A stretch of 64,000 bases of DNA, taken from positions 2,850 to 66,849 of the forward strand of contig CAVZHG010000014.1 of the NCBI GenBank assembly GCA_963775035.1. Direction: 5' to 3'. Below, piece by piece: positions 1 through 64,000 of the stretch. Below the pieces are notes generated by a model. The model did no database searches. It was not told where the DNA came from and was given only the letters and a program-made list of their open reading frames with translations. Source of the stretch: an uncultured Alphaproteobacteria bacterium (GTDB taxonomy: Bacteria > Pseudomonadota > Alphaproteobacteria > Rhizobiales > Hyphomicrobiaceae). The position numbers and the translations under genes were made by a program. Positions within the stretch are counted from its first letter, which is position 1; each line of letters begins with the position of its first letter.

Positions 1-575
1 GCTGCGTCTCCTACATCGACGTGCTCACGGGCACGGTGACCGTCGGGCGCCGCGTCGCGATCATCGGCGCCGGCGGCATCGGCTTCGACGTCGCCGAGTT
101 CCTGTCAGGACCGAGCCAGGCGGAGTCCGCGGAAATCGGCCATTTCCTCGATGAATGGGGCGTCGATGCGGGCATCGCGGTGCCCGGCGCCCTGGAGACG
201 CCGGCCGAGCCCGAGATCAAGCGCCAGATCGTCATGCTCCAGCGCAAGGCCGGCCGCATGGGCCGCACGCTCGGCCTTTCGACCGGCTGGGTGCTGCGCA
301 TCGCGCTCGCCAAACGCAAGGTCGCGCAGATGGCCGGCGTCACCTATCGGCGCATCGACGCCGACGGCCTCCACATCACCGTCGGCGAGGACGATCGCGT
401 GCTGCCCGTCGACACGATCGTCATCTGCGCGGGCCAGGAGAGCGAACGCACCCTCGCCGACAGCCTCATCGCCGCCGGCACCACGCCGCACCTCATTGGC
501 GGCGCCGACGTCGCGTCCGAACTCGACGCCATGCGCGCCATCGACCAGGGCGTGCGCCTCGCCTACGCGTTCTGA
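1..575 (+). CDS. fadH: NADPH-dependent 2,4-dienoyl-CoA reductase, C-terminal part (5' end outside window)
   Basis: VAIIGAGGIGFDVAEFL, LQRKAGRMGRTLGLSTGW and ELDAMRAIDQG match the FadH C-terminus. Confidence 0.85.
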   Translation, partial: CVSYIDVLTGTVTVGRRVAIIGAGGIGFDVAEFLSGPSQAESAEIGHFLDEWGVDAGIAVPGALETPAEPEIKRQIVMLQRKAGRMGRTLGLSTGWVLRIALAKRKVAQMAGVTYRRIDADGLHITVGEDDRVLPVDTIVICAGQESERTLADSLIAAGTTPHLIGGADVASELDAMRAIDQGVRLAYAF

Positions 576-590
576 TCCGAGGCGACCACC

Positions 591-1334
591 GTGCCCGAGA
601 CCTACGATTTCCGCAGCCCGCGCCTCTACGTCGACGCCGACCTCGATCCGGGCGGCGCCATCCCGCTCGCGCGCGAACAGGCGAACTACCTCATCAACGT
701 CATGCGGCGTGGTGCTGGCGATCTCGTCCTCGTGTTCAACGGCCGCGACGGCGAGTGGCGCGCGCGCATCGAAATCGCCGGCAAGCGTCAGGCGTCACTC
801 GTCCTCGAAAACCAGGCGCGCGCGCAATCCGGCGGGCCCGACCTGCACTACCTGTTCGCGCCGCTGAAGCGCAGCCGCCTCGACTACATGGTGCAGAAGG
901 CAACCGAGCTTGGCGTCGCGCGCCTGCAGCCGGTCCTGACGCGCCATACCATCGCCGAGCGCGTCAACGGTGAACGGATGCGCGCCAACGTCATCGAAGC
1001 CGCCGAACAATGCGGCATCCTGCGCATTCCCGCGATCGCCGCACCCGAGCGCCTCGATCGCGTGCTCGCCTCATGGGACCCCGCCCGCCGGCTCGTCTTC
1101 TGCGACGAGGGCGCACCGATCGGCGATCCTGTCACGGCGCTGCGCAAGGTCGCGCCGGGGCCACTCGCCGTGCTCATCGGCCCGGAAGGCGGCTTTGCAC
1201 CCGAGGAACGCGACACGCTGATCGCGCTGCCGTTCGTCGTGCGCCTCGCCATGGGCCCGCGCATCATGCGCGCCGATACCGCCGCCGTCGCCGCGCTGAC
1301 GCTCGTGAATGCGGTGCTGGGCGATTGGAAGTAG
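591..1334 (+). CDS. rsmE: 16S rRNA (uracil(1498)-N3)-methyltransferase
   Basis: QKATELGV, EAAEQC, LIGPEGGF and GPRIMRADTA SPOUT motifs. Confidence 0.95.
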   Translation: MPETYDFRSPRLYVDADLDPGGAIPLAREQANYLINVMRRGAGDLVLVFNGRDGEWRARIEIAGKRQASLVLENQARAQSGGPDLHYLFAPLKRSRLDYMVQKATELGVARLQPVLTRHTIAERVNGERMRANVIEAAEQCGILRIPAIAAPERLDRVLASWDPARRLVFCDEGAPIGDPVTALRKVAPGPLAVLIGPEGGFAPEERDTLIALPFVVRLAMGPRIMRADTAAVAALTLVNAVLGDWK

Positions 1335-1576
1335 CTATTTTCCGCGGACGCGTACGCCTTCGGCTACACGCGCCGCGGCCGCTGCCTCGCGGTCGCTGTT
1401 TCATCGCGCGATCTTCGATCGCCACCGAAATTGAGCGCTCGAAGAGCGCCTTGTCGAATGCTACCGGGTAAGTGGCCGCGCCGGCGGCAGTAGGCGAAGC
1501 CGTTGCCGACCGGCGCCACTGAAACATTGTCCCCCACGGCGGGAAACATGCCGAAGCTGTCGGCACCGCAAAAAAC

Positions 1577-2454
1577 CTACTTCTTCGGCGGGACTCTTCC
1601 ATCCCGCGTATAGGGGTACATGTGCGTGATGTCGGCGCCGGGCCACTCTTTCTCGAACTTGGTCCAAACATCCAATACCGCCGTCGCGACCTGGTCGGGA
1701 ATTTCGCTCTTCGCGCGCATTCTCGAGATAGAGGCGGACGTCCTTCGCCTGCAGCGCCGCGGTGAAGCCCGCGTCGTAGGCCTCGTTGATGATCCGGCGC
1801 GGGAACTTGTCGTCAGTCGCCGTATTGCGTCCCGGTCGAGACGTTGACCACCTCGAGGATCTTGGCCATCGGGATGCCCTGCTTGACGCCAAAGGCGATA
1901 GCCTCGCAGCTCGCGGATTGCGCCGCCGCCGAAAGATAGTTGTTGAGCAGCTTGACGGCCTGTCCCTGCCCGGGCCTCGGGCCGATGTGGAACGGCTTGC
2001 CCATATGCGCCATCAGCGGCTTGAAGCGCTCGTAGGCCTCGGGCGCGCAGGCCATCATGACCGAGAGCGTCGCCTTGTCGGCGCCGGCGATACCACCCGA
2101 CACTGGCGCATCGATGAACGTGACGCCGGCTGCGCTGAGGATGCGCAGCCAGCTTCCTCGGCGGCGTCGATGCCGATGGTCGACGTGTCGATGACGACCT
2201 TGGCCTTGCGGCCCGGCGCCGCCGCGATCTCGCTGCGCGACGAGCATGCTGATCTTGCCGTCGGGCAGCGAGAGGATGATCGTCTCCGCGCTGGCCGCGA
2301 CTTCGGCATTCGACTTGGCGATCTTGCTGCCCGCTGGCGCGCGCTCGGTGCTCCCCGCGTCCGCCACGACGAGGGCATATCCCGCCTTCGCCAGGTGGCC
2401 CGCCATGCGGTGCCCGATGCTGCCGACGCCAATCCAGCCAATCGTCTCGCCCAT
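1577..2454 (-). CDS. NAD(P)-dependent oxidoreductase, 3-hydroxyisobutyrate dehydrogenase family (frameshifted)
   Basis: IGWIGVGSIG Rossmann motif, FIDAPVSGG, GQAVKLLNN; split over several frames. Confidence 0.8.
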
Positions 2455-2639
2455 AACGCGTCCTCCAGGTTCCAGTTTTCTAGTGCGGCATAGCGAATTG
2501 CCGCCCGCTCGGCAACGGCGCCGACGGCATGGCGGCGTGGCGCCGATGGTTGGCCAGTCGCGTTAGCCACTATTGGCCGCCCTAGCCCTGCCGGCGCGGC
2601 GGCGATAGATTGGGGCGCAGGGAATGAGGAGAGCGTTTT

Positions 2640-3449
2640 ATGGCTTACACGGTAGCGATCGCCGGTCTCGGCGCGATCGGGTTGCGGGTGGCGCGGGCGG
2701 TCGATGCGGGCGAGGTGCCGGGCATGTCGCTTGCCGCGGTCAGCGCCCGCGATCTCGCCGGTGCGCGAACCCGGGTCGCTGGGTTCAAGACGCCACCGAA
2801 GGCCGTACCGCTGGCCGAACTCGCCGCACACGCCGACATCATCGTCGAATGCGTGCCGGCGGCGGCATTCCGCGAGGTCGCGGAGCCGGCGATCGCGGCG
2901 GGGAAGTGGCTGCTGCCGCTCTCGGTCGCGGGATTGCTCAACCACATGGATCTCGTCGACAAGGCGCGCGCGTCAGGCGGCCGCATCGTCGTGCCGACCG
3001 GAGCGCTGCTCGGCCTCGACACCGTCCGCGCCATGGCCGTCGGTAAGATCCATGAGGTCCGCCTCGAAACGCGCAAACCGCCCGCCGGCCTCGCCGGTGC
3101 CCCGCATCTGATCGAGAACAACATCAACATTGAAGGCCTGACGGCACCGCTGTGCGTCTTCCGCGGCACCGCGCGACAGGCGGCGAAAGCCTTCCCGGCC
3201 AACGTCAATGTTGCAGCGGCCCTCGGGCTTGCCGGCCTCGGACCGGATCAGACGCAGGTCGAAGTGTGGGCCGACCCCGGCGTCGATCGCAATCATCAGT
3301 CGGTGACGATCCGCTCCGATTCCGGCGAAGCGAAAATGTCGATCGCCAACATCCCGTCGCCCGACAACCCGCGCACGGGGCGCATCGTTGCCAACAGCGT
3401 CATCGCGACGCTCCAGCGTTTTACGGCACCACTGACCGTCGGTAGCTGA
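2640..3449 (+). CDS. nadX: L-aspartate dehydrogenase family protein
   Basis: IAGLGAIG, PTGALLGLD, RKPP and FPANVNVAAAL motifs; physiological role not certain. Confidence 0.8.
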   Translation: MAYTVAIAGLGAIGLRVARAVDAGEVPGMSLAAVSARDLAGARTRVAGFKTPPKAVPLAELAAHADIIVECVPAAAFREVAEPAIAAGKWLLPLSVAGLLNHMDLVDKARASGGRIVVPTGALLGLDTVRAMAVGKIHEVRLETRKPPAGLAGAPHLIENNINIEGLTAPLCVFRGTARQAAKAFPANVNVAAALGLAGLGPDQTQVEVWADPGVDRNHQSVTIRSDSGEAKMSIANIPSPDNPRTGRIVANSVIATLQRFTAPLTVGS

Positions 3450-3455
3450 TCGGGA

Positions 3456-4283
3456 TCAACCCGTCCGCGCCGGCAGCGCGTCGCGGATCAGGAGGCCGAC
3501 GACGACCAGCTCCGGGCTCGTCTTGCGGTAGGTTTGGCCGACTTCGAGGAAATCGGCGCGATCGGCTTCGGACGGGCGCGGACGCGAGGTCGGCACCGGC
3601 GGCAGCGCGGCGAGGATTGCCGGCACCGCGGCATCGACGCGCGCCCTGAGTTCATCGAAAGCCGCCGTGCCCGCAGCACTCGCGATGCGCGGGCGCAGCA
3701 CCGTTGCGAGATGCGCGACCAGACCCGGCCAGTGGCCAAGCATCCGATAGAGGCCCGGCACGAACGGCTTGCCGCCCATTTGCGAGGCAAACAGCATCAC
3801 CGCGTCGCGTGCCGTAAGGTCAAGCTTGGCGAGATCGACCATCGCCGGCGGCGGTGGTAGCAGCGCAGGCGGCTCCCACAATTGGCATATCGTCTTGCCG
3901 CCGGGCGCTTGGCCGTCGAGCAATGCCTTCACCAGTCCGGCGAACACCATGTTGACCGGCGCCACCCGAATGAAGCCCTCGGCCGCGTCGCGCACGGTTG
4001 CGAGTGCAGCGTCATCGAGACTCCACGCGCGCAACGCCGTTGCCGGAATGGGATCGAGCGGCGGCAGCGAGAGACCCGCCGCCGCCTGCCATCCAGCCTC
4101 TTGGATGCTGCCATCGCGGTACGCGCGTCCGACCGCCGCCCACGCCCATTCGAGAAAGCCCGGCCTGGCCGCGAGATAGCGATGGATCGCGGACACGTAC
4201 GGCACGCCGCACAGCACCCGCAACTCGGCGAAAATCTCGGCGATCTCGCCGGTCGCCTGGTCCTCGCTGATCTCGCCAGCCAT
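3456..4283 (-). CDS. DehI-like halocarboxylic acid dehalogenase family protein
   Basis: N-terminus EDQATGEIAEIFAELRVLCGVPYV...FLEWAW and an internal repeat (VPGLYRMLGHWP) resemble the DehI family. Confidence 0.5.
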   Translation of the reverse strand: MAGEISEDQATGEIAEIFAELRVLCGVPYVSAIHRYLAARPGFLEWAWAAVGRAYRDGSIQEAGWQAAAGLSLPPLDPIPATALRAWSLDDAALATVRDAAEGFIRVAPVNMVFAGLVKALLDGQAPGGKTICQLWEPPALLPPPPAMVDLAKLDLTARDAVMLFASQMGGKPFVPGLYRMLGHWPGLVAHLATVLRPRIASAAGTAAFDELRARVDAAVPAILAALPPVPTSRPRPSEADRADFLEVGQTYRKTSPELVVVGLLIRDALPARTG

Positions 4284-4295
4284 CGCCGCCTCCGT

Positions 4296-4974
4296 TTACG
4301 CCTTGATGTGGCGGAACATGTTGCGGCGTGCTTCGTCGTCGTTCTCGGTCTTGAAACTGAAGCGGTCCTTGAGCTTGACGGCGCGCTGCGCGGCGGGCCG
4401 CGCCTCGATCTCGTCGATGAGGCGCTTCAGGTGCGGCAGCTTCGCCCAGGCTTCCTTGCCGAGCACCATCGGAATGAGCCGCGCCCAGCCCCACACGTCC
4501 ATATCGACGATCGTATAGGTGCCGCCGACCATGTAGGGCTGCTTGGCGAGACGGTCGTTGATGATGCCGAAGTGGCGCTCCGCCTCGAAGACGTAGCGCG
4601 TGATCGCGTACTGGATCTTCTCGGGCGCGTAGTGCTGGAAATGCACGGCCTGGCCGCCATAGGGGCCGACGCCGGACGCAACGAACATCAGCCACGAGAG
4701 CAGCTCGCCGCGATTGGCCGGCGTGTTGGGGGGAAGGAACTTGCCGGTCTTGTCGGCGAGATAGAGCAGGATCGCGTTCGAAGTCGAAGACCTTGGCGTC
4801 GCCGTCGACGATCGCCGGCACTTTCGAGTTGGGGTTGATTGCGACGAACTCAGGCGCGAACTGAGCGCCCTTGCGCGTATCGACGGGGATCGGCTCGTAC
4901 TCGAGACCGGCCTCTTCGAGGAACAGCGCCACTTTCGTCGGGTTCGGCGCGCCGGAGAAGTAGAACTTCAGCAT
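4296..4974 (-). CDS. Glutathione S-transferase, YfcG/Nu-like (frameshifted near 4780)
   Basis: MLKFYFSGAPNPTKVALFLEE...INPNSKVPAIVD...; C-terminal YTIVDMDVWGW. Confidence 0.85.
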
Positions 4975-5096
4975 CTCATAACTCCTGGTGGGTGAGGCAT
5001 TGCCTTCCCCGCGGTATCGCGCTGAACAAGCCCGCGCGAAGAACAGCCGGAGACCGGATGGCGTCGCGCTAGCAGTTGGGAAGGTCCGCCAGGATG

Positions 5097-6404
5097 CTAG
5101 GACTTTCGCCCGACGCCGACAATGGTGAAACCGTGCCGGCTGACTTCGTCGGGGCGATAGACGTTGCGCAAATCGACGAACATGGGGCTCGCCACGACGC
5201 TCCGCAGGCGCGCGAAGTCGAGCGCCTTGAATTCGTCCCATTCCGTGATCAGCGCGGTCGCGGAAGCCCCCTCCGCCGCCTCGTAGGCGCTCGGGCAGAA
5301 GACGATGTCGGGCATCAGGAGCTTCGCGTGCTCCATCCCTTCGGGATCGTAGGCGCGGATGTTTGCGCCGGCATCGCGCAGCGCCTGAACGATCGAGAGC
5401 GACGGTGCTTCGCGCATGTCATCGGTGTTCGGCTTGAAGGTCAGCCCGAGCACCGCGATCGTCTTGCCACGCACGTCGCCGCCGGCCGCCTGCATGATCT
5501 TGCGCGCCATCTGGCGCTTGCGGTTGTCGTTGATGGCGACGAGCGTCTCGATCAGGCGAAGCGGGGAATCGTAGTCTTGCGCCGTCTTGGCAAGCGCAAG
5601 CGTATCCTTGGGGAAACACGAGCCGCCATAGCCGGGGCCGGCCTGGAGGAACTTCTTACCGATGCGATCATCGGAGCCGATGCCCCTGGCGACATCCTGG
5701 ACGTCGGCGCCGACGCGCTCGCAGAGATCCGCGATCTCGTTGATGAAGGTGATCTTCATCGCGAGAAAAGCGTTGTTGGCGTACTTGGTCAGCTCGGCCG
5801 TCCGCCGCGACATCGTCATCAGCGGCGCGCCCTTGTCGGTGAGCGGCTTGTAGATTGCGGCCATGACCGCCTCGGCGCGAGCGTCGTTGGCGCCGACGAC
5901 GACGCGATCGGGATGCATGAAGTCGGGGATCGCGGCACCCTCGCGCAGGAACTCTGGGTTGGAGGCGACGGCCACATCGGCGGCGGTGTTGGTCTCGCGG
6001 ATGATCCGCTCGACGTCGTCGCCGGTACCGACGGGCACCGTCGACTTGGTCACGACCACGGTGAAGCCGGAGAGCGCGCGGGCGATGTCCCGCGCCGCGT
6101 CATGCACGTAGGTAAGATCGGCGTGGCCGTCGTTCGGTCGCGACGGCGTGCCGACCGCGATGAAGATGGCGTCGGCGCCGGCGGCCGCGCCGTTCAGCGC
6201 GGTGGAGAAGGAGAGCCGCCCGGCCGCGACGTTTCTGGCGACGAGGTCGTCGAGACCCGGCTCGTAGATCGGGATCTCGCCCGCCCGCAGCGCCGCGATC
6301 TTCGCCGCATCCTTGTCGACGCAGGTCACGGTATGTCCGACCTCGGCGAAGCAGGCCCCCGACACCAACCCGACGTAACCGGAACCGACCATCACGATAT
6401 TCAT
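5097..6404 (-). CDS. ugd: UDP-glucose 6-dehydrogenase
   Basis: GSGYVGL, IAVGTP, SNPEFLREG, GYGGSCFPKD, GLTFKPNTDDMRE. Confidence 0.95.
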   Translation of the reverse strand: MNIVMVGSGYVGLVSGACFAEVGHTVTCVDKDAAKIAALRAGEIPIYEPGLDDLVARNVAAGRLSFSTALNGAAAGADAIFIAVGTPSRPNDGHADLTYVHDAARDIARALSGFTVVVTKSTVPVGTGDDVERIIRETNTAADVAVASNPEFLREGAAIPDFMHPDRVVVGANDARAEAVMAAIYKPLTDKGAPLMTMSRRTAELTKYANNAFLAMKITFINEIADLCERVGADVQDVARGIGSDDRIGKKFLQAGPGYGGSCFPKDTLALAKTAQDYDSPLRLIETLVAINDNRKRQMARKIMQAAGGDVRGKTIAVLGLTFKPNTDDMREAPSLSIVQALRDAGANIRAYDPEGMEHAKLLMPDIVFCPSAYEAAEGASATALITEWDEFKALDFARLRSVVASPMFVDLRNVYRPDEVSRHGFTIVGVGRKS

Positions 6405-7036
6405 CGATCAAACCCTCGCTGGCGCCGTGCGCCAAACAGCAGAAAACGTGCCACGGCCGGCTCGTCCCAAAGGAAAGCGGCTCCGCTCCGTTTTGAGACG
6501 TCTATCGGGCGATCAGATCGCACTCCAGCGCAAATTTGACGCGCCGCAACCGGCCCCTCCCGAAGCCGGCAGCAACATTCATGCCAGGACCGCAGACCTT
6601 CCGTACCCGCGATCTCCGGCAGTCGGCGTGGCGGAGCGAGCCGTGTCGCCCATCGTGTAGCGATGCTCTGCATCGACGAGAGCCTGTGCTGGAAGTGCTT
6701 GATAGTGTTCCTCGAAGCCGGCAACCCACTCGTCCAGCGGGCACGGTTGTGCCTGCGAATCAGGAGCGAACGATGAGCAGACGACCGAGGCGGAACCACT
6801 CACCGGCCTTCAAGGCGAAGGTGGCGATCGCGGCGATCAAGGGCGAGCGGACGATCGCTGCAGATTGCAGAGCAGTTCGACGTCCACCCGAACCAGATCA
6901 CGACCTGGAAGGCGCAGCTCGAAGGCGGCGCCGCCGATGTGTTCGATGGCGGCAGCGGCTCGGCGCCTGCCGCGCCCGCCGTCGACGTGAAGCAGCTGCA
7001 CGCGAAGATCGGCGAGCTGACGCTGGAGAACGATTC

Positions 7037-8420
7037 CTAAGAAACGGCACCGCCGGCGTTGTCGGCTCAATCGGCTGAAGAACAAAGCCGAATGTCTTGG
7101 CGCGCCGATGCAGATTGTTCGACCACCCGCGTGCGGTATCGTGTCTCGTAGAACGATGCGCCCGGGTCGACATATTCCATGCCGTGACGCACGGCGTTGT
7201 AGAACAGAACTGCGATCTTGCGCGCCGTGGCGGTGACCGCCTTGGCCTTGCCGATGCGCGCCGAGAGCCGCCTGTAGAAGGCGCCGAGCGCGGTGTCGGT
7301 CCGCCCAACGGTGACGGCAGCAAGCCGCAGGAGCGCCGCCGCACGGCTCCCGGACCGGCTTCGTTCGTGACGAGAGCACTCTTGCCGCCGGAGATCTTGT
7401 TGTTCGGCGCCAGACCCAGCCAGGAGGTGAAGTGCTTGGCACTCGGCCATGCGGAGAGATCGTCGCCGCATTCAGCGATCAGCTTCAGCGAGAGGTAAGG
7501 GCCGAAGCCGTCGATCTTGGTGATGTCCTTTCCGAGCAGCGCGAACAGCGCCGACGCGGGCATCGAAGGCCAGTCCGTTGACTTGATCGGTTCGCCGACG
7601 AGACGGCGGCAATGCATCTGACCAGTGACCGCGACCGATGCTGAGTTCCTTCATGACGGCTTCGATCCGGACGTCGCAGGCCGAGACCTTCTCATGGTAC
7701 GCATCGTAGAGGGCAAGTGCCTGTTCGAGCGCAAACAGGTGCTCGGCGCGGTAGTTACCGGTGAGCGCCTTCTCGATCGTCTCGGCACTGGAGTGGCACC
7801 GGTAATCGCGCAAGCCCGCCAGCACCTTGGGGTCATGCTCGCCGGAGAGGATTGCGCGGATGATCCGCAATCCAGTTGCGCCGGTGATGTCGGCGACGAC
7901 ATGATGGAGCTGAAGATTCATCTCGGTCAGCGCCTTCTGCATGTGCTGAATATGCGAGGCCGCATACTCGAGCAGACGCTCGCGCTGGCGTACGTAGGCA
8001 CGCAACTCGTGAACTGGCCTTTGGGCCGAAAGCTGGCGCGCAGCAGGCCGTAGGAATGAAGCCGCTGCAGCCACTGCGCATCGCTGACGTCGGTCTTGCG
8101 TCCGGGCACGTGCTTGGCATCGCGCGCATTGACGAGGAACACGGTGAAGCCACGGGCATCGAGAAGCTCGATAGATCGGAATCCAGTAGACGCTGGTCGA
8201 TTCCATCGCGACGGTCTCGACGCCGCATTCTGCAAACCAATCCACCAGCCGATGCAGATCGGTCGTGAAGGTTCCGAAGCTGCGCACCGGCTCTGGCGTG
8301 CGATCCGCCCTCACGGCAGCCATCAACAAGGTCGCCCCGACATCGATGGCGGCCGCGTTGGGGTGCACCATCGGCATGGTGCGGTCGACTCTTGGATTTT
8401 GCTCTTTTCCGGGGCATCAT
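7037..8420 (-). CDS. IS110-family DEDD recombinase/transposase (frameshifted)
   Basis: AAAIDVG, VAMESTSVYWIP, GRKTDVSDAQW, SWLGLAP...ISGGK, KAVTATARKIA; AGGAGG RBS upstream; stop codon at the element end. Confidence 0.9.
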
Positions 8421-8464
8421 CAATCCTCCTGCTGACAAGGCGGAAGGGCTGGGCTGCGCCAATG

Positions 8465-8646
8465 ATCAGATTCCTAAACGGGATCGCCGGATGGCGTCAC
8501 CACTCTCAAGTGCGCAACAGCCCATGGACCAGGTTTTTTAACGGGGTTACATGCCACCAAAATCGTATACGGCCGCTCCCTTCCGGGCGCAGTCGTAGCA
8601 GTGACCCGTTTCTATCCCCACAGGGGGCGACGCAGCGCCAGGATAG
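8465..8646 (-). ncRNA. Putative IS110 bridge/seek RNA (target-binding loop followed by donor-binding loop)
   Basis: Two similar loop units on the minus strand: ACGATT-TTGGTG..CCCGT-TAAAAAA-CCTG and GAGAGT-GGTG..CCCGT-TTAGGAA-TCTG; their variable parts match the target and the donor junction. Confidence 0.7.
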
Positions 8647-8694
8647 TTTTTTAGAGGGCGCGCTCACCAAGGCGGGATTGCTGAGCGCAAAGCG

Positions 8695-9529
8695 ATGATC
8701 GACCGTGGTCATGCGTTGAGCGTCACCAAGCAGGCCGAGGCGTCGGCATCGCGCGCAGCACGGTGTACTACCTGCCGCGTCCGGTTCGGCGGCCGATCTC
8801 GCGCTGATGCGCCGGATCGACCGAGCTGCATCTGGAGTTGCCCTTCGCGGGCGCGCGGATGTTGCGCCGGCTGCTGGCTGCCAAGGGGAGCAAGGTCGGA
8901 CGGCGGCATGTGAAGACGCTGATGCAGCGGATGGGGATCGAGGCGCTCTATCGCCGGCCGCGCACGACGAAGCCGGAGCCCGGGCACAAGATCTACCCGT
9001 ATCTGCTGCGCGGCCTGGAGATCACGCGGCCCAACCAGGTGTGGGCGATGGACATCACGTACATCCCGATGGCGCAGGGCTTCGTCTATCTCGCCGTCGT
9101 GCTCGACTGGTTCAGCCGGCGCGTGCTGTCGTGGCGGCTGTCGATCACGATGGAGGCGGCGTTCTGCGTCGAGACGCTGGAGGAGGCGCTGGCCCGCCAC
9201 GGCAAGCCGGAGATCTTCAACACGGATCAGGGCTCGCAGTTCACGTGCCCGGCCTTCACCGGCGTGCTGGCCAAGCACGACATCGCGATCAGCATGGACG
9301 GCAAGGGCGCTTGGCGGGACAACGTGTTCGTCGAGCGGCTGTGGCGCAGCGTGAAATACGAGGAGGTCTACCTGCGCGCCTACGACAGCGTGAGCGACGG
9401 CACGCGACTCGATCGGCCGCTACCTCGATCTCTACAATCGCCGTCGCCCGCATTCGAGCCTTGACGGCACGACGCCCGATCAGGCCTACTTCGGCCACCA
9501 GGCTGCCGCCGATCCGCTTGGCGGCCTAA
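8695..9529 (+). CDS. IS3 OrfB DDE transposase (frameshifted)
   Basis: [39 protein letters not shown]. Confidence 0.9.
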
Positions 9530-9590
9530 CCCCGGCAGACGATCCACTTATCCAAGCGGAAAACCTGTCCGAACAAGCGGGGCCACCTCG

Positions 9591-10718
9591 CAGGGCCGCG
9601 GCGGGCCTCGCCGAGCCATTTATGCCACAAGCGACGAGGTGTCCTTTGCGCTGGCGGATCGCCGCGATGAGTTGAGCGCGGAGTTCGATCTCTATCAGCC
9701 TGATCTCGACACCATGATGCGCATGCTCGACAAAGGGTTGCTTACCGAGGACGCGCACGCCGTTGGCATAGATACGCCGGAGGTGTGGTTTCCACGCTCG
9801 GGGAACGAGGCTGAAAGGATCCTCCGTGACGTCGGCGGGGCAATAATTGTCAAGCCCCGCTCCCAGCTCGCCATTCGCACCGGCAACAAGGGTGCACTGA
9901 TCGAAGCAGGCGCCACGAATGGCCGCGCTGTGTATGATAATCTGCTGCAGCAAGGCGCGCACAACAGTAATTTCGCCAAGCGATTTCCTGAAGCAACAAT
10001 GCCGATGCTGCAGCGTTATCACCCTGAAGCAATGGAGAAGATTTATTCACTTTCCGGCTTCCGCGATATTTCGGGCAAGCAGGTCGTGATGTGCGCCGCT
10101 CAAAAGATTTTGCAGCAACCGCGTCGGTTTGGGATCGGCCTTTGCTTCGAGGAAGCCGATGTGATCCCCGATCTTGCCAAGCGCGTCTTATTGTTGTGTG
10201 AGCGGATTGGGTACTATGGCGCCTTCGAGCTGGAGTTCATTTTCTCCCAGGGGCGCGCGATGCTGATCGACTTCAATGGGCGCTTCTACAATCAGCTCGC
10301 TTTCGACATCGCGCGAGGTTTTGATCTTCCCCGGCTCGTCTATGCTGGCGCGACGGGGAAGGCAGATGAGCTGGCGGATTTGATTTCTGCGATTCCGTCA
10401 CGTGACAAGGGCGGGGGAATGGTGTTCTGCAACACTTTTGGCCTTTCGCTTAATTTGGCTGCGCAGAGAGTTTTTGGAAGCATGTCGGCTGACGAGGTAA
10501 GCCGCTGGCGCGAGTGGCGCAGTGCTGGTAGCCGCTCTCTCGTCGATCCGGTTCGCGATGTCGACGACCCGCGCCCCGCCAACATTGACATTGCTCAGCA
10601 ATTGTATCGGATCGCACGTCACCCGCGTAGCTTCCTCAGAGCGGCCATGTCCATGAATGCCAGACGTCTTTCGACTGCGGCCGTGACACCGTGGTGGATT
10701 TTTGCTGATTTGCTGTGA
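9591..10718 (+). pseudogene. ATP-grasp-like protein, apparently N-terminally truncated at the IS3 end
   Basis: Frame starts abruptly at the IS end (…AIYATSDEVSFAL); IIVKPR, MLQRY, FELEF, LIDFNGRFY are ATP-grasp-like. Confidence 0.55.
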
Positions 10719-11056
10719 CCTGCTTTTCTGATCTGAATCCGGTGCGTCGAGAGCAGCGACGGCACTCATCGGCGGCGCGGTCGAGCCGATCGCGTCATCG
10801 GCCAACACCGAATTCGACGACAGTGGCCGCGCGCCGGCGTGTTCCTCGGGCACTCCTGGCAGCGCGAAATCCACGGCATCGTGCCGCCCGACCTGCAGAT
10901 GATCTTTACCGATGCAACGACCGTCGGCAGCGGCTACGACGGCAGCTTGCGGGTACGGGCCTCGGCCGACCGGCCAGGGCCATTCCCGCATTGACTTTCG
11001 CCGACCCTGTGATTGTCTAACCCCCGTTTGGACGTGGCGAGCCAGGGTGCAGCACC

Positions 11057-12364
11057 ATGGGCGAGATGGACCGACTGGAGCCGATCGAGAAGGCCAGCCA
11101 GGATGAGCTTCTCGGCCTCCAGCTCCAACGGCTCAAAGCCACGCTCGCCGTCGCCTATGAACGCGTCCCCGACTATCGCGCGCGGTTCGACGCGGCCGGC
11201 GTCCACCCGACCGATTTGAAGACACGCGCCGACCTCGCGCGATTTCCCTTCACCACCAAGGAAGACCTGCGGCGAAACTATCCGTTCGGCATGTTCGCCG
11301 TGCCGATGGACGAGATCGTGCGCGTTCACGCTTCGAGCGGCACGACCGGCAAACCGACCGTCGTCGGCTACACGCAGGGCGATATCGACACCTGGGCGCA
11401 CCTGATGGCGCGCTCCATTCGCGCCGCCGGCGGCAAATCGAGCGACCGCATTCATGTCGCCTACGGCTACGGGCTTTTCACCGGCGGACTCGGCTTTCAC
11501 TACGGCGCTGAACGGCTCGGCTGCACCGTCATTCCGGTCGGCGGCGGCTTCACCGAGCGACAGGTGCAGCTCATCACCGACTTCAAGCCCGACATCATCG
11601 GCGTGACGCCCTCCTACCTGCTCGCCATCGCCGACGAGTTCGACCGCCGCGGCATCGACGCGCGCGCCTCGAGCCTGCGTATCGCCATCTGCGGCGCGGA
11701 GCCGTGGAGCGAGGGGATGCGCACCGAGATCGAAGCCCGCCTCGGCGTGCAGGCGTTCGACGTCTACGGCCTCTCCGAGGTGATGGGGCCGGGCGTCGGA
11801 CAGGAATGCGCGGAGACCAAGGACGGGCTGACGATCTGGGAGGATCACTTCCTGCCCGAGATCATCGATCCGGTAACGGGCGCGGTGCTTCCCGACGGCG
11901 AGGAAGGCGAACTCGTTTTCACGTCGCTGACCAAGCAGGCGATGCCGGTCATCCGCTATCGCACGCGAGACCTGACGCGATTGCTGCCCGGTACCGCCCG
12001 CACGATGCGCCGCATCGCGCGCATCAAGGGTCGCAGCGACGACATGCTCATCATCCGCGGCGTCAATGTGTTTCCCTCGCAGATCGAGGCCGTGCTGACG
12101 GCGGCGCCGGAACTGGCGCCGCACTACGTGCTCGAAGTGACGCGACCCGATCGTCTGGATGAACTCGATGTCGTCGTCGAGGCGCGGCCCGAGACATCCG
12201 GCGCACTGACTCCGGACGACCGCGCCAAGCTGGAGCGTCACGCCGAGCACCTGATCAAGGCCCATATCGGCGTCACGACCACAGTCCGCGTCGTCCCCTC
12301 CGGCGCGCTCGAACGGTCGCAGGGCAAAGCCATCCGCGTCGTCGACAAGCGCCCGAAAGGTTAG
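11057..12364 (+). CDS. paaK: Phenylacetate-CoA ligase
   Basis: HASSGTTGKPTVVGYT, YGYGLFTGGLG, DVYGLSEVMGPGV, GRSDDMLIIRGVNVFPSQIE. Confidence 0.95.
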   Translation: MGEMDRLEPIEKASQDELLGLQLQRLKATLAVAYERVPDYRARFDAAGVHPTDLKTRADLARFPFTTKEDLRRNYPFGMFAVPMDEIVRVHASSGTTGKPTVVGYTQGDIDTWAHLMARSIRAAGGKSSDRIHVAYGYGLFTGGLGFHYGAERLGCTVIPVGGGFTERQVQLITDFKPDIIGVTPSYLLAIADEFDRRGIDARASSLRIAICGAEPWSEGMRTEIEARLGVQAFDVYGLSEVMGPGVGQECAETKDGLTIWEDHFLPEIIDPVTGAVLPDGEEGELVFTSLTKQAMPVIRYRTRDLTRLLPGTARTMRRIARIKGRSDDMLIIRGVNVFPSQIEAVLTAAPELAPHYVLEVTRPDRLDELDVVVEARPETSGALTPDDRAKLERHAEHLIKAHIGVTTTVRVVPSGALERSQGKAIRVVDKRPKG

Positions 12365-12369
12365 CGTTC

Positions 12370-13769
12370 GTGAAGCCAACCGATACGACCTCCTTGACGG
12401 CGGCCGAGCTTCCCCCCGCGGCCGTGAGCGAATGGTCGGCCGCCGAACCGAAGGGCACCGGCGAGCGCGAGGAGGATGCCGTCCGCTATGCCGCGTTCTG
12501 GGCGCGGTCGCGGCAGCTCGTCACGAGCCTCCCGGTCAAACCGAAGCGGAGTGCGGCCGAACGCGCTGCCGCCGAAACTGTCCTTACGGCCGCCCGCGCA
12601 TCACGCGACCGCTTCCTCGCCGCGCACTGCGCGTGGATCTACGATCGCCTGACAAAGGGGCGAACCGCATTCGTGCGCGTCGAGGATCTCGTCTACGACG
12701 CCGCCGCCGCGTTCCCGGGCCTCGTGCCGACGCGAGAGGAGGTGGCGGCGGAAGCAGCTCTCGACCAGCGCGACAAGGACGGCATCGAGATCGACCAGGG
12801 GTTGTTCATCGCCCACGTTCTGGCCGGCGAGCAGGCCGGCCGGCACCTCTGCCACGCGATGCTACTGCCGCGAAACGACAGCGCCGAGCACGCCGCGAAG
12901 TTCGCGACTGACGGCGTCCTCGATCTCGGCTCGGCTCGACTGCATCGCGATGGGCGCGCAGTCCACCTTACCGCGGCGAACGCGCGCTTCCTCAATGCCG
13001 AGGACGACACGACACTCGACGAGATGGAAATCGCCGTCGATGTCGCAATGCTCGATTCCGCGAGCAGCATCGTCGTCCTGCGCGGCGGCACGGTCGACCA
13101 TCCGAAGTACCAGGGTCGGCGCATGTTCGGCGCCGGCATCAACCTCACGCACCTCTATCGCGGCAAGATTCCTTATCCTCTGGTTCCCGCGCCGCGACCT
13201 CGGCTACGTCCACAAGATCTTCCGCGGCGTCGCGACGCCCGACCTGCTTCCCGACGACGTCAACGGCCGCGGCATCGAGAAGCTCTGGGTCGCGGCGGTC
13301 GACACGTTCGCCATCGGCGGCCACTGCCAGCTCCTGCTGTGCATGGACTACGTGGTCGCTGGCGCCGACGCCTTCATGACGCTGCCGGCACGCAAGGAGG
13401 GGATCATCCCCGGCCTCGCCAACCTGCGCCTGCCGCGCTTCGTCGGCGACCGGATCGCCCGCCAGGCGATCCAATATGGCCGCCGCCTCGCGTGCGACAG
13501 CCCGGAGGGACGGATGATCTGCGACGAGATCGTCGCCGCGACGGACATGGACACGGCGATCTGCCGAGGTCGTCGGCTGGGCTCACGAGTTCCGGCGCGG
13601 TCGGCGCCATCGGCAACCGCCGCGCCTTCCGGGTCGGCGCAGAGCCGCTGGACGTATTCCGGCAGGTATTTCTCGGTCTATGCCCGCGAGCAGGCGCTAC
13701 TGCCACTTCAGCCCGGCGCTGATCGCCAATCTCGAGCAGCATTGGAATGCCGCCGAGCGCGCGCTATAG
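12370..13769 (+). CDS. DpgC-like crotonase-fold arylacetyl-CoA dioxygenase homolog (frameshifted)
   Basis: LRGGTVDHPKYQGRRMFGAGINL, EKLWVAAVDTFAIGGHCQLLL, LPARKEGIIPGLANLRLPRFVG and KDGIEIDQGLF...GRHLCHAMLLP recall actinobacterial DpgC. Confidence 0.75.
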
Positions 13770-13838
13770 AGAGTGCGCCAAAACCCCATCGGCCATGGAT
13801 CGATCCAGCCGGGGCGCGGCGCCGGGAGAACACGACAT

Positions 13839-16145
13839 ATGAACAAGATCAGCCACGGCTCGCACTGGGGCGCCTTCAACGCGATCGTCGAAAACGGCCG
13901 GCTGGTCGGCGTCGAGCCAACCGAGCGCGACACCAACCCATCGCCGATCCTGCGCGGGATGCCGGAGGCGATCTATCACGGCTCCCGCGTCGCCCGGCCC
14001 GCGGTCCGCAAGAGCTGGCTCGCCAAGGGATTCAAGACCGGCGGCGAAGGACGCGGCACCGAGCCGTTCGTCGAAGTGCCGTGGGACGAGGCGCTCGACA
14101 TCGTCGCGTCGGAATTGAAGCGAGTCAAAGCCGCGTACGGCAACGAGGCGATCTTCGCTGGCTCCTACGGCTGGTCCAGCGCCGGCCGCTTCCATCACGC
14201 CAAGACCCAACTCCAGCGTTTCATGGGCGGCTTCGGCGGCTTCACCAGCCAGAAGCACAGCTACTCGCTCGCGGCCGGCCTCGCGATCCTGCCACACATC
14301 CTCGGCGACCATCAGACGCTCAGGAACCCGTCGTCGTGGGCGGGCATCGAGCAGAACACGAAGCTGTTCCTCGCCTTCGGCGGCTGCGGCACCAAGAACG
14401 CGCAGGTCGAGCCCGGCGGCTCCGGCGAGCATACCGCGGGTCCGTGGATGCAGCGGCTGGCCGACGCCGGCGTTGAATTCATCTCCATCACGCCGGTGCG
14501 CGACGACACGCCGGCGCTTTCGAACGTGACGTGGCTGCCGATCCGCCCGAACACCGACGTCGCGATGATGCTGGCGCTGGCGCACACGATCGTCAGCGAA
14601 GGCCTGCACGCGAAGGACTTCCTCGCCGAGTACACCGTCGGCTTCTCGCGCTTCGAGCGCTACCTCCTCGGCACGGACGACGGCGCGCCAAAGTCCGCCG
14701 AATGGGCCGCCGACATCACCGGCATCGACGCCGACTACACCCGCGCGCTCGCCCGCCGCATGGCCGCGACCCGCACCATGATCGCGACCAGCTATTCGCT
14801 CCAGCGCGGCGACCACGGCGAGCAGACATTCTGGATGACGGCGGTGCTCGGCGCCATCGTCGGACAGGTCGGTCTGCCCGGCGGCGGCTTCGGTTTCGGC
14901 TACGGCTCGATGCACGGCCAGGGCAATCCGGTGACGGTTTACTCCGCGCCCGCGCTTTCGGCCGGCCCTAATCCGACCGGCAGCTTCATCCCCGTCGCGC
15001 GCATCTCGGACATGCTGCTCAACCCGGGACAACCCTATCAGTTCGACGGCGAGGACCGCGTCTATCCCGAAACGCGCATGATCTACTGGTGCGGCGGCAA
15101 TCCGTTCCACCACCACCAGGACCTCAACCGCCTGATCGAAGCCTGGCGGCGCCCCGAGACGATCATCGTCAACGAACCCTGGTGGACGGCGACCGCGCGC
15201 TACGCCGACATCGTCCTTCCGGCAACGACGACACTCGAGCGCAACGACATCGGCGCAAGCTCGCGCGACCGCTTCATCATCGCCATGAAGAAGGCGATCG
15301 ATCCGGTCGGCGGCGCGCGCAACGACTACGACATCTTCCGCACGCTCGCGCGCGGTCTCGGCTTCGAGGCCGCCTTCACCGAGGGCCGCGAGGAGATGGA
15401 CTGGCTGCGCCACATCTACGAGGTGTCGCGCCAGGATGCGTCGCGCGTCGGCGTGGAGCTCCCGGGCTTCGACGGTTTCTGGGCGCAAGGCTTCGCGGAG
15501 AGCCCGGTCCCGAAGACGGCGCATACCGTGCTGTCGAAATTCCGCGCCGATCCCGCGACCAACCCGCTCAAGACGCCGTCGGGCAAAATCGAGATCTTCT
15601 GCGACGAGATCGCGGGCTTCGGCTACGACGACTGCCCCGGCCATCCCGTGTGGTTGGAGCCGCTCGAATGGCTCGGCTCGCAGAAGGCCGCGACCTATCC
15701 GTTGCACATGATCTCGAACCAGCCGGCCGGCAAGCTGCATTCGCAGATGGATTTCGCGGGCGAAAGCGCCGGCCTCAAGATCAACGGCCGCGAGCCGGTG
15801 CTCCTCCATCCCGACGACGCCGCGAGCCGCAGCATCCGCGCGAACGATGTCGTCCGCGTCTTCAACGACCGCGGCGCGACGCTTGCCGCAGCCGTCATCA
15901 CCGACGGCGTCCGCCCGGGCGTCATCCGCCTTTCGACCGGCGCCTGGTACGATCCGCGAGAACCGGGCAGCCTCGGCACGCTCGACAAGCACGGCAATCC
16001 GAACATGCTGACGCCGGACAAGGGGACGTCGAAGCTCGGCCAGGGCCCGATCGCGCACACCGCGCTGGTCGAGGTCGAGCGGTTCGACGGCGATCCCGGC
16101 GAGGTCACCGCGTTCGATCCGCCGAAACTGGAGCGGCGCGGGTAG
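13839..16145 (+). CDS. Molybdopterin (bis-MGD) oxidoreductase, biotin sulfoxide/TMAO/DMSO reductase clade; no Tat signal seen
   Basis: SHWGAF, GSYGWSSAGRFH, GGNPFHHHQD, ADIVLPATT, LHSQ, GNPNMLT. Confidence 0.85.
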   Translation: MNKISHGSHWGAFNAIVENGRLVGVEPTERDTNPSPILRGMPEAIYHGSRVARPAVRKSWLAKGFKTGGEGRGTEPFVEVPWDEALDIVASELKRVKAAYGNEAIFAGSYGWSSAGRFHHAKTQLQRFMGGFGGFTSQKHSYSLAAGLAILPHILGDHQTLRNPSSWAGIEQNTKLFLAFGGCGTKNAQVEPGGSGEHTAGPWMQRLADAGVEFISITPVRDDTPALSNVTWLPIRPNTDVAMMLALAHTIVSEGLHAKDFLAEYTVGFSRFERYLLGTDDGAPKSAEWAADITGIDADYTRALARRMAATRTMIATSYSLQRGDHGEQTFWMTAVLGAIVGQVGLPGGGFGFGYGSMHGQGNPVTVYSAPALSAGPNPTGSFIPVARISDMLLNPGQPYQFDGEDRVYPETRMIYWCGGNPFHHHQDLNRLIEAWRRPETIIVNEPWWTATARYADIVLPATTTLERNDIGASSRDRFIIAMKKAIDPVGGARNDYDIFRTLARGLGFEAAFTEGREEMDWLRHIYEVSRQDASRVGVELPGFDGFWAQGFAESPVPKTAHTVLSKFRADPATNPLKTPSGKIEIFCDEIAGFGYDDCPGHPVWLEPLEWLGSQKAATYPLHMISNQPAGKLHSQMDFAGESAGLKINGREPVLLHPDDAASRSIRANDVVRVFNDRGATLAAAVITDGVRPGVIRLSTGAWYDPREPGSLGTLDKHGNPNMLTPDKGTSKLGQGPIAHTALVEVERFDGDPGEVTAFDPPKLERRG

Positions 16146-16174
16146 GACCGCGCGAGCGGTCAACGATCAGCCGG

Positions 16175-16606
16175 CTATTTCACCCACAGCGGCTTGTCGT
16201 TGACCGTCGAAACGTGCGCGGCGACGACCTTCCAGCCGCCGTTGACGCCGTCCGAAGCGGGAAAACGCACGAAGGTCTGGCTCTGCCGGCCGATCAGATC
16301 ATGGCCGCGCACCTTGAACTCCAGGTTCACGGTGGCGAGGTCGCGGCCGAGCGTCAGGATCTCGAGCCGGATGCGCCGCTCCTTGATGCCCGGCCCCGGC
16401 GGCCGCGCGACGCGATGGGCGTGGATTTCGTCGAAACCGTAGCCGTTCTCGTGCAGCGAATAGCGGATGGTGTGGGGGCTGCGCCAGAACGTGGCATCGA
16501 GGACATCGACGTCCTTGTCGATCAGCGCCTGCTCGTAGCGCTCGAAAATCTGGCGCAGTTCTTCGACGACCTCGGGGATGTTCGGCGTCAGATCGTGCGT
16601 GCTCAT
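16175..16606 (-). CDS. AtzH/HpxZ-like (DUF3225) protein
   Basis: FERYEQAL...FW...TIRY...GFDEIHAHR...GRQSQTFVRF...GWKVVAAHVS. Confidence 0.75.
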   Translation of the reverse strand: MSTHDLTPNIPEVVEELRQIFERYEQALIDKDVDVLDATFWRSPHTIRYSLHENGYGFDEIHAHRVARPPGPGIKERRIRLEILTLGRDLATVNLEFKVRGHDLIGRQSQTFVRFPASDGVNGGWKVVAAHVSTVNDKPLWVK

Positions 16607-17517
16607 GCGATCTCCCGTGCCGCGTCGGCGATTTCCCTGGCCTCCGGCGAGAACACCCAATCGGCCATCACCTGGCAACGGCGCATCAGGCGCGGCTCGT
16701 CCGGCCGATAGTCGGCAAGCGCATTGTGCATCGTCCAGATATTGTCCCAGGCGAGTACGTCACCCTCGGTCCATTCATGGCGATACTTGTATTTGTCCTG
16801 CCGCTGGTGCTGGAAGATAAATTTCAAGATCTCATCGCTCTCGTGCGCACTCATCCCGTCGATCTGCGTGACATAACCGACATTGCAATAGAGGATCTTG
16901 CGGCCTGAAATCGGATGCACCAATGCGATCGGATGCGAGACCGGCGGCTTGGCGCGCCGCTGCTCCGGCGTTAGCGGTTTGCGCGTCGAACCCGGCCGCT
17001 TCAACATCTCCTGCCAGAATTTGTCGAAGTCGTGCGTCGCGGTTCGCCCTTCGATCCGCGTCTTCAACTCCCCCGGAAGATCGTCATAGGCGGCACACAT
17101 ATCGAGGAACTCGGTGGAGCCGAGCGCCATGCCGTTGCGCCTCGGTACTTTGATGGCGTGGAGAACGTTGAGGAAGGCGATCGTCGCCGAGTAGCTCATA
17201 TCCGTATGCCAGTCCTGGCCGGCGTCGGCGAGGCCGATCGGTTTCCCGTTCTCCAAGAGGTTCGAAAGGATCATGACCTCCGGGTGGTCCGATACCGTGT
17301 AGCTACCGGCGGCGACATTGATCTCGAGTGAGCCGAACTTCCGGGCGAAGTCCTTCTGTTGCGCGGGGGCCAGCGACTGGCGCGGAAAGCAGAGGACGGC
17401 GTATTGGCCAAAGGCGCGCAGCAAAGTGCCCCGATCGGCCGGCGACAGCGGTTTGGACAGGTCGAGACCTTCGATCCGGGCCCCGAGCGTGGCCCCTAAC
17501 GGCGCAATGGTGATCAT
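16603..17517 (-). CDS. TauD/TfdA-family Fe(II)/2-oxoglutarate dioxygenase
   Basis: WHTDMSY (HxD), WDNIWTMH, R-x-M-x-R. Confidence 0.9.
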   Translation of the reverse strand: MITIAPLGATLGARIEGLDLSKPLSPADRGTLLRAFGQYAVLCFPRQSLAPAQQKDFARKFGSLEINVAAGSYTVSDHPEVMILSNLLENGKPIGLADAGQDWHTDMSYSATIAFLNVLHAIKVPRRNGMALGSTEFLDMCAAYDDLPGELKTRIEGRTATHDFDKFWQEMLKRPGSTRKPLTPEQRRAKPPVSHPIALVHPISGRKILYCNVGYVTQIDGMSAHESDEILKFIFQHQRQDKYKYRHEWTEGDVLAWDNIWTMHNALADYRPDEPRLMRRCQVMADWVFSPEAREIADAAREIA

Positions 17518-17691
17518 GAGAACTCCATCCGCATAAGAATAATGCCTGTGGATGTTGGCACAATCGGCATCGCGGTATCAATCGGGGAGTGCGGTGGCGG
17601 GAGCCCGCCGGCCCATCCACCACTTGCCTGCCGCGCGAGCGTGCCGCAAGCTCGTCCCGGACGGGGCTTCAAACCTGTGAGAGACACCGCC

Positions 17692-19155
17692 ATGACCACC
17701 TATGACCTCGTGATCCGCGGCGGCACGGTCGGCACGGCCGACGGCACGTTCAAGGCCGATGTCGCGATCAAGGGCGAAGCGATCGCGGCGATTGGCATGG
17801 ACCTCGCTGCGGGCTCCCGCGAGGTCGATGCGACGGGCAAGCTCGTGCTGCCCGGCGGCATCGATGCGCACGCCCACATCGAGCAGCTCTCCGGCATGGG
17901 CGTGATGAACGCCGACACGTTCGCGAGCGGCACGGCGGCGGCGGCCCTCGGCGGCACGACGACGGTGATCCCCTTCGCTCCGCAGCATCAGGGCAAGAGC
18001 CTCGCCAAGGTCGTCGAGGACTATCATGTCCTGGCAAAGCGCGGGTCCGTGATCGACTACGCCTTGCATATGATCATCGCCGATCCCACGGAGAAAGCGC
18101 TCACCGAGGAACTCCCCGCGCTGATCAAATCGGGGCACGGGTCGATCAAGGTGTTCATGACCTACGAGAAGACCAAGGTCGACGACGAGCAACTGCTCGA
18201 TGTGCTGCTGGCGGCACGCGCGCACAAGGCGCTCGTGTGCGTCCACGCCGAGAACAACGGCATGATCAGCTGGATGGGGCGCCGGCTGGTCGCGAAAGGC
18301 TACACCGCGCCCAAGTATCACACGGTCTACCATCCGCGCGGGAGCGAAGCCGAAGCGTTTCACCGCCTCATCGCCTGCGCCGAGCTGATCGATCAGCCGA
18401 TCATCATCTATCACGTGTCGACGGCCGAGGGCGCCGCCGTCATTCGCGAAGCGCGCGGGCGCGGGTTGAAAGTGTTCGGGGAAACGTGCACGCAGTACCT
18501 GCTGCTGACGCGCGACGATCTCGACAAGCCCGGCGTCGACGGCGCGAAATGGGTGTGCAGTCCGCCGCTGCGCACCGAGCGCGACCAGGAGGCGCTGTGG
18601 CGCGCCCTCGACCTCGGCGACCTCCAGCTCGTCTCGTCGGATCACGCGCCCTATACGCTGGACGACAAGGGCAAGTTCCTGCGCGGCCCAAATCCGCCGT
18701 TCAACCAGATCGCCAACGGAATGCCGGGGCTCGAACTCAGGTTGCCGCTGCTGTTCGACGCGATCGTCTCGAAGGGTCGCTATAGCATCGAGAAGTTCGT
18801 CGCGTGGACGGCGACCGAACCGGCGCGCATGTACGGGCTCGATGCAAAGAAGGGATCGCTGGCGATCGGCGCCGACGCCGACATCTGCGTCTGGGACCCC
18901 GCCCGCAAGACCGAAATTTCGGACGCCGGCGTGCATGACGCCTCCGGCTACACGCCGTACGCAGGGCGCACGATCACGGGCTGGCCGGTGGTGGTCACGC
19001 GGCGCGGCGCCGTCATCGTCGAGAACGGCAAGCTCAACGCGGCGCCGGGATCGGGCCGCTTTCTGCCGCGCAACGCCGGGCGGCCGGCGGAGCCGACGGG
19101 ACGGCTTTCTGCGGAATTCGACCCCAAGCGCAATTTCGGCGCCGATCTCTATTGA
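17692..19155 (+). CDS. hydA: Dihydropyrimidinase / D-hydantoinase
   Basis: PGGIDAHAH, SIKVFMTY, VHAEN, CSPPLR, SSDHAPY, GADADI. Confidence 0.85.
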   Translation: MTTYDLVIRGGTVGTADGTFKADVAIKGEAIAAIGMDLAAGSREVDATGKLVLPGGIDAHAHIEQLSGMGVMNADTFASGTAAAALGGTTTVIPFAPQHQGKSLAKVVEDYHVLAKRGSVIDYALHMIIADPTEKALTEELPALIKSGHGSIKVFMTYEKTKVDDEQLLDVLLAARAHKALVCVHAENNGMISWMGRRLVAKGYTAPKYHTVYHPRGSEAEAFHRLIACAELIDQPIIIYHVSTAEGAAVIREARGRGLKVFGETCTQYLLLTRDDLDKPGVDGAKWVCSPPLRTERDQEALWRALDLGDLQLVSSDHAPYTLDDKGKFLRGPNPPFNQIANGMPGLELRLPLLFDAIVSKGRYSIEKFVAWTATEPARMYGLDAKKGSLAIGADADICVWDPARKTEISDAGVHDASGYTPYAGRTITGWPVVVTRRGAVIVENGKLNAAPGSGRFLPRNAGRPAEPTGRLSAEFDPKRNFGADLY

Positions 19156-19201
19156 TCGGCACCACGCGCTGCCGATCCGTCACCCCGCCGCCGCAGGCGC
19201 G

Positions 19202-20494
19202 TCACCCCATGACCAGCTTCGGCAGGAGCAGCGCAATGCTCGGCCACGCGTAGAGCGCGGCGATCATGAGTAGCTGCAGACCGATAAAGGGCGTCGCACC
19301 GACAATGACGTCCCGGATCGGCTCCCCGGTTACGCCCTGCAGCACGTAGAGATTGAGGCCCACCGGCGGCGTCAGCAACCCGACCTCGATCAGAATACAA
19401 ACGATCACACCCATCCAGACGAGATCCATGTGGGCATTGGTCATGATCGGCACGATGAACGGGATCGTGATGACCATCATCGCGATACCGTCGACGAACA
19501 TTCCGAGCACCAGGTAGATCACGACGATTGCGAGAAAGATGTGCATCGGCGTCATCTCGGCCGCACCGACCCACGCCATGACTGTCGCCGGCACCTGGAA
19601 GTAGATCAGCGTCACCGACAGGATCTTTGCGGTGAAGATCACGAACAGGATCAAGCTCGTCTGGCGCACCGTCGCGAGCGCTGCACGCCACAGCACGCCG
19701 AGGGTGAAGGTCCGCGCCCCGATAGCAATCAGAATCGACAGGAACGCACCGAGTGCCGCGACCTCGGTGGGACTCGCGATGCCGCCATAGATGCCACCGA
19801 GCACGACGACGATGAGGATGCCCATCTGCCAGAGCCCGAGCAGCGCCTTGAAGCGCTCGCCTGGGCTGGCGCGGGCTTCGACAGGCGCGAGCGACGGATC
19901 CAGGATGCACCGAATGGCAATGTAGAGGGCATAGAGGAACGCCAGCACGAGGCCGGGAATGAGGCCTGCGAGGAACAGCCGGCCGATCGAGACCTCGGCC
20001 ATGCTGCCATAGACGATGAAGATGATGCTTGGCGGGATGAGAATGCCGAGCGTACCACCGGCTGCGATCGAGCCGAGCGCGATCGGCTTGCTGTAGTTGC
20101 GTTTCGCGATCTCGGGGAAGCCGACCGATCCGATCGTCGCGGCCGAGGCGACGCTCGAACCCGAGCACGCAGCAAATATCGTGCACGCCGCGATGTTGGC
20201 CTGGAGCAGCCCGCCTGGAAACCCGCTGACGACCGTCGCCGCGCGCAGGTAGATCGTGCTCATGATGCCGGACTGGAACAGGATCTCGCCCATGAAGATG
20301 AACATGGGGATAGCGACGAGGATGAAGCTCGTGTTCTGCTCCCACACGATCTTGCCGACGATATCGACGGCGCGCTCCCAGCCGAGCACCTGGGTCAGGC
20401 CGATGATGCCGGAGAGGCCGAGGCCGACGCCGACCCACACCCCCGCGGCGAGCAGCAGCAGCGTTGCCGCCAGCGTTATCGAGATCGCCGGCAT
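19202..20494 (-). CDS. dctM: TRAP transporter large permease
   Basis: AIPMFIFMG, GTLGILIPPS, GLLTPPVGLNL. Confidence 0.9.
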   Translation of the reverse strand: MPAISITLAATLLLLAAGVWVGVGLGLSGIIGLTQVLGWERAVDIVGKIVWEQNTSFILVAIPMFIFMGEILFQSGIMSTIYLRAATVVSGFPGGLLQANIAACTIFAACSGSSVASAATIGSVGFPEIAKRNYSKPIALGSIAAGGTLGILIPPSIIFIVYGSMAEVSIGRLFLAGLIPGLVLAFLYALYIAIRCILDPSLAPVEARASPGERFKALLGLWQMGILIVVVLGGIYGGIASPTEVAALGAFLSILIAIGARTFTLGVLWRAALATVRQTSLILFVIFTAKILSVTLIYFQVPATVMAWVGAAEMTPMHIFLAIVVIYLVLGMFVDGIAMMVITIPFIVPIMTNAHMDLVWMGVIVCILIEVGLLTPPVGLNLYVLQGVTGEPIRDVIVGATPFIGLQLLMIAALYAWPSIALLLPKLVMG

Positions 20495-20496
20495 CG

Positions 20497-21027
20497 TCAG
20501 GGGGTGTCCTTCGGCTGTGTCGGCAGCGCACTCGCGCCAAGGAGCGTCATCGTCGTAGCGATGAAGCCGACCACCATGGTCAGAACCAGCACGGCGGCAC
20601 CAATGACCACGGGGACCATCGGCAGCCAAAGCGGCGTCATGAGCGGCGACTCGCTGATGATTTCGCGATTGTAGAAATTGGCAAAACGCGTCCAGACGCC
20701 GAGCAGCAGCAGCACCGAGAAGACGATGCCGGCCCCATAGGCGAACACTTCCAAGGCGGCACGTACGCGTCCCGTCACCAGGCTGGTGAGCACATCGATA
20801 CGGATGTGCGCGTCCTGTCGGACGTTCGGTGCGAGCCCGAGGAAGACGATCGCGATCAGCAGATACGACGCGATCTCATCGGCCCAGAGCGTCGGACTGT
20901 TGAACGCGTAGCGCGCGATGACGTCGACCGTCGTCAGACCCATCATCGCCACGACGCAGACGACGCCCACGGCGGTGAGGCCGAAGGCGATCGCCGAGAG
21001 TGCGCGATCGGTGATGTGCATCATCAC
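20497..21027 (-). CDS. dctQ: TRAP transporter small permease
   Basis: DVIARY, HIRID, four hydrophobic segments. Confidence 0.85.
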   Translation of the reverse strand: MMMHITDRALSAIAFGLTAVGVVCVVAMMGLTTVDVIARYAFNSPTLWADEIASYLLIAIVFLGLAPNVRQDAHIRIDVLTSLVTGRVRAALEVFAYGAGIVFSVLLLLGVWTRFANFYNREIISESPLMTPLWLPMVPVVIGAAVLVLTMVVGFIATTMTLLGASALPTQPKDTP

Positions 21028-21063
21028 CGGATCGCCAGAGAGCCGACACGAACCGAGCCCATC

Positions 21064-22077
21064 TCACTTCTTCTTTGCGTTGAAGTCGTCGATCATCGCC
21101 TTGGCCTGATCATAGATCATGCGGCCATCGGGCTTCAGGCGCTTCACCCAGTTGTCGACGACCGTGCCGGCAGCCGTCTTCATCGTTTCGCGATCGGCCG
21201 CGGAAACCGGCACCGCCGTCATGCCTTCCTTGATCAGCCACTGGCGGCCATTCGTGGCGCCGCCGTACGTGCCCTTGCGCAGTTCGGCGAGGTATCCCGG
21301 GAACGCATCCATGACGGCCTTGCGCGATTCGGCCGGCAGCGCGTCGAGCGCCTTCTGGCTCACCATCACGAAGAAGCCGGCACCGGCGCTGCCGATGTCG
21401 TAGATGTACTTGGTGACCTCGTAGCCCTTGTTGAAGAAGTGCGGCGCGTCGGCGACCCAGTTGCCGTCGAGCAGGCCCTGCTGCAGGCCGGTATAGATCT
21501 CGGACGGTGCGACCGACACCGGCGTCAGGCCGATGAGGCGGCTGAACTCGGTCTCGGTCGGACCGGCGCTGCGGATCTTGCGGCCCTTGAGATCGGCCAG
21601 CGACTTGAACTCGGCCTTAGCATAGATCATCCGCGGCTCGGCCTGCAGGATGCCGACGAGATAGACGCCGTAGTTCTTTGCGAGATATTCGCGATAGGCC
21701 GGGGTCAGCGCATCCCACAGCTTGACGCGGAACTCGTAGTCCCAGGGCACGAACAGCGGCAGATCGAGCAGTTCGAGCGGCTGGGCTTCGCCGGCGACGT
21801 GGAAGCCCGCGACGCGGTAGATCGCCGTGAGGTTCTTGGAGACGGCGTCGAGCGAGTCCCGGCCCTTGAACAACGACTCCGTGGGATAGACGGCGATCTT
21901 CAACTTGCCATCAGTGGCCTTTTCGACGGTTGCCGCGAACTGCGTTGCGGCCTTCGGGCCCCAGTGCGACGCGGCGTCGACATCGCCGAGCGTCCAGTTG
22001 ACCTGAGCCTGTGTGGCCGGCGCACCGATCAGCGCCGCCAAAAGCAAAAAGAGCCCGAGCAGGGAAAACCGCTTCAT
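21064..22077 (-). CDS. dctP: TRAP transporter substrate-binding protein
   Basis: Signal peptide, DLKGRKIR, EIYTGLQQGLLDG. Confidence 0.9.
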   Translation of the reverse strand: MKRFSLLGLFLLLAALIGAPATQAQVNWTLGDVDAASHWGPKAATQFAATVEKATDGKLKIAVYPTESLFKGRDSLDAVSKNLTAIYRVAGFHVAGEAQPLELLDLPLFVPWDYEFRVKLWDALTPAYREYLAKNYGVYLVGILQAEPRMIYAKAEFKSLADLKGRKIRSAGPTETEFSRLIGLTPVSVAPSEIYTGLQQGLLDGNWVADAPHFFNKGYEVTKYIYDIGSAGAGFFVMVSQKALDALPAESRKAVMDAFPGYLAELRKGTYGGATNGRQWLIKEGMTAVPVSAADRETMKTAAGTVVDNWVKRLKPDGRMIYDQAKAMIDDFNAKKK

Positions 22078-22272
22078 CGCTTCCTCCGGATTTCATCGTT
22101 TTTTATGGATGTGCTGGCGCGGCCGAGAGCCCCGACAACACTCAGTGATTGCGTGGATTTTTGCGCCCCCCGAATAGCGATGTCAATCAACGTTCAGTCC
22201 CCAGCAATGCACTCAGCGAAGGGGAGGCTGCTCATTGTTCGGCGGCGGCGGGCGGGGCGCCAGCGGCCGCCG

Positions 22273-22347
22273 TGGCTGGGGCGGGAGGGTTCGAACCTCC
22301 GCATGGCGGAATCAAAATCCGCTGCCTTACCACTTGGCTACGCCCCA
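22273..22347 (-). tRNA. tRNA-Gln (TTG)
   Basis: TGGGGCGTAGCCAAGTGGTAAGGCAGCGGATT-TTG-ATTCCGC...GGTTCGAACCCT...CCA. Confidence 0.97.
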
Positions 22348-22583
22348 TCATGATGCCAGACGCGGCCGTGCGCCTGCACCAAACGCTCGTCGGCAGTAGA
22401 TGCTGCATCGCGCAGCGCCGCCGGATCTCCGATCGCCAGCAGCGCGGCCAGCAGCCAGCAAAATCGGCCTCCTGAACGGGGCGGACCATACTCTGTCCAT
22501 TCTGGGCCCGCAACCGGGCCCGACGCACTCGTCCGATCGCGGGCTTGATATCGGTGTGTGCCTTCCTTATAGCTCTCACCGAC

Positions 22584-22675
<92 letters not shown>

Positions 22676-22805
22676 GCACGTAGCCGTGCGTGAACTCATC
22701 CGACCGGCCTCATCCCCACCTGTGAGATCCAGCGTGCCGTGATGCTGGTCGAAGGCGCGCGATGACCGTGGGACTCGATGTTGTGAGATTTCATTCCACG
22801 AGGCA

Positions 22806-23567
22806 GTGGCTGGCTTCCGAGACGTTTGGCTTTCGCCCTCCTCGAAGGACGTGTGCATGCTGGGATCGTCACTCAAAGATCTGGTGAAATCGGCTGTACG
22901 CGCGGGTGTTACGGGAGCCGCGCCCGGTGACAGTTCGCAGGCGTGGGATGATGGTTCAGGCGGGCCGAAGAACATCATGATTCCGCGCTATCACAACCTG
23001 GAGAACAAGGCGGGGGGTGCTTTTTTGCGTGGCTATGGGATCTTTGGAGGCATCGGGCGGGAACCGTCGCCTTCCAGAAAGCGCCGCGGGAGCGATGGCA
23101 GCGAAGTGCCTCTAGGTCTGGTCGCCTACGGTGAAATGCTGCCACGATCTGAAAATCGCGCAGTGCTCGATCGCGAGAGCCTGGATGCCTGGGGGATACC
23201 TACGCTCAACATCGATTGCGCGTATTCCAGCAACGAGCACGCGATGATCGATCACATGCTGGCGCAGCTCCACGAGATGGTTGACGTCGCCGGCGGTCGC
23301 GTTGGGGGAACGCATCGCTTCGCTCCTGGCGGGTTCGTGCACGAAACCGGAACTGCGAGAATGGGCAGCGATCCCAGGGCGTCGGTGCTGAACGGGTTCG
23401 GTCAGTGCTGGGATGCCGACAATGTTTACGTGATGGACGGAGCGTCCTGGCCAACCAGCGCTTGGCAAAATCCAACGTTCACGATGATGGCGGTGGCTGG
23501 GCGGGCAAGCGAGCATCTCGCAGCGAGTGTGATCGCCAAGCGGATCCAGCACCCGCAAACGGCATGA
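22806..23567 (+). pseudogene. GMC-family oxidoreductase, C-terminal fragment only
   Basis: YGEMLPR, HETGTARMG, NVYVMDGASWP, NPTFTMMA; FAD-binding N-terminus absent. Confidence 0.7.
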
Positions 23568-23968
23568 AGGGCTGCGCGGGGCGCCGCCGATATCGTGAGT
23601 GGCGGGACCGAAATGGTAGTTGACTCTTCGCCGCTCGTGCGAATCTCCGGTGACCTTAAGCTTCTCGCCGCATCGCAAGATGGGCAAAAATTTACCATGA
23701 CGGCAGCCAGATGGCGCTCACCGAGGGTGTCGGAAGATGCGACTTCCACGTCCCTCTGGAGAGACTATGTGTGCCCGAAATGCATCGCTCGGGCGTGTTT
23801 TCGAAATGTGAATAAAGTGTGCTGTTACAGCGGCAAATTTACGCTTTGTTAACGTCAAATTTGAGGATATATGATGATGATTGCTTATGGCAGCCGTGGG
23901 CTGGGGACTCACGACGCAGTTGCTAGAGCACTTATTTTTGCAGCTTTGTGCGTTTGTGAGTATCGCCT

Positions 23969-25426
23969 ATGTGGCAGTCTTCGGCTCGTGACGTCGTGTT
24001 GCCGCCAGGCGGGCGGTCGCAGGGACGGCTCTCTCGGTCGCTGGTCGGTTCCGCACTTCAACGGCATTGCCTGCAGTTTCTTGCTGTCTCGCAGGCCGCC
24101 GTCGTAATCCTGGCAGGCGGTGCCGCAAAGATCACTTATCTCGACATTGCGCTTGGAAGCTCGCCGGATAACTTGGCGTATCTGGCGCCGGCCGTCGTCC
24201 TGGCGATCGCACTCCACTACTTCTACAAGCAGATGCGCCTTCACGAGATCGATGCGCTGATGGGGCCCACGATCGGCTTCGGGCGCATCTGGGCCGGGCT
24301 GGCTCTCGCCTTCATGATGCTGCTCGGTGGGTTATACCTGCTCAAGATCGCCGATTTCTACTCACGTGCGTGGTTCCTCATCTGGTTCGCGCTCTGCGCG
24401 GTGGCCATCGTGGTCGTGCGCTGGGCGTTCATGCAGGGATTGCAGACCCTGGCACGGACCGGGCAGCTCACGCGCCACTTCGCGGTGCTGGGAACGAAGG
24501 AATACATTGATGCAGTGAAGGTCGAGATCGAGAAGGATACGTCCCACGCCATCGTCAGCGGCATGTGCCTCGGCGATGTGGACACCGGCAGCCATCTTCC
24601 GGATCTCGAGATCATCCGCGAACTTCAGGCCGCCATGCAGGCAGGCGCGTTCGATAAGGTCATTATCGCGCTTCCGGCAAACGACAAGGCGCGTATTCGC
24701 CTCGTGCTGCGTAGGCTTGCCCCCCTGGCGCCGGAAATACTGCTCTGCACGGACCTGCACGCGCTTCCGATTCCGGTGCACGGATCACGGGCGATCGGCA
24801 ATTTGCGCGCCGACGTTGCCAGCCCGGTGCCCGCCGCCGAACAGGATCGGCTCGAGAAGCGTCTGTTCGATGTCGTCGTCGCGGCGATTGGGCTTCTCCT
24901 GGTATTTCCGTTGCTCGTGCTGGTCGCTCTGGCGATCAAGCTCGACAGCCCAGGTCCGGTGTTCTTCCGGCAGCGGCGCTACGGACGCAACAATTGCATC
25001 TTCCGGATCTTCAAGTTCCGGACCATGACCGTGGCGGAAGATGGCGATCGGGTCATCCAGGCGGCGCGCAATGACGCTCGCGTAACCCGGGTCGGGCGCC
25101 TCCTTCGCTCGACGAGCTTCGATGAGATCCCGCAGCTCATGAACGTCCTGCTCGGGCAGATGTCGCTCGTCGGTCCGCGTCCGCACGCGCTGGCTCATGA
25201 GGATCGGTTCGAAGAGGACTTCGACCTGTTCTCCAGGCGTCGCCGAGTCCTCCCCGGCATCACCGGTTGGGCGCAGGTCAACAAATGCAGAGGCGAGACC
25301 AAGACGCCCGAGGATGTCGAAAAGCGGATGGACTATGACCTGTTCTATATCGACAACTGGTCGATATGGTTCGACATGGAAATTATCGTGCGCACGCTCC
25401 TGACGGTCGGACGAGGCGCTTACTAG
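23969..25426 (+). CDS. Undecaprenyl-phosphate glycosylphosphotransferase (WcaJ/ExoY-like priming transferase)
   Basis: KRLFD, SPGPVFFRQRRYG, FKFRTM, DEIPQLMNVL, SLVGPRP, PGITGWAQV. Confidence 0.9.
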   Translation: MWQSSARDVVLPPGGRSQGRLSRSLVGSALQRHCLQFLAVSQAAVVILAGGAAKITYLDIALGSSPDNLAYLAPAVVLAIALHYFYKQMRLHEIDALMGPTIGFGRIWAGLALAFMMLLGGLYLLKIADFYSRAWFLIWFALCAVAIVVVRWAFMQGLQTLARTGQLTRHFAVLGTKEYIDAVKVEIEKDTSHAIVSGMCLGDVDTGSHLPDLEIIRELQAAMQAGAFDKVIIALPANDKARIRLVLRRLAPLAPEILLCTDLHALPIPVHGSRAIGNLRADVASPVPAAEQDRLEKRLFDVVVAAIGLLLVFPLLVLVALAIKLDSPGPVFFRQRRYGRNNCIFRIFKFRTMTVAEDGDRVIQAARNDARVTRVGRLLRSTSFDEIPQLMNVLLGQMSLVGPRPHALAHEDRFEEDFDLFSRRRRVLPGITGWAQVNKCRGETKTPEDVEKRMDYDLFYIDNWSIWFDMEIIVRTLLTVGRGAY

Positions 25427-25926
25427 CTCTTGTTGGATACTGTCGGCGCGCTGGCAGCGACACGGGTGAAAATCGCTTGTGCCGCGCGGGTCGTCGAGGC
25501 GCTCGACCGCGCTATTGGCTGTCCTCGACACGCGCACCGGCCGCATCGCGAAAACATCGCTCGACAGCCATCTCGCGTTCGACAACGACGAAGCTCAGTG
25601 GGATTTCCTGAGCCGCACGCCGAGATCTTCGAGCGCTCGCCGGCGCAACGGGTTGCTTGCATCATGACGAGAATGGGCGAGACCGCAGGGGCGCGGCAGC
25701 CCGTGAGCGAGCGATTTGGCGTTTAATATTGACAACTTGTTGGAACCGTACCGCAAACTTCTGTTCCAGACCGTCGGATAGTCTGGCAGACCGTGCTTCG
25801 ATGAAAGCTCCGCGCCTTCAAATGAGAGCCACAGGCCGCGAGACCTTGCGTCGAACGAGTTCACGTATTGCCACTTCAGGCGAGCTCAATGTCAACACGG
25901 CGGACCATCTTGCGGCGAAAGCGACG

Positions 25927-26967
25927 ATGAGCGGCAGACAGATCGCCTATGTGATGGAGCAGACGCTCGGGAACATCACGCATTACCTCAACTTGCGGCG
26001 CGCGGAAGCAATGGCCGAAAGGCCGGGCCCGCTTTGGCTGCCGATTGAGTACCGCGCAAGTCGTGCTCCGTGGACCATCACGGGCGGTCAACTGGCGCGC
26101 AAGGCCTTGGTCGATGTCATGCCGCAAGTGGATGGCATGTTCATACACACGACGACGCTCGCGCTTTTGTGCGTGGATCTGTTCCGCAAGAAACCGGCCG
26201 TGCTTTCCACGGACGGCACACCGTCCAACAAACGCTATATGCGTGATGCGTACGGCCTCAAGAAGCAGGGACGCCTGCGTGAACGCGGCAAACGGGCGCT
26301 CTTTGGGCATGTATATGGCATGGCCGCGGGGCTTGTCGGCTGGTCAAACTGGGTCAAGCAGTCGTTCGTCGAGGACTATGGCTATCGGGAGGAAGACGTT
26401 GCCGTGATCCCACCCGGGATCGATGTCGACCAGTTCGTCGCCGGCGACCGAAATCACGAGCTGCCGCGAATTCTGTTCGTCGGTGGTGACTTCGAGCGCA
26501 AAGGGGGCTTGCTCCTGCTCGACGTATTCCGGCAGCGCCTGCGCGGCCGCGCGGAACTCATTCTGGTTACCCGGGATGACGTGAAGGCGGAGCCGGGAGT
26601 CGCCGTGCACCGCGATGTGCAGGCCAACTCGCCACGATTGCGCGAGCTGTACGCGACGTCCGACCTGTTCGTGCTGCCCACTCTCGCCGATTGCTTCTCG
26701 CTGGTCGTGATGGAGGCGCTCGCGGCAAGCATGCCCGTCGTTACGACCCGGGTGGGTGGCATTCCGGACCTGGTATTGGAGGGAAAGACCGGCCACCTGG
26801 TCGAACCGGGTGACAGTGCAGCACTGGGGGACGCGGTCGAGGCATTGGTTACAGATGCGAGCCTTCGCCGCAGTATGGGCGAACACGGTCGCGCAGATGT
26901 GCTCCAGCGTTTCGATGCCAGAGAGAACTCCCGCCGCTTATTCGAGTTTGTTCGCTCGCGCTGCTAG
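25927..26967 (+). CDS. GT4-family glycosyltransferase
   Basis: ILFVGG..RKG, DLFVLPT...MEALAAS.PVVTT. Confidence 0.9.
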   Translation: MSGRQIAYVMEQTLGNITHYLNLRRAEAMAERPGPLWLPIEYRASRAPWTITGGQLARKALVDVMPQVDGMFIHTTTLALLCVDLFRKKPAVLSTDGTPSNKRYMRDAYGLKKQGRLRERGKRALFGHVYGMAAGLVGWSNWVKQSFVEDYGYREEDVAVIPPGIDVDQFVAGDRNHELPRILFVGGDFERKGGLLLLDVFRQRLRGRAELILVTRDDVKAEPGVAVHRDVQANSPRLRELYATSDLFVLPTLADCFSLVVMEALAASMPVVTTRVGGIPDLVLEGKTGHLVEPGDSAALGDAVEALVTDASLRRSMGEHGRADVLQRFDARENSRRLFEFVRSRC

Positions 26968-27033
26968 CTGTCTGGTCCCGGCATTGGTTGGCTCGGCGGG
27001 GAAGCGGGTGGTTCGCACTCATCCCGAAAAGCG

Positions 27034-27762
27034 CTAGCCTTGGCCGGCGAGCCGCACGGAATTCTCGGCGTCGATGAAGCGAATGGCGAGATCGATCGCG
27101 CGATCGCTGGCTTCGACCGCAACGGCCCCGACGATGGTGTCCAGCACGTCGAACCCCCTGAACTGCCATCTCGACAGCTCGGATGTGCCGCCTCGGATGG
27201 CGATCGCCCTGATATTCGGGCCGATCGAAAGGTCGAACTCCACGCTCTTGAATCCCCCAGCGAGTCCCTCACCGGTCGCCTTGAGGTAGGCCTCCTTGGC
27301 GACCCATCCGCGAAAGAACACGCGCATCCGGTCGGCGGGCGCGACGGTCGCGTATCTCTCGGCCTCGCGCACGGAGAAGACGTTCTTGGCGATGTCGCCG
27401 ACAGTATCCCGAAGCGCTTCGATGTCCACGCCGATGGCGGGGAAGGCGCCGACCGCCAGCGCGCAATAGCCGCCGCTGTGCGAGAGGTTGAAGGTGAACG
27501 GCGATGACGGAGCGACGAGGCGTGGTTTGCCGCGCGTACCGGTGGCGATCACGATATCCGCCTCCGCGCAGCCGCAGGCCGATGCCAGCAACTCTCTCGC
27601 AATCCCGCGGCTGACGACGAACTCCCGCGCCGCCGACTCGAGCTTGATCTTGCCCGCCCGCTCCTGCTCATCAGCCGACAGCACAGCATGAAGGGCGGCG
27701 AGCCGCGCCGCCGAAACGGCGAGCGGCCAAACCGAAATGGTGACTGTCTCCTTGCCGTTCAT
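27034..27762 (-). CDS. Sfp-type 4'-phosphopantetheinyl transferase
   Basis: GKPRL, FNLSHSG, GVDIE, WVAKEAYLKA.GEG. Confidence 0.9.
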   Translation of the reverse strand: MNGKETVTISVWPLAVSAARLAALHAVLSADEQERAGKIKLESAAREFVVSRGIARELLASACGCAEADIVIATGTRGKPRLVAPSSPFTFNLSHSGGYCALAVGAFPAIGVDIEALRDTVGDIAKNVFSVREAERYATVAPADRMRVFFRGWVAKEAYLKATGEGLAGGFKSVEFDLSIGPNIRAIAIRGGTSELSRWQFRGFDVLDTIVGAVAVEASDRAIDLAIRFIDAENSVRLAGQG

Positions 27763-28121
27763 GCAAGCCTTCGGTGACCCACGTTTCGCACAGCTTCGCG
27801 CGACCGGCCGCAGTGTACCGCGACAGCGGTCAGATGGCACTCGCCGTGGTGTCGAACGGGCCGGCTTCTGCAACGTCGCGCCTGAGCGATTTCATGGCGC
27901 TGCCGATGCGCCCAAGGGCTGGGGTTCATGTCGTTGCTACCGCCGCAAACCGTCTCAAACGGTCAGTACGGGCGATACTCGGCTCGCGGCACATAGGTCG
28001 ATATCGAAACTCAGGACGCCAGGGCGGTCGAGCACGCTGTGATTCCCGAGCGCTTCCTGCACACCGGGCGCCCGCAAAAAAGCTTGAGCACCTATCAAAC
28101 GCCTGAAAAAAGGAAATTTTC

Positions 28122-28196
28122 TGGTGGGCGCGACAGGGATTGAACCTGTGACCCCACCCGTGTGAAGGGTGTGCTCTACCGCTGAGCTACGCGCCC
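28122..28196 (-). tRNA. tRNA-Val (CAC)
   Basis: GGGCGCGTAGCTCAGCGGTAGAGCACACCCTT-CAC-ACGGGTG...GGTTCAATCCCTG...CCA. Confidence 0.97.
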
Positions 28197-28288
28197 GCAG
28201 CCTGCCACGGCGCCGGCAGGCCGGGCGCGAAAGGCCCTCGCTCTTTATCGCAGGGGGCGATGCCGCGCAACGGCGAAACGAGCGGCCG

Positions 28289-29612
28289 TCAGTTCGACTG
28301 CGTTTCCTGGCCGTCCTGGAGGGCCAGGACGTGGCCGGCGAGGTAGAGCGAGCCGCAGATCAGGATGCGCAGGGGGCCGTCGTCGACGGATTGGGCGATC
28401 GCCAGCGCCGCCGCGATATCGGGGGCCGCGGTTGCATCGAGGCCGGCGTCGCGGGCGGCGTCGGCCAGAGTCATCGGGCAGATGCGGCGGCTGGTGGGCG
28501 CCCGGCACCGGCACCGTGATCACGTTGCGCGCGAGACCGGCGAACGGCTGCAGGAAGCCCTTGGCGTCCTTCTGGCCCATCATGCCGACAATGAGCACCA
28601 GCGGGCGCGGCGAACGCTCCTCGAGATCGGCCATCGTGCGGGCGAGGACCTCGCCGGCCGCCGGGTTGTGCCCGCCGTCGAGCCACAGCTCGCAGTCCGG
28701 CCGATGTCGCGGGTGAGGGTGCCGCTGCCAAGGCGCTGCATCCGCGCCGGCCAGCGCGCGGCGGTGAGGCCGGCCGCGATCGCGCGCTCGTCGATCCCGA
28801 GTTCCAGCGCCGCGGCGACCGCCGTGCCCGCGTTGACGATCTGGTGCGGCCCGATCAGCGACGGCAGCGGCAGGTCGAGCAGGCGGTCCTCGCGCTGGAA
28901 GACGAGGCGGCCGCGCTGCGTTAAACGCCTCGAAGTGCTCGCCCCAGCGGATGAGTGATGCGCCGCGCTTGCGCGCCTCCGCCTCCAGCACGTCATCGAC
29001 CTCCGGTGTCTGGCGCGCGATGACGCACGGCGACGCCGCGCTTCAGGATGCCGGCCTTTTCCGCCGCGATCTTCTCGACGGTGTCGCCGAGCTTGTCGGC
29101 GTGATCCATGGAGATCGGCGTGATGATCGTGAGCGCCGGGTTTGTCGACGACGTTGGTCGTGTCGAGACGGCCGCCGAGCCCGACTTCGAGCAGCAGGAA
29201 ATCCGCCGGCGTCTCGGAGAACGCGAGAAACGCCGCCGCGGTGGTGATCTCGAAGAAGGTGATGGCGTGCCCGGCGTTGACGTCGGCGACCCGCTGCAGC
29301 AGCGCCGCAAGCGCATCCTCGTCGATCGGCTTCGCGCCATCGGGGTCCGGCCAGCGCGATGCGCTCGTTGAAGCGCACGAGATGGGGCGAGGTGTAGACG
29401 TGGACGCGCTTTCCCGCCGCCTCCAGCATCGCCTTGAGGAAGGCGGTGGTCGAGCCCTTGCCGTTGGTGCCGGCGATATGCACGACCGGCGGCAGCTTGT
29501 CCTGCGGGTTGCCGAGGCTCGCGAGCATCCGCTCGACGCGCTCCAGCGACAGGTCGATGAGCAGCGGATGGAGCTGCTTCATCGACGCGAGCAGGTCATC
29601 GAGGCGGGTCAT
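28289..29612 (-). CDS. folC: Bifunctional folylpolyglutamate/dihydrofolate synthase (several frameshifts)
   Basis: [42 protein letters not shown]. Confidence 0.9.
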
Positions 29613-29695
29613 TCGGCAGCCGATCGTGACGTGAGGTGCGCGCGGCGGGCGCCATCGCATCCGGCACCCGCATCGTTGAGAGTCGGCCGCTGCTC

Positions 29696-30796
29696 TCACG
29701 GCGTGCTGGAGGCACCTTTGCCGGGCGGCTTCGCGGATGGGTCCGCGGCGCGACCCTGCGGCCCGGCGCCCTTCTTCGATGAGGTCACGAAACGCTCCTC
29801 GTCGGCGACCGGCTCGACGTCGACCACCGCCTCGGCGTCCTTGCCGCGGGAGCCGAGCAGCTTGGCTGAGACCGGGGTGCCGTTGGCGTGACCGTTGACG
29901 TGGCGCAGCGGATCCGACGCCTTCGCCGCGCCGGCGGGCTTGCCGCGGCCCGCCGTCAGGATGCCGACGATGCGCGCCAGCGTTTCAGTGAGCTTGTTGC
30001 GATGCACGACCATGTCGATCATGCCGTGGGCCAGCAGGTATTCGGCGCGCTGGAAACCCTCGGGCAACTGCTCGCGGATCGTCTGCTGGATTACGCGCGG
30101 GCCGGCAAAGCAGATGAGCGCGCCGGGCTCCGCGATCTGGATATCGCCCAGCATCGCGTAGGATGCCGTCACGCCACCGGTCGTCGGATCGGTCAGCACG
30201 ACGATATAGGGAAGGTGCGCCTCGCGCAGCTTCTGCACCGCGATGGTCGTGCGCGGCATCTGCATCAGCGAGAGGATGCCTTCCTGCATCCGCGCGCCAC
30301 CCGAGGCCGCGAACAGGATGAAGGGATGGCCGCGCGCAACCGCGTGCAGCATTCCCGTGATGATGGCCTCGCCCGCCGCCATGCCGAGCGAACCGGCCAT
30401 GAAGCGGAAGTCCTGGGCGACCGCGACCACCGATTGGCCGCCGAGCCGGCCCTCGCCGATCAGGATCGCGTCGTCGAGGCCCGTCGCCGCCTTGCTGTCC
30501 TTGAGGCGGTCGGTATAGCGGCGCCCGTCGCGGAATTTCAGCGGATCGACCGGCACCGCCGGGGAGGGGATCTTCGTGTAGCTGCCGCCGTCGAACATCA
30601 GCTTCAGGCGCTGATCGGCGGAGATGCGGTCGTGATGGCCGCAGCACGGGAACACGTAGTGCGTGTCCTCGAGCGTGCGCCGGTCCGACATCTGCCCGCA
30701 GCCCGGGCACTTCTTCCAGAAATCGTCCGGCGGCTCACGACGCGTCGTGAGCAGGCTCCGTATCTTCGGACGGACGACGTTGTTGATCCAGTTCAC
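29696..30796 (-). CDS. accD: Acetyl-CoA carboxylase carboxyltransferase beta subunit
   Basis: [40 protein letters not shown]. Confidence 0.95.
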
Positions 30797-30960
30797 GCTC
30801 GTGTCCCGATTCCTTCGAGCGGCACTTTGTCAGCTCGGCCGCTTCTATCGATCGTACCCGATCTGCGGGCTTGCACGATCCATCGCCGTTTAATTGTGGC
30901 AAACCTGTGGCGAAGGTCCTTTCGAACCCGGTTGACACGGCGTTGCCGATAAAGTGCACA

Positions 30961-31813
<853 letters not shown>

Positions 31814-31828
31814 GAACGGTCGGCCTTC

Positions 31829-32265
31829 CTAGTTGGCGTCGATATCGTCGAGCGTCGCCTTGAGCGCCTCGAGTATTTCGGTGCGCAGATCCTGCTCGTC
31901 CTGCGGGCGCTCGGCCATGTCACCGGGCACGACGATGTGGGCGATGTCGGCGCGCAGCGCCTGGATCAGGTCGGCGCCTGCGAGCCCACGGCGTGCGCTT
32001 GCAAGCTGCGCGTCATCGTTGGCCGCTTTGACGGCGGCGATATCGCGCGGCCGGGACGGCGTCGATTTTGCCTCGGGCATCGCTGCCGCGTTGCGACCGG
32101 GAAACATCTTCTTGTGCAGCCCTTCGATGTAGCTGGCGTCCTCGGCATCGAGCGTGCCCGCCTTGTGGTCGGCAAGGAGGTCGCGCAGCGTAGTCCTTGG
32201 TCTCGTCCCACACTCCCGTGTGCTTGAGAAGATCCTCGATGCGCTGCTCGATGGTGCGCTGACAT
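31829..32265 (-). CDS. Hypothetical protein between trpB and trpA (frameshifted)
   Basis: Continuous GC-biased reading ending ...EILEALKATLDDIDAN*; no recognisable motif. Confidence 0.5.
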
Positions 32266-32289
32266 GGTCGCTCCGCTCTCCCCGTCCGA

Positions 32290-33534
<1,245 letters not shown>

Positions 33535-33588
33535 TGGGTTCACTTGATCCGATTGAGGCGCCAGAGACGCGAAATCTGATGCGCGATC

Positions 33589-34250
33589 TTATGCAGGAAC
33601 ATGTGCCGCGTGGGCGGCGGCGATAAACCGGCGAATGAGATCCGGGCTCTTGACGCCGGGCGCGGTTTCGACGCCCGACGAGACGTCGACGATGGTGGCG
33701 CCGGTCGCGGCGATGGCGGCCACGACGTTGTCCGGCGTCAGCCCGCCCGACAGCATGAACGCCACGCGATCCTTGACCGCCGCAATGAGGCGCCAATCGA
33801 ACGCGAGGCCGTTGCCACCCGGCAGCGCGCCGGCGAGATCCTTCGGTGCTTTGGCGTCGAACAGGATGAGTTGCGCGATGCCTCGACGTAGTCCAGCGCC
33901 CGCTCGGCGTCGCCGGCGCTCTCGACCTTGATCGCCTTGATCACCGGACGGCCCCAGCGGCGCACGATCTCGGCTGAGCGCTCGGGCGTCTCGGAGCCAT
34001 GGAGCTGGAGGAAGTCGGGAGAAACGGTGGTCACGATCCGTTCGATCGTCGCGTCGTCGGCATCGACGATAAGGGCCACGATGCTGGCACGCCCGCGCGC
34101 AAGTTCGGCAAGCTCGGCGGCAACCTCGGGCATCAGGCTGCGCGGGCTCGGCGGATAGAAGACGAAACCGACGAAATCGGCACGCGCGGCGAGCGCCGCC
34201 TGGAGCGCCTCCGGCGTCTTGATCCCGCAGATCTTGACCTTCACCTGCAT
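33589..34250 (-). CDS. trpF: Phosphoribosylanthranilate isomerase (frameshifted)
   Basis: VKICGI, LQLHGSE, LSGGLTPDNV, VDVSSGVE. Confidence 0.92.
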
Positions 34251-34404
34251 TGCGCGGTCCGCTTGCCCATTCCAATGGTTAACGGCTGCCCGAAAGCGGC
34301 GGTTGCCCGCATCCTATGCCGGTTTTTCGGGCCTGGAGCAACGATTGCCCACCATCCCGCGGAAACGCCGATCAGGATGGTTTCGATCGCGGCTACCGCC
34401 GGCC

Positions 34405-35058
34405 TCAACTACGGTCGACGGGACCTTGCGACTTGGGCGCCCTGGGCGCGCCCGGTACGGCGGCAGCGACCAGCCGAACCACAGCGCCATCCCGCGCACC
34501 GCGAAGCACACCAGGAAACCCGCGAGCAGCGCATTCGGCTCCGCAATCCCAAGCGTCCGGCCGCCGACATAGACCGCCGCGCCCGCCAGCGCCGCCGTAA
34601 CGTAGATTTCCTTGCGCAGCAGCACCGGCACTTCGCCGCCGAGGATGTCGCGGATGATGCCGCCGAACGTCGCGGTGACGACGCCCATGACGACGGCGAC
34701 GATCGGATTCGGCCACGACGTCGAGCGCGCGGTCGGCGCCGACGACGGCGAACAGCGACAGCCCGATCGCGTCGAACCACAGCAGCAGGCGGTAGCGCGA
34801 CTCCGGGAGATGCGCGGTGAAGAACAGGACCACGGCGACGATGACGCAGACGAGGATGTAAGCGGGCTCCTGCACCCAGAAGACGGGCAGCCGTCCGAGC
34901 AGCAGGTCGCGCACCGTGCCGCCGCCGACGCCGGTTACCGTCGCCAGCAGCGCGAAGCCGAAGACGTCCATTTCCTTGCGCGAAGCGACGAGAGCGCCCG
35001 TCGCGGCAAAGACGGCGATGCCGAACCAATCGATGGCGAAGAGGAGTGAGGCGTGCAT
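34405..35058 (-). CDS. Trimeric intracellular cation channel (UPF0126) family membrane protein (frameshifted)
   Basis: FAATGA...GGGTVRDLL and FGGIIRDIL internal repeats. Confidence 0.85.
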   Translation of the reverse strand: MHASLLFAIDWFGIAVFAATGALVASRKEMDVFGFALLATVTGVGGGTVRDLLLGRLPVFWVQEPAYILVCVIVAVVLFFTAHLPESRYRLLLWFDAIGLSLFAVVGADRALDVVAESDRRRRHGRRHRDVRRHHPRHPRRRSAGAAAQGNLRYGGAGGRGGLCRRPDAWDCGAECAARGFPGVLRGARDGAVVRLVAAAVPGAPRAPKSQGPVDRS

Positions 35059-35093
35059 GGTCGATTGAGCCGAAGGCTGGCTGGGGACCTTTT

Positions 35094-35124
35094 CCCCTTC
35101 TCCCCGTACTTCACGGGGAGAAGG
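35094..35124. repeat. REP/CIR-like palindrome
   Basis: CCTTCTCCCCG-TACTTCA-CGGGGAGAAGG, related to 38524 and 51468. Confidence 0.6.
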
Positions 35125-35258
35125 CGGAAGATTTGTAGCGGTCGAAGGCCGCGAGGTGAGACTGCGACCGGCGACGTAGTTCCGCGGCGCCAGTAGGCGT
35201 CGCACCGCAAGGGCGGGCCTCTGGCGCAGGCTGTTGCGGACCGCGGCAAAATCAAGCC

Positions 35259-35630
35259 CTACCTACCCACGACAGCCAGTGCTTTCGCTCCGCCCGCACC
35301 CTGCTGCCGCGCGACGAGTGCGGCCTGGTCGCGCTCGCGGGCGAGACGATCGGCCTCTGCCTGCCAGCGCAACGCTTCCTGGGCACGGCGGCGCGCGGTG
35401 CGGCGCCATCGGCTTTGCGTCATCCACGTCGCGGTGCCGCCGAGCGCCACGCCGATCACCAGGGCAATCAGCAGGTAGGCGTAGAACGGCAGATCGATCG
35501 AGAGCACGGGATCTTCGGGACGGAACGGGTCGAGGACCAGCCGCACGGCGTGGCGGTTGGCCACCGCCAGCGTCACCAGGATCGCGGCCGCGGGGAAGGC
35601 CACCAGCAGCCACACAATTCGCCTCAGCAC
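35259..35630 (-). CDS. LapA-like (DUF1049) membrane protein
   Basis: Two TM segments with AVANR..V.L.LDPF; usual position downstream of ihfB. Confidence 0.75.
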   Translation of the reverse strand: MLRRIVWLLVAFPAAAILVTLAVANRHAVRLVLDPFRPEDPVLSIDLPFYAYLLIALVIGVALGGTATWMTQSRWRRTARRRAQEALRWQAEADRLARERDQAALVARQQGAGGAKALAVVGR

Positions 35631-35735
35631 GGCGTCACCCTCCGAGCGGAACCGGGCACGAGCGCCCCTTCACGCGATCCATTGTTCCTTAGCCGCGCGC
35701 CCCGATCCGAGACGCCCCGACTCCGACCCGCGCCG

Positions 35736-36020
35736 TCAAGCGCCGTCGTTGAGCCGCTCGCGCAGTTCCTTGCCGGTCTTGAAGAACGGCACGAACTTCT
35801 GGCCGACCGACACCGTCGCGCCGGTACGCGGGTTGCGACCCGTGCGCGGCGGCCGGTGCTTGACCGTGAAGGCGCCAAACCCGCGCAGCTCGACCCGATC
35901 GCCGCGCGCCAGCGCCTCGACGATCTCGTCAAAGATGACATTCACGATGCGCTCGATGTCGCGATGAAACAAATGCGGATTTGCGCCCGCAATCTTCTGT
36001 ATAAGTTCCGACTTGATCAC
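35736..36020 (-). CDS. ihfB: Integration host factor beta subunit
   Basis: [37 protein letters not shown]. Confidence 0.97.
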
Positions 36021-36140
36021 TGCCGCCTCGCTCCCCGTCTCGCTCCCAAGTCAACTTTATTGAAATTCATCGATTTTCCAAAGGCTGCCAAACTGCAACA
36101 AGGCCGTCAAGCTGCAACGTCGCGATTGCCCGCTGCTCGA

Positions 36141-37042
36141 TCAGCCGGATGATTGCCTCCGTCGACGGACCACCGATCCAGCGCACGACCGCCAGAGCCG
36201 TATCCCCGAGCAGGCCGAACGCGGGTTCACGCGGCGGCTTCCAGTCGACGATCTTGAGGTTCTTGGTGACGCCGCGGGTGTCTTCGAGCCAGCGCTGGGC
36301 CTCGTCCTCGCCGCCGAGCCGGTCGACGAGCTTGTGCGGCGAGCGCCTCGCGTCCCGAATAGATGCGGCCGTCCTTGAGGCCGGGAACAGCCGCCGCGTC
36401 GATGCCGCGGCGCTCGGAAACCAGCCCGATAAACCAGCGGAACGATTCCTGGATCATCTCCTGGGCGACGGCCTTGCTGGCCTCGTCGGCGGGCTCGAAG
36501 GGCGACGGACTGGCCTTGAGCGGACCGCTCTTGACCGTGTTCATCTTGACGCCGACCTTGCCCAGCAGCTCGGAGAACTCCGCCCACTGGAAGATCACGC
36601 CGACCGATCCGGTGATCGTATTGCCGCGCGCGACGATGTGGTCGGTCGCCAGCCCCGCGATGTAGGCGGCCGAGGCCGCGACGGTGCCGAACTGCGCGAC
36701 GACCGGCTTCTTTGCCGACACCTTGCGGATGGCGTCGTAGACGGCTTCGCCGCCCGTCGTCGTGCCGCCGGGGCTGTTGATGAACAGGATCAGCGCCTCG
36801 ACGTTTCGAGCGTCGGCGACCTTCTCGAGGAGTTCGAGCTGCTTCCTGTCCTCGGTGATGATCCCTTCGATGCTGATGCGGGCGATCTGCCGGCTCTCGC
36901 CGATCATGCTGGAGGTGCCTCTGCCGAACTGGACCAGCGCACCGACCGCCAGCGCCACCGCCAGAACGGCCAGCCCCCGCCACAGGGAAGCGCGACGTCT
37001 AAGATTTCTGCGATCCAGGACGGCCTCGGTTTCAAGCGACAT
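36141..37042 (-). CDS. sppA: Signal peptide peptidase SppA (frameshifted near the 3' end)
   Basis: INSPGG, AASAAYIA, TITGSVGV. Confidence 0.9.
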
Positions 37043-37337
37043 GGGCAGCAACTCTTTGGGTTGATCGCGGCGCCGTGCGGATAAGTTGAGCACTGCACAG
37101 ACGAGCCGGATTGTTCAGTTGCCGCAATGTAGTACCGGCGCCGACCGAAGAGCAAGCGCGCCCTCCGTGGGCTGGTTGACGAAGGCTTGCCATTCAGCGT
37201 CGTTCATTCCGCCAGCCACGAACCGCCGCCAAATCGCCGCGCCGCCCCCGCAATCCCTCCGAAATAGCGCCGGGAATATTCAGGTTGGCTGCGTGCTCCA
37301 CCGCGCTTTTCCGCGCGCAGTCAGGGAGAGAAACCCG

Positions 37338-38488
37338 ATGCTTTTTCGCTTTGCCGCCCCAATCGCTTTTGCTGCCGCCACGCTCGGCGGATCGCTTCTT
37401 CGGCTTCGACCCAGCCGGCGCCGCGCCCGATGCCGGCCTGAAAATCTCGGAGCCGGTGCTGCACGAAAACCTCGCGATCTACCTCGTGCGCGGGCCGTCC
37501 ACCCCGGGCGCCGTCGCCGGCAACGCTCGAGGAGGCGCTGCTCAAGAACACCATCATCGTGCACGAGACCGGCAGCGTCAGCGAACTCCAGATCGAGAAT
37601 ACCGGCAACGAGCCGGTCTTCATCCAGTTCGGCGACATCGTCAAAGGTGGCCGGCAGGATCGCGTGCTGACGACGAGCCTGCTCGATTCCGCCGAACTCG
37701 GGCAAAGTGGCCATCGGTGCCTATTGCGTCGAGCAGGGCCGCTGGTCGAAGCGCGGGATCGAGGACGTCACGCGGTTCTCGGCGTCGAATGCGCAGATCT
37801 TCTCGCGCGAGGCGAAAGTCGCGATCGCGCGGGCGCCGATTGCAGCAGAAGCACGCCGCGCCTCGCCGCCGACCGACGTTGCGCGCCCGACGCAGCTCCT
37901 CCGATCGCGCCGACATCGAGCGGCGCATCCGTAACTCCGCTCAGCGCCAGGCAGTGCTGCAGGGCGGGTCGAGCGGCCAAGGCGAAGTCTGGCGTAGCGT
38001 CTCCTCGGTGCAGGGACTGCTCGGCGAAAAGCTCGCTGCCCCCGTCGCCTCCGAGGAATCGCGCACAAGCCTCCAGCTCACCCTCGAGAACGAACGCCTG
38101 AAGGCAGCGCAGCAAGGGTTCATCACGGCGCTCGAGCCGAAGGGCCTCGACGGTGACGACATCATCGGCGTCGTGCTCGCAGTCAACGGCAAGATCGCGA
38201 GCGCCGACATCTACCCATCCAACGGTCTCTTCCGGAAGATGTGGCCGAAGCTGATCCGCGCCGCAGCGACGGACGCCTTCGCCCATCGGGTCGATGCCGC
38301 GCCGGCCGCCCCGACCGTCGACGCTCGCCGAGACGTTCCTGGCTGATGCGCAGAAAGGCGAAGTCAGCGAGCGCGCGCTCGCCGACATCGCGCTGCATCA
38401 GACGCGGCAAAGCCCGAATGTGCTGGCAGTCGAGGCGCGGACGGCAAAAGGCGCCTGGATCCACCGCAACTTCCTGTCGGCGAAGTAG
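37338..38488 (+). CDS. Secreted DUF6569/ARPP-1-like protein (several frameshifts)
   Basis: Signal peptide; HENLAIYLV, VSELQIEN, GDIVKGGRQDR, YCVEQGRW, GVVLAVNG..ADIY. Confidence 0.55.
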
Positions 38489-38523
38489 CGCCTCCGTCTC
38501 AGGCGGACAGAAAATGTGGAGAT

Positions 38524-38608
38524 CCCTCGCCCCGTTCCGACGGGGCGAGGGCAGGATGGGGGGCGGTTTCGAACACGCCATCATGTGCCGGTCGCCCCTC
38601 ACTCCGCC
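38524..38608. repeat. REP/CIR-like palindrome between convergent genes
   Basis: CCCTCGCCCCG-TTCCGA-CGGGGCGAGGG followed by GGATGGGGG...CCCCTCACTCC. Confidence 0.55.
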
Positions 38609-38635
38609 GTTTCCTATTCTCTCAAACAAACAACA

Positions 38636-40198
38636 TCACGCCGCCGCTGGCCGCGCGGCGCTGGCACGCTTGAGCTTGAGCGGATTTTTCATGAACAGCA
38701 GCGCCGGCATGCACGCGAGGATGACGAACGTGATGAGCTGGAAATCGGCGATGTAGGCGAGCAGCTTCGATTGCTGCAACACCGTCCGCTCGATCGCGGC
38801 GAGCCCCGCCAGGCGTGTCCAGGCCCCAGGGTGCCGGCAGAATGATGTGCCGCAGCGTTTCGTTGTCCGGCGTCACGTGCTCGGTCAACAACTCATGATA
38901 GCTCTGGCTCGAGCGCACGAGATAGCTCGAGAACAGCGCCACGCCGAGACTGCGGCCGATATTGTTGACGAGCGAATAGAACGACGTGCCGGCATCGCGC
39001 AACTCCGGTGAGAGCGTCGTGAAGGCGAGCGAGTTCAGCGGCACCATGAAGGCGCCGAACGCCAGTCCCTGAACGAAATTGTTGATCACGAAGACGGTCA
39101 TGTCGATGTCTTCGGTGAAGGTCGAGATCTGCCACATGGTGCCCGCGATCATCATCATCGAGGCCGCAATCAGCTTGCGCGGATCGATGTAGGGCAGCAG
39201 GTAGCCGACCAGGAACGACGCGATCATGGTGCCGGCACCGCGCGGCGCCATGGAGTAGCCGCTGAGCAGCGGCGGATAGCCGCCGATGTCCTGGACGAAC
39301 GGCGGCATCAGCACGAGACTGCCGAAGATGATCAAGCCGAACAGCGTCCTCAACACCGTGCCGGCGAGGTAGTCGCGGTCCTTGAACAGGACCGGCTCGA
39401 TGAAGGGCGTGCTGGTCGTGAACACGTTGACGAGGAACAGCCAGAAGGCCGCGAACCCGACCAGCGTGAGCGGTGATGATCGTCGGCGAATTCGAACCAG
39501 TCGTAGCGCTCGCCGCGATCGAGGATGAACTGCAACGACGCGATGGCGATGCCGAGCGTGATGAAGCCGAAATAATTGAACTTCTGGTACTGGCGGACAC
39601 CCGTGCGCGGCACGATGAAGGCCGTCATGAAGAACGCAACGATGCCGATCGGCAGGTTGATGAAGAACGCCCACCGCCACGTCAGATACTCGGTGACAAA
39701 GCCGCCGATGGTCGGCCCGAACATCGGCCCGAACATCATGCCGACGCCCCACCACGCCATGGCGACGCCGAGCTTCTCGCGCGGATAGACGTACAGCAGC
39801 GACGACATGCCGAGCGGCAGCAGCGCCGAGCCGAAGAAGCCCTGGACGGCCCGCCAGACGAGGATTTCGTTGAGCGACGTCGAGAGGCCGGCGAGCATCG
39901 CGGCGCTGGTGAAACCGACGATCGAGCCGAGCATCAGCCGCTTGCGGCCGTACATGCCGCCGAGCACACCCCACACCGGCGTGAACACGGTCAGCGTGAT
40001 GAGGTAGGAGGTAATGACCCACGCGATCTGGTCCTGGGTCGCGGAGAGCTCGCCCTGCATGGAGCGCAGCGCGATCGCCACGGTCGCGGTGTCGAACACC
40101 TGCACCAGCGGCCCGAGGATCAGCGCCACGGTGATCAGCAGCAGCCGCGTGCCGCTGTAGACCACGGGGCCGCCCGCTGGTGCCGCTGTCGCCGTCAT
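38636..40198 (-). CDS. DHA2 (EmrB/QacA) MFS efflux permease (frameshifted)
   Basis: DTATVAIAL..MQGEL, WVITSYL, GPTIGG, WRWAFFINLPIG. Confidence 0.85.
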
Positions 40199-40199
40199 G

Positions 40200-41416
40200 G
40201 CGTCGGCTTGGTGGCTGATTGGGGACGGCGACTGGGGCGGTGACTGGGGCGGGACTTCGGCGCCTGCTCGGCAGACGCCCCCTGTCCGCCGAACGATGCT
40301 CCGCACCCAATTTCGGCATCGGACGGCTGTGCTCGGTATCGATCTCGACGATGACGCTCATGCCGGCGCGCAGTGCGGGCGCGTCCACCGCGCCCTCGAG
40401 CCGCAGCCGGACGGGCAGCCGCTGGACGACCTTGACCCAGTTGCCGGTCGCGTTCTGCGGCGGCAGCAGGGCGAATTCGGCGCCCGTCGCCGGGCTGATG
40501 CTGGCGACGATCGCAGTGCGGGGGCCATCGGGGAACATATCGACGTGGACCGTGGCGCGCTGGCCGACCTTCACGAACGTCAGGTCGGTTTCCTTGTAGT
40601 TGGCCTGGATCCAGACGTTTTCGGTGGCGACGATGCTGAATACGGTGACGCCGGCGGTCACGTACTCGCCCGGCTGCAGATCGAAGTTGGTGACGATGCC
40701 GTCGACCGGCGCGTGCACCTCGGTGTGCGAAAGATCGAGCGCGGCGCGATCGCGCAATGCGCGCGCCTCGCGCACCGACGGCTGCTCGTCGGCCGAGCGC
40801 GCGGGATCGCCGCCGAGCCGGGCGCGGACCTCAGCGATTTCCTGCGTGGAGATCAGGATCTGGTCGCGGGCGTTGCGCAGCGCGCGTTCCGCCGTATCCA
40901 TGCCGGACCGCGAGACGACGCCGGTGCGGGTCAGCGCGTCCTGGCGCTCGTGGTGCTGCTGCTGGTAGGCGAGATCGCCCTCGGCAAGCGTCAGGCGCGC
41001 GACCTTCTGGTCGTAGAGCGCGCGGACCGCCCCGACTTCCTGGATGGCGGCGGAAAGCTGCGCTTCGGCGCGGGCGAGCGCGATGCGCAACGGCTCGGGG
41101 TCGATGCGGAACAGCAGCGTGCCGCGCTTGACCATCTGGTCGGCATCGACAAAGACCTCGACGACGCGCCCCGAGATATCGGCGCTGACGACGATCTTGT
41201 CGGCCTTGACGTAGGCGTTATCGGTCGAAACGAAGCGGCCGCTCGCGAAGTAGAAGTAGCCGCCGACGAGCGCGGCCGCGATCGGCCCGAGGAGCGCGAT
41301 CGCCACGATCAGCGCGAACCGCCGCCGCTGTGCTGGCCGACGCACGCGCAACGTTTGATCCCGACGCCCATACCCGCGGCCTTGTCACGATCCGGCTCTG
41401 TCGCGCTCTTTTGCAT
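40200..41416 (-). CDS. HlyD/EmrA-family efflux adaptor (frameshifted, ends approximate)
   Basis: STDNAYV, ANYKETDL, FALLPPQNATGNWVKVVQRLPVR. Confidence 0.85.
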
Positions 41417-41425
41417 GGATGCGTC

Positions 41426-41905
41426 TCAGTCCTGGTCCTCGGTCTTGGGCCCGATCGGCTCGCGGGCTTCGAGAGCGGTCAGATTGCCCTTGATCTTGAG
41501 CAGCGTATCGATGAGCGCCTCGGACTCCTCGGTCGGAATGCCCTGCAGGACTTCCTTGCGATTGACGTTCGAGATGGCGCGCAGGCGATCGAGCACCGGC
41601 TGCACCTCGGGCTTGAGGTAGAGCCGCCAAGCGCGTCGGTCGCGGGGGTCGGCGCGGCGTTCGACGAAGTCCTTCTCGACGAGGCGATCGATGTGGCGGC
41701 CGAGCGAGATCGGCTCGATTTCCATGATTTCGGCAAGCGCGGTCTGGTTGATGCCCTCGCGGCGGCGAAGCTGCGTCAGCACCCGCCACTGCGCGCGGGT
41801 CAGGCCGATTTCGCGGGCGCGGGCATCGAAGCGGCGGCGCATCAGGCGCGAGACATCCGCCAGCAGGAAGCCCAGGGCACGCGTGAGAAAAGGATCTGTC
41901 GTCAT
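41426..41905 (-). CDS. MarR/SlyA-family transcriptional regulator
   Basis: GLTRAQWRVL, GINQTALA, DPRDRRA. Confidence 0.9.
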   Translation of the reverse strand: MTTDPFLTRALGFLLADVSRLMRRRFDARAREIGLTRAQWRVLTQLRRREGINQTALAEIMEIEPISLGRHIDRLVEKDFVERRADPRDRRAWRLYLKPEVQPVLDRLRAISNVNRKEVLQGIPTEESEALIDTLLKIKGNLTALEAREPIGPKTEDQD

Positions 41906-41926
41906 AAAACGGTAAAATATATACAA

Positions 41927-41941
41927 GGCTTATTATAAGCC
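41927..41941. promoter_or_regulatory. Palindromic candidate MarR operator
   Basis: GGCTTAT-T-ATAAGCC perfect palindrome about 20 bp upstream of the MarR start. Confidence 0.5.
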
Positions 41942-42008
41942 AGCACATACTTAGCCGTTTGAGACTGCGGTTAACGCATACCGGCCAGCATTTCCGCGCC
42001 GATCGGCC

Positions 42009-42752
42009 TCAACCGTCCTCGAATTCCGCCTCGTCTTCCACCTCGTGCCGGGGCGTCCCCTGCGCACCCCGGCTCCAGGTCCCCGGCCGCTTGAGAAAAT
42101 CATGGAGCGTCTTGCCGGTCTCCTGACGGAACTGGTCCGGGGTCATCTCGAACCCTTCGATACGGTCGAGCCGGAAGGTGCGGAAATCGGTGCGCAGCTC
42201 GCACCACGCAGCGAGGATCCAGACCGGGCCGAAATAGGCGAGCGACAGCGGCCGCACGGTGCGCTCGCTGCCTTGGCGCAGGATATCGGTATAGCGAAAC
42301 CGCACCTTCAGGCGGCTGCGGACGGCGCGGCGCAACTCAGCCAGATCGAACGAAATCGGCGCCATGTAGTGGGCGCAGGGCGCGAGCAGCGCCGTGTTCG
42401 CCATGTAGACTTTCAGCGCGTCGGGAATGACCGCCTCGATCTTGGAAATCGCGTGGGATGCGGCCTCGGCGAGTTCGGCGTCGGCCCAGCTCTCGACGAT
42501 CCGCGCGCCGAGCACCAGCGCCTCGATTTCCTGCTCCTTGAACATCAGCGGCGGCAGGTCGAAGCCGGCCTTGAGGACATAGCCGACGCCGGCCTCGCCC
42601 TCGATTGGGACGCCGCTGCTGATGAGGTCGCGCACGTCGCGGTAGATGGTCCGCTCCGAGACTTCCAGCGATTGGCTGAGCTCGCGCGCCTTCACGGTCG
42701 GCTTGCGCCGCATGTGCTGGATGATTTCGAAGAGGCGATCGGCTCGGCGCAT
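42009..42752 (-). CDS. YafY-family HTH-WYL transcriptional regulator
   Basis: MRRADRLFEII, SERTIYRD, GVPIEGEAGVGY, AWCELRTDFRTFRLDRI. Confidence 0.92.
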   Translation of the reverse strand: MRRADRLFEIIQHMRRKPTVKARELSQSLEVSERTIYRDVRDLISSGVPIEGEAGVGYVLKAGFDLPPLMFKEQEIEALVLGARIVESWADAELAEAASHAISKIEAVIPDALKVYMANTALLAPCAHYMAPISFDLAELRRAVRSRLKVRFRYTDILRQGSERTVRPLSLAYFGPVWILAAWCELRTDFRTFRLDRIEGFEMTPDQFRQETGKTLHDFLKRPGTWSRGAQGTPRHEVEDEAEFEDG

Positions 42753-42807
42753 GGCGCGTCTCCTGGGGTGTGTCGGCTGTCGCGTTCGCCCGCGTCCTAC
42801 CGCAACG

Positions 42808-42864
42808 CTCCTGACAGCACCCTGTCAGGAGCCTGGATTCCTCCTGACATAAGGCTGTCAGGGG
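42808..42864. promoter_or_regulatory. Two palindromic operator-like sites in the divergent WYL/DUF1127 promoter
   Basis: CTCCTGACAG-CACC-CTGTCAGGAG (42808-42831) and CTCCTGACA-TAAGGC-TGTCAGGGG (42841-42864). Confidence 0.7.
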
Positions 42865-42961
42865 ACTCTGGCAATGTCCTTTCAACGCCGAGCGGCAGGG
42901 CCAACCCGGGAGAACGCTCCCGGCCCGGCCACTCGGCGCAACAAACAGAACGACAGGAGAG

Positions 42962-43324
42962 ATGATCATGTTGCAGCTCGTACTGACACAGGCCCTGAAC
43001 CGGGCCGAGCAGAGCCGCCCCGGTTTAAGCACCCGGATCGCAACCTGGAGCCACGCTCAGTGGCAGGGCTACCAGGCGCGGCGGAAGTACCGGAAGACGG
43101 TCCGGACCCTCGGCGGCCTCGACGACCGGACCCTCCACGACATCGGCGTCCATCGCAGCGAGATCGAGTCCTACGCCTTGTACCGGCGGCACCGGGCGCT
43201 ACCCGGAGCGGTTTGCGACGAACGAAGCGTTTCCTCGCGGTTGAGCACGCGAGCACGGCCGCGCGCCCAGGCTAAAGCAACGGACTTGAAATTCACCTCG
43301 AACTCGAGGCTAGGCGGGGAGTGA
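42962..43324 (+). CDS. DUF1127 (YjiS-like) small protein; 3' end runs into a repeat element
   Basis: RRKYRKTVRTLGGLDDRTLHDIGVHRSEI; AGGAG RBS. Confidence 0.75.
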   Translation: MIMLQLVLTQALNRAEQSRPGLSTRIATWSHAQWQGYQARRKYRKTVRTLGGLDDRTLHDIGVHRSEIESYALYRRHRALPGAVCDERSVSSRLSTRARPRAQAKATDLKFTSNSRLGGE

Positions 43325-43437
43325 ATTTCAAGTCCAAAGTTGCTTTAGAACCCTATGACTTTAAAGCGTCTTTGGAACGTAAATGCGACATTGAGACCAA
43401 CCCAGGCGTGGGTCGCATTTATGGTCCGACGCTTTAG
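43272..43437. repeat. RIME/MITE-like double-hairpin element
   Basis: CTAAAGCAAC-GGACTTGAAATTCAC...GTGAATTTCAAGTCC-AAA-GTTGCTTTAG, then TAAAGCGTC...AAATGCGAC...GTCGCATTTA...GACGCTTTAG. Confidence 0.7.
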
Positions 43438-43523
43438 CCCTCCCCTGGGCGCGCGGCCGGTTATCCCCTCCGACAAGAAACATTGCCCACCGCCAGGCCG
43501 TCACACGCAAAAGGAACTCGCAC

Positions 43524-43903
43524 ATGATCAATCACGTCTCGATCGGCACCGCTGATATCGCGAAATCGCGCGCGTTCTACGACGCCGCGCTGAAGCCGCT
43601 CGGCTACAAATGCCTGAGCAAGGGCGAGAGCAGTGCGGGATACGGCAAGGAGAAAGTCGGACTTCTGGGTCCTGAACGCGCGCCGGCCGGTTGCGCCGAA
43701 TGCCGAATTCGGGGCTGCATCTGTGCTTCGACGCGCCGACGCGCAAGAGCGTCGATGCTTTCCACAAGGCGGCGCTGGCCGCCGGCGGGCAGGACAACGG
43801 CAAGCCCGGCCTGCGCGCCGACTACGGGGCGAACTACTACGCCGCCTTCGTCGTCGACCCCGACGGCTACCGGATCGAGGCCTACTGCGGCGCCGCGGAG
43901 TAG
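43524..43903 (+). CDS. VOC/glyoxalase family protein (frameshifted)
   Basis: MINHVSIG...FYDAAL; GGQDNGKPGLR..Y...YYAAFVVDPDGYRIEA. Confidence 0.85.
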
Positions 43904-43909
43904 CGGGAC

Positions 43910-44422
43910 ATGTCCGAGCAGACTGTGCGTCAGTTGTTCGATCGCTGGGAGCGGGTCTGGCACGAGGCGCAGCACGGCCTCGTCGGCGAGTGTGTGGCGC
44001 CGATCTATATTCGCCATGACGACTCTGGTACGCGCCGCGTAACGCCTGCGGACTACACCCTGGAGATCGCCGCCGCCCAGCGGGACAGGCCGAATACGCG
44101 CTTCGTCGTCTACGATCATGCCATTGGCGCGGACCGCGCGTGGTTCCGGTTCACGTTGACATGGAACGATGCGGCCAGCGGCGAGAAGCGAACGCGCGCG
44201 GGGATGCAGGTCTATCGGATCGAGGATGGCAGACTCGCGGAAACGTGGCTCACGCTGCTTGGCATGGGTTCGTCGTGGCCCGATACAGTTGCGCAGGAGC
44301 GCTGGACGAGCAAACGCGCTCCTGCCACGGGAGCAAGTTGGTTCATGATGATGCGACAGACCGGAGCAAGACGTGCCGCGGCGCAACCGCACGCGCCAGC
44401 ATTGACCGACCAGAGGAGTTGA
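43910..44422 (+). CDS. SnoaL/NTF2-like protein
   Basis: YIRHD...GMQVYRIEDGRLAETW. Confidence 0.6.
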   Translation: MSEQTVRQLFDRWERVWHEAQHGLVGECVAPIYIRHDDSGTRRVTPADYTLEIAAAQRDRPNTRFVVYDHAIGADRAWFRFTLTWNDAASGEKRTRAGMQVYRIEDGRLAETWLTLLGMGSSWPDTVAQERWTSKRAPATGASWFMMMRQTGARRAAAQPHAPALTDQRS

Positions 44423-44426
44423 GACC

Positions 44427-45016
44427 ATGAGCCGCGACGCCTTCCATGCCGACGAGCGGGAGGATCTGTTCGCGACCGAATTCGGGGCTTGCGGCATCGC
44501 ATGGAGCGACGCGGGCTGACACGACTGCAGCTTCCCGAGCGTGACGCGTCCGGCTACCGAGCGCCGGCTCGACTGCGGCGGGGCTCGCGCGAGCCGGACG
44601 CGGCGCCCGAATGGGTGTCGTCGGCGGTCGTCGCGCTGCAGCGACTACTTCGCCGGCCGGGCCGACGACTTTGCCGGCATCTGACTCGACCTCAGCGGCT
44701 GCAGCGACTTCCACCAAGCGCATCTACGAGGCGCTGCGCGAACGTCGGCTGGGGCAAGACCACGACTTACGGCGCGCTCGCCGCCGAGGTCGGTTCGCCC
44801 GACGCCGCCCGCGCGATCGGCCAGGCGATGGGCCGCAATCCGCTGCCGATCATCATGCCATGCCATCGCGTGCTCGCGAGCGGCGGCAAGATCGGCGGCT
44901 TTTCCGCACCCGGCGGCGCAACGACCAAGGAGCGCCTGCTCGTCCTCGAAGGCGTCGCGCGTCCGCGCCCCGAAACGCCGCCGCTGCTGGCGCTGCTGGA
45001 GCAGGGGCGGGGTTAG
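44427..45016 (+). CDS. ogt: Methylated-DNA-protein-cysteine S-methyltransferase (frameshifted)
   Basis: TYGALA, ARAIGQAMGRNP, PCHRV active site. Confidence 0.85.
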
Positions 45017-45018
45017 CG

Positions 45019-45048
45019 GTAGAGGTAGAGGTAGAGGTAGAGGTAGAG
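45019..45048 (+). repeat. (GTAGAG)5 hexamer tandem repeat
   Basis: Five perfect copies just after the ogt stop codon. Confidence 0.9.
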
Positions 45049-45259
45049 TTGAAAGGGGCGGTCGGACCGCCAGATAAATTGAATAGCTAGTATCCGGCGC
45101 GCAACATTTTCCGGCGGGCGTTACGGCTATGCATGTGGAGATACTTATTAATTTTTGAGTCGTGTGAGCGCCGGGGGGCTCTCAATGAGGCGTACTAAAA
45201 TCAGCTGAGCGCATGTGATAGTTGCCTAGGATTGCTCGCGCTCGCGGCTACTCGCAGGG

Positions 45260-46490
45260 GTGGGTAGCGGTTTTACACTGGCCCGAAGTCAATGCGTTCA
45301 TAGAAGCGAATCGAGGAACGCATCAGATTTATTTCACTGGTGGTCGGTCCGATACTCGCGGTCGTGGGCTTCGTCTGGGGCATTATCGACAGAGCGGAAC
45401 TTGTCGACCTCGGAAAGGAACTGGGCAAAGCCGAGGAGGCGGCGGACGAGGCCAAGCGCGAAGCAGATGCGGCGAAGAAAGCGGTCGACGACAAGGAAGA
45501 GCGACGATCTCTCGAGCGATCTGACGACGATCGACGACTCGGGCCCGCTTTGAACTCAGAAAGAACGAGCCATTCTTCGAATATCGTGGTTGGAAGTATG
45601 ATCCTCTGGGCGCAAAGATTGTTACTTTTGGCTTGTTCAAGGGTGGGGTTGGCAAAACGCACCTCGCGGCAAATTTCGCCGCTTACGTAGCGAAAGACAG
45701 CAGAGACCGGTGCTGCTGGGGGACCTCGACTACCAGGGATCGCTGTCAGTGATGATGAGCCTCGCCGCTGAACTCGAAGCGACCGAGTTGCTGGTCGAGA
45801 ACTTTTCTCGCGCCTCAGAGGACCTCGCAACACTGAGCGCGAGTAAAATTCAATTGGCACGCCAAGGGGACCTGACCGCCCTCAATGGCGGGCAGGGACT
45901 GTCCCGCGCATGGCTGGTCCCAGCCAGCTACACGCTTGCCGAGGTCGAAAGCCGCCTTCTGGTCGAGACGGTGATGAAGGATCCGACAAGTCTCGATGAG
46001 CGCTATAGGCTCGCCCATCTTCTACTGCACCCCATGTGCGCCGAAGTTCGCTGCGATAGTGTTGGACACGCCTCCGCGCATGACGCTCGGGACGGTCAAT
46101 GCGTTGGTTGCCAGCCACTTCTATGTGGTTCCGGCAATGCTCGACCGAGTTCGAGCGAGGCCTGGGGCCGTTCCTGACGCAGTTGAAGGGCTCAAGCGCG
46201 ATCTTGAGCTTGATTTGCGCTGGCCGCAATCGTCCCAACAATGACACGGCAAGCTGAGATGAGCGGAAATGAAAGGAAGTACCTTCAGCAGGTTGAGACA
46301 ACCGCCGAGGAAATTATCGGAAGCCCTGGCGGCGTCTTAGAGCACAACATTCCGCGCCGGGCGCAGATTACGAACGAAGAGGATCTCGGCTACTTCCTGA
46401 TCGAGAAGGACGAGGACGTTGAGCCGCTTCTACGACCCCGCTTTCGACGAGATTTGGAAACGTATGCATGGCCCTGTCTGAGAAATCAGT
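45260..46490 (+). CDS. ParA/Soj-family ATPase with an N-terminal TM segment and coiled coil (heavily frameshifted, ends approximate)
   Basis: KGGVGKT deviant Walker A, DLDYQGSLS, LDTPP; upstream ILAVVGFVWGII and EEAADEAKREADAAKK. Confidence 0.6.
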
Positions 46491-46552
46491 TTATTAGAAG
46501 TGATTCGGGCTGCTCGTCCTGCGTCGCCTTTCCCTGGATCGGAGACGCGGGA

Positions 46553-46895
46553 ATGTCTATTTTCTCAAGAATATGGACGAGCAGCGAGGCAGACGACGAA
46601 ATGGCGCGCGCCGGCGCGAAACCCTTGGACTTTCAGAAGATCGACGCGCTCGTCGGTCAGCTCAAGAACGCCGTGCGGGACGCCGACGATTTCAACTCGG
46701 TTGTCACCTCGATGGATGGCGACAAGTCCTTGAGTGCCGCCGAGATCATGGAAGTGTCGCGTCGCTTTGTTGGTCGGCACAAAGCCGAAGTCGCGCAAGG
46801 CCGCGATCACTGCCCTCGGACAAGAGCGGCTCCGCCTGTCCCACGCGCGCGCCAAGGCTGCAACGGCGGCGAAGTCCCGCACCTGGTGGGCCTAG
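46553..46895 (+). CDS. Small hypothetical protein (one frameshift)
   Basis: GGAG RBS; MSIFSRIW...KSRTWWA* when the frames are joined. Confidence 0.5.
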
Positions 46896-46903
46896 TAGCC
46901 GCC

Positions 46904-48115
46904 CTACCTCCCCGTCCTCACCGGCAGCGACTTCAGCCCGCGCATGACGAGGCTGTCGAGCCAGACGGGTGGGGCCGAGCCGGGCGCCATGTTCGGGAAG
47001 CGCTCGATCAGCGCCGGAATCGCGATGCGCGCTTCGAGGCGGGCAAGCTGCGCGCCGAGGCAGAAGTGCGGCCCCTGCCCGAACGTCAAATGGCGGTTCG
47101 GCTGGCGGCCAAGGTCGACCGTGTCGGGATCGCGGAACTGCGCGCCGTCGCGGTTCGCCGAATTGATGATCGCGAACAGCCGATCACCTTCCTTCAACGT
47201 CACGCCGCGCACCTCGTGCGTCTTGCGCACGACGCGACCCATGGCGTTGGTCGGCGCCTCGGTGCGCAGGAATTCCTCGACCGCGGTGGACGCCATCTCC
47301 GGGTTGGCCGCGAGCCGCGCCCGCTCGTGCGGGTTGCGCATCATCGTCAGCGTTGCAGTGCTGAGCAGGTTGGTCGTCGTCTCGTGGCCGGCAAACAGCA
47401 GCAGCATCGCGGTTGCGACGAGTTCGTCTTCGCTCAGGCGGTCCTGTTCGTCGCGCGCCGCGATCAGCAGGCTCAGGAGATCGCTTCCGGGATCGGCGCG
47501 GCGCTTCTCGATCTCGCCGCGAAACAGCCCCGCCATCTCGACGGCGCCGCGCCGCGCGCGCTCGTACTTGTCCGGCGTCGCCCGCGCCGTACCGATGAAC
47601 AGCATGATGTCATCCGACCAGCCCTTGACATCGTAGAGGCGATCCTCGGGCACGCCCATCATCGCCATGATGACCAGCGCCGGCAGCGGCATCGTGAAGT
47701 CGGCGACGAGATCGGCTTCGTCCTTTCGCGCGAGATCGTCGAGCAGCCGCGCCACGATCTGCTCGATGCGCGGCTTGAAGCCGAGGATGGTCCCCGGCAG
47801 GAACGCCTTGTTGACGAGGCCGCGCACGCGCGTGTGCGCCGGCGGATCGCGAAACACGATCCACAGGTTGAGGTACCGCATCATCTCGGCCAACAGGTTT
47901 TGCGTCGCCTCGGGGAGCGCCGCGTAGAACGGCGTCAGCCGGTCCGGGCTCATCGACGGGCCCGACAGCGCCGCCGCCACGTCGTCATAGCGGGTCAGGA
48001 TCCAGCACTTGAGACCGGGGTGCCAGTGCACCGGGTCCTCGGCCCGCAGCCGCGCATAGGCCGGATAAGGATCGGCGCGCGTGATCGGGTGGGCGGGATC
48101 GTAGATCATCGTCAT
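46904..48115 (-). CDS. Cytochrome P450
   Basis: AGHETT, EEFLR, FGQGPHFCLG haem motif. Confidence 0.95.
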   Translation of the reverse strand: MTMIYDPAHPITRADPYPAYARLRAEDPVHWHPGLKCWILTRYDDVAAALSGPSMSPDRLTPFYAALPEATQNLLAEMMRYLNLWIVFRDPPAHTRVRGLVNKAFLPGTILGFKPRIEQIVARLLDDLARKDEADLVADFTMPLPALVIMAMMGVPEDRLYDVKGWSDDIMLFIGTARATPDKYERARRGAVEMAGLFRGEIEKRRADPGSDLLSLLIAARDEQDRLSEDELVATAMLLLFAGHETTTNLLSTATLTMMRNPHERARLAANPEMASTAVEEFLRTEAPTNAMGRVVRKTHEVRGVTLKEGDRLFAIINSANRDGAQFRDPDTVDLGRQPNRHLTFGQGPHFCLGAQLARLEARIAIPALIERFPNMAPGSAPPVWLDSLVMRGLKSLPVRTGR

Positions 48116-48463
48116 GAGGGCGTTTCCCAGCGGCAGCTTGGTTGTTGCCGCGAGCATACAGCTTCCCTCGGGGGACAGACACCATAACGTCACACCGCAA
48201 ATTCCTTGCGCCGGCCGAAGAGGCTGCGACGATTGATTCGATCGTGGGCCAAATGCGAACAGTCTCGGAGTATGGCTGTCACCTCCGACGCGGAAATCGA
48301 TTGGCATTTCACGCTGAACATGGATCGCCGCGATCTGGCAGCTGGAAGGTTCACGCGCACGAGCTGACATCGTCCAAGCGACGCTATCGCCCAACGATGA
48401 ACTCCCAACATGCCAGAGAAGAGACGTCACGTCGCCGCAACCTCTGTCGAGCGCGCGGCGACC

Positions 48464-48898
48464 CTACTTCAGCGTAATCGCGAGACGCTGAGGTCCACGT
48501 TCGCCATCAAACCGACCTGGCGGCCAGTGAGTTCGAGCACGGCGCCCTTCTGGTTGGTCAGGATGATCCCGCGCGCGCCGCGGCCGACGGTCAGGCCGGC
48601 GCCCGCCGCCGCGTAGACGCCCGCAACGTCCGACGGCCGGCTGAATGTTGCTCACGCGGCCGTGCAGCACCGTTTTCGACCCGCCGAAGACGAGGCCGTA
48701 GTCGAGACCACCGGTCGACAGCCGATAGCGCCGGCCGTGGAAGTCGAGAACGCCGCTGCCGCCGGACCCGCCGATGATCCAGCCGGCCTTGTAGATCGTC
48801 AGTGTGACCGTGCCGCTTTCGGCACGGCTCGCGGTGGAGAAGGCGACGAACGCGAGGAGCGCGATCAGTGCGGTGCGGATGGTCGATGAAATCGTCAT
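48464..48898 (-). CDS. Secreted Gly-rich hypothetical protein (frameshifted)
   Basis: Signal peptide; KAGWIIGGSGGSG...LTNQKGAVLEL. Confidence 0.55.
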   Translation of the reverse strand: MTISSTIRTALIALLAFVAFSTASRAESGTVTLTIYKAGWIIGGSGGSGVLDFHGRRYRLSTGGLDYGLVFGGSKTVLHGRVSNIQPAVGRCGRLRGGGRRPDRRPRRARDHPDQPEGRRARTHWPPGRFDGERGPQRLAITLK

Positions 48899-48922
48899 GA
48901 GGCAGGTCTCCCGTTTCACGCT

Positions 48923-49534
48923 TCAGGGCCGACGCGGCGGCGCTGAGCGAATCACTCCGACGACTTTATCGGCTGCATGGGGGCGAAAGATGGTCGCCGC
49001 GCGACGCGGAATTGAAACGATATGCTCACAGCAGCAATCGAGCGAGGCGCGTGGAAGCCGGCGTGGAGTCGATCCGAGCGCGTAGATCAGCGTGCGCGCA
49101 GTGATGAAAACGAGGATCAGCGAGCCCGGAGTCCAGAGGGCGGCGCGCACGTCATGGGCTCTGCGCCGTCAGGTAGGCGACGAAATGCACAAGGCGCGTC
49201 ATCACGTAGCCATAGAGCAGGCACTGGGCCAGCAGCAGCGGCGGCTCGGTGAGCACATACAGAAAGCCGGCGACGAGGAAATAAGGAAGGCTCTCGAGGT
49301 CGTTGAGTTGGATCCTGCGGATGCGATCGACGCGGTCGTTGGGTGCGAGCTGCGTCGGCTCCGGCTTAGGGTTCAACGGCGTTGCCCGGAGATCCTCGGG
49401 GAGCGGAAGCCGCCGTTCTCCTTCATCATCCGAATCACTGTGAGCCAGGACATGCTCACGGCCTTGAGGATCATGATCGTCGCCGCGATGACGTACGTCG
49501 CGAAAAGTGGGTCGGCCAGACTGAGTTTGTCCAT
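48923..49534 (-). CDS. MAPEG-family membrane protein (frameshifted, 3' end uncertain)
   Basis: VDRIRRIQLNDLES, RLVHFVAY. Confidence 0.75.
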
Positions 49535-49544
49535 CGTTGCATCC

Positions 49545-50026
49545 TCATTCGCCGCTAAGCGTTTTCGACATCGGGTAGCCGGTACTCGTTCCGAAGTGGC
49601 CGGCGGGTCGACCTGTTTCTCGGTAGCCGCTCGCCAGATAGAAACGCCGCGCGGTCTGCCGTGCTGTTGAGGGTGCAGATGGCGCACCCTCGCTCCGCCG
49701 CGCGCTCGTTCCAAGGCGCCGAGCATCGCGCGGCTCACGCCGCGAAACCGGGCGTCCGGACTGACGTAATTCAACGTGATCTGACCGCCGTCGGTCACCG
49801 ATCCGACGGCCAGGACGCGATCGCCCTCGACGGCAACAAGCAGAGAGTTGTCGGGCTGCGCGATCCACCATTGAAGTGCTCCGGCGTCTTGTTGCCCAGC
49901 CACCTACTCAGGATGGCCGGATCATTTCCGTGGTCGGCCGCGCACAGCTCCGCAATGGATCGGCGCATCACCTCGCAGGCAGCCAGCGCGTCGTCAGCTT
50001 GTTGCGTCGCGTACGGTCAATGTCAT
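49545..50026 (-). CDS. GNAT-family acetyltransferase (frameshifted)
   Basis: YVSPDARFRGVSRAML, ARRFYLASGY. Confidence 0.75.
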
Positions 50027-50151
50027 GAGAGTTCCAGCCTTTCAGCGCGGGTCATAGTAGAGGCTCAGGAGGCAAGTCCACCATTTGCAATCACATTCGG
50101 ATCTGCGAATATCCCAATCCGTGAACCGCACTGCCCATCGGGAGCCGCGCC

Positions 50152-51456
50152 TTGTCCTGCTTGAAAAAAGAGATCGCGCTCCCCTCGCGCGCCGGCGCCG
50201 GCGGTGCCGACTTCAACGCCTACGACGTGATGTCGCCGCGCAAGCCCGGCGCGACGCCTGTGGCGGCGAAGAACGGCGCCCGCGTCAAGCACGCCAACGT
50301 GCCGCCCGAGGGCGTGTACCTCCCCAACAACAACCGGATGGCGCCGCACATGCGCTCGCCGGAGTACGTGCAGATGTCGACGGCGGCCGCGATCACGCTC
50401 GGCGTCATGCCGGGCAAGATGCATCGCTGCTCGTGCACGCGCTGTCTCAATCTGCTGCTGAGTTATCCCGAGGGCTGCCGCGCCAACTGCGCCTATTGCG
50501 GCCTGGCGCGTCATCGCGAAGCCGATCGCGACTACGCCGACCGCAACTTCATCCGTGTCGACTGGCCGGCGGTGCCGATGGCGCAGGTCGTCGACATCGT
50601 CGCGGCGCAGGGCGAGGCGACGCCGTTCCACCGCATGTGCATTTCGATGATCACGCACCCGCGCTCCGACGAGGACACGGTGACGGTGCTGCGCAACTGG
50701 ACGAGCCGCATCGATCCCGCGACGGTGCCGGTGTCGATCCTCTCCAACCCGACGACGATGACGCGCGGCGACGTGCAAACGCTGCACGATCTCGGCGCCG
50801 ATATTTTTACCGTCGCGCTCGATGCGGCAACGCCGGACCTGTTCGACCGCACGCGCGGCAAGGGCGTCGCGAGCCCGCATTCGTGGCGCAAATACTGGGA
50901 AATCCTGGAGGACGCGCGCGACATCTTCGGGCGGGAAAAATTCGGCGCCCACATCATCGTCGGCATGGGCGAGACCGAGCACGACACGCTGACGCTGGTC
51001 CAACAGCTCGTCGACATGGGCGGGCACAGCCACATGTTCTGCTTCTTCCCGGAGAAGGGGTCCTTGATGGACCACCTCCCGGCAACACCGCGCGACCAGT
51101 GGCGCCGCGTTCAGCTCGCGCGCTACCTGATCGACTATCGCGGCGTCCGCGTCGAGCACATGCGCTTCGACGAGCAGGGTCGCGTATCGGACTACGGCAT
51201 TCCGAAGTCGGAGATGGACAAGATCATCGACGAGGGCGTCGCGTTCCGCACGTCGGGCTGTCCCGGCAAGGTGCGCGAGGATATTTCCGCGTGCGATCGC
51301 CCCTACGGCGACAGCCCACCCTCGAACATCGCGAGCTACCCGTTCCAGCCGGTCGACGTGGACATCCGCAAGATCCGCCACCAGCTCGGCCTGGAGAAGC
51401 CGGGCGAGCGCATGTCGAAGGCGAAGAGTTCGAGGTGCGGTAAGGGCAGCGAATGA
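50152..51456 (+). CDS. Radical SAM protein, LipS2-like
   Basis: CRANCAYC cluster motif, STAAAITLG, RVDWP, C-terminal TSGCPG...CDRPY. Confidence 0.7.
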   Translation: MSCLKKEIALPSRAGAGGADFNAYDVMSPRKPGATPVAAKNGARVKHANVPPEGVYLPNNNRMAPHMRSPEYVQMSTAAAITLGVMPGKMHRCSCTRCLNLLLSYPEGCRANCAYCGLARHREADRDYADRNFIRVDWPAVPMAQVVDIVAAQGEATPFHRMCISMITHPRSDEDTVTVLRNWTSRIDPATVPVSILSNPTTMTRGDVQTLHDLGADIFTVALDAATPDLFDRTRGKGVASPHSWRKYWEILEDARDIFGREKFGAHIIVGMGETEHDTLTLVQQLVDMGGHSHMFCFFPEKGSLMDHLPATPRDQWRRVQLARYLIDYRGVRVEHMRFDEQGRVSDYGIPKSEMDKIIDEGVAFRTSGCPGKVREDISACDRPYGDSPPSNIASYPFQPVDVDIRKIRHQLGLEKPGERMSKAKSSRCGKGSE

Positions 51457-51467
51457 GCCGCCGACTT

Positions 51468-51588
51468 CCCCTTCTCCCCGTTGGCTTCAATGGGGAGAAG
51501 GTCGGGGTGAGGGGCGGCGCCAGACGCCGGCGTTCGCATCTGTGGCCGCCCCTCACCCTAACCCTCTCCCCGCGCGCGGGGAGAGGGG
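51468..51588. repeat. Paired REP/CIR-like palindromes in inverted arrangement
   Basis: CCTTCTCCCC...GGGGAGAAGG-TCGGGGTGAGGGG, then CCCCTCACCCTAACCCTCTCCCC-GCGCGC-GGGGAGAGGG. Confidence 0.7.
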
Positions 51589-52358
51589 ACAGGTGGCTTG
51601 TCGCGCTATCAATAGCTTCGCAATAAACCCGCCGCCGCGCAGCAGCCAGCCTGGGACACCCGATTTCTTGGCCCTTCGGATTAGCCGCAGCCTGCGCGCG
51701 AGTATACCGTCGAGCGAACGCCGCGTCGTCGTAGTCTACTGCGGATCAAGGCTGCGCGAGCTGACGCTGCACGGTTTCAGCAATCGCCGCTCCACCCGGA
51801 AGGCGTCGCGCGAAGAGCAATCTCCTGGCGCATGCAGATGGCCTCCTCACGCATCCGCGACTGCGCTCTCTCGTATCTGAAGCCCACGTGCCAGAGGCGC
51901 GCGTGCGTGGCCTCATGCACCAAGCGTCGTGGCCAATTCTTCGGGCGAAACATCAGAGCTGATGTATTCCGCGTGCACCTTGCAGGACTCATCGTTTGCC
52001 AGTCGAATTCCGCGATACGACTCGACGATGCTCTGGTCTCACTTGAACGCCGCCGGTAGAGGTATCTCCGGATCACGGTGAAGCCGATAGGGATCATGCA
52101 AGCGAATGAGTTCGGATAGCCGACTCTCAAGCGAGGACGCAAGCGGCTCCCACTCCGCTGCGACGAATCGTCACCATGATACCGTCGATGATCTCGGTGT
52201 GCGTGAGCCGCCGCCGCAGCCAATCGCCGATCGGGTCGCTCAACGCATCCTCACCTTCCACATCCAGTGGTCAGATTGGCGACCCCTCTCGAGTCCGCTA
52301 TCTACAGTTGCGCAAAAAATGTAAATAGCGACCCGTTGCCCAAAACGTCGCTACCGCT

Positions 52359-53117
52359 TCACCCCTTCCACGTCTCGGGATCGCGGATGGCGTCGGCGAG
52401 GAAATCGCGGCAGACGTCGATGAGGCGGCGGCCCTTGTCCGCGCTCGCGCGGCGGGCATCGCCGACGACGCCGGTCGGTGTGAGATCGCCGTAGTTGCGA
52501 TAGCGCATGACTTGCAGCGGCATCGGCGTCTGGCGCGCGGGTCCGACCGCTTCGGGGAGCTTGTCCAACCGCACGAGATCCGGCGCCACCGCCATCATCA
52601 TCGACGTCTCGCCCTCGCAGGCGTGACGCACGCGCTCCTGATCCTCGAGGATCGCCGGCATGCCCGGCTGCGCGAGTTCGAAGTAGGTCGTCACGCGCAC
52701 CGTCAGCCCCGTCTCGCGCATGAAATCCGGCAGGAACGCCGAGAGCGCGCTGATGTTGCCGCCATGACCGTTGACGATGAACACGCGCTTGAAACCGTGG
52801 CGCTCGATGCTCTTGAGGAACGACAGCAGCACCGTGCGATAGGTCGGAATGTCGAACGTGAACGTGCCGCCGCGCGACATGTGATGCTCGGCCATGCCGC
52901 ACCACAGCGTCGGCGCGACGACGATCGGCATTTCGGCCGCCAGCGCTTCCGCCGCGCGCTGGCACACCGTCTCGCACAGCACCGTGTCGACGCCGACGGC
53001 CAGATGCGGCCCGTGCTGCTCCATCGAGGCGACCGGCAGCACCACCAGCGCGCCGGCTTTGGCCTTCGCGACCAGCTCCGGCGCCGTCAGCTCTTTCCAC
53101 ATCACCGACGCGGCCAT
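52359..53117 (-). CDS. Creatininase-family amidohydrolase
   Basis: SMEQHGPHL..GVD, NGHGGN, HACEGETS. Confidence 0.9.
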   Translation of the reverse strand: MAASVMWKELTAPELVAKAKAGALVVLPVASMEQHGPHLAVGVDTVLCETVCQRAAEALAAEMPIVVAPTLWCGMAEHHMSRGGTFTFDIPTYRTVLLSFLKSIERHGFKRVFIVNGHGGNISALSAFLPDFMRETGLTVRVTTYFELAQPGMPAILEDQERVRHACEGETSMMMAVAPDLVRLDKLPEAVGPARQTPMPLQVMRYRNYGDLTPTGVVGDARRASADKGRRLIDVCRDFLADAIRDPETWKG

Positions 53118-53122
53118 GCCCT

Positions 53123-53782
53123 TCACTCCTTGATCGTTTGGCCGGTCTTCTGCCAGTCGGCGAGGAACGCTTCGAGGCCCTTGTCGGTCAGCGGATGCTT
53201 GACCAGCGCGTGCAAAATCTTCGGCGGGATCGTCGCGACATCGGCGCCGGCCATCGCGCACTGCTTGACGTGCTCCTCCGAGCGGATCGAGGCGGCGAGG
53301 ATCTCGGTGCCGAGATCGGGATAGTTGTCGTAGATGGTGCGGATTTCCTGGATCAGCTCGATGCCGCTCTGGCCGATGTCGTCGAGACGGCCGATGAAGG
53401 GCGACACGAACGTCGCGCCGGCCTTCGCGGCGAGCAGCGCCTGGTTGGCCGAAAAGCACAGCGTCACATTGACCATGATGTCGTCGTCGGTCAGCGCGCG
53501 GCACGCCTTGAGGCCGTCCCAGGTCAGCGGCACTTTGACCGTCACGTTCTCCGCGATATCGGCGAGGATCTGGCCTTCGCGGATCATGCCCTCGGAGTCG
53601 AGCGCGGCGACCTCGGCGGATACCGGCCCCTCCACGATCTCGCAGATCTCAGCGATGATGGTCTTGAAGTCGCGCCCGGCTTTGGCGATCAGCGACGGGT
53701 TCGTGGTCACGCCGTCGAGCAGGCCCAGCGCGGCCAGCTCCCGGATCTCGGCGACATCGGCCGTATCGACGAAGAATTTCAT
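53123..53782 (-). CDS. tal: Transaldolase / fructose-6-phosphate aldolase family
   Basis: [35 protein letters not shown]. Confidence 0.9.
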
Positions 53783-53912
53783 GGCTACACTCCCCGGTGC
53801 TATGGGACTGCCCTCGGATCGCCCTCGGATGGCCCTGGGCGAGCGGGTAGAGTCGCAGACCGAGTCGGGTTCTAGTCCGAGTGTGGAGACTTTGGAAGAC
53901 TTGCTGGCAACG

Positions 53913-56117
53913 ATGCTCGGGCCGACGGCCGCCGCACGCCCCCGCGTGCCGGTGATGCTGCCGGTTGCGCTCGACCAGACCTATGACTACGCGGTGCCGC
54001 CGGGGGTCGAAGCAGAGCCGGGCGATTTCGTGATCGTACCGTTCGGGCCGCAGACGCGGATCGGCCTCGTCTGGGACCAGCCGGTCGGCGACCAGGGCAA
54101 GCCGATCGACGAAAAACGCCTCAAAACCATCATCGAGCGCATGGACGTGCCGGCGCTGCCGGCGATCTCACTCAGGTTCGCCGAATGGGTCGGTCGCTAC
54201 ACACTGGCGCCGCTCGGCATGGTCGTGCGGATGATGATGAGCGCCCAGGCGGTGTTCGAGCCGGTCAAGCCGCGGCTCGGCGTGTCGCGCGTCGAGGGTG
54301 CCGCCGAGCCGCCGCGCATGACGCCGGCACGGACGCGGGCGCTGGAGATCGCGTCGGACGGGCTGATCCGTGCCCGCAGCGCGCTTGCGGCGGAAGCCGG
54401 TTGCAGCACCGGCGTCATCGACGGGCTGATCACGGCCGGCTGCCTCGTCGAGGTCGTGCTGCCCGAGCGGCGATACCCGCGGCCTGACCCCGTGCACGCG
54501 ATCGTGACGTTCACCGACGCCCAGGCGCAGGCCGTCGCGACGCTCGCTGCCGCGGTCGAGGCCGGCACGTTCTCAGTCTCGCTGCTCGATGGCGTCACCG
54601 GCTCGGGCAAGACGGAGGTGTATTTCGAGGCGGTCGCGAGGACGCTAGAGCAGGGCCGGCAGGCGCTGATCATGCTGCCCGAGATCGCGCTCACCAGCCA
54701 GTTCATGGATCGCTTCAAGGCGCGCTTCGGCTGCGCGCCGGCGGAGTGGCATTCGGCGCTGTCGGGGCCGGAACGCGGCCGCGTCTGGCGCGCCGCCGCC
54801 ACCGGCGAAGCGCGCGTCATCGTCGGCGCGCGGTCGGCACTGTTCCTGCCCTTCGCCGATCTCGGTCTGATCGTCGTCGACGAAGAGCACGACCCCGGCT
54901 TCAAGCAGGAGGACCGCGTCCACTACCAGGGCCGCGACATGAGCGTCGTGCGCGCGCACCTCGGCGGCGCCGCGGTGGTGCTGGCGTCGGCGACACCGTC
55001 GATCGAGAGCCACGTCAACGCGCGCACCGGCCGCTACCGCCATCTCCATCTGCCCGGCCGCTACACCGGCGTCGATCTCCCCGAGATCACGCCGATCGAT
55101 CTGCGCTCGGCACCGCCGGAAAAGGGCCGCTGGCTGTCGCCACCGCTGGTCGACGCGATGGTCGGGACACTGGCGCGACGCCAACAAACGCTGCTGTTTC
55201 TCAACCGGCGCGGCTATGCGCCGCTCACGCTGTGCCGCGCCTGCGGCACCCGCATCGAGTGCCCGCAGTGCACCGCGTGGCTGGTCGAACACCGCTTCCG
55301 CAACCGCCTCAACTGCCACCACTGCGGCTTCTCGATGCCGCTCCCCTCGAAGTGCCCGAAATGCGGCGAAGCCGACAGCCTCGTCGCCTGCGGCCCCGGC
55401 GTCGAGCGCATCGCCGAGGAAGTCACCGAGCGGTTTCCCGAGGCGCGGGTGGCGCTGCTCTCGTCGGACCTGATCCCCTCGCTCACCGAAATGCGCGAAG
55501 TGATCAAGCGCATCGAGGGCGGCGAGATCGATATCATCATCGGGACGCAGATCGTGGCGAAAGGCCACCACTTCCCCGATCTCGCGACCGTCGGCGTCAT
55601 CGACGGCGACCTCGGGCTCGCGCAGGGTGCCGATCCGCGCGCCGGCGAGCGCACGTTCCAGCTCCTCCACCAGGTCACGGGCCGCGCCGGCCGCGTGCTC
55701 ACCAAGGGCGCCGGCTTCATCCAGACCTACATGCCGGAGCATCCGGTGATGGACGCGATCGTGCGCGGCGACCGCGAGGCGTTCCTCGAGCGCGAGATCC
55801 GCATCCGCCAGCTCGCCATGCTGCCGCCGTTCGGGCGGCTCGTGTCACTGATCGTGTCGGCGCGGCACAAGGAGCTCGCCGAGACCGCCGCCCGCGACAT
55901 CGCGCGCCGTGCGCCCGCCGCCCCGCGCATCGAGGTGCTGGGTCCCGCCGAGGCGCCGATCGCCATCATCCGCGGCCGTTACCGCTGGCGGCTGCTGCTG
56001 AAGGCGCCGCGCGACCTCGACGTGCAGGGCTACCTGCGCGCCTGGATGGCCGCGCTCCCCGAGATCAAGGGCGACCTCCGCCTGACCGTCGACATCGACC
56101 CCTACAGCTTCCTCTGA
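53913..56117 (+). CDS. priA: Primosomal protein N' (start uncertain)
   Basis: [20 protein letters not shown], two Cys-rich zinc motifs, QVTGRAGR. Confidence 0.95.
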
Positions 56118-56409
56118 ACGGCGAAGCTGCCGCGCTCGCGCCGGCCTGCGGCAAATCCGCGGGCGGACGCCCATCCCGGCCCCCTGCGGCGAACCGCCCG
56201 CGGCGCTAACCCATTGCTGCCGCAATGGAAGCCGATATGGCATTGCAGCAAAGACTTAAGCGCCAGTCATTGCTCAGAATATAGGCTTAACAAGGCTGTC
56301 ATGGCGCGCCACTATTGTGCAATGCAGCAGCGGGCCCATATGCCCTATAGCGAGACCGGTGACGACAGAGCACCGGCTCACCAACTCCCGACCCGAAAAG
56401 GGGTGCGTC

Positions 56410-57029
56410 ATGAGCAACAACCCGGCCGAATTGGCCTTGGACCTGGACGAACCTGCCGACGAGCTGTCGATCTCGTCGGCGACCATGCGCAAGCTGTGGC
56501 CGACCGAGCACGACCACTTTCGCGACCACCTGCTGCGACTGGACAAGGACACCGCCGGATGCGGTTCGCACACGGCGTCTCGGATAGCTTCATCGAGGAC
56601 TACGCCGGCCGCATGAACGACATGGGCTCGATCGTCTTCGGCTACTTCGTCGACGGCGAGATCCGCGCCGCCGCCGAGCTGAGGAAGCTCGCCGACCATT
56701 GGGGCAACGAGGCGGAAGCGGCGTTCTCGGTCGAGCGCGCCTACCAGGACCAGGGCATCGGCTCGGCGCTGATGGGCCGCGTCATCCAGACGGCGCGCAA
56801 TCGTGGGGTGCGGCTGCTGTTCATGAGCTGCCTCGCCGAGAATGCCAAGATGCAGACGATCGCCAAGAAGCACGAGGCGGTGCTGCGCTTCGAGTATGGC
56901 GAGGTGATCGGCGAGATCATCCCGAACGGCCCGGATTATTTCTCGCTGCTCGCCGAGGCCGTCGACGATCGGGTCGGCTACATGATGGCCGTCCTCGATC
57001 TCCAGTCGCGGCTGGTCAAGGCGGCCTGA
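56410..57029 (+). CDS. GNAT-family acetyltransferase (frameshifted)
   Basis: RDHLLRLD...RF; AEAAFSVE..YQDQGIGSALM. Confidence 0.8.
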
Positions 57030-57259
57030 CGCCGGCAACGCCGTGAGGTCCCGCATCGCTGTGGCGCTGCACAGCGATGCCACACGCCCGCATCGTTGTT
57101 GGGACACACAGCGATGCCACAGGAAAGTCCCGATCGCGCGTCATTCGGTGACAGCGTCGGTGTCGACAAGCGTCCGCTCACCGATTGCGTCATCGGTCAG
57201 CGCACGCTACGACACAATCGCGACGACGATTGGGCCCTCACGCTTCGCGAAGCGCTGGA

Positions 57260-57682
57260 ATGATGGAAACCGTCAGACAATTCATCAGCGCCAATCGCGT
57301 GCTGACCGCGACGGCCGTCGTCCTCGTGGCGCTGGTCTTCATGCGGCCGGCGCGCGCGGTGGCGATGGTGATGCTGCGCATCGTCGCCCGCGTCCTGCTG
57401 GTGGTGGCGCTGCTGGCGCTCGTCAGCGACGGGACGCGGACGCTCGCGACCGACGGCGGCCTCGTCGTCACCTCGTTCCTCGAGCACTGGACCGATCTCG
57501 CCCCCGCTTCCCTCGAAACGGTCAAGCGCACGCTGTCGCTGAAAGTGCATCCCGCACTCTGGGACAGCGTTCTCGCGCGGCTGTTCGCGCTGCCGGCGTG
57601 GCTGGTCCTCGGCGTCACCGCCATCATTCTCGCCTATGCCGCCCGCAAACGACGCCGGCTCAACGTCTACGCCAATGCTTGA
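57260..57682 (+). CDS. Hypothetical membrane protein
   Basis: Three hydrophobic segments; LVSDGTRTLA. Confidence 0.6.
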   Translation: MMETVRQFISANRVLTATAVVLVALVFMRPARAVAMVMLRIVARVLLVVALLALVSDGTRTLATDGGLVVTSFLEHWTDLAPASLETVKRTLSLKVHPALWDSVLARLFALPAWLVLGVTAIILAYAARKRRRLNVYANA

Positions 57683-57694
57683 ACCATCGATCCG

Positions 57695-58748
57695 ATGAAA
57701 GTCCTCGTCACCGGCGCCAACGGCCACCTCGGCTTCAACGTCTGCAAGGCTTTCGTCGAAGCCGGGCACGAGGTGCGCGCCTCGATCCGCTCGGCCGATG
57801 ATCGCGCCAAAGCCGACCCGCTGCGCGCGATCGGCGTCACCGACATCGTCGGCTTGAACATCCGCGCCATCGATCCGTTCGTCGACGCCTGCCGCGGCAT
57901 CGACGTCCTGCTCCACGTCGCGGCGACCTACGCGATGCGCCCGGACGGCCCTGCGGCGGTGTCCGCACTCATCGCAGACAGCGTCGAAGGGGCGGAAAAC
58001 GCCATCCGCGCCGCCGCGGCGGCCGGCGTGCCGAAGGTCGTGCTGACCTCGTCCGTCGCGACGCTGCCGCGCGTGCCGCGCGATGCGCCGGCGACCACGG
58101 AAGCCGACTGGGCGAGCGACCTCGCCGTCCCCTATTTCCGCGCCAAGGTCGAAGGCGAGCGCGCCGCGTGGAAGGTCGCTGAAGAGACCGGCGTGACGCT
58201 GATGGCGATACTCCCCGGCACCATCGGCGGGCCCGGCTTCCTGCGCCCCACGCCGTCGATCGACATCATCGAAAACATCATGAACGGCTCGCTGCGGTTC
58301 GGCGCGCCGAACGCCAATGTCCCCTACATCGATGTGCGGGACGTGGCCGCCGCCCATGTCCTCGCCGCCACGCGCGACGTCACCGGGCGCTTCATCGTCG
58401 TCAACGACCATGTGCCGACGCTGCGCGAAGTGAGCATGCTCATGCACGACATCGATCCCACCGTGCGCGGCGGCGCCGATCCTGTTTCCCGATGTGGTGC
58501 TGGAAGCTGGCCCGGCGCTCGACTGGGCGCGATCCAAGCTGTTCGGTGGCGCGCGCATGGTCACCCGCGAGATCGTCGCGACGATGCGGGGCAAGGTCAC
58601 CAAGGTGAGCACGGCGCGCGCCAAGGCGGAACTCGGCTGGCAGCAGTCCATCCCGATCGACCGCAGCCTCGCCGAGACGATGGCCGCCATTCGGGCGCTG
58701 CGCCAACCGCACCGGGGCCAGCCGCACCGGCGCCGCCATATCGGCTAG
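57695..58748 (+). CDS. NAD-dependent epimerase/dehydratase, dihydroflavonol-reductase-like (frameshifted)
   Basis: VTGANGHLG, VVLTSS, YFRAK, IDVRDVA. Confidence 0.85.
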
Positions 58749-58776
58749 AGGCTCTCGGACCAAACTCACGAAAATT

Positions 58777-60254
58777 CTAGTTCTGGCCGAGGCGCCGCAG
58801 CCCTTCACGCGCCAGCGCGTTGTTGGCATCGATCTGCAGGGCCTGGCGGAAATCGGCAGATCGCCTGAGCGTTCGCCCGCCGCTGCAAGTGCGACAGCCC
58901 CCGCGCGACGTAGATATCCGCATCCCGGACATTGGCCGCGATTGCCTGGCTGAAATCCGCGATCGCCGGCCCGTGATCGCCTTTGCGCGAGTGGGCGAGC
59001 CCCCGCAGCCGCAGCGCCATGCCGTTGCGCGCCTCGCGACGGATGGCCTCGTTGAGATCGGTGATCGCGGTATCGAACTGACCGGCGCGCAGGCTGTCGA
59101 GCCCGCGCTGGAGCAGCGCCGGAACGTCGAGCGACGCGGCAGGCGTTCCGGTGGCCGGCGTCTGCCCTTGCGGCGCGTCGATCTGGCTGCGCAGGGCCAG
59201 CGCGGCGGCGTGGTTGGGATCGATCCGCAGCACGTCGGCGATGTCGGCGAGCGCGCGCGGGCGATCGCCGAGCTGGTTGCGCAGCATCGCCCGCTGGACC
59301 AGCACCGCCGCATTGGTCCGCTCGTTGGCGAGGATGGCGTCGAGGTCGGTGATGGCGCGCTGGACCTGGCCCTGCCGCACGAGCAGCGCCGCCCGCTGCT
59401 GCAAGGTCGCCGTATCCTGCGGCGACGTATCGAGAACGGTCGCGAGGTCCTGCAGCGCATTCGTCATATCGTTGCGCAACGCGTGGAGGCGGCTGCGCTC
59501 GCGGAGCGCCGCGGCGGGCTCGGACCTGAGGCTGATCATTTCGGTCACGTCGGTGATCGCGCGCTCGACGTCGCCCTGCTGCTCGTAGGCGCGGGCGCGC
59601 TCGGCGAGCGCTGCATCGTTGCGCGGATTGAGGCGGATCGCCTGTGTCAGATCGGAGATCAATTCGATGATGCGGCCCCGCGCCCGCTCAACGGCGGCGC
59701 GGTTCATGTAGGCGCGCACCAGCACGTCGCGCGGCACCCGGCGGATCTCGATGACGCGGCTGCAGGCGCGCAGCGAACGTGTCGCTATTGGCCGGCGTGC
59801 AGTCGACCATCTCGATGGGAATGCCGTCGGTCTGCGGCGCGGCAGGCGGGCGGGTGTGGTCGCTCGGCGTCTGCTGCGTCGCGACTGGCGCCGGGCCGGT
59901 CGATCGGCGCGGCGGTCGGTGCGGGGCCGATGCCGCCCGATGTCCCCTGCGGGGGCGCGCCTTGGGCCGGGCGCGCGGCTTGCGGCTGAGCCGGAGCACC
60001 CACGCCGGGTTGAGCGGGCGCCTGGGCACCGGCTGGGCCGGCGTTTGGCCGGCATCGGGCTGGGCTGCGGGCCGGCGCGGCGACGGCAGCGCGCGCTGCG
60101 GCCGCTGCTGTGCCGGTGGCGCGGCCTGGCCGGGTTGCGTCTGCTGTTGCGGCTGTTGCTGCTGCTGCTGCGCACCCTGCGCCGATGCCGGATCTGGCGA
60201 CAACGTCAGTCCAATGGCCACAATCGAGATCGAAGCAATCGCCAGTGAACGCAT
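58777..60254 (-). CDS. Secreted tetratricopeptide-repeat protein with a Gln/Pro-rich N-terminus (frameshifted)
   Basis: Signal peptide; repeated AI.D...AI..NP TPR patterns. Confidence 0.8.
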
Positions 60255-60563
60255 GTCATCCCTCGGATGCTATGAAATAATCGGGTCCGCGGCCGGTCGC
60301 GAAAATATATCACACGACAGCAACGCTTGCCGAGGTCTCCCTCGTCAACCGCTTAATGCCGGGCGATCACGCGCCGCGCCCGCGGCGCCAGCACAATCAC
60401 TGCCGGTACGCCCGGGCGGACAGCTCCGCCACCCGCCACCATCCTATATGGAGCCGCCGCGGCATCGGAAAAGATGCACGCCGTTCAGATCGTCGATAAC
60501 TATTCGGTGAAACGCAGACCGCAGTTGCCGACTCGCGGCCGCTGCTCCTTGAGGAAACGGCCA

Positions 60564-60989
60564 TCACATCTTTTCGTAGCGCAGCTTCGTCATCCCGATC
60601 TGCACCATATCGCCCGACCGCAGGACCTGCTCCTTGGTCACGCGGCTGCCATTGACCTCGATCGGATTGGCCTTGCCGCCGTCGAGAATCCGCACCTCGC
60701 GGTCGCCGCAGTCGATCACCGCGTGCTGATGGCGCGAGATGGCATTGTCGCCGAAGTCCAGCGAGACGATGTTGTCGGTATAGCGCCCGATCGAGTTGGT
60801 CCCCTTGTAGACCGACCGCACGGTACCGAGCCCGGGACCCTCGATGATGGTGAGCCGCCCGATCGGCGGGCCAGCGCTCGCAAGCTGCACCTGCGTCGGC
60901 ACATCGTCGAGATTGGCGCTCGACCGCGGGCCGCCCGGCGTGCCCTTGGTCGGTATGTGGATAGTCTGGCTCTTGTCCTTATCGTTCAT
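60564..60989 (-). CDS. FHA-domain protein
   Basis: IGR...D.AISR.HA...NPIEVNG...L.SGD.V.IG. Confidence 0.85.
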   Translation of the reverse strand: MNDKDKSQTIHIPTKGTPGGPRSSANLDDVPTQVQLASAGPPIGRLTIIEGPGLGTVRSVYKGTNSIGRYTDNIVSLDFGDNAISRHQHAVIDCGDREVRILDGGKANPIEVNGSRVTKEQVLRSGDMVQIGMTKLRYEKM

Positions 60990-61047
60990 GCCAACCCACT
61001 CCTGTGGCCTGTCTCATTTCCTGAAATGGCGCGATGACCGACCGGCT

Positions 61048-61564
61048 TCAAGCCGCTTTCAGCCATAGCGTGAAACTGACGCCGCCGAGCGAGACGATGT
61101 CGCCGTCCTGGAGGTTCGCGTGCTCGCGCGTCACACCGTTGACCTGCATCGGATTGGGCTCGGAGCGCACCGCCGTCAGATTGTGGATCTCGAAGCCGCC
61201 GTCGCGGCGCGCGACAAGGCGAGCGTGATGCCGGCTGACGCGCACGTCCCGCACCTGGATATCGTCCTCGCTGTGACGCCCGATGACGACTTCGGGCCGC
61301 ATGATCGTGACCCGCCCGGGTTCGCCCTCGAATTCGAGGATCGCAAGGCTGCTGGTGTCGGATCCGCTCGACCCCGATGCATGCCGGTCACGCCGCCGGT
61401 TGGCGCCGTCCCCGATGGCAGAGGCAGCTTCATCGTGCCGCCGGTGGCAGCGGACGGCCCGCTCGCGGCGGCTTCTCGCGCTACGCCGCACGGTTGCGCA
61501 CGATCCAATACCCGATGCCCGCACCCAGCACGGCGATCAAGACGATGAGGACCCAATCGCGCAT
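61048..61564 (-). CDS. Membrane-anchored FHA-domain protein (frameshifted)
   Basis: N-terminal WVLIVLIAVLGAGIGYWIV; IGR..EDDI...VSRHHA...NG...LQDGD. Confidence 0.75.
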
Positions 61565-61712
61565 GTGCTGCTCGAGCTTTGCCGGTCTACGATCCGATGA
61601 CGGCCACGTCCCAATTCGGTCGAATACCATGGGTTTTGCGGCCGCTGCACCCTCAATCTAGCGATCCAAGCGCCTGGAATCAACGCGATCGCCTCGACAA
61701 CTTTGCTCGCCA

Positions 61713-61742
61713 TTGACTTTTCGACTCCGCCTTCATCATGTT
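61713..61742 (+). promoter_or_regulatory. Candidate sigma70 promoter of the argC leader
   Basis: TTGACT at 61713-61718 and a weak -10 near 61736-61742, placing the start site near the ATG at 61750. Confidence 0.45.
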
Positions 61743-61749
61743 CCGACCC

Positions 61750-61812
61750 ATGGAAAACGGATTAACCCTCGTCCGACGCTTTCGTGCCCGCGCTTGCGCA
61801 CGGCTGCGATGA
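61750..61812 (+). CDS. Putative Arg-rich leader peptide MENGLTLVRRFRARACARLR
   Basis: 20 codons with 6 Arg; stop codon lies in the 5' strand of a predicted antiterminator; alternative in-frame ATG at 61738. Confidence 0.65.
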   Translation: MENGLTLVRRFRARACARLR

Positions 61813-61844
61813 CGGGTTGCTGACTGCTACAGCCCGTTTGTCGC

Positions 61845-61872
61845 AAGCCGCGCCTGAAACGCGGCTTTTTTT
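61845..61872 (+). terminator. Intrinsic terminator (attenuator) in the argC leader
   Basis: AAGCCGCG-CCTGAAA-CGCGGCTT followed by a T7 run, about 85 nt before argC. Confidence 0.8.
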
Positions 61873-61957
61873 GCGTCTCCGCGACGATCCGGACCGCAAA
61901 GAACAGCCACCGACCGGCGCCACCCATGCCAATGATTTTGACGACGAGACATCCGCC

Positions 61958-62952
61958 ATGACGAGCACAGCCGACATTTCACTCAGCAAATCCGCCAAGC
62001 CTGCCGGCCTCAAGGGCGCGGTCCCGACCGTTTTCATCGATGGTGAAGCGGGCACGACCGGCCTCGAAATCCGCCAGCGGCTGGCGAATGCCACCGGCCT
62101 CCAGGTCCGGTCGATCGATGCTGAACGGCGCAAGGATTCGGCCGCGCGCAAAGCCTTGATGGCCGAGGTCGATGTCGTGGTGCTGTGCCTGCCCGATGAC
62201 GCCGCGCGCGAGGCGGTGGCGCTCGCCGACAGCCTCGGCGCCGATAGCCCCCGCATCATCGACGCCTCGACCGCGCATCGGGTCGCCCCGGGCTGGACCT
62301 ACGGTTTCCCGGAGATGACCGCGGGCCACGCAGCAGCCGTCGCCAAGATCGCGGCGCGTCACCAATCCCGGCTGCTATCCGACCGGCGCCATCGCGCTGC
62401 TGCGCCCGCTGGTCGAGACCGGGCTGATGCCGGCGGACTTTCCCGTCACCGTCAACGCGGTCTCCGGCTATTCCGGCGGCGGCAAGTCGATGATCCAGTC
62501 CCACGAGAGCGGCACGGCGCCGGCATTCGAGCTCTACGGGCTCGCGCTCGAGCACAAGCACGTCCCCGAGCTGCAGCTCTACAGCAAGCTCACCCGGCGG
62601 CCGATCTTCGTGCCCTCGGTCGGCAACTTCTACAAGGGGATGCTGATCAGCATCCCGCTGCATCTCGATACCCTGCCGGGCAAGCCGATCGCGCGGGACC
62701 TCGAGACGGCGCTGATGCGCCACTATGCCGGCGGCGGGCTCGTCGAAGTCGTTGCCGCCGCCGACCCGTCCGCCAAGGGCGGCCGGCTGGAGCCGGAGGC
62801 GCTGAACGGCACCAATCAGCTGGAGCTGCGGGTGTTTGCCCATCCCGCAGCAGCCGCAGGCGGTGCTGGTCGCGCGGCTGGACAATCTCGGCAAGGGCGC
62901 GTCCGGCGCCGCGGTCCAGAACCTCGGCCTGATGCTCGGAATGGTGATTTAG
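61958..62952 (+). CDS. argC: N-acetyl-gamma-glutamyl-phosphate reductase, type 2 (frameshifted)
   Basis: [56 protein letters not shown]. Confidence 0.92.
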
Positions 62953-63079
62953 AGCTTGATCGTTTGAGATGCGAGCGCTGGCGCGCGCATCGAGAGCGTC
63001 AAATCAAACTCTAAAACAAAAGCTAAGAGCGCGTTCGCACCAGTTGGCCTGATTCCAATAGCACGCGAACGTGCTCTAA
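62949..63079. repeat. RIME/MITE-like double-hairpin element
   Basis: TTAGAGCTTGAT...ATCAAACTCTAA, linker AACAAAAG, AGAGCGCGTTCGC...GCGAACGTGCTCT. Confidence 0.65.
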
Positions 63080-63972
63080 AAGGCCGTCGACGGCCGGTCG
63101 TTGTGGCCGATCGGCGGCGCGCTGGCGCGCTGCACCGGGTGCGACCGGGGCATCGCGGCGTTGGAGCCGCTCCTTCACCGCCGCCGCCATCAGCTCGGCG
63201 AGACAGCCGTAGGACAGATCGTTGAGGTGGAACTTGTCCTTCCACAGAAACTTGTCGACCGAATGCTGGCCGCTGGCGATCAGATACTTCATGATCGCGT
63301 AGCGACGGAACACCGGAACGCGATGCTGCCTCTGCGATGGTGTGCATCGTCGTGACGATATTTCTCGTAGTGCGGAACCGACGTCGAGCGCGGATAGAAC
63401 TGCGGATCGATCAGCACGACCTCGATATTCGCCGCCTTGAGCGAGGCAATGCCCGGCTTCGAGCGTCAACCTGGTAGGCTTCAGGTCGACGCCGCTGATG
63501 ACGTCGTTGACCCCGGTCTGCCACAGCACCAGCGCCGGCCGCTGCGGGATCACGTCGCGCTGCAGCCGCACCAGCATATGGTCGGCAAGCTCTCCGCCCC
63601 GGCCGAGATTGATGACCTGAAAATCCTTGCCGGGGTAGAGCCGGTCCATTTCGCGGTCGAAGCGCTCGGGATAGGCCGCCTGCCTGTTCGACGCCCCGTG
63701 CCTTCGGTCGACGAGGAGCCGATCGCGATGACGCGGATGACGCGGTTGTGCTCGATCGCCTGGGCGAGTCCGGTCAAGCGGGGGGCTGAAACGCAACCAG
63801 CGCGTTCGGGACGGTGCAGGGCACCCGATCGTTCAGATCCTGCGCTGTCGCGGCCGACGGCGCCAGCCCGGCCATGGCGCCGACGACGGCGAGCGCAAAT
63901 CGCAGCCGGCCGGGATTGCCTGCGAAACACGGCGAAATCCATCCGGAGCGGAGCGCCTACTCGGCCCCGCAT
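63023..63972 (-). CDS. SGNH/GDSL-family hydrolase (frameshifted, ends uncertain)
   Basis: AIGSSSTEG, INLGRGGE, WQTGVND, DKFHLND. Confidence 0.75.
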
Positions 63973-64000
63973 CCAAATTCGAGCACAGCATCGTTCGCCC

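Follow-up and report, generated by a model that had tools for sequence, protein, structure and literature searches.

IS110-family recombinases are guided by bridge RNAs, and an initial annotation of the 64,000-nucleotide stretch of alphaproteobacterial DNA analysed here (the window) had proposed that the non-coding end of one IS110 element carries readable guide segments for its own target and donor. The question raised by this locus is whether these segments belong to a genuine bridge RNA, and in which order and on which strands such an RNA would read the target and the ends of the element. The element, a member of the ISPpu9 branch of the IS110 family, occupies 7034..8648 on the minus strand (1613 bp plus a second copy of the core). 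Its core reads TT on the plus strand, corresponding to AA on the recombinase strand, at both the right end (7034..7035) and the left end (8647..8648). Position 7033 is joined directly to 8647, with 1613 bases skipped, in contigs from 4/4 sequencing runs, which cover related organisms only (best share 0.12) and in none of which the strain of the window occurs; at this empty-site joint two bases fit either side. With TT at both ends and the empty-site joints in agreement, the boundaries and the AA/TT core of the initial annotation proved right, and the non-CT core is in itself no novelty because ISPpu9 is reported to recombine at AG (PMC12288879). Among the joints listed in the contigs of these runs, which represent relatives with shares of at most 0.12, no circle joint was found. 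In genome G000, which is 56% complete, the element is present as a single copy.

The empty site is also present in L250, an intact related IS3-family element, where it lies within the overlap of orfA and orfB. Comparison with L250 places orfA of the host IS3-family element, as far as the frameshift run, at 6779..7035 and the remaining T-run together with orfB at 8647..9500 (both plus strand; NF033516 with E 2.3e-57, PF00665). In orfA of L250 a T_TTT_TTA heptamer underlies the residues D-F-L-E, and no stop interrupts the -1 frame before the annotated gene ends. Because of its position and its X_XXZ_ZZN form, which is the published definition of a slippery motif (PMC4066793), we infer that the T-run is probably the functional frameshift site of the host IS3. 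The IS110-family element is inserted in this T-run with a 2-bp TT repeat. The host IS3 copy carries five single-base indels, and the DEDD recombinase gene of the IS110-family element (7038..8419, minus strand) is itself broken by seven, located near 8390, 8174, 8010, 7554, 7379, 7361 and 7120 and common to the comparisons with four homologs; the indels of both genes may stem either from decay or from errors of assembly.

Intact homologs of the recombinase, which include that of L001 (Bradyrhizobium sp. CB82), are about 460 amino acids long. Two fragments from the window match NF033542 in a profile search, and protein P0002 matches PF01548, PF02371 and NF033542. The DEDD RuvC-like domain and the Tnp domain with its catalytic serine, which define the IS110 family, are both present, with the motifs spread across reading frames. 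Upstream of the gene lies a non-coding region of about 230 bp, while its stop codon is overlapped by the right end of the element. Homologous loci were gathered from plasmids, genomes, metagenomes and viral contigs. A recombinase match was present in 234 loci; 7 without the N-terminus and 63 that did not fit the RNA pattern were left out, and the remaining 164 loci together with the window gave 124 distinct guide sets. Rows that are still mis-parsed (e.g. L001, L061, L188, L211) were scored as misses, and the null expectation for covariation was obtained by permuting partners among elements, which are kin and not independent of each other. In a recombinase tree of 117 proteins (a quick search, midpoint-rooted, with IS621 and IS1111 rows absent) the element groups with ISPpu9-like loci, and the 55 rows labelled as AA-core form a single branch (SH-aLRT 99) among AG-core and ISPpu9-like rows. 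L123 and P0002 share 43-44% identity. Among the rows with the VYWIP motif only ISAzo22 and ISCARN20 are named, and ISPpu9 has the same motif; the tree table of PMC11208160 lists a cluster from the clade of the window element, to which it gives no ISfinder name.

An alignment of 60 sequences from close relatives predicts a bridge RNA of about 145 nt at 8441..8585 (minus strand), built from a closing stem and two loops, one for the target and one for the donor. Over the aligned parts (closing stem, target loop with 10 nt per side, donor arm) 96.8% of the cells are paired and 19/31 pairs show two-sided changes, a pairing level that was reached in 0/500 shuffles and that drops to 38-51% in slid controls, the structure having been derived from the same alignment that was used to score the pairing. 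Folding of the single sequence lends no support (z -0.05 for the whole non-coding end, z -1.06 for the RNA span), the predicted RNA has no match in Rfam, and a promoter and terminator scan returned neither, with no sigma-70 consensus in the linear left end. By eye, the relatives share a TAnnnT-like motif that immediately precedes the predicted start of the RNA, some 50 nt into the element from its left end; in the window it lies at 8591-8600 (minus strand) and has one extra base compared with the relatives. A short RNA helix of 3-4 bp is also visible at 8499-8511 (minus strand), where ACU pairs with GGU in 98.3% of the cells, with three two-sided changes among the 60 sequences; it would cover part of the 5' guide of the donor loop and may represent a closed state of the bridge RNA. 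A hairpin burying the 5' segment of the donor loop was considered as a caveat only, as low a value being reached in 0/100 shuffles for close kin and in 11/100 for distant members. An antisense RNA as the carrier of the guides was rejected by reasoning, since the cores would sit at the 5' ends of the guides and the invariant G-U pairs of the alignment would turn into mismatches.

The initial annotation had assigned four guide segments to two similar units with a common TGGTG...CCCGT scaffold, and all four segments as well as the scaffold are found on the minus strand where it had placed them. In the target loop, the 5' guide ACGATTTT (8559..8566) is the reverse complement of core plus right target in recombinase orientation, and the 3' guide TAAAAAA (8534..8540) is identical to left target plus core. 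In the donor loop, the 3' guide TTAGGAA (8471..8477) is identical to the right-end 7-mer that includes the core (7034..7040, minus strand). Each 3' guide is followed by candidate handshake bases: CC at 8532..8533 tracks the two outermost left-end bases, whereas of TC at 8469..8470 it is the first base that tracks the first base of the right target. In 5000 dinucleotide shuffles of the non-coding end, exact matches of the three guides occurred in 0.16%, 0.18% and 0.82% and all three jointly in 0/5000, whereas a one-mismatch match such as that of the remaining segment, GAGAGT (8507-8502), to the core-adjacent half of the donor was obtained in 54%. By these frequencies, three of the four proposed guides match beyond chance and GAGAGT does not.

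Covariation among the homologs supports the same three guides. The 3' guide of the target loop matches upstream of the RNA at 7/7 positions in 83/119 homologs (16.3 when permuted), its 5' guide pairs with the first four bases of the right target at 211/384 positions (111.3 permuted) with a clean diagonal, and the 3' guide of the donor loop equals the right-end 7-mer in 92/105 homologs (27.2 permuted). Below 70% protein identity the corresponding values are 28/44 against 1.3, 80/136 against 37.4 and 33/39 against 3.2, and the covariation of the three guides is kept at 80, 70 and 60% dereplication. For the target-loop handshake, agreement was seen in 95/102 elements at the first left-end base and in 52/102 at the second (77.5 and 24.7 permuted); for the first base of the donor-loop handshake it was 57/96 against 29.9, weak after dereplication (17/34 against 13.3). 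As a control, the guide order of IS621 gave no excess (244 against 249.0 permuted), and it is the mirror order that the data support. The guides stand in mirror order relative to IS621 and ISEc21 although the RNA lies upstream of the gene. In the relatives the guides change together with the target and the right end across the 124 guide sets, which supports natural reprogramming. Taken together, the alignment and the guide covariation support a bridge-type RNA with two loops, one matching the target and one the donor, and argue that the predicted RNA of this element is a genuine, naturally reprogrammed bridge RNA.

The partner of the 5' segment of the donor loop had to be sought elsewhere than at the junction. 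After 70% dereplication the GAGAGT register scores 46/180 pairs against 45.8 permuted, with no diagonal against the left end, and the 32 elements that carry GAGAGT have 17 different left-end 5-mers, the perfect one in none. Among close kin this register, one of three, reaches 126/245 against 117.8, a value attained by 15/3000 permutations. Pairing of the donor 5' segment with the junction was rejected in three registers, including a bulged one, none of which held. Nor did covariation among the homologs reveal a donor loop that reads both sides of the junction core, as the loops of IS621 and ISEc21 do. The RNA was compared with the interior of the left end in 69 elements with both ends, a fitting right end and a 6-nt repeat arm. 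RNA positions 9-6 upstream of the scaffold GG have the same sequence as left-end positions about 10-7 before the repeat arm, with a per-position diagonal of z 6.6, 5.1, 4.7 and 4.5. In a register fixed in advance the test gave 271 against 224.2 +/- 5.1 permuted, with flat controls on the opposite strand (225 against 221.9) and at the junction (217 against 217.1). A refined 4-nt register, picked after the matrix of the fixed test was seen, gave 202/276 against 137.6, and 81/108 against 49.2 at 70% and 43/52 against 23.5 at 60% dereplication, each figure being reached by 0/3000 permutations; it holds at 80% dereplication as well, and the opposite strand stays at or below expectation. The signal comes mainly from distant members (141 against 107.3 permuted); the close clade alone, in which the fourth guide is almost invariant, is a weak test (130 against 126.4, reached by 66/2000). 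In the window, the revised 5' guide of the donor loop is CUUG at 8507..8510 (minus strand), which shares one base with GAGAGT, and its predicted partner, with one U-G wobble, is the internal left-end site CAGG at 8621..8624 (plus strand). With this assignment, the gene-antisense strand is complementary to the 5' as well as to the 3' guide of the donor loop.

The ends of the element contain further paired features. An asymmetric 8-bp inverted repeat has its right-end arm at 7040..7047, 4 bp from the core, and its left-end arm at 8606..8613, 33 bp inside the left end (both plus strand). Inverted repeats of at least 6 nt are present in 74/82 homologs, the left arm beginning 29-38 nt inside in 73/74, and the arms covary, with at least 7 nt in 54/82 homologs against 17.1 permuted; all seven GTTCCT right ends are paired with AGGAAC left arms. 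A search with a repeat-finding program yielded nothing further. The outermost 7 nt of the left end (8640..8646, plus strand) form a variable leader of which only the first two bases, those of the handshake, track the RNA. The leader is followed by a DNA hairpin, GGCG/CGCC (8626..8639, plus strand), the predicted closure of a fold-back; its first paired base is at left-end position 6-10 in 51/69 homologs with a predicted hairpin. The element also shows the end layout of ISPpu9, with a 16-bp right box and a 43-bp left box with an inner hairpin, and the published end boxes of ISPpu9, inspected by eye, likewise have a leader of 7 nt and a hairpin, together with a 6-bp repeat that is shared with the right box and lies 35 nt inside the left one (PMC12288879, Table S2).

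Since the guides stand in mirror order and one of them matches inside the left end, the element is likely to recognise itself as a folded-back single strand, and a mirror-order bridge RNA reading such a fold-back single-stranded donor is the arrangement that we consider probable. The 3' guide of the target loop matches 7 nt of left target plus core, and the 5' guide of this loop about 4 nt of right target; in the donor loop the 3' guide matches the right end and the 5' guide the internal site, 7-11 nt before the left repeat arm, both on the gene-antisense strand. The gene-antisense strand would be cut first, because the 3' guides with their following handshake bases bind it, as in IS621, and it would be excised as a single-stranded circle. 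Through pairing of the repeat arms and the small hairpin, the junction would then take the form of a bubble, with about 13 nt on each side, that mimics an opened duplex donor. The fold-back would place the internal site opposite the four core-adjacent bases, which is the position that the target-loop 5' guide reads in the target. A single strand exchange would insert the complete strand at the target, leaving the second strand to be made by replication. The one-exchange insertion of a folded single strand would resemble the recombination of integron cassettes. For IS621, the circles released are reported to be mainly single-stranded (bioRxiv 2026.08.31.748434), and single- and double-stranded circles are both reported for CazIS110-1 (bioRxiv 2025.10.25.684509). 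Also in favour, changes to either box of ISPpu9, or to the bases that follow its left AG, are described as causing circles to be lost or misplaced (PMC12288879).

Parts of these data would fit other arrangements. The mirror-order RNA could act on a double-stranded donor, the recombinase binding the repeat arms as duplex with the left end looped out and the RNA reading, on a single strand of the opened duplex, both the internal site and the right end, with no fold-back. Such a donor would explain the covariation of the repeat and of the fourth guide equally well. The folding energies single out no strand and speak against fold-back, the other strand folding better in 41/70 cases and the predicted strand in 26/70; the site of the 3' guide is open in only 24/68 folds with the repeat stem, among loci selected for having the repeat. 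The short RNA helix at 8499-8511 would also count against fold-back, as it would cover part of the fourth guide, and circle formation by ISPpu9 is reported to survive mutation of the inner left-end palindrome (PMC12288879). Against a duplex donor, the two guides of one loop in IS621 pair with opposite strands (PMC11208158), and it would leave unexplained both why pairing of the arms brings the internal site to face the four core-adjacent bases and why a hairpin follows the 7-nt leader; we regard it as rather unlikely.

It is also conceivable, if improbable, that only three guides operate, the donor loop reading the right end alone, the left end being found by the protein (through the repeat) and by the target-loop handshake, and the internal match stemming from shared ancestry or promoter constraints. 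The strand-specific diagonal that persists below 60% identity (43/52 against 23.5) is difficult to reconcile with this, whereas the weakness of the fourth-guide signal in close kin agrees with it, as do the location of the internal site where a promoter would sit, ISPpu9 being reported to transcribe from within its left end (PMC8450116), the possible burial of the CUUG segment in the short RNA helix and the half-match recombination reported for IS621. The initial annotation had envisaged an ordinary duplex junction that is recognised on either side of the core, the first five left-end bases serving as the partner of GAGAGT. The 5/6 match in the window copy and the small excess among close kin speak for it; given that an equally good match arises in more than half of the shuffles, that the excess disappears on dereplication, and that one and the same guide occurs with 17 left-end 5-mers and shows no diagonal against the left end, we consider it very unlikely.

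The closest studied relatives of the element are ISPpu9 of Pseudomonas putida KT2440, ISAzo22 and ISCARN20, which belong to the same protein branch (PMC12288879, PMC8450116). With ISPpu9, which is known here from its published end boxes and the start of its protein alone (PMC12288879), the element shares a long non-coding end upstream of the gene, a purine dinucleotide as the site of recombination, a short right box and a long left box with an inner hairpin, and ISPpu9-like loci, read by eye, have the same mirror-order guides. ISPpu9 is described as having an AG core and an internal promoter but no junction promoter (PMC12288879, PMC8450116). The element differs from it in its AA core and in targeting the frameshift runs of other insertion sequences instead of REP sequences. 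The accessible text of the ISPpu9 papers assigns no guide segments, and ISPpu9 is grouped there with elements without end inverted repeats (PMC12288879). In two ISPpu9-like loci, L254 and L278, about 60 extra bases lie between the left box and the RNA and include a GC hairpin set between A- and T-runs, which may be the terminator of an Asr9-like antisense RNA; the clade of the window lacks these bases.

With IS621 and ISCro4 the element shares the DEDD and Tnp domains (profile E 2e-17 and 5.9e-14; PMC11208160, PMC11208158; PDB 8wt6, 9t56) and an upstream two-loop RNA with the target loop first, a 2-nt core and guides ending in the core, and with IS621 a handshake dinucleotide after each 3' guide (PMC11208158). 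In contrast to these systems as described, its recombinase has about 460 rather than about 330 residues, the guide order is mirrored relative to the gene, the core is AA instead of CT, the long perfect guide is the 3' one, and the donor 5' guide would read an internal site on the same strand and not the junction. ISEc21 is reported to have the guide order of IS621, and IS1111 elements the reverse (PMC11187229). A top-strand match before the bottom-strand match and a sub-terminal inverted repeat are accordingly common to the element and the IS1111 group (ISEc11, ISPa11, ISKpn4), from which it differs by an RNA upstream instead of downstream, a protein of about 460 against 330-350 amino acids, and a repeat of 6-10 bp at 33/4 bp from the ends instead of 11-13 bp at 7/3 (PMC11187229). 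ISEc21 is likewise of IS110 type with an upstream RNA, and its target is also a conserved site inside IS3-family transposase genes; this site, however, comprises the codons around the second catalytic Asp, its bottom-strand match comes first, and its protein has 358 amino acids (PMC11187229).

A mirror-order upstream bridge RNA, a fold-back donor and homing to frameshift runs were not found in the literature text of PMC11187229, PMC11208160, PMC11208158, PMC13626964, PMC13604230 and bioRxiv 2025.05.14.653916, 2026.03.19.712850, 2026.08.14.744561 and 2026.10.21.760802; such RNAs may already be depicted in published figures (e.g. Fig. S12 of 2026.10.21.760802 and, for PMC11208160, Extended Data Fig. 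10), in supplements or in subscription papers. The readable parts of the PMC11208160 supplements contain no match to the RNA or the right end of the element. Whether IS110 circles are single- or double-stranded, and how a single-stranded circle could be re-inserted, has been posed as an open question (bioRxiv 2025.10.25.684509, 2026.08.31.748434). An RNA written to read a folded single strand, if the fold-back donor is true, would make this question testable through a few compensatory changes, and the ISPpu9 group already has a genetic system. Guide order would then not be tied to the position of the RNA, the design rules would comprise mirror order, an AA or AG core and single-stranded cargo, and rules based on IS621 would mis-program such recombinases. 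The copy in the window, broken or mis-assembled, is not itself a tool.

The fate of the target guide within the AA-core sub-clade was followed in 55 close loci with both junctions, in 49 of which the flanks could be scanned. The hosts comprise 33 IS3 elements, 3 IS630 elements, 4 tandem IS110 copies and 9 without a family, and 30/33 of the IS3 profile matches start at position 84-90 of 369. Of the IS3 cases, 11 are T-runs in antisense orientation, as in the window, and 22 are A-runs in sense orientation, with the short guide differing accordingly. Judged from the flanking sequences, the sub-clade appears to land mostly in frameshift runs of IS3 (33/49) and IS630 (3/49). As the long guide is an A-run, it would direct homing to the frameshift runs of other insertion sequences and the splitting of their transposase genes; such runs would offer a conserved, low-cost landing site, and insertion there inactivates rival elements. 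On balance, we lean towards the view that a widespread branch including ISPpu9 uses a folded single-stranded circle as a donor read in mirror order, one sub-clade of which has been retuned to the frameshift runs of IS3 and IS630 in either orientation.

Several individual loci show peculiarities. In L079 and L005/L006, which have an AA core, the long target guide is not an A-run (CTTCGAA and CACATAA, respectively); the flank of L079 matches its own guide at 5/7 positions and the flanks of L005/L006 do not match. Tandem element copies are found at the right junctions of L110, L051, L066, L075, L038 and L095: in L110 the tandem copy forms an exact natural right-end/core/left-end junction, and L051, L066 and L075 contain one or two additional A, as would be expected had a further copy entered the A-run at the existing left junction. 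The reconstructed sites of L105, L115, L109, L036 and L082 seem one A short of an in-frame IS3 junction, which suggests slipped insertion in A-runs or sequencing error. L128 is a truncated member located between two annotated IS5-family transposase genes. Elsewhere in the window, two further reading frames, at 4296-4900 and 12370-13800, look frameshifted by eye, while their neighbours (435 and 790 amino acids) are whole; we take the former to be glutathione S-transferase-like and the latter to be enoyl-CoA hydratase-like.

Follow-up and report, generated by a model that had tools for sequence, protein, structure and literature searches.

The argC gene in the window, by which we mean the whole 64,000-nucleotide stretch analysed here, is preceded by a leader that very probably acts as a ribosome-mediated attenuator of the trp/his type and senses charged Arg-tRNA. 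Comparison of sequences and folding models together point to a small regulon under this control, made up of argC here and of argD, with or without argF, in relatives. Alignment showed a conserved order of promoter box, short ORF rich in Arg and CGA codons, terminator hairpin and arginine gene. The element is real and conserved. Its predicted mechanism is known from textbooks, but no description of it for arginine synthesis was found in the literature searched.

The leader lies on the forward strand and starts with the -35 box of a predicted promoter, TTGACT, at positions 61713 to 61718. The first-pass annotation had pointed to this box, and every one of the 79 distinct copies of the leader has TTGAC 35 to 39 nt 5' of its ATG, a feature on which the covariance model described below was itself trained. 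A sigma-70 promoter scan called no promoters, the TTGACT box included, and the promoter assignment therefore rests on conservation. The predicted -10 element occupies 61737 to 61742, with its spacing read from the sequence, and its CAT (61737-61739) was invariant in all 32 aligned leaders. We infer from this arrangement that transcription starts at the A of the ATG of the upstream ORF (uORF) at 61750, yielding a leaderless mRNA. Six sequencing runs considered for transcript evidence each contained at most 0.05 of the sequence words or were not indexed, and the four that were compared with the leader, one of raw reads giving no sequence at all, yielded no usable evidence. A 224-nt contig (about 90% identity to 61648-61873) was rejected, as it starts upstream of the promoter and its run is marked as probably DNA.

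The uORF (61750 to 61812) comprises 20 codons, from the ATG at 61750 to a TGA stop at 61810-61812, and contains the six Arg codons, two of them CGA, that had been reported. These are codons 9, 10, 12, 14, 18 and 20, at 61774 (CGA), 61777, 61783, 61789, 61801 and 61807 (CGA). Conservation and the footprint walk described below mark codons 9, 10 and 12 (CGA CGC x CGT, 61774 to 61785) as the predicted sensing codons. Folding placed the 5' arm of a predicted antiterminator, termed region 2, at 61798 to 61819, a stretch that includes the terminal CGA codon together with the stop; on its outer side, positions 61798-61805 imitate the 3' arm of the terminator. The predicted 3' arm follows at 61830 to 61853, and its segment 61846-61853, region 3, is common to the antiterminator and the terminator.

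An intrinsic terminator-like hairpin followed by seven T residues was called by the terminator search at 61845 to 61872 (stem 61845-61867, T-run to 61872), exactly where the first-pass annotation had drawn it, and its core pairs are conserved. Two terminator-like sites were found in 1.5 kb compared to 1.3 in shuffled sequences, so that, taken by itself, the window's terminator could be a chance occurrence. The long stem that had been proposed to compete with it (61798-61819 with 61830-61853) was recovered as the minimum-energy fold, and none of 200 shuffles of 61795-61855 folded equally well (z -3.87). Only the outer 5 to 7 bp of this stem compete with the terminator; the inner 14 bp or so are compatible with it. 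Across the 3.2-Mb assembly, 779 short ORFs were promoter-like and leaderless, and a terminator-like hairpin stood behind five of them. Two of these five were Arg-rich: the argC leader, and one other whose U-run is poor and for which the search showed no downstream gene.

Alignment of argC upstream regions, a comparison proposed at the outset, showed that the uORF and its Arg codons are conserved in relatives. Within the window's genus, each of the 14 argC loci, that of the window among them, has the same layout, as do 4 of 10 argC loci from other genera of the family and 18 of 80 GTDB loci (14 of them new), an Alsobacter and a Beijerinckiaceae record included. A covariance model was built from the 32 aligned argC leaders and holds the terminator pairs only. 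Matches at E<=1e-5 occurred in 59 of 150 genomes of the window's family, and 83 full-length matches (E<=1.2e-8) in 51 of the 150. Forty-seven of the 83 lay within 300 nt 5' of short-form argC (TIGR01851), at least 11 of these being sequences on which the model was trained. Another 28 precede argD (acetylornithine aminotransferase), 26 over the NCBIfam cut-off and two frameshifted; because the model was built only from argC leaders, the argD copies are independent of its training. Frames resembling argF were seen behind argD in loci inspected by eye. Four matches precede the other ArgC clade (TIGR01850), three precede genes not known as arg genes (PF04299, GNAT, and cupin plus LysE) and one is at a contig end. 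Where a downstream gene was visible, it was thus argC or argD in 79 of 82 copies, a count of related copies that are not independent of one another.

Outside the family, four genomes of family f21 have the leader before long-form argC, two of these loci having been included in the profile scan, and one further genome (G080) also carries it. Among 149 genomes drawn from the whole class, three that belong to other orders have full-length copies, each preceding argC. A Bradyrhizobiaceae-like version stands before a PF04299 gene that is followed by argC. The leader is not general in the order, an idea that we rejected: besides five found earlier, it was present in only 1 of 140 argC upstream regions fetched (142 listed), and its distribution is patchy. 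The same 140 regions contained an rpsI-end motif in 64 cases and a speB-like motif in 18. Most order-wide model matches at E>1e-7, and the weak matches in the window's own genome, were likewise discarded as generic terminators.

The anatomy of the leader peptide was assessed in the 79 distinct copies (81 alignment rows), 77 of which were analysable for folding. The reading frame, 18 to 28 codons long, was intact in every copy. Arg codons made up 30% of the uORF but only 16 of 428 codons in the N-terminal part, and they peaked at positions -12 to -9 relative to the stop (71 of 79 at -11), at -3 (65 of 79) and at -1 (77 of 79). CGA was present 10 to 14 codons before the stop in 75 copies and was the last codon in 73. 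It accounted for 187 of 484 uORF Arg codons, compared to 6.8% in 550 long genomic ORFs (a crude gene filter), although these codon frequencies are partly circular because the covariance model learned them. Codons -4 and -3 are usually GCG CGG, a copy of the terminator 3' arm that can pair with its 5' arm. N-terminal amino-acid entropy was 3.6 to 3.8 bits, and entropy exceeded 3 bits at most positions, indicating that the peptide varies freely. Within the genus, the single-base differences in codons 2 to 16 were evenly divided, 16 being synonymous and 16 non-synonymous, against an expected synonymous share of 24-30%. This synonymous excess supports translation of the uORF.

We propose the following mechanism. 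Transcription would start at the uORF ATG and a ribosome would load directly on the leaderless RNA. When Arg-tRNA is scarce, the ribosome would stall at the CGA-led cluster 10 to 12 codons ahead of the stop. The final codons would then be exposed and could pair with the terminator 5' arm before synthesis of its 3' arm, and polymerase would continue into argC. When arginine is ample, the ribosome would reach the last codons and the stop and cover region 2; the terminator would then form at about 61870 and keep argC off. The rare, wobble-read CGA probably tunes the sensitivity of this switch, and the leader as a whole would stand in for the ArgR repressor.

The effect of ribosome position was predicted by a footprint walk, in which RNA under the ribosome was masked and the remainder folded, using a footprint of 13 nt and also of 10 and 16 nt. 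For the window's leader, the terminator probability at 13 nt was 0.01 to 0.12 when codons 9-10 occupied the A site and 0.96 to 1.0 when codon 14, 18, 20 or the stop did. The comparative checks suggested in the first-pass annotation all came out in favour of its stalling logic, but the six Arg codons are not equivalent, as codons 14, 18 and 20 are predicted to favour the terminator. Because a ribosome at the last Arg codons is predicted to let the terminator form, the model assigns these codons to the switch and not to the sensor. Among the 32 training leaders, at a footprint of 13 nt, the 2:3 helix had P>0.5 in 29 to 32 for A sites from -12 to -9, and no leader retained it once the A site had reached -5. 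The boundary held for footprints of 10 to 16 nt, shifting by one codon at 10 or 16 nt. Of 77 copies, 73 had region 3 paired upstream at P>0.5 when the ribosome occupied the Arg cluster, and 76 had the terminator at P>0.5 when it occupied the stop. The first CGA was 20 to 26 nt from the core of region 2 in the 27 leaders, out of 32, for which this distance could be measured. Copies of f21 and Bradyrhizobiaceae-like type rebuild the 2:3 helix in other registers and yield the same predicted switch, the 'stop' pairing values of the f21 copies being noisy as the metric counted local pairs.

Pairing in the terminator was preserved throughout, with core pairs kept in all 81 rows and double changes in 2 of 5 pairs. 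Covariation, which had been suggested as a check, was weak in the antiterminator, because the three arms are nearly invariant. Double-change pairs in the antiterminator numbered 3 compared to 4.3 in column shuffles, which is no excess, and RNAalifold recovered only the terminator from the leader alignment. In an arm-swap test on 15 dereplicated leaders, the cognate antiterminator arms outperformed those taken from other leaders in 11, and just 2 leaders had them in the top 10%. When the last six codons were recoded synonymously, median 2:3 pairing fell modestly, from 0.85 to 0.70, the observed sequence scoring higher in 58 of 77 copies. A variable-sequence inner stem, compatible with the terminator, joins region 2 and the terminator 5' arm. 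Equilibrium folding with the ribosome placed on the Arg cluster nevertheless favours the terminator in 48 of 77 copies, and most copies would therefore need co-transcriptional kinetics. Kinetic switching is usual for attenuators. Naked RNA favoured the terminator in 58 of 77 copies, the window's own not being among them (P 0.04).

In architecture, these properties match a trp/his-type attenuator. A uORF rich in codons for the end product lies directly before biosynthetic genes, and a hairpin with a U-run (by sequence and predicted structure) separates the uORF from the first gene. The predicted antiterminator is mutually exclusive with the terminator and has its 5' arm under the uORF end; in the footprint walk, a stalled ribosome freed region 2 and a ribosome at the stop covered it. 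The enterobacterial trpL, hisL, leuL, thrL and pheL and the trpL of Sinorhizobium meliloti share with the argC leader a uORF with cognate codons, an antiterminator over the uORF end, an intrinsic terminator and a biosynthetic gene. The S. meliloti trpL is documented as leaderless, as we predict for the argC leader (passages of PMC10117765). The argC leader differs from these classical systems in that its cognate amino acid is arginine, in having the rare CGA both lead the cluster and end the ORF, in being copied before two unlinked operons, and in that no 1:2 protector helix was predicted for the window's copy.

Other known leaders resemble it in part. When placed in Salmonella hisL, CGA caused strong de-attenuation (passages of PMC4046918), and by analogy slow CGA decoding fits a sensitising role in the argC leader. 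The cysS attenuator candidate uORFC-8-2 of Rhodobacterales was likewise predicted by comparative analysis as an alphaproteobacterial ribosome-mediated attenuator; set beside the argC leader by its description, it differs in using Cys codons and in preceding a tRNA synthetase gene (excerpts of PMC8632094). The Salmonella speF leader orf34/SpeFL similarly has a uORF with consecutive Arg codons that senses arginine by ribosome pausing, but it is 34 codons long, contains a conserved domain, works by way of Rho, unfolding of the RBS and RNase G, and has ornithine decarboxylase as its target (parts of PMC6386406). A comparison with SpeFL had been called for, and the argC leader is not of that type: in place of a conserved peptide of about 34 residues before speF working through Rho and RNase G, it has a variable ORF of 16 to 28 codons, an intrinsic terminator and the arginine-synthesis genes argC or argD downstream. 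Rare Arg codons also sense arginine limitation in the leader peptide rbfL of Staphylococcus aureus; there, however, the codons are AGA/AGG, the RBS is occluded, starvation represses, and the target is a biofilm regulator (parts of PMC13009471).

Searches of Rfam 15, covering T-boxes, riboswitches, the alphaproteobacterial speF leader and leader-peptide families, gave no match at gathering score: window positions 60000 to 64000 had six weak matches, all far below gathering, and eight homologous loci had none. The first-pass annotation knew of no described Arg-codon attenuator on argC, and no arginine-biosynthesis attenuator was found in the literature searched; subscription attenuator-prediction papers and most supplements fell outside its scope and could hold one. 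In the portions of text available, argC is not mentioned in PMC10117765, PMC13285730 or PMC8632094 (including one supplement of the last), and the passages on arginine and attenuation in PMC13646844 are unrelated.

Arginine synthesis is a standard example of control by a repressor, ArgR. The ArgR regulon has the same target pathway as the argC leader but acts through a DNA-binding protein, which is reported to be conserved in gammaproteobacteria and absent from other proteobacterial classes (sections of PMC5343134). Consistent with this, the check for argR that had been recommended found no ArgR (PF01316) in 151 genomes of the order, where the same search was positive in 9 of 14 controls; a search of this kind would miss an AraC-type regulator. 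That ArgR was not found in these genomes raises the question of how the bacteria regulate arginine synthesis, and the leader offers an easily tested answer for part of the group. It would extend classical attenuation to arginine, with a rare codon as a tuning device, and the covariance model can flag arginine-linked genes of unknown role. Versions of the leader occur in named Nitrobacter, Alsobacter and Hyphomicrobiaceae records, so laboratory tests look feasible.

Other explanations were weighed against an attenuator that reads charged Arg-tRNA. Arrest at the end of a leader by arginine or ornithine is described for SpeFL and for the fungal AAP. Free arginine (or ornithine) might similarly arrest the ribosome here at the last Arg codon and the stop; high arginine would then hold it on region 2 and allow the terminator to form. 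The frequency of Arg (77 of 79) and CGA (73 of 79) at the last codon speaks for such a sensor, and the four f21 copies retain the last CGA even though their predicted antiterminator starts at the stop codon, with the CGA outside it. We nevertheless regard this explanation as unlikely, since neither the sequence of the peptide (mostly above 3 bits) nor its length (16-28 codons) is conserved beyond Arg, copies of Bradyrhizobiaceae type end in Arg-Ala or Arg-Val, and the CGA-UGA of the main family is base-paired within the inner stem as well, which can explain the conservation of CGA.

It is very unlikely that the leader reports translation speed or tRNA modification more than arginine, with CGA registering slow decoding through tRNA-Arg ICG supply, A34 deamination, growth rate or ribosome stress. 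The strong enrichment of CGA in the uORFs and its slowing of ribosomes in Salmonella hisL constructs (passages of PMC4046918) would suit such a sensor, but 79 of 82 copies precede argC or argD, the CGA codons are accompanied by CGC and CGT, and three divergent copies rely chiefly on runs of CGC. An RNA element independent of translation, such as a riboswitch, a protein-binding site or a constitutive sRNA terminator, would reduce the ORF to a by-product of GC-rich sequence. CGN codons are indeed common in GC-rich DNA, and the pairing requires GCGCGG in region 2, a sequence that imposes Ala-Arg codons. Against this, the spacing between the -35 box and the ATG is fixed, all 79 copies keep an intact frame although their lengths differ, the uORF shows a synonymous excess, the leader alignment revealed no conserved structure 5' of region 2, and Rfam gave no match; we consider such an element extremely improbable.

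Within the attenuator reading, the near-invariant last CGA is not needed by a simple model. We tentatively suggest, as a possibility that we think doubtful, a design in which the first CGA cluster senses Arg-tRNA and the CGA-stop is a second selected pause; the cassette would have been copied before argC, argD and a replacement argC in place of ArgR, and would mark PF04299 (PaiB-like), GNAT and cupin/LysE genes as members of the arginine pathway. The CGA-stop would park the ribosome on the antiterminator arm until the slowly initiated leaderless mRNA terminates. Such a design is not described for attenuators.

The window's argC (61958 to 62952, forward strand) is of the short form (TIGR01851) by profile match. 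Compared with its closest relative, G007, it is broken into pieces by two single-base insertions, near 62345 and 62850. These are likely assembly errors, because the assembly is 56% complete and argJ is also split. The argJ gene (G000:C28:361772-362966) is frameshifted in a similar manner and nearby ORFs look broken, probably owing to long-read indel errors. Both argJ and argG were found in the window's own genome, with no covariance-model match near either, and argD, argF and argB gave nothing over the cut-off in this assembly.

Several further loci were recorded. PF04299 (FMN_bind_2, PaiB-like) is the first gene behind the leader in L068 (1752-2480), L269 (770-1531) and L325 (1139-1834, reverse strand), followed by argC in L068 and L269, which suggests a link of this family to arginine or polyamine metabolism. 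A full-length leader also precedes a GNAT acetyltransferase, possibly an N-acetylglutamate synthase (L310:1360-1818, reverse strand), and a cupin and LysE translocator pair (L299:429-1367, forward strand). In L073 and L082, a different and longer Arg leader (34 and 38 codons) lies about 210 nt 5' of argC, with a CGA-led Arg run, TTGAC at the same distance and an unrelated strong terminator; it is possibly an independent solution to the same control. The argD leader of L329 (G217:C56:16412-16550) keeps the promoter box and terminator with no ATG at the usual distance, and is possibly a decayed attenuator. Four family genomes (L305, L314, L316 and L322) have, apart from short-form argC, a second, divergent long-form argC with its own leader copy, a pair that is possibly mobile. 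In the window, two small FHA-domain genes (60564-61524, reverse strand) are divergent from the argC leader; at their position, most relatives in the genus have the end of another gene.
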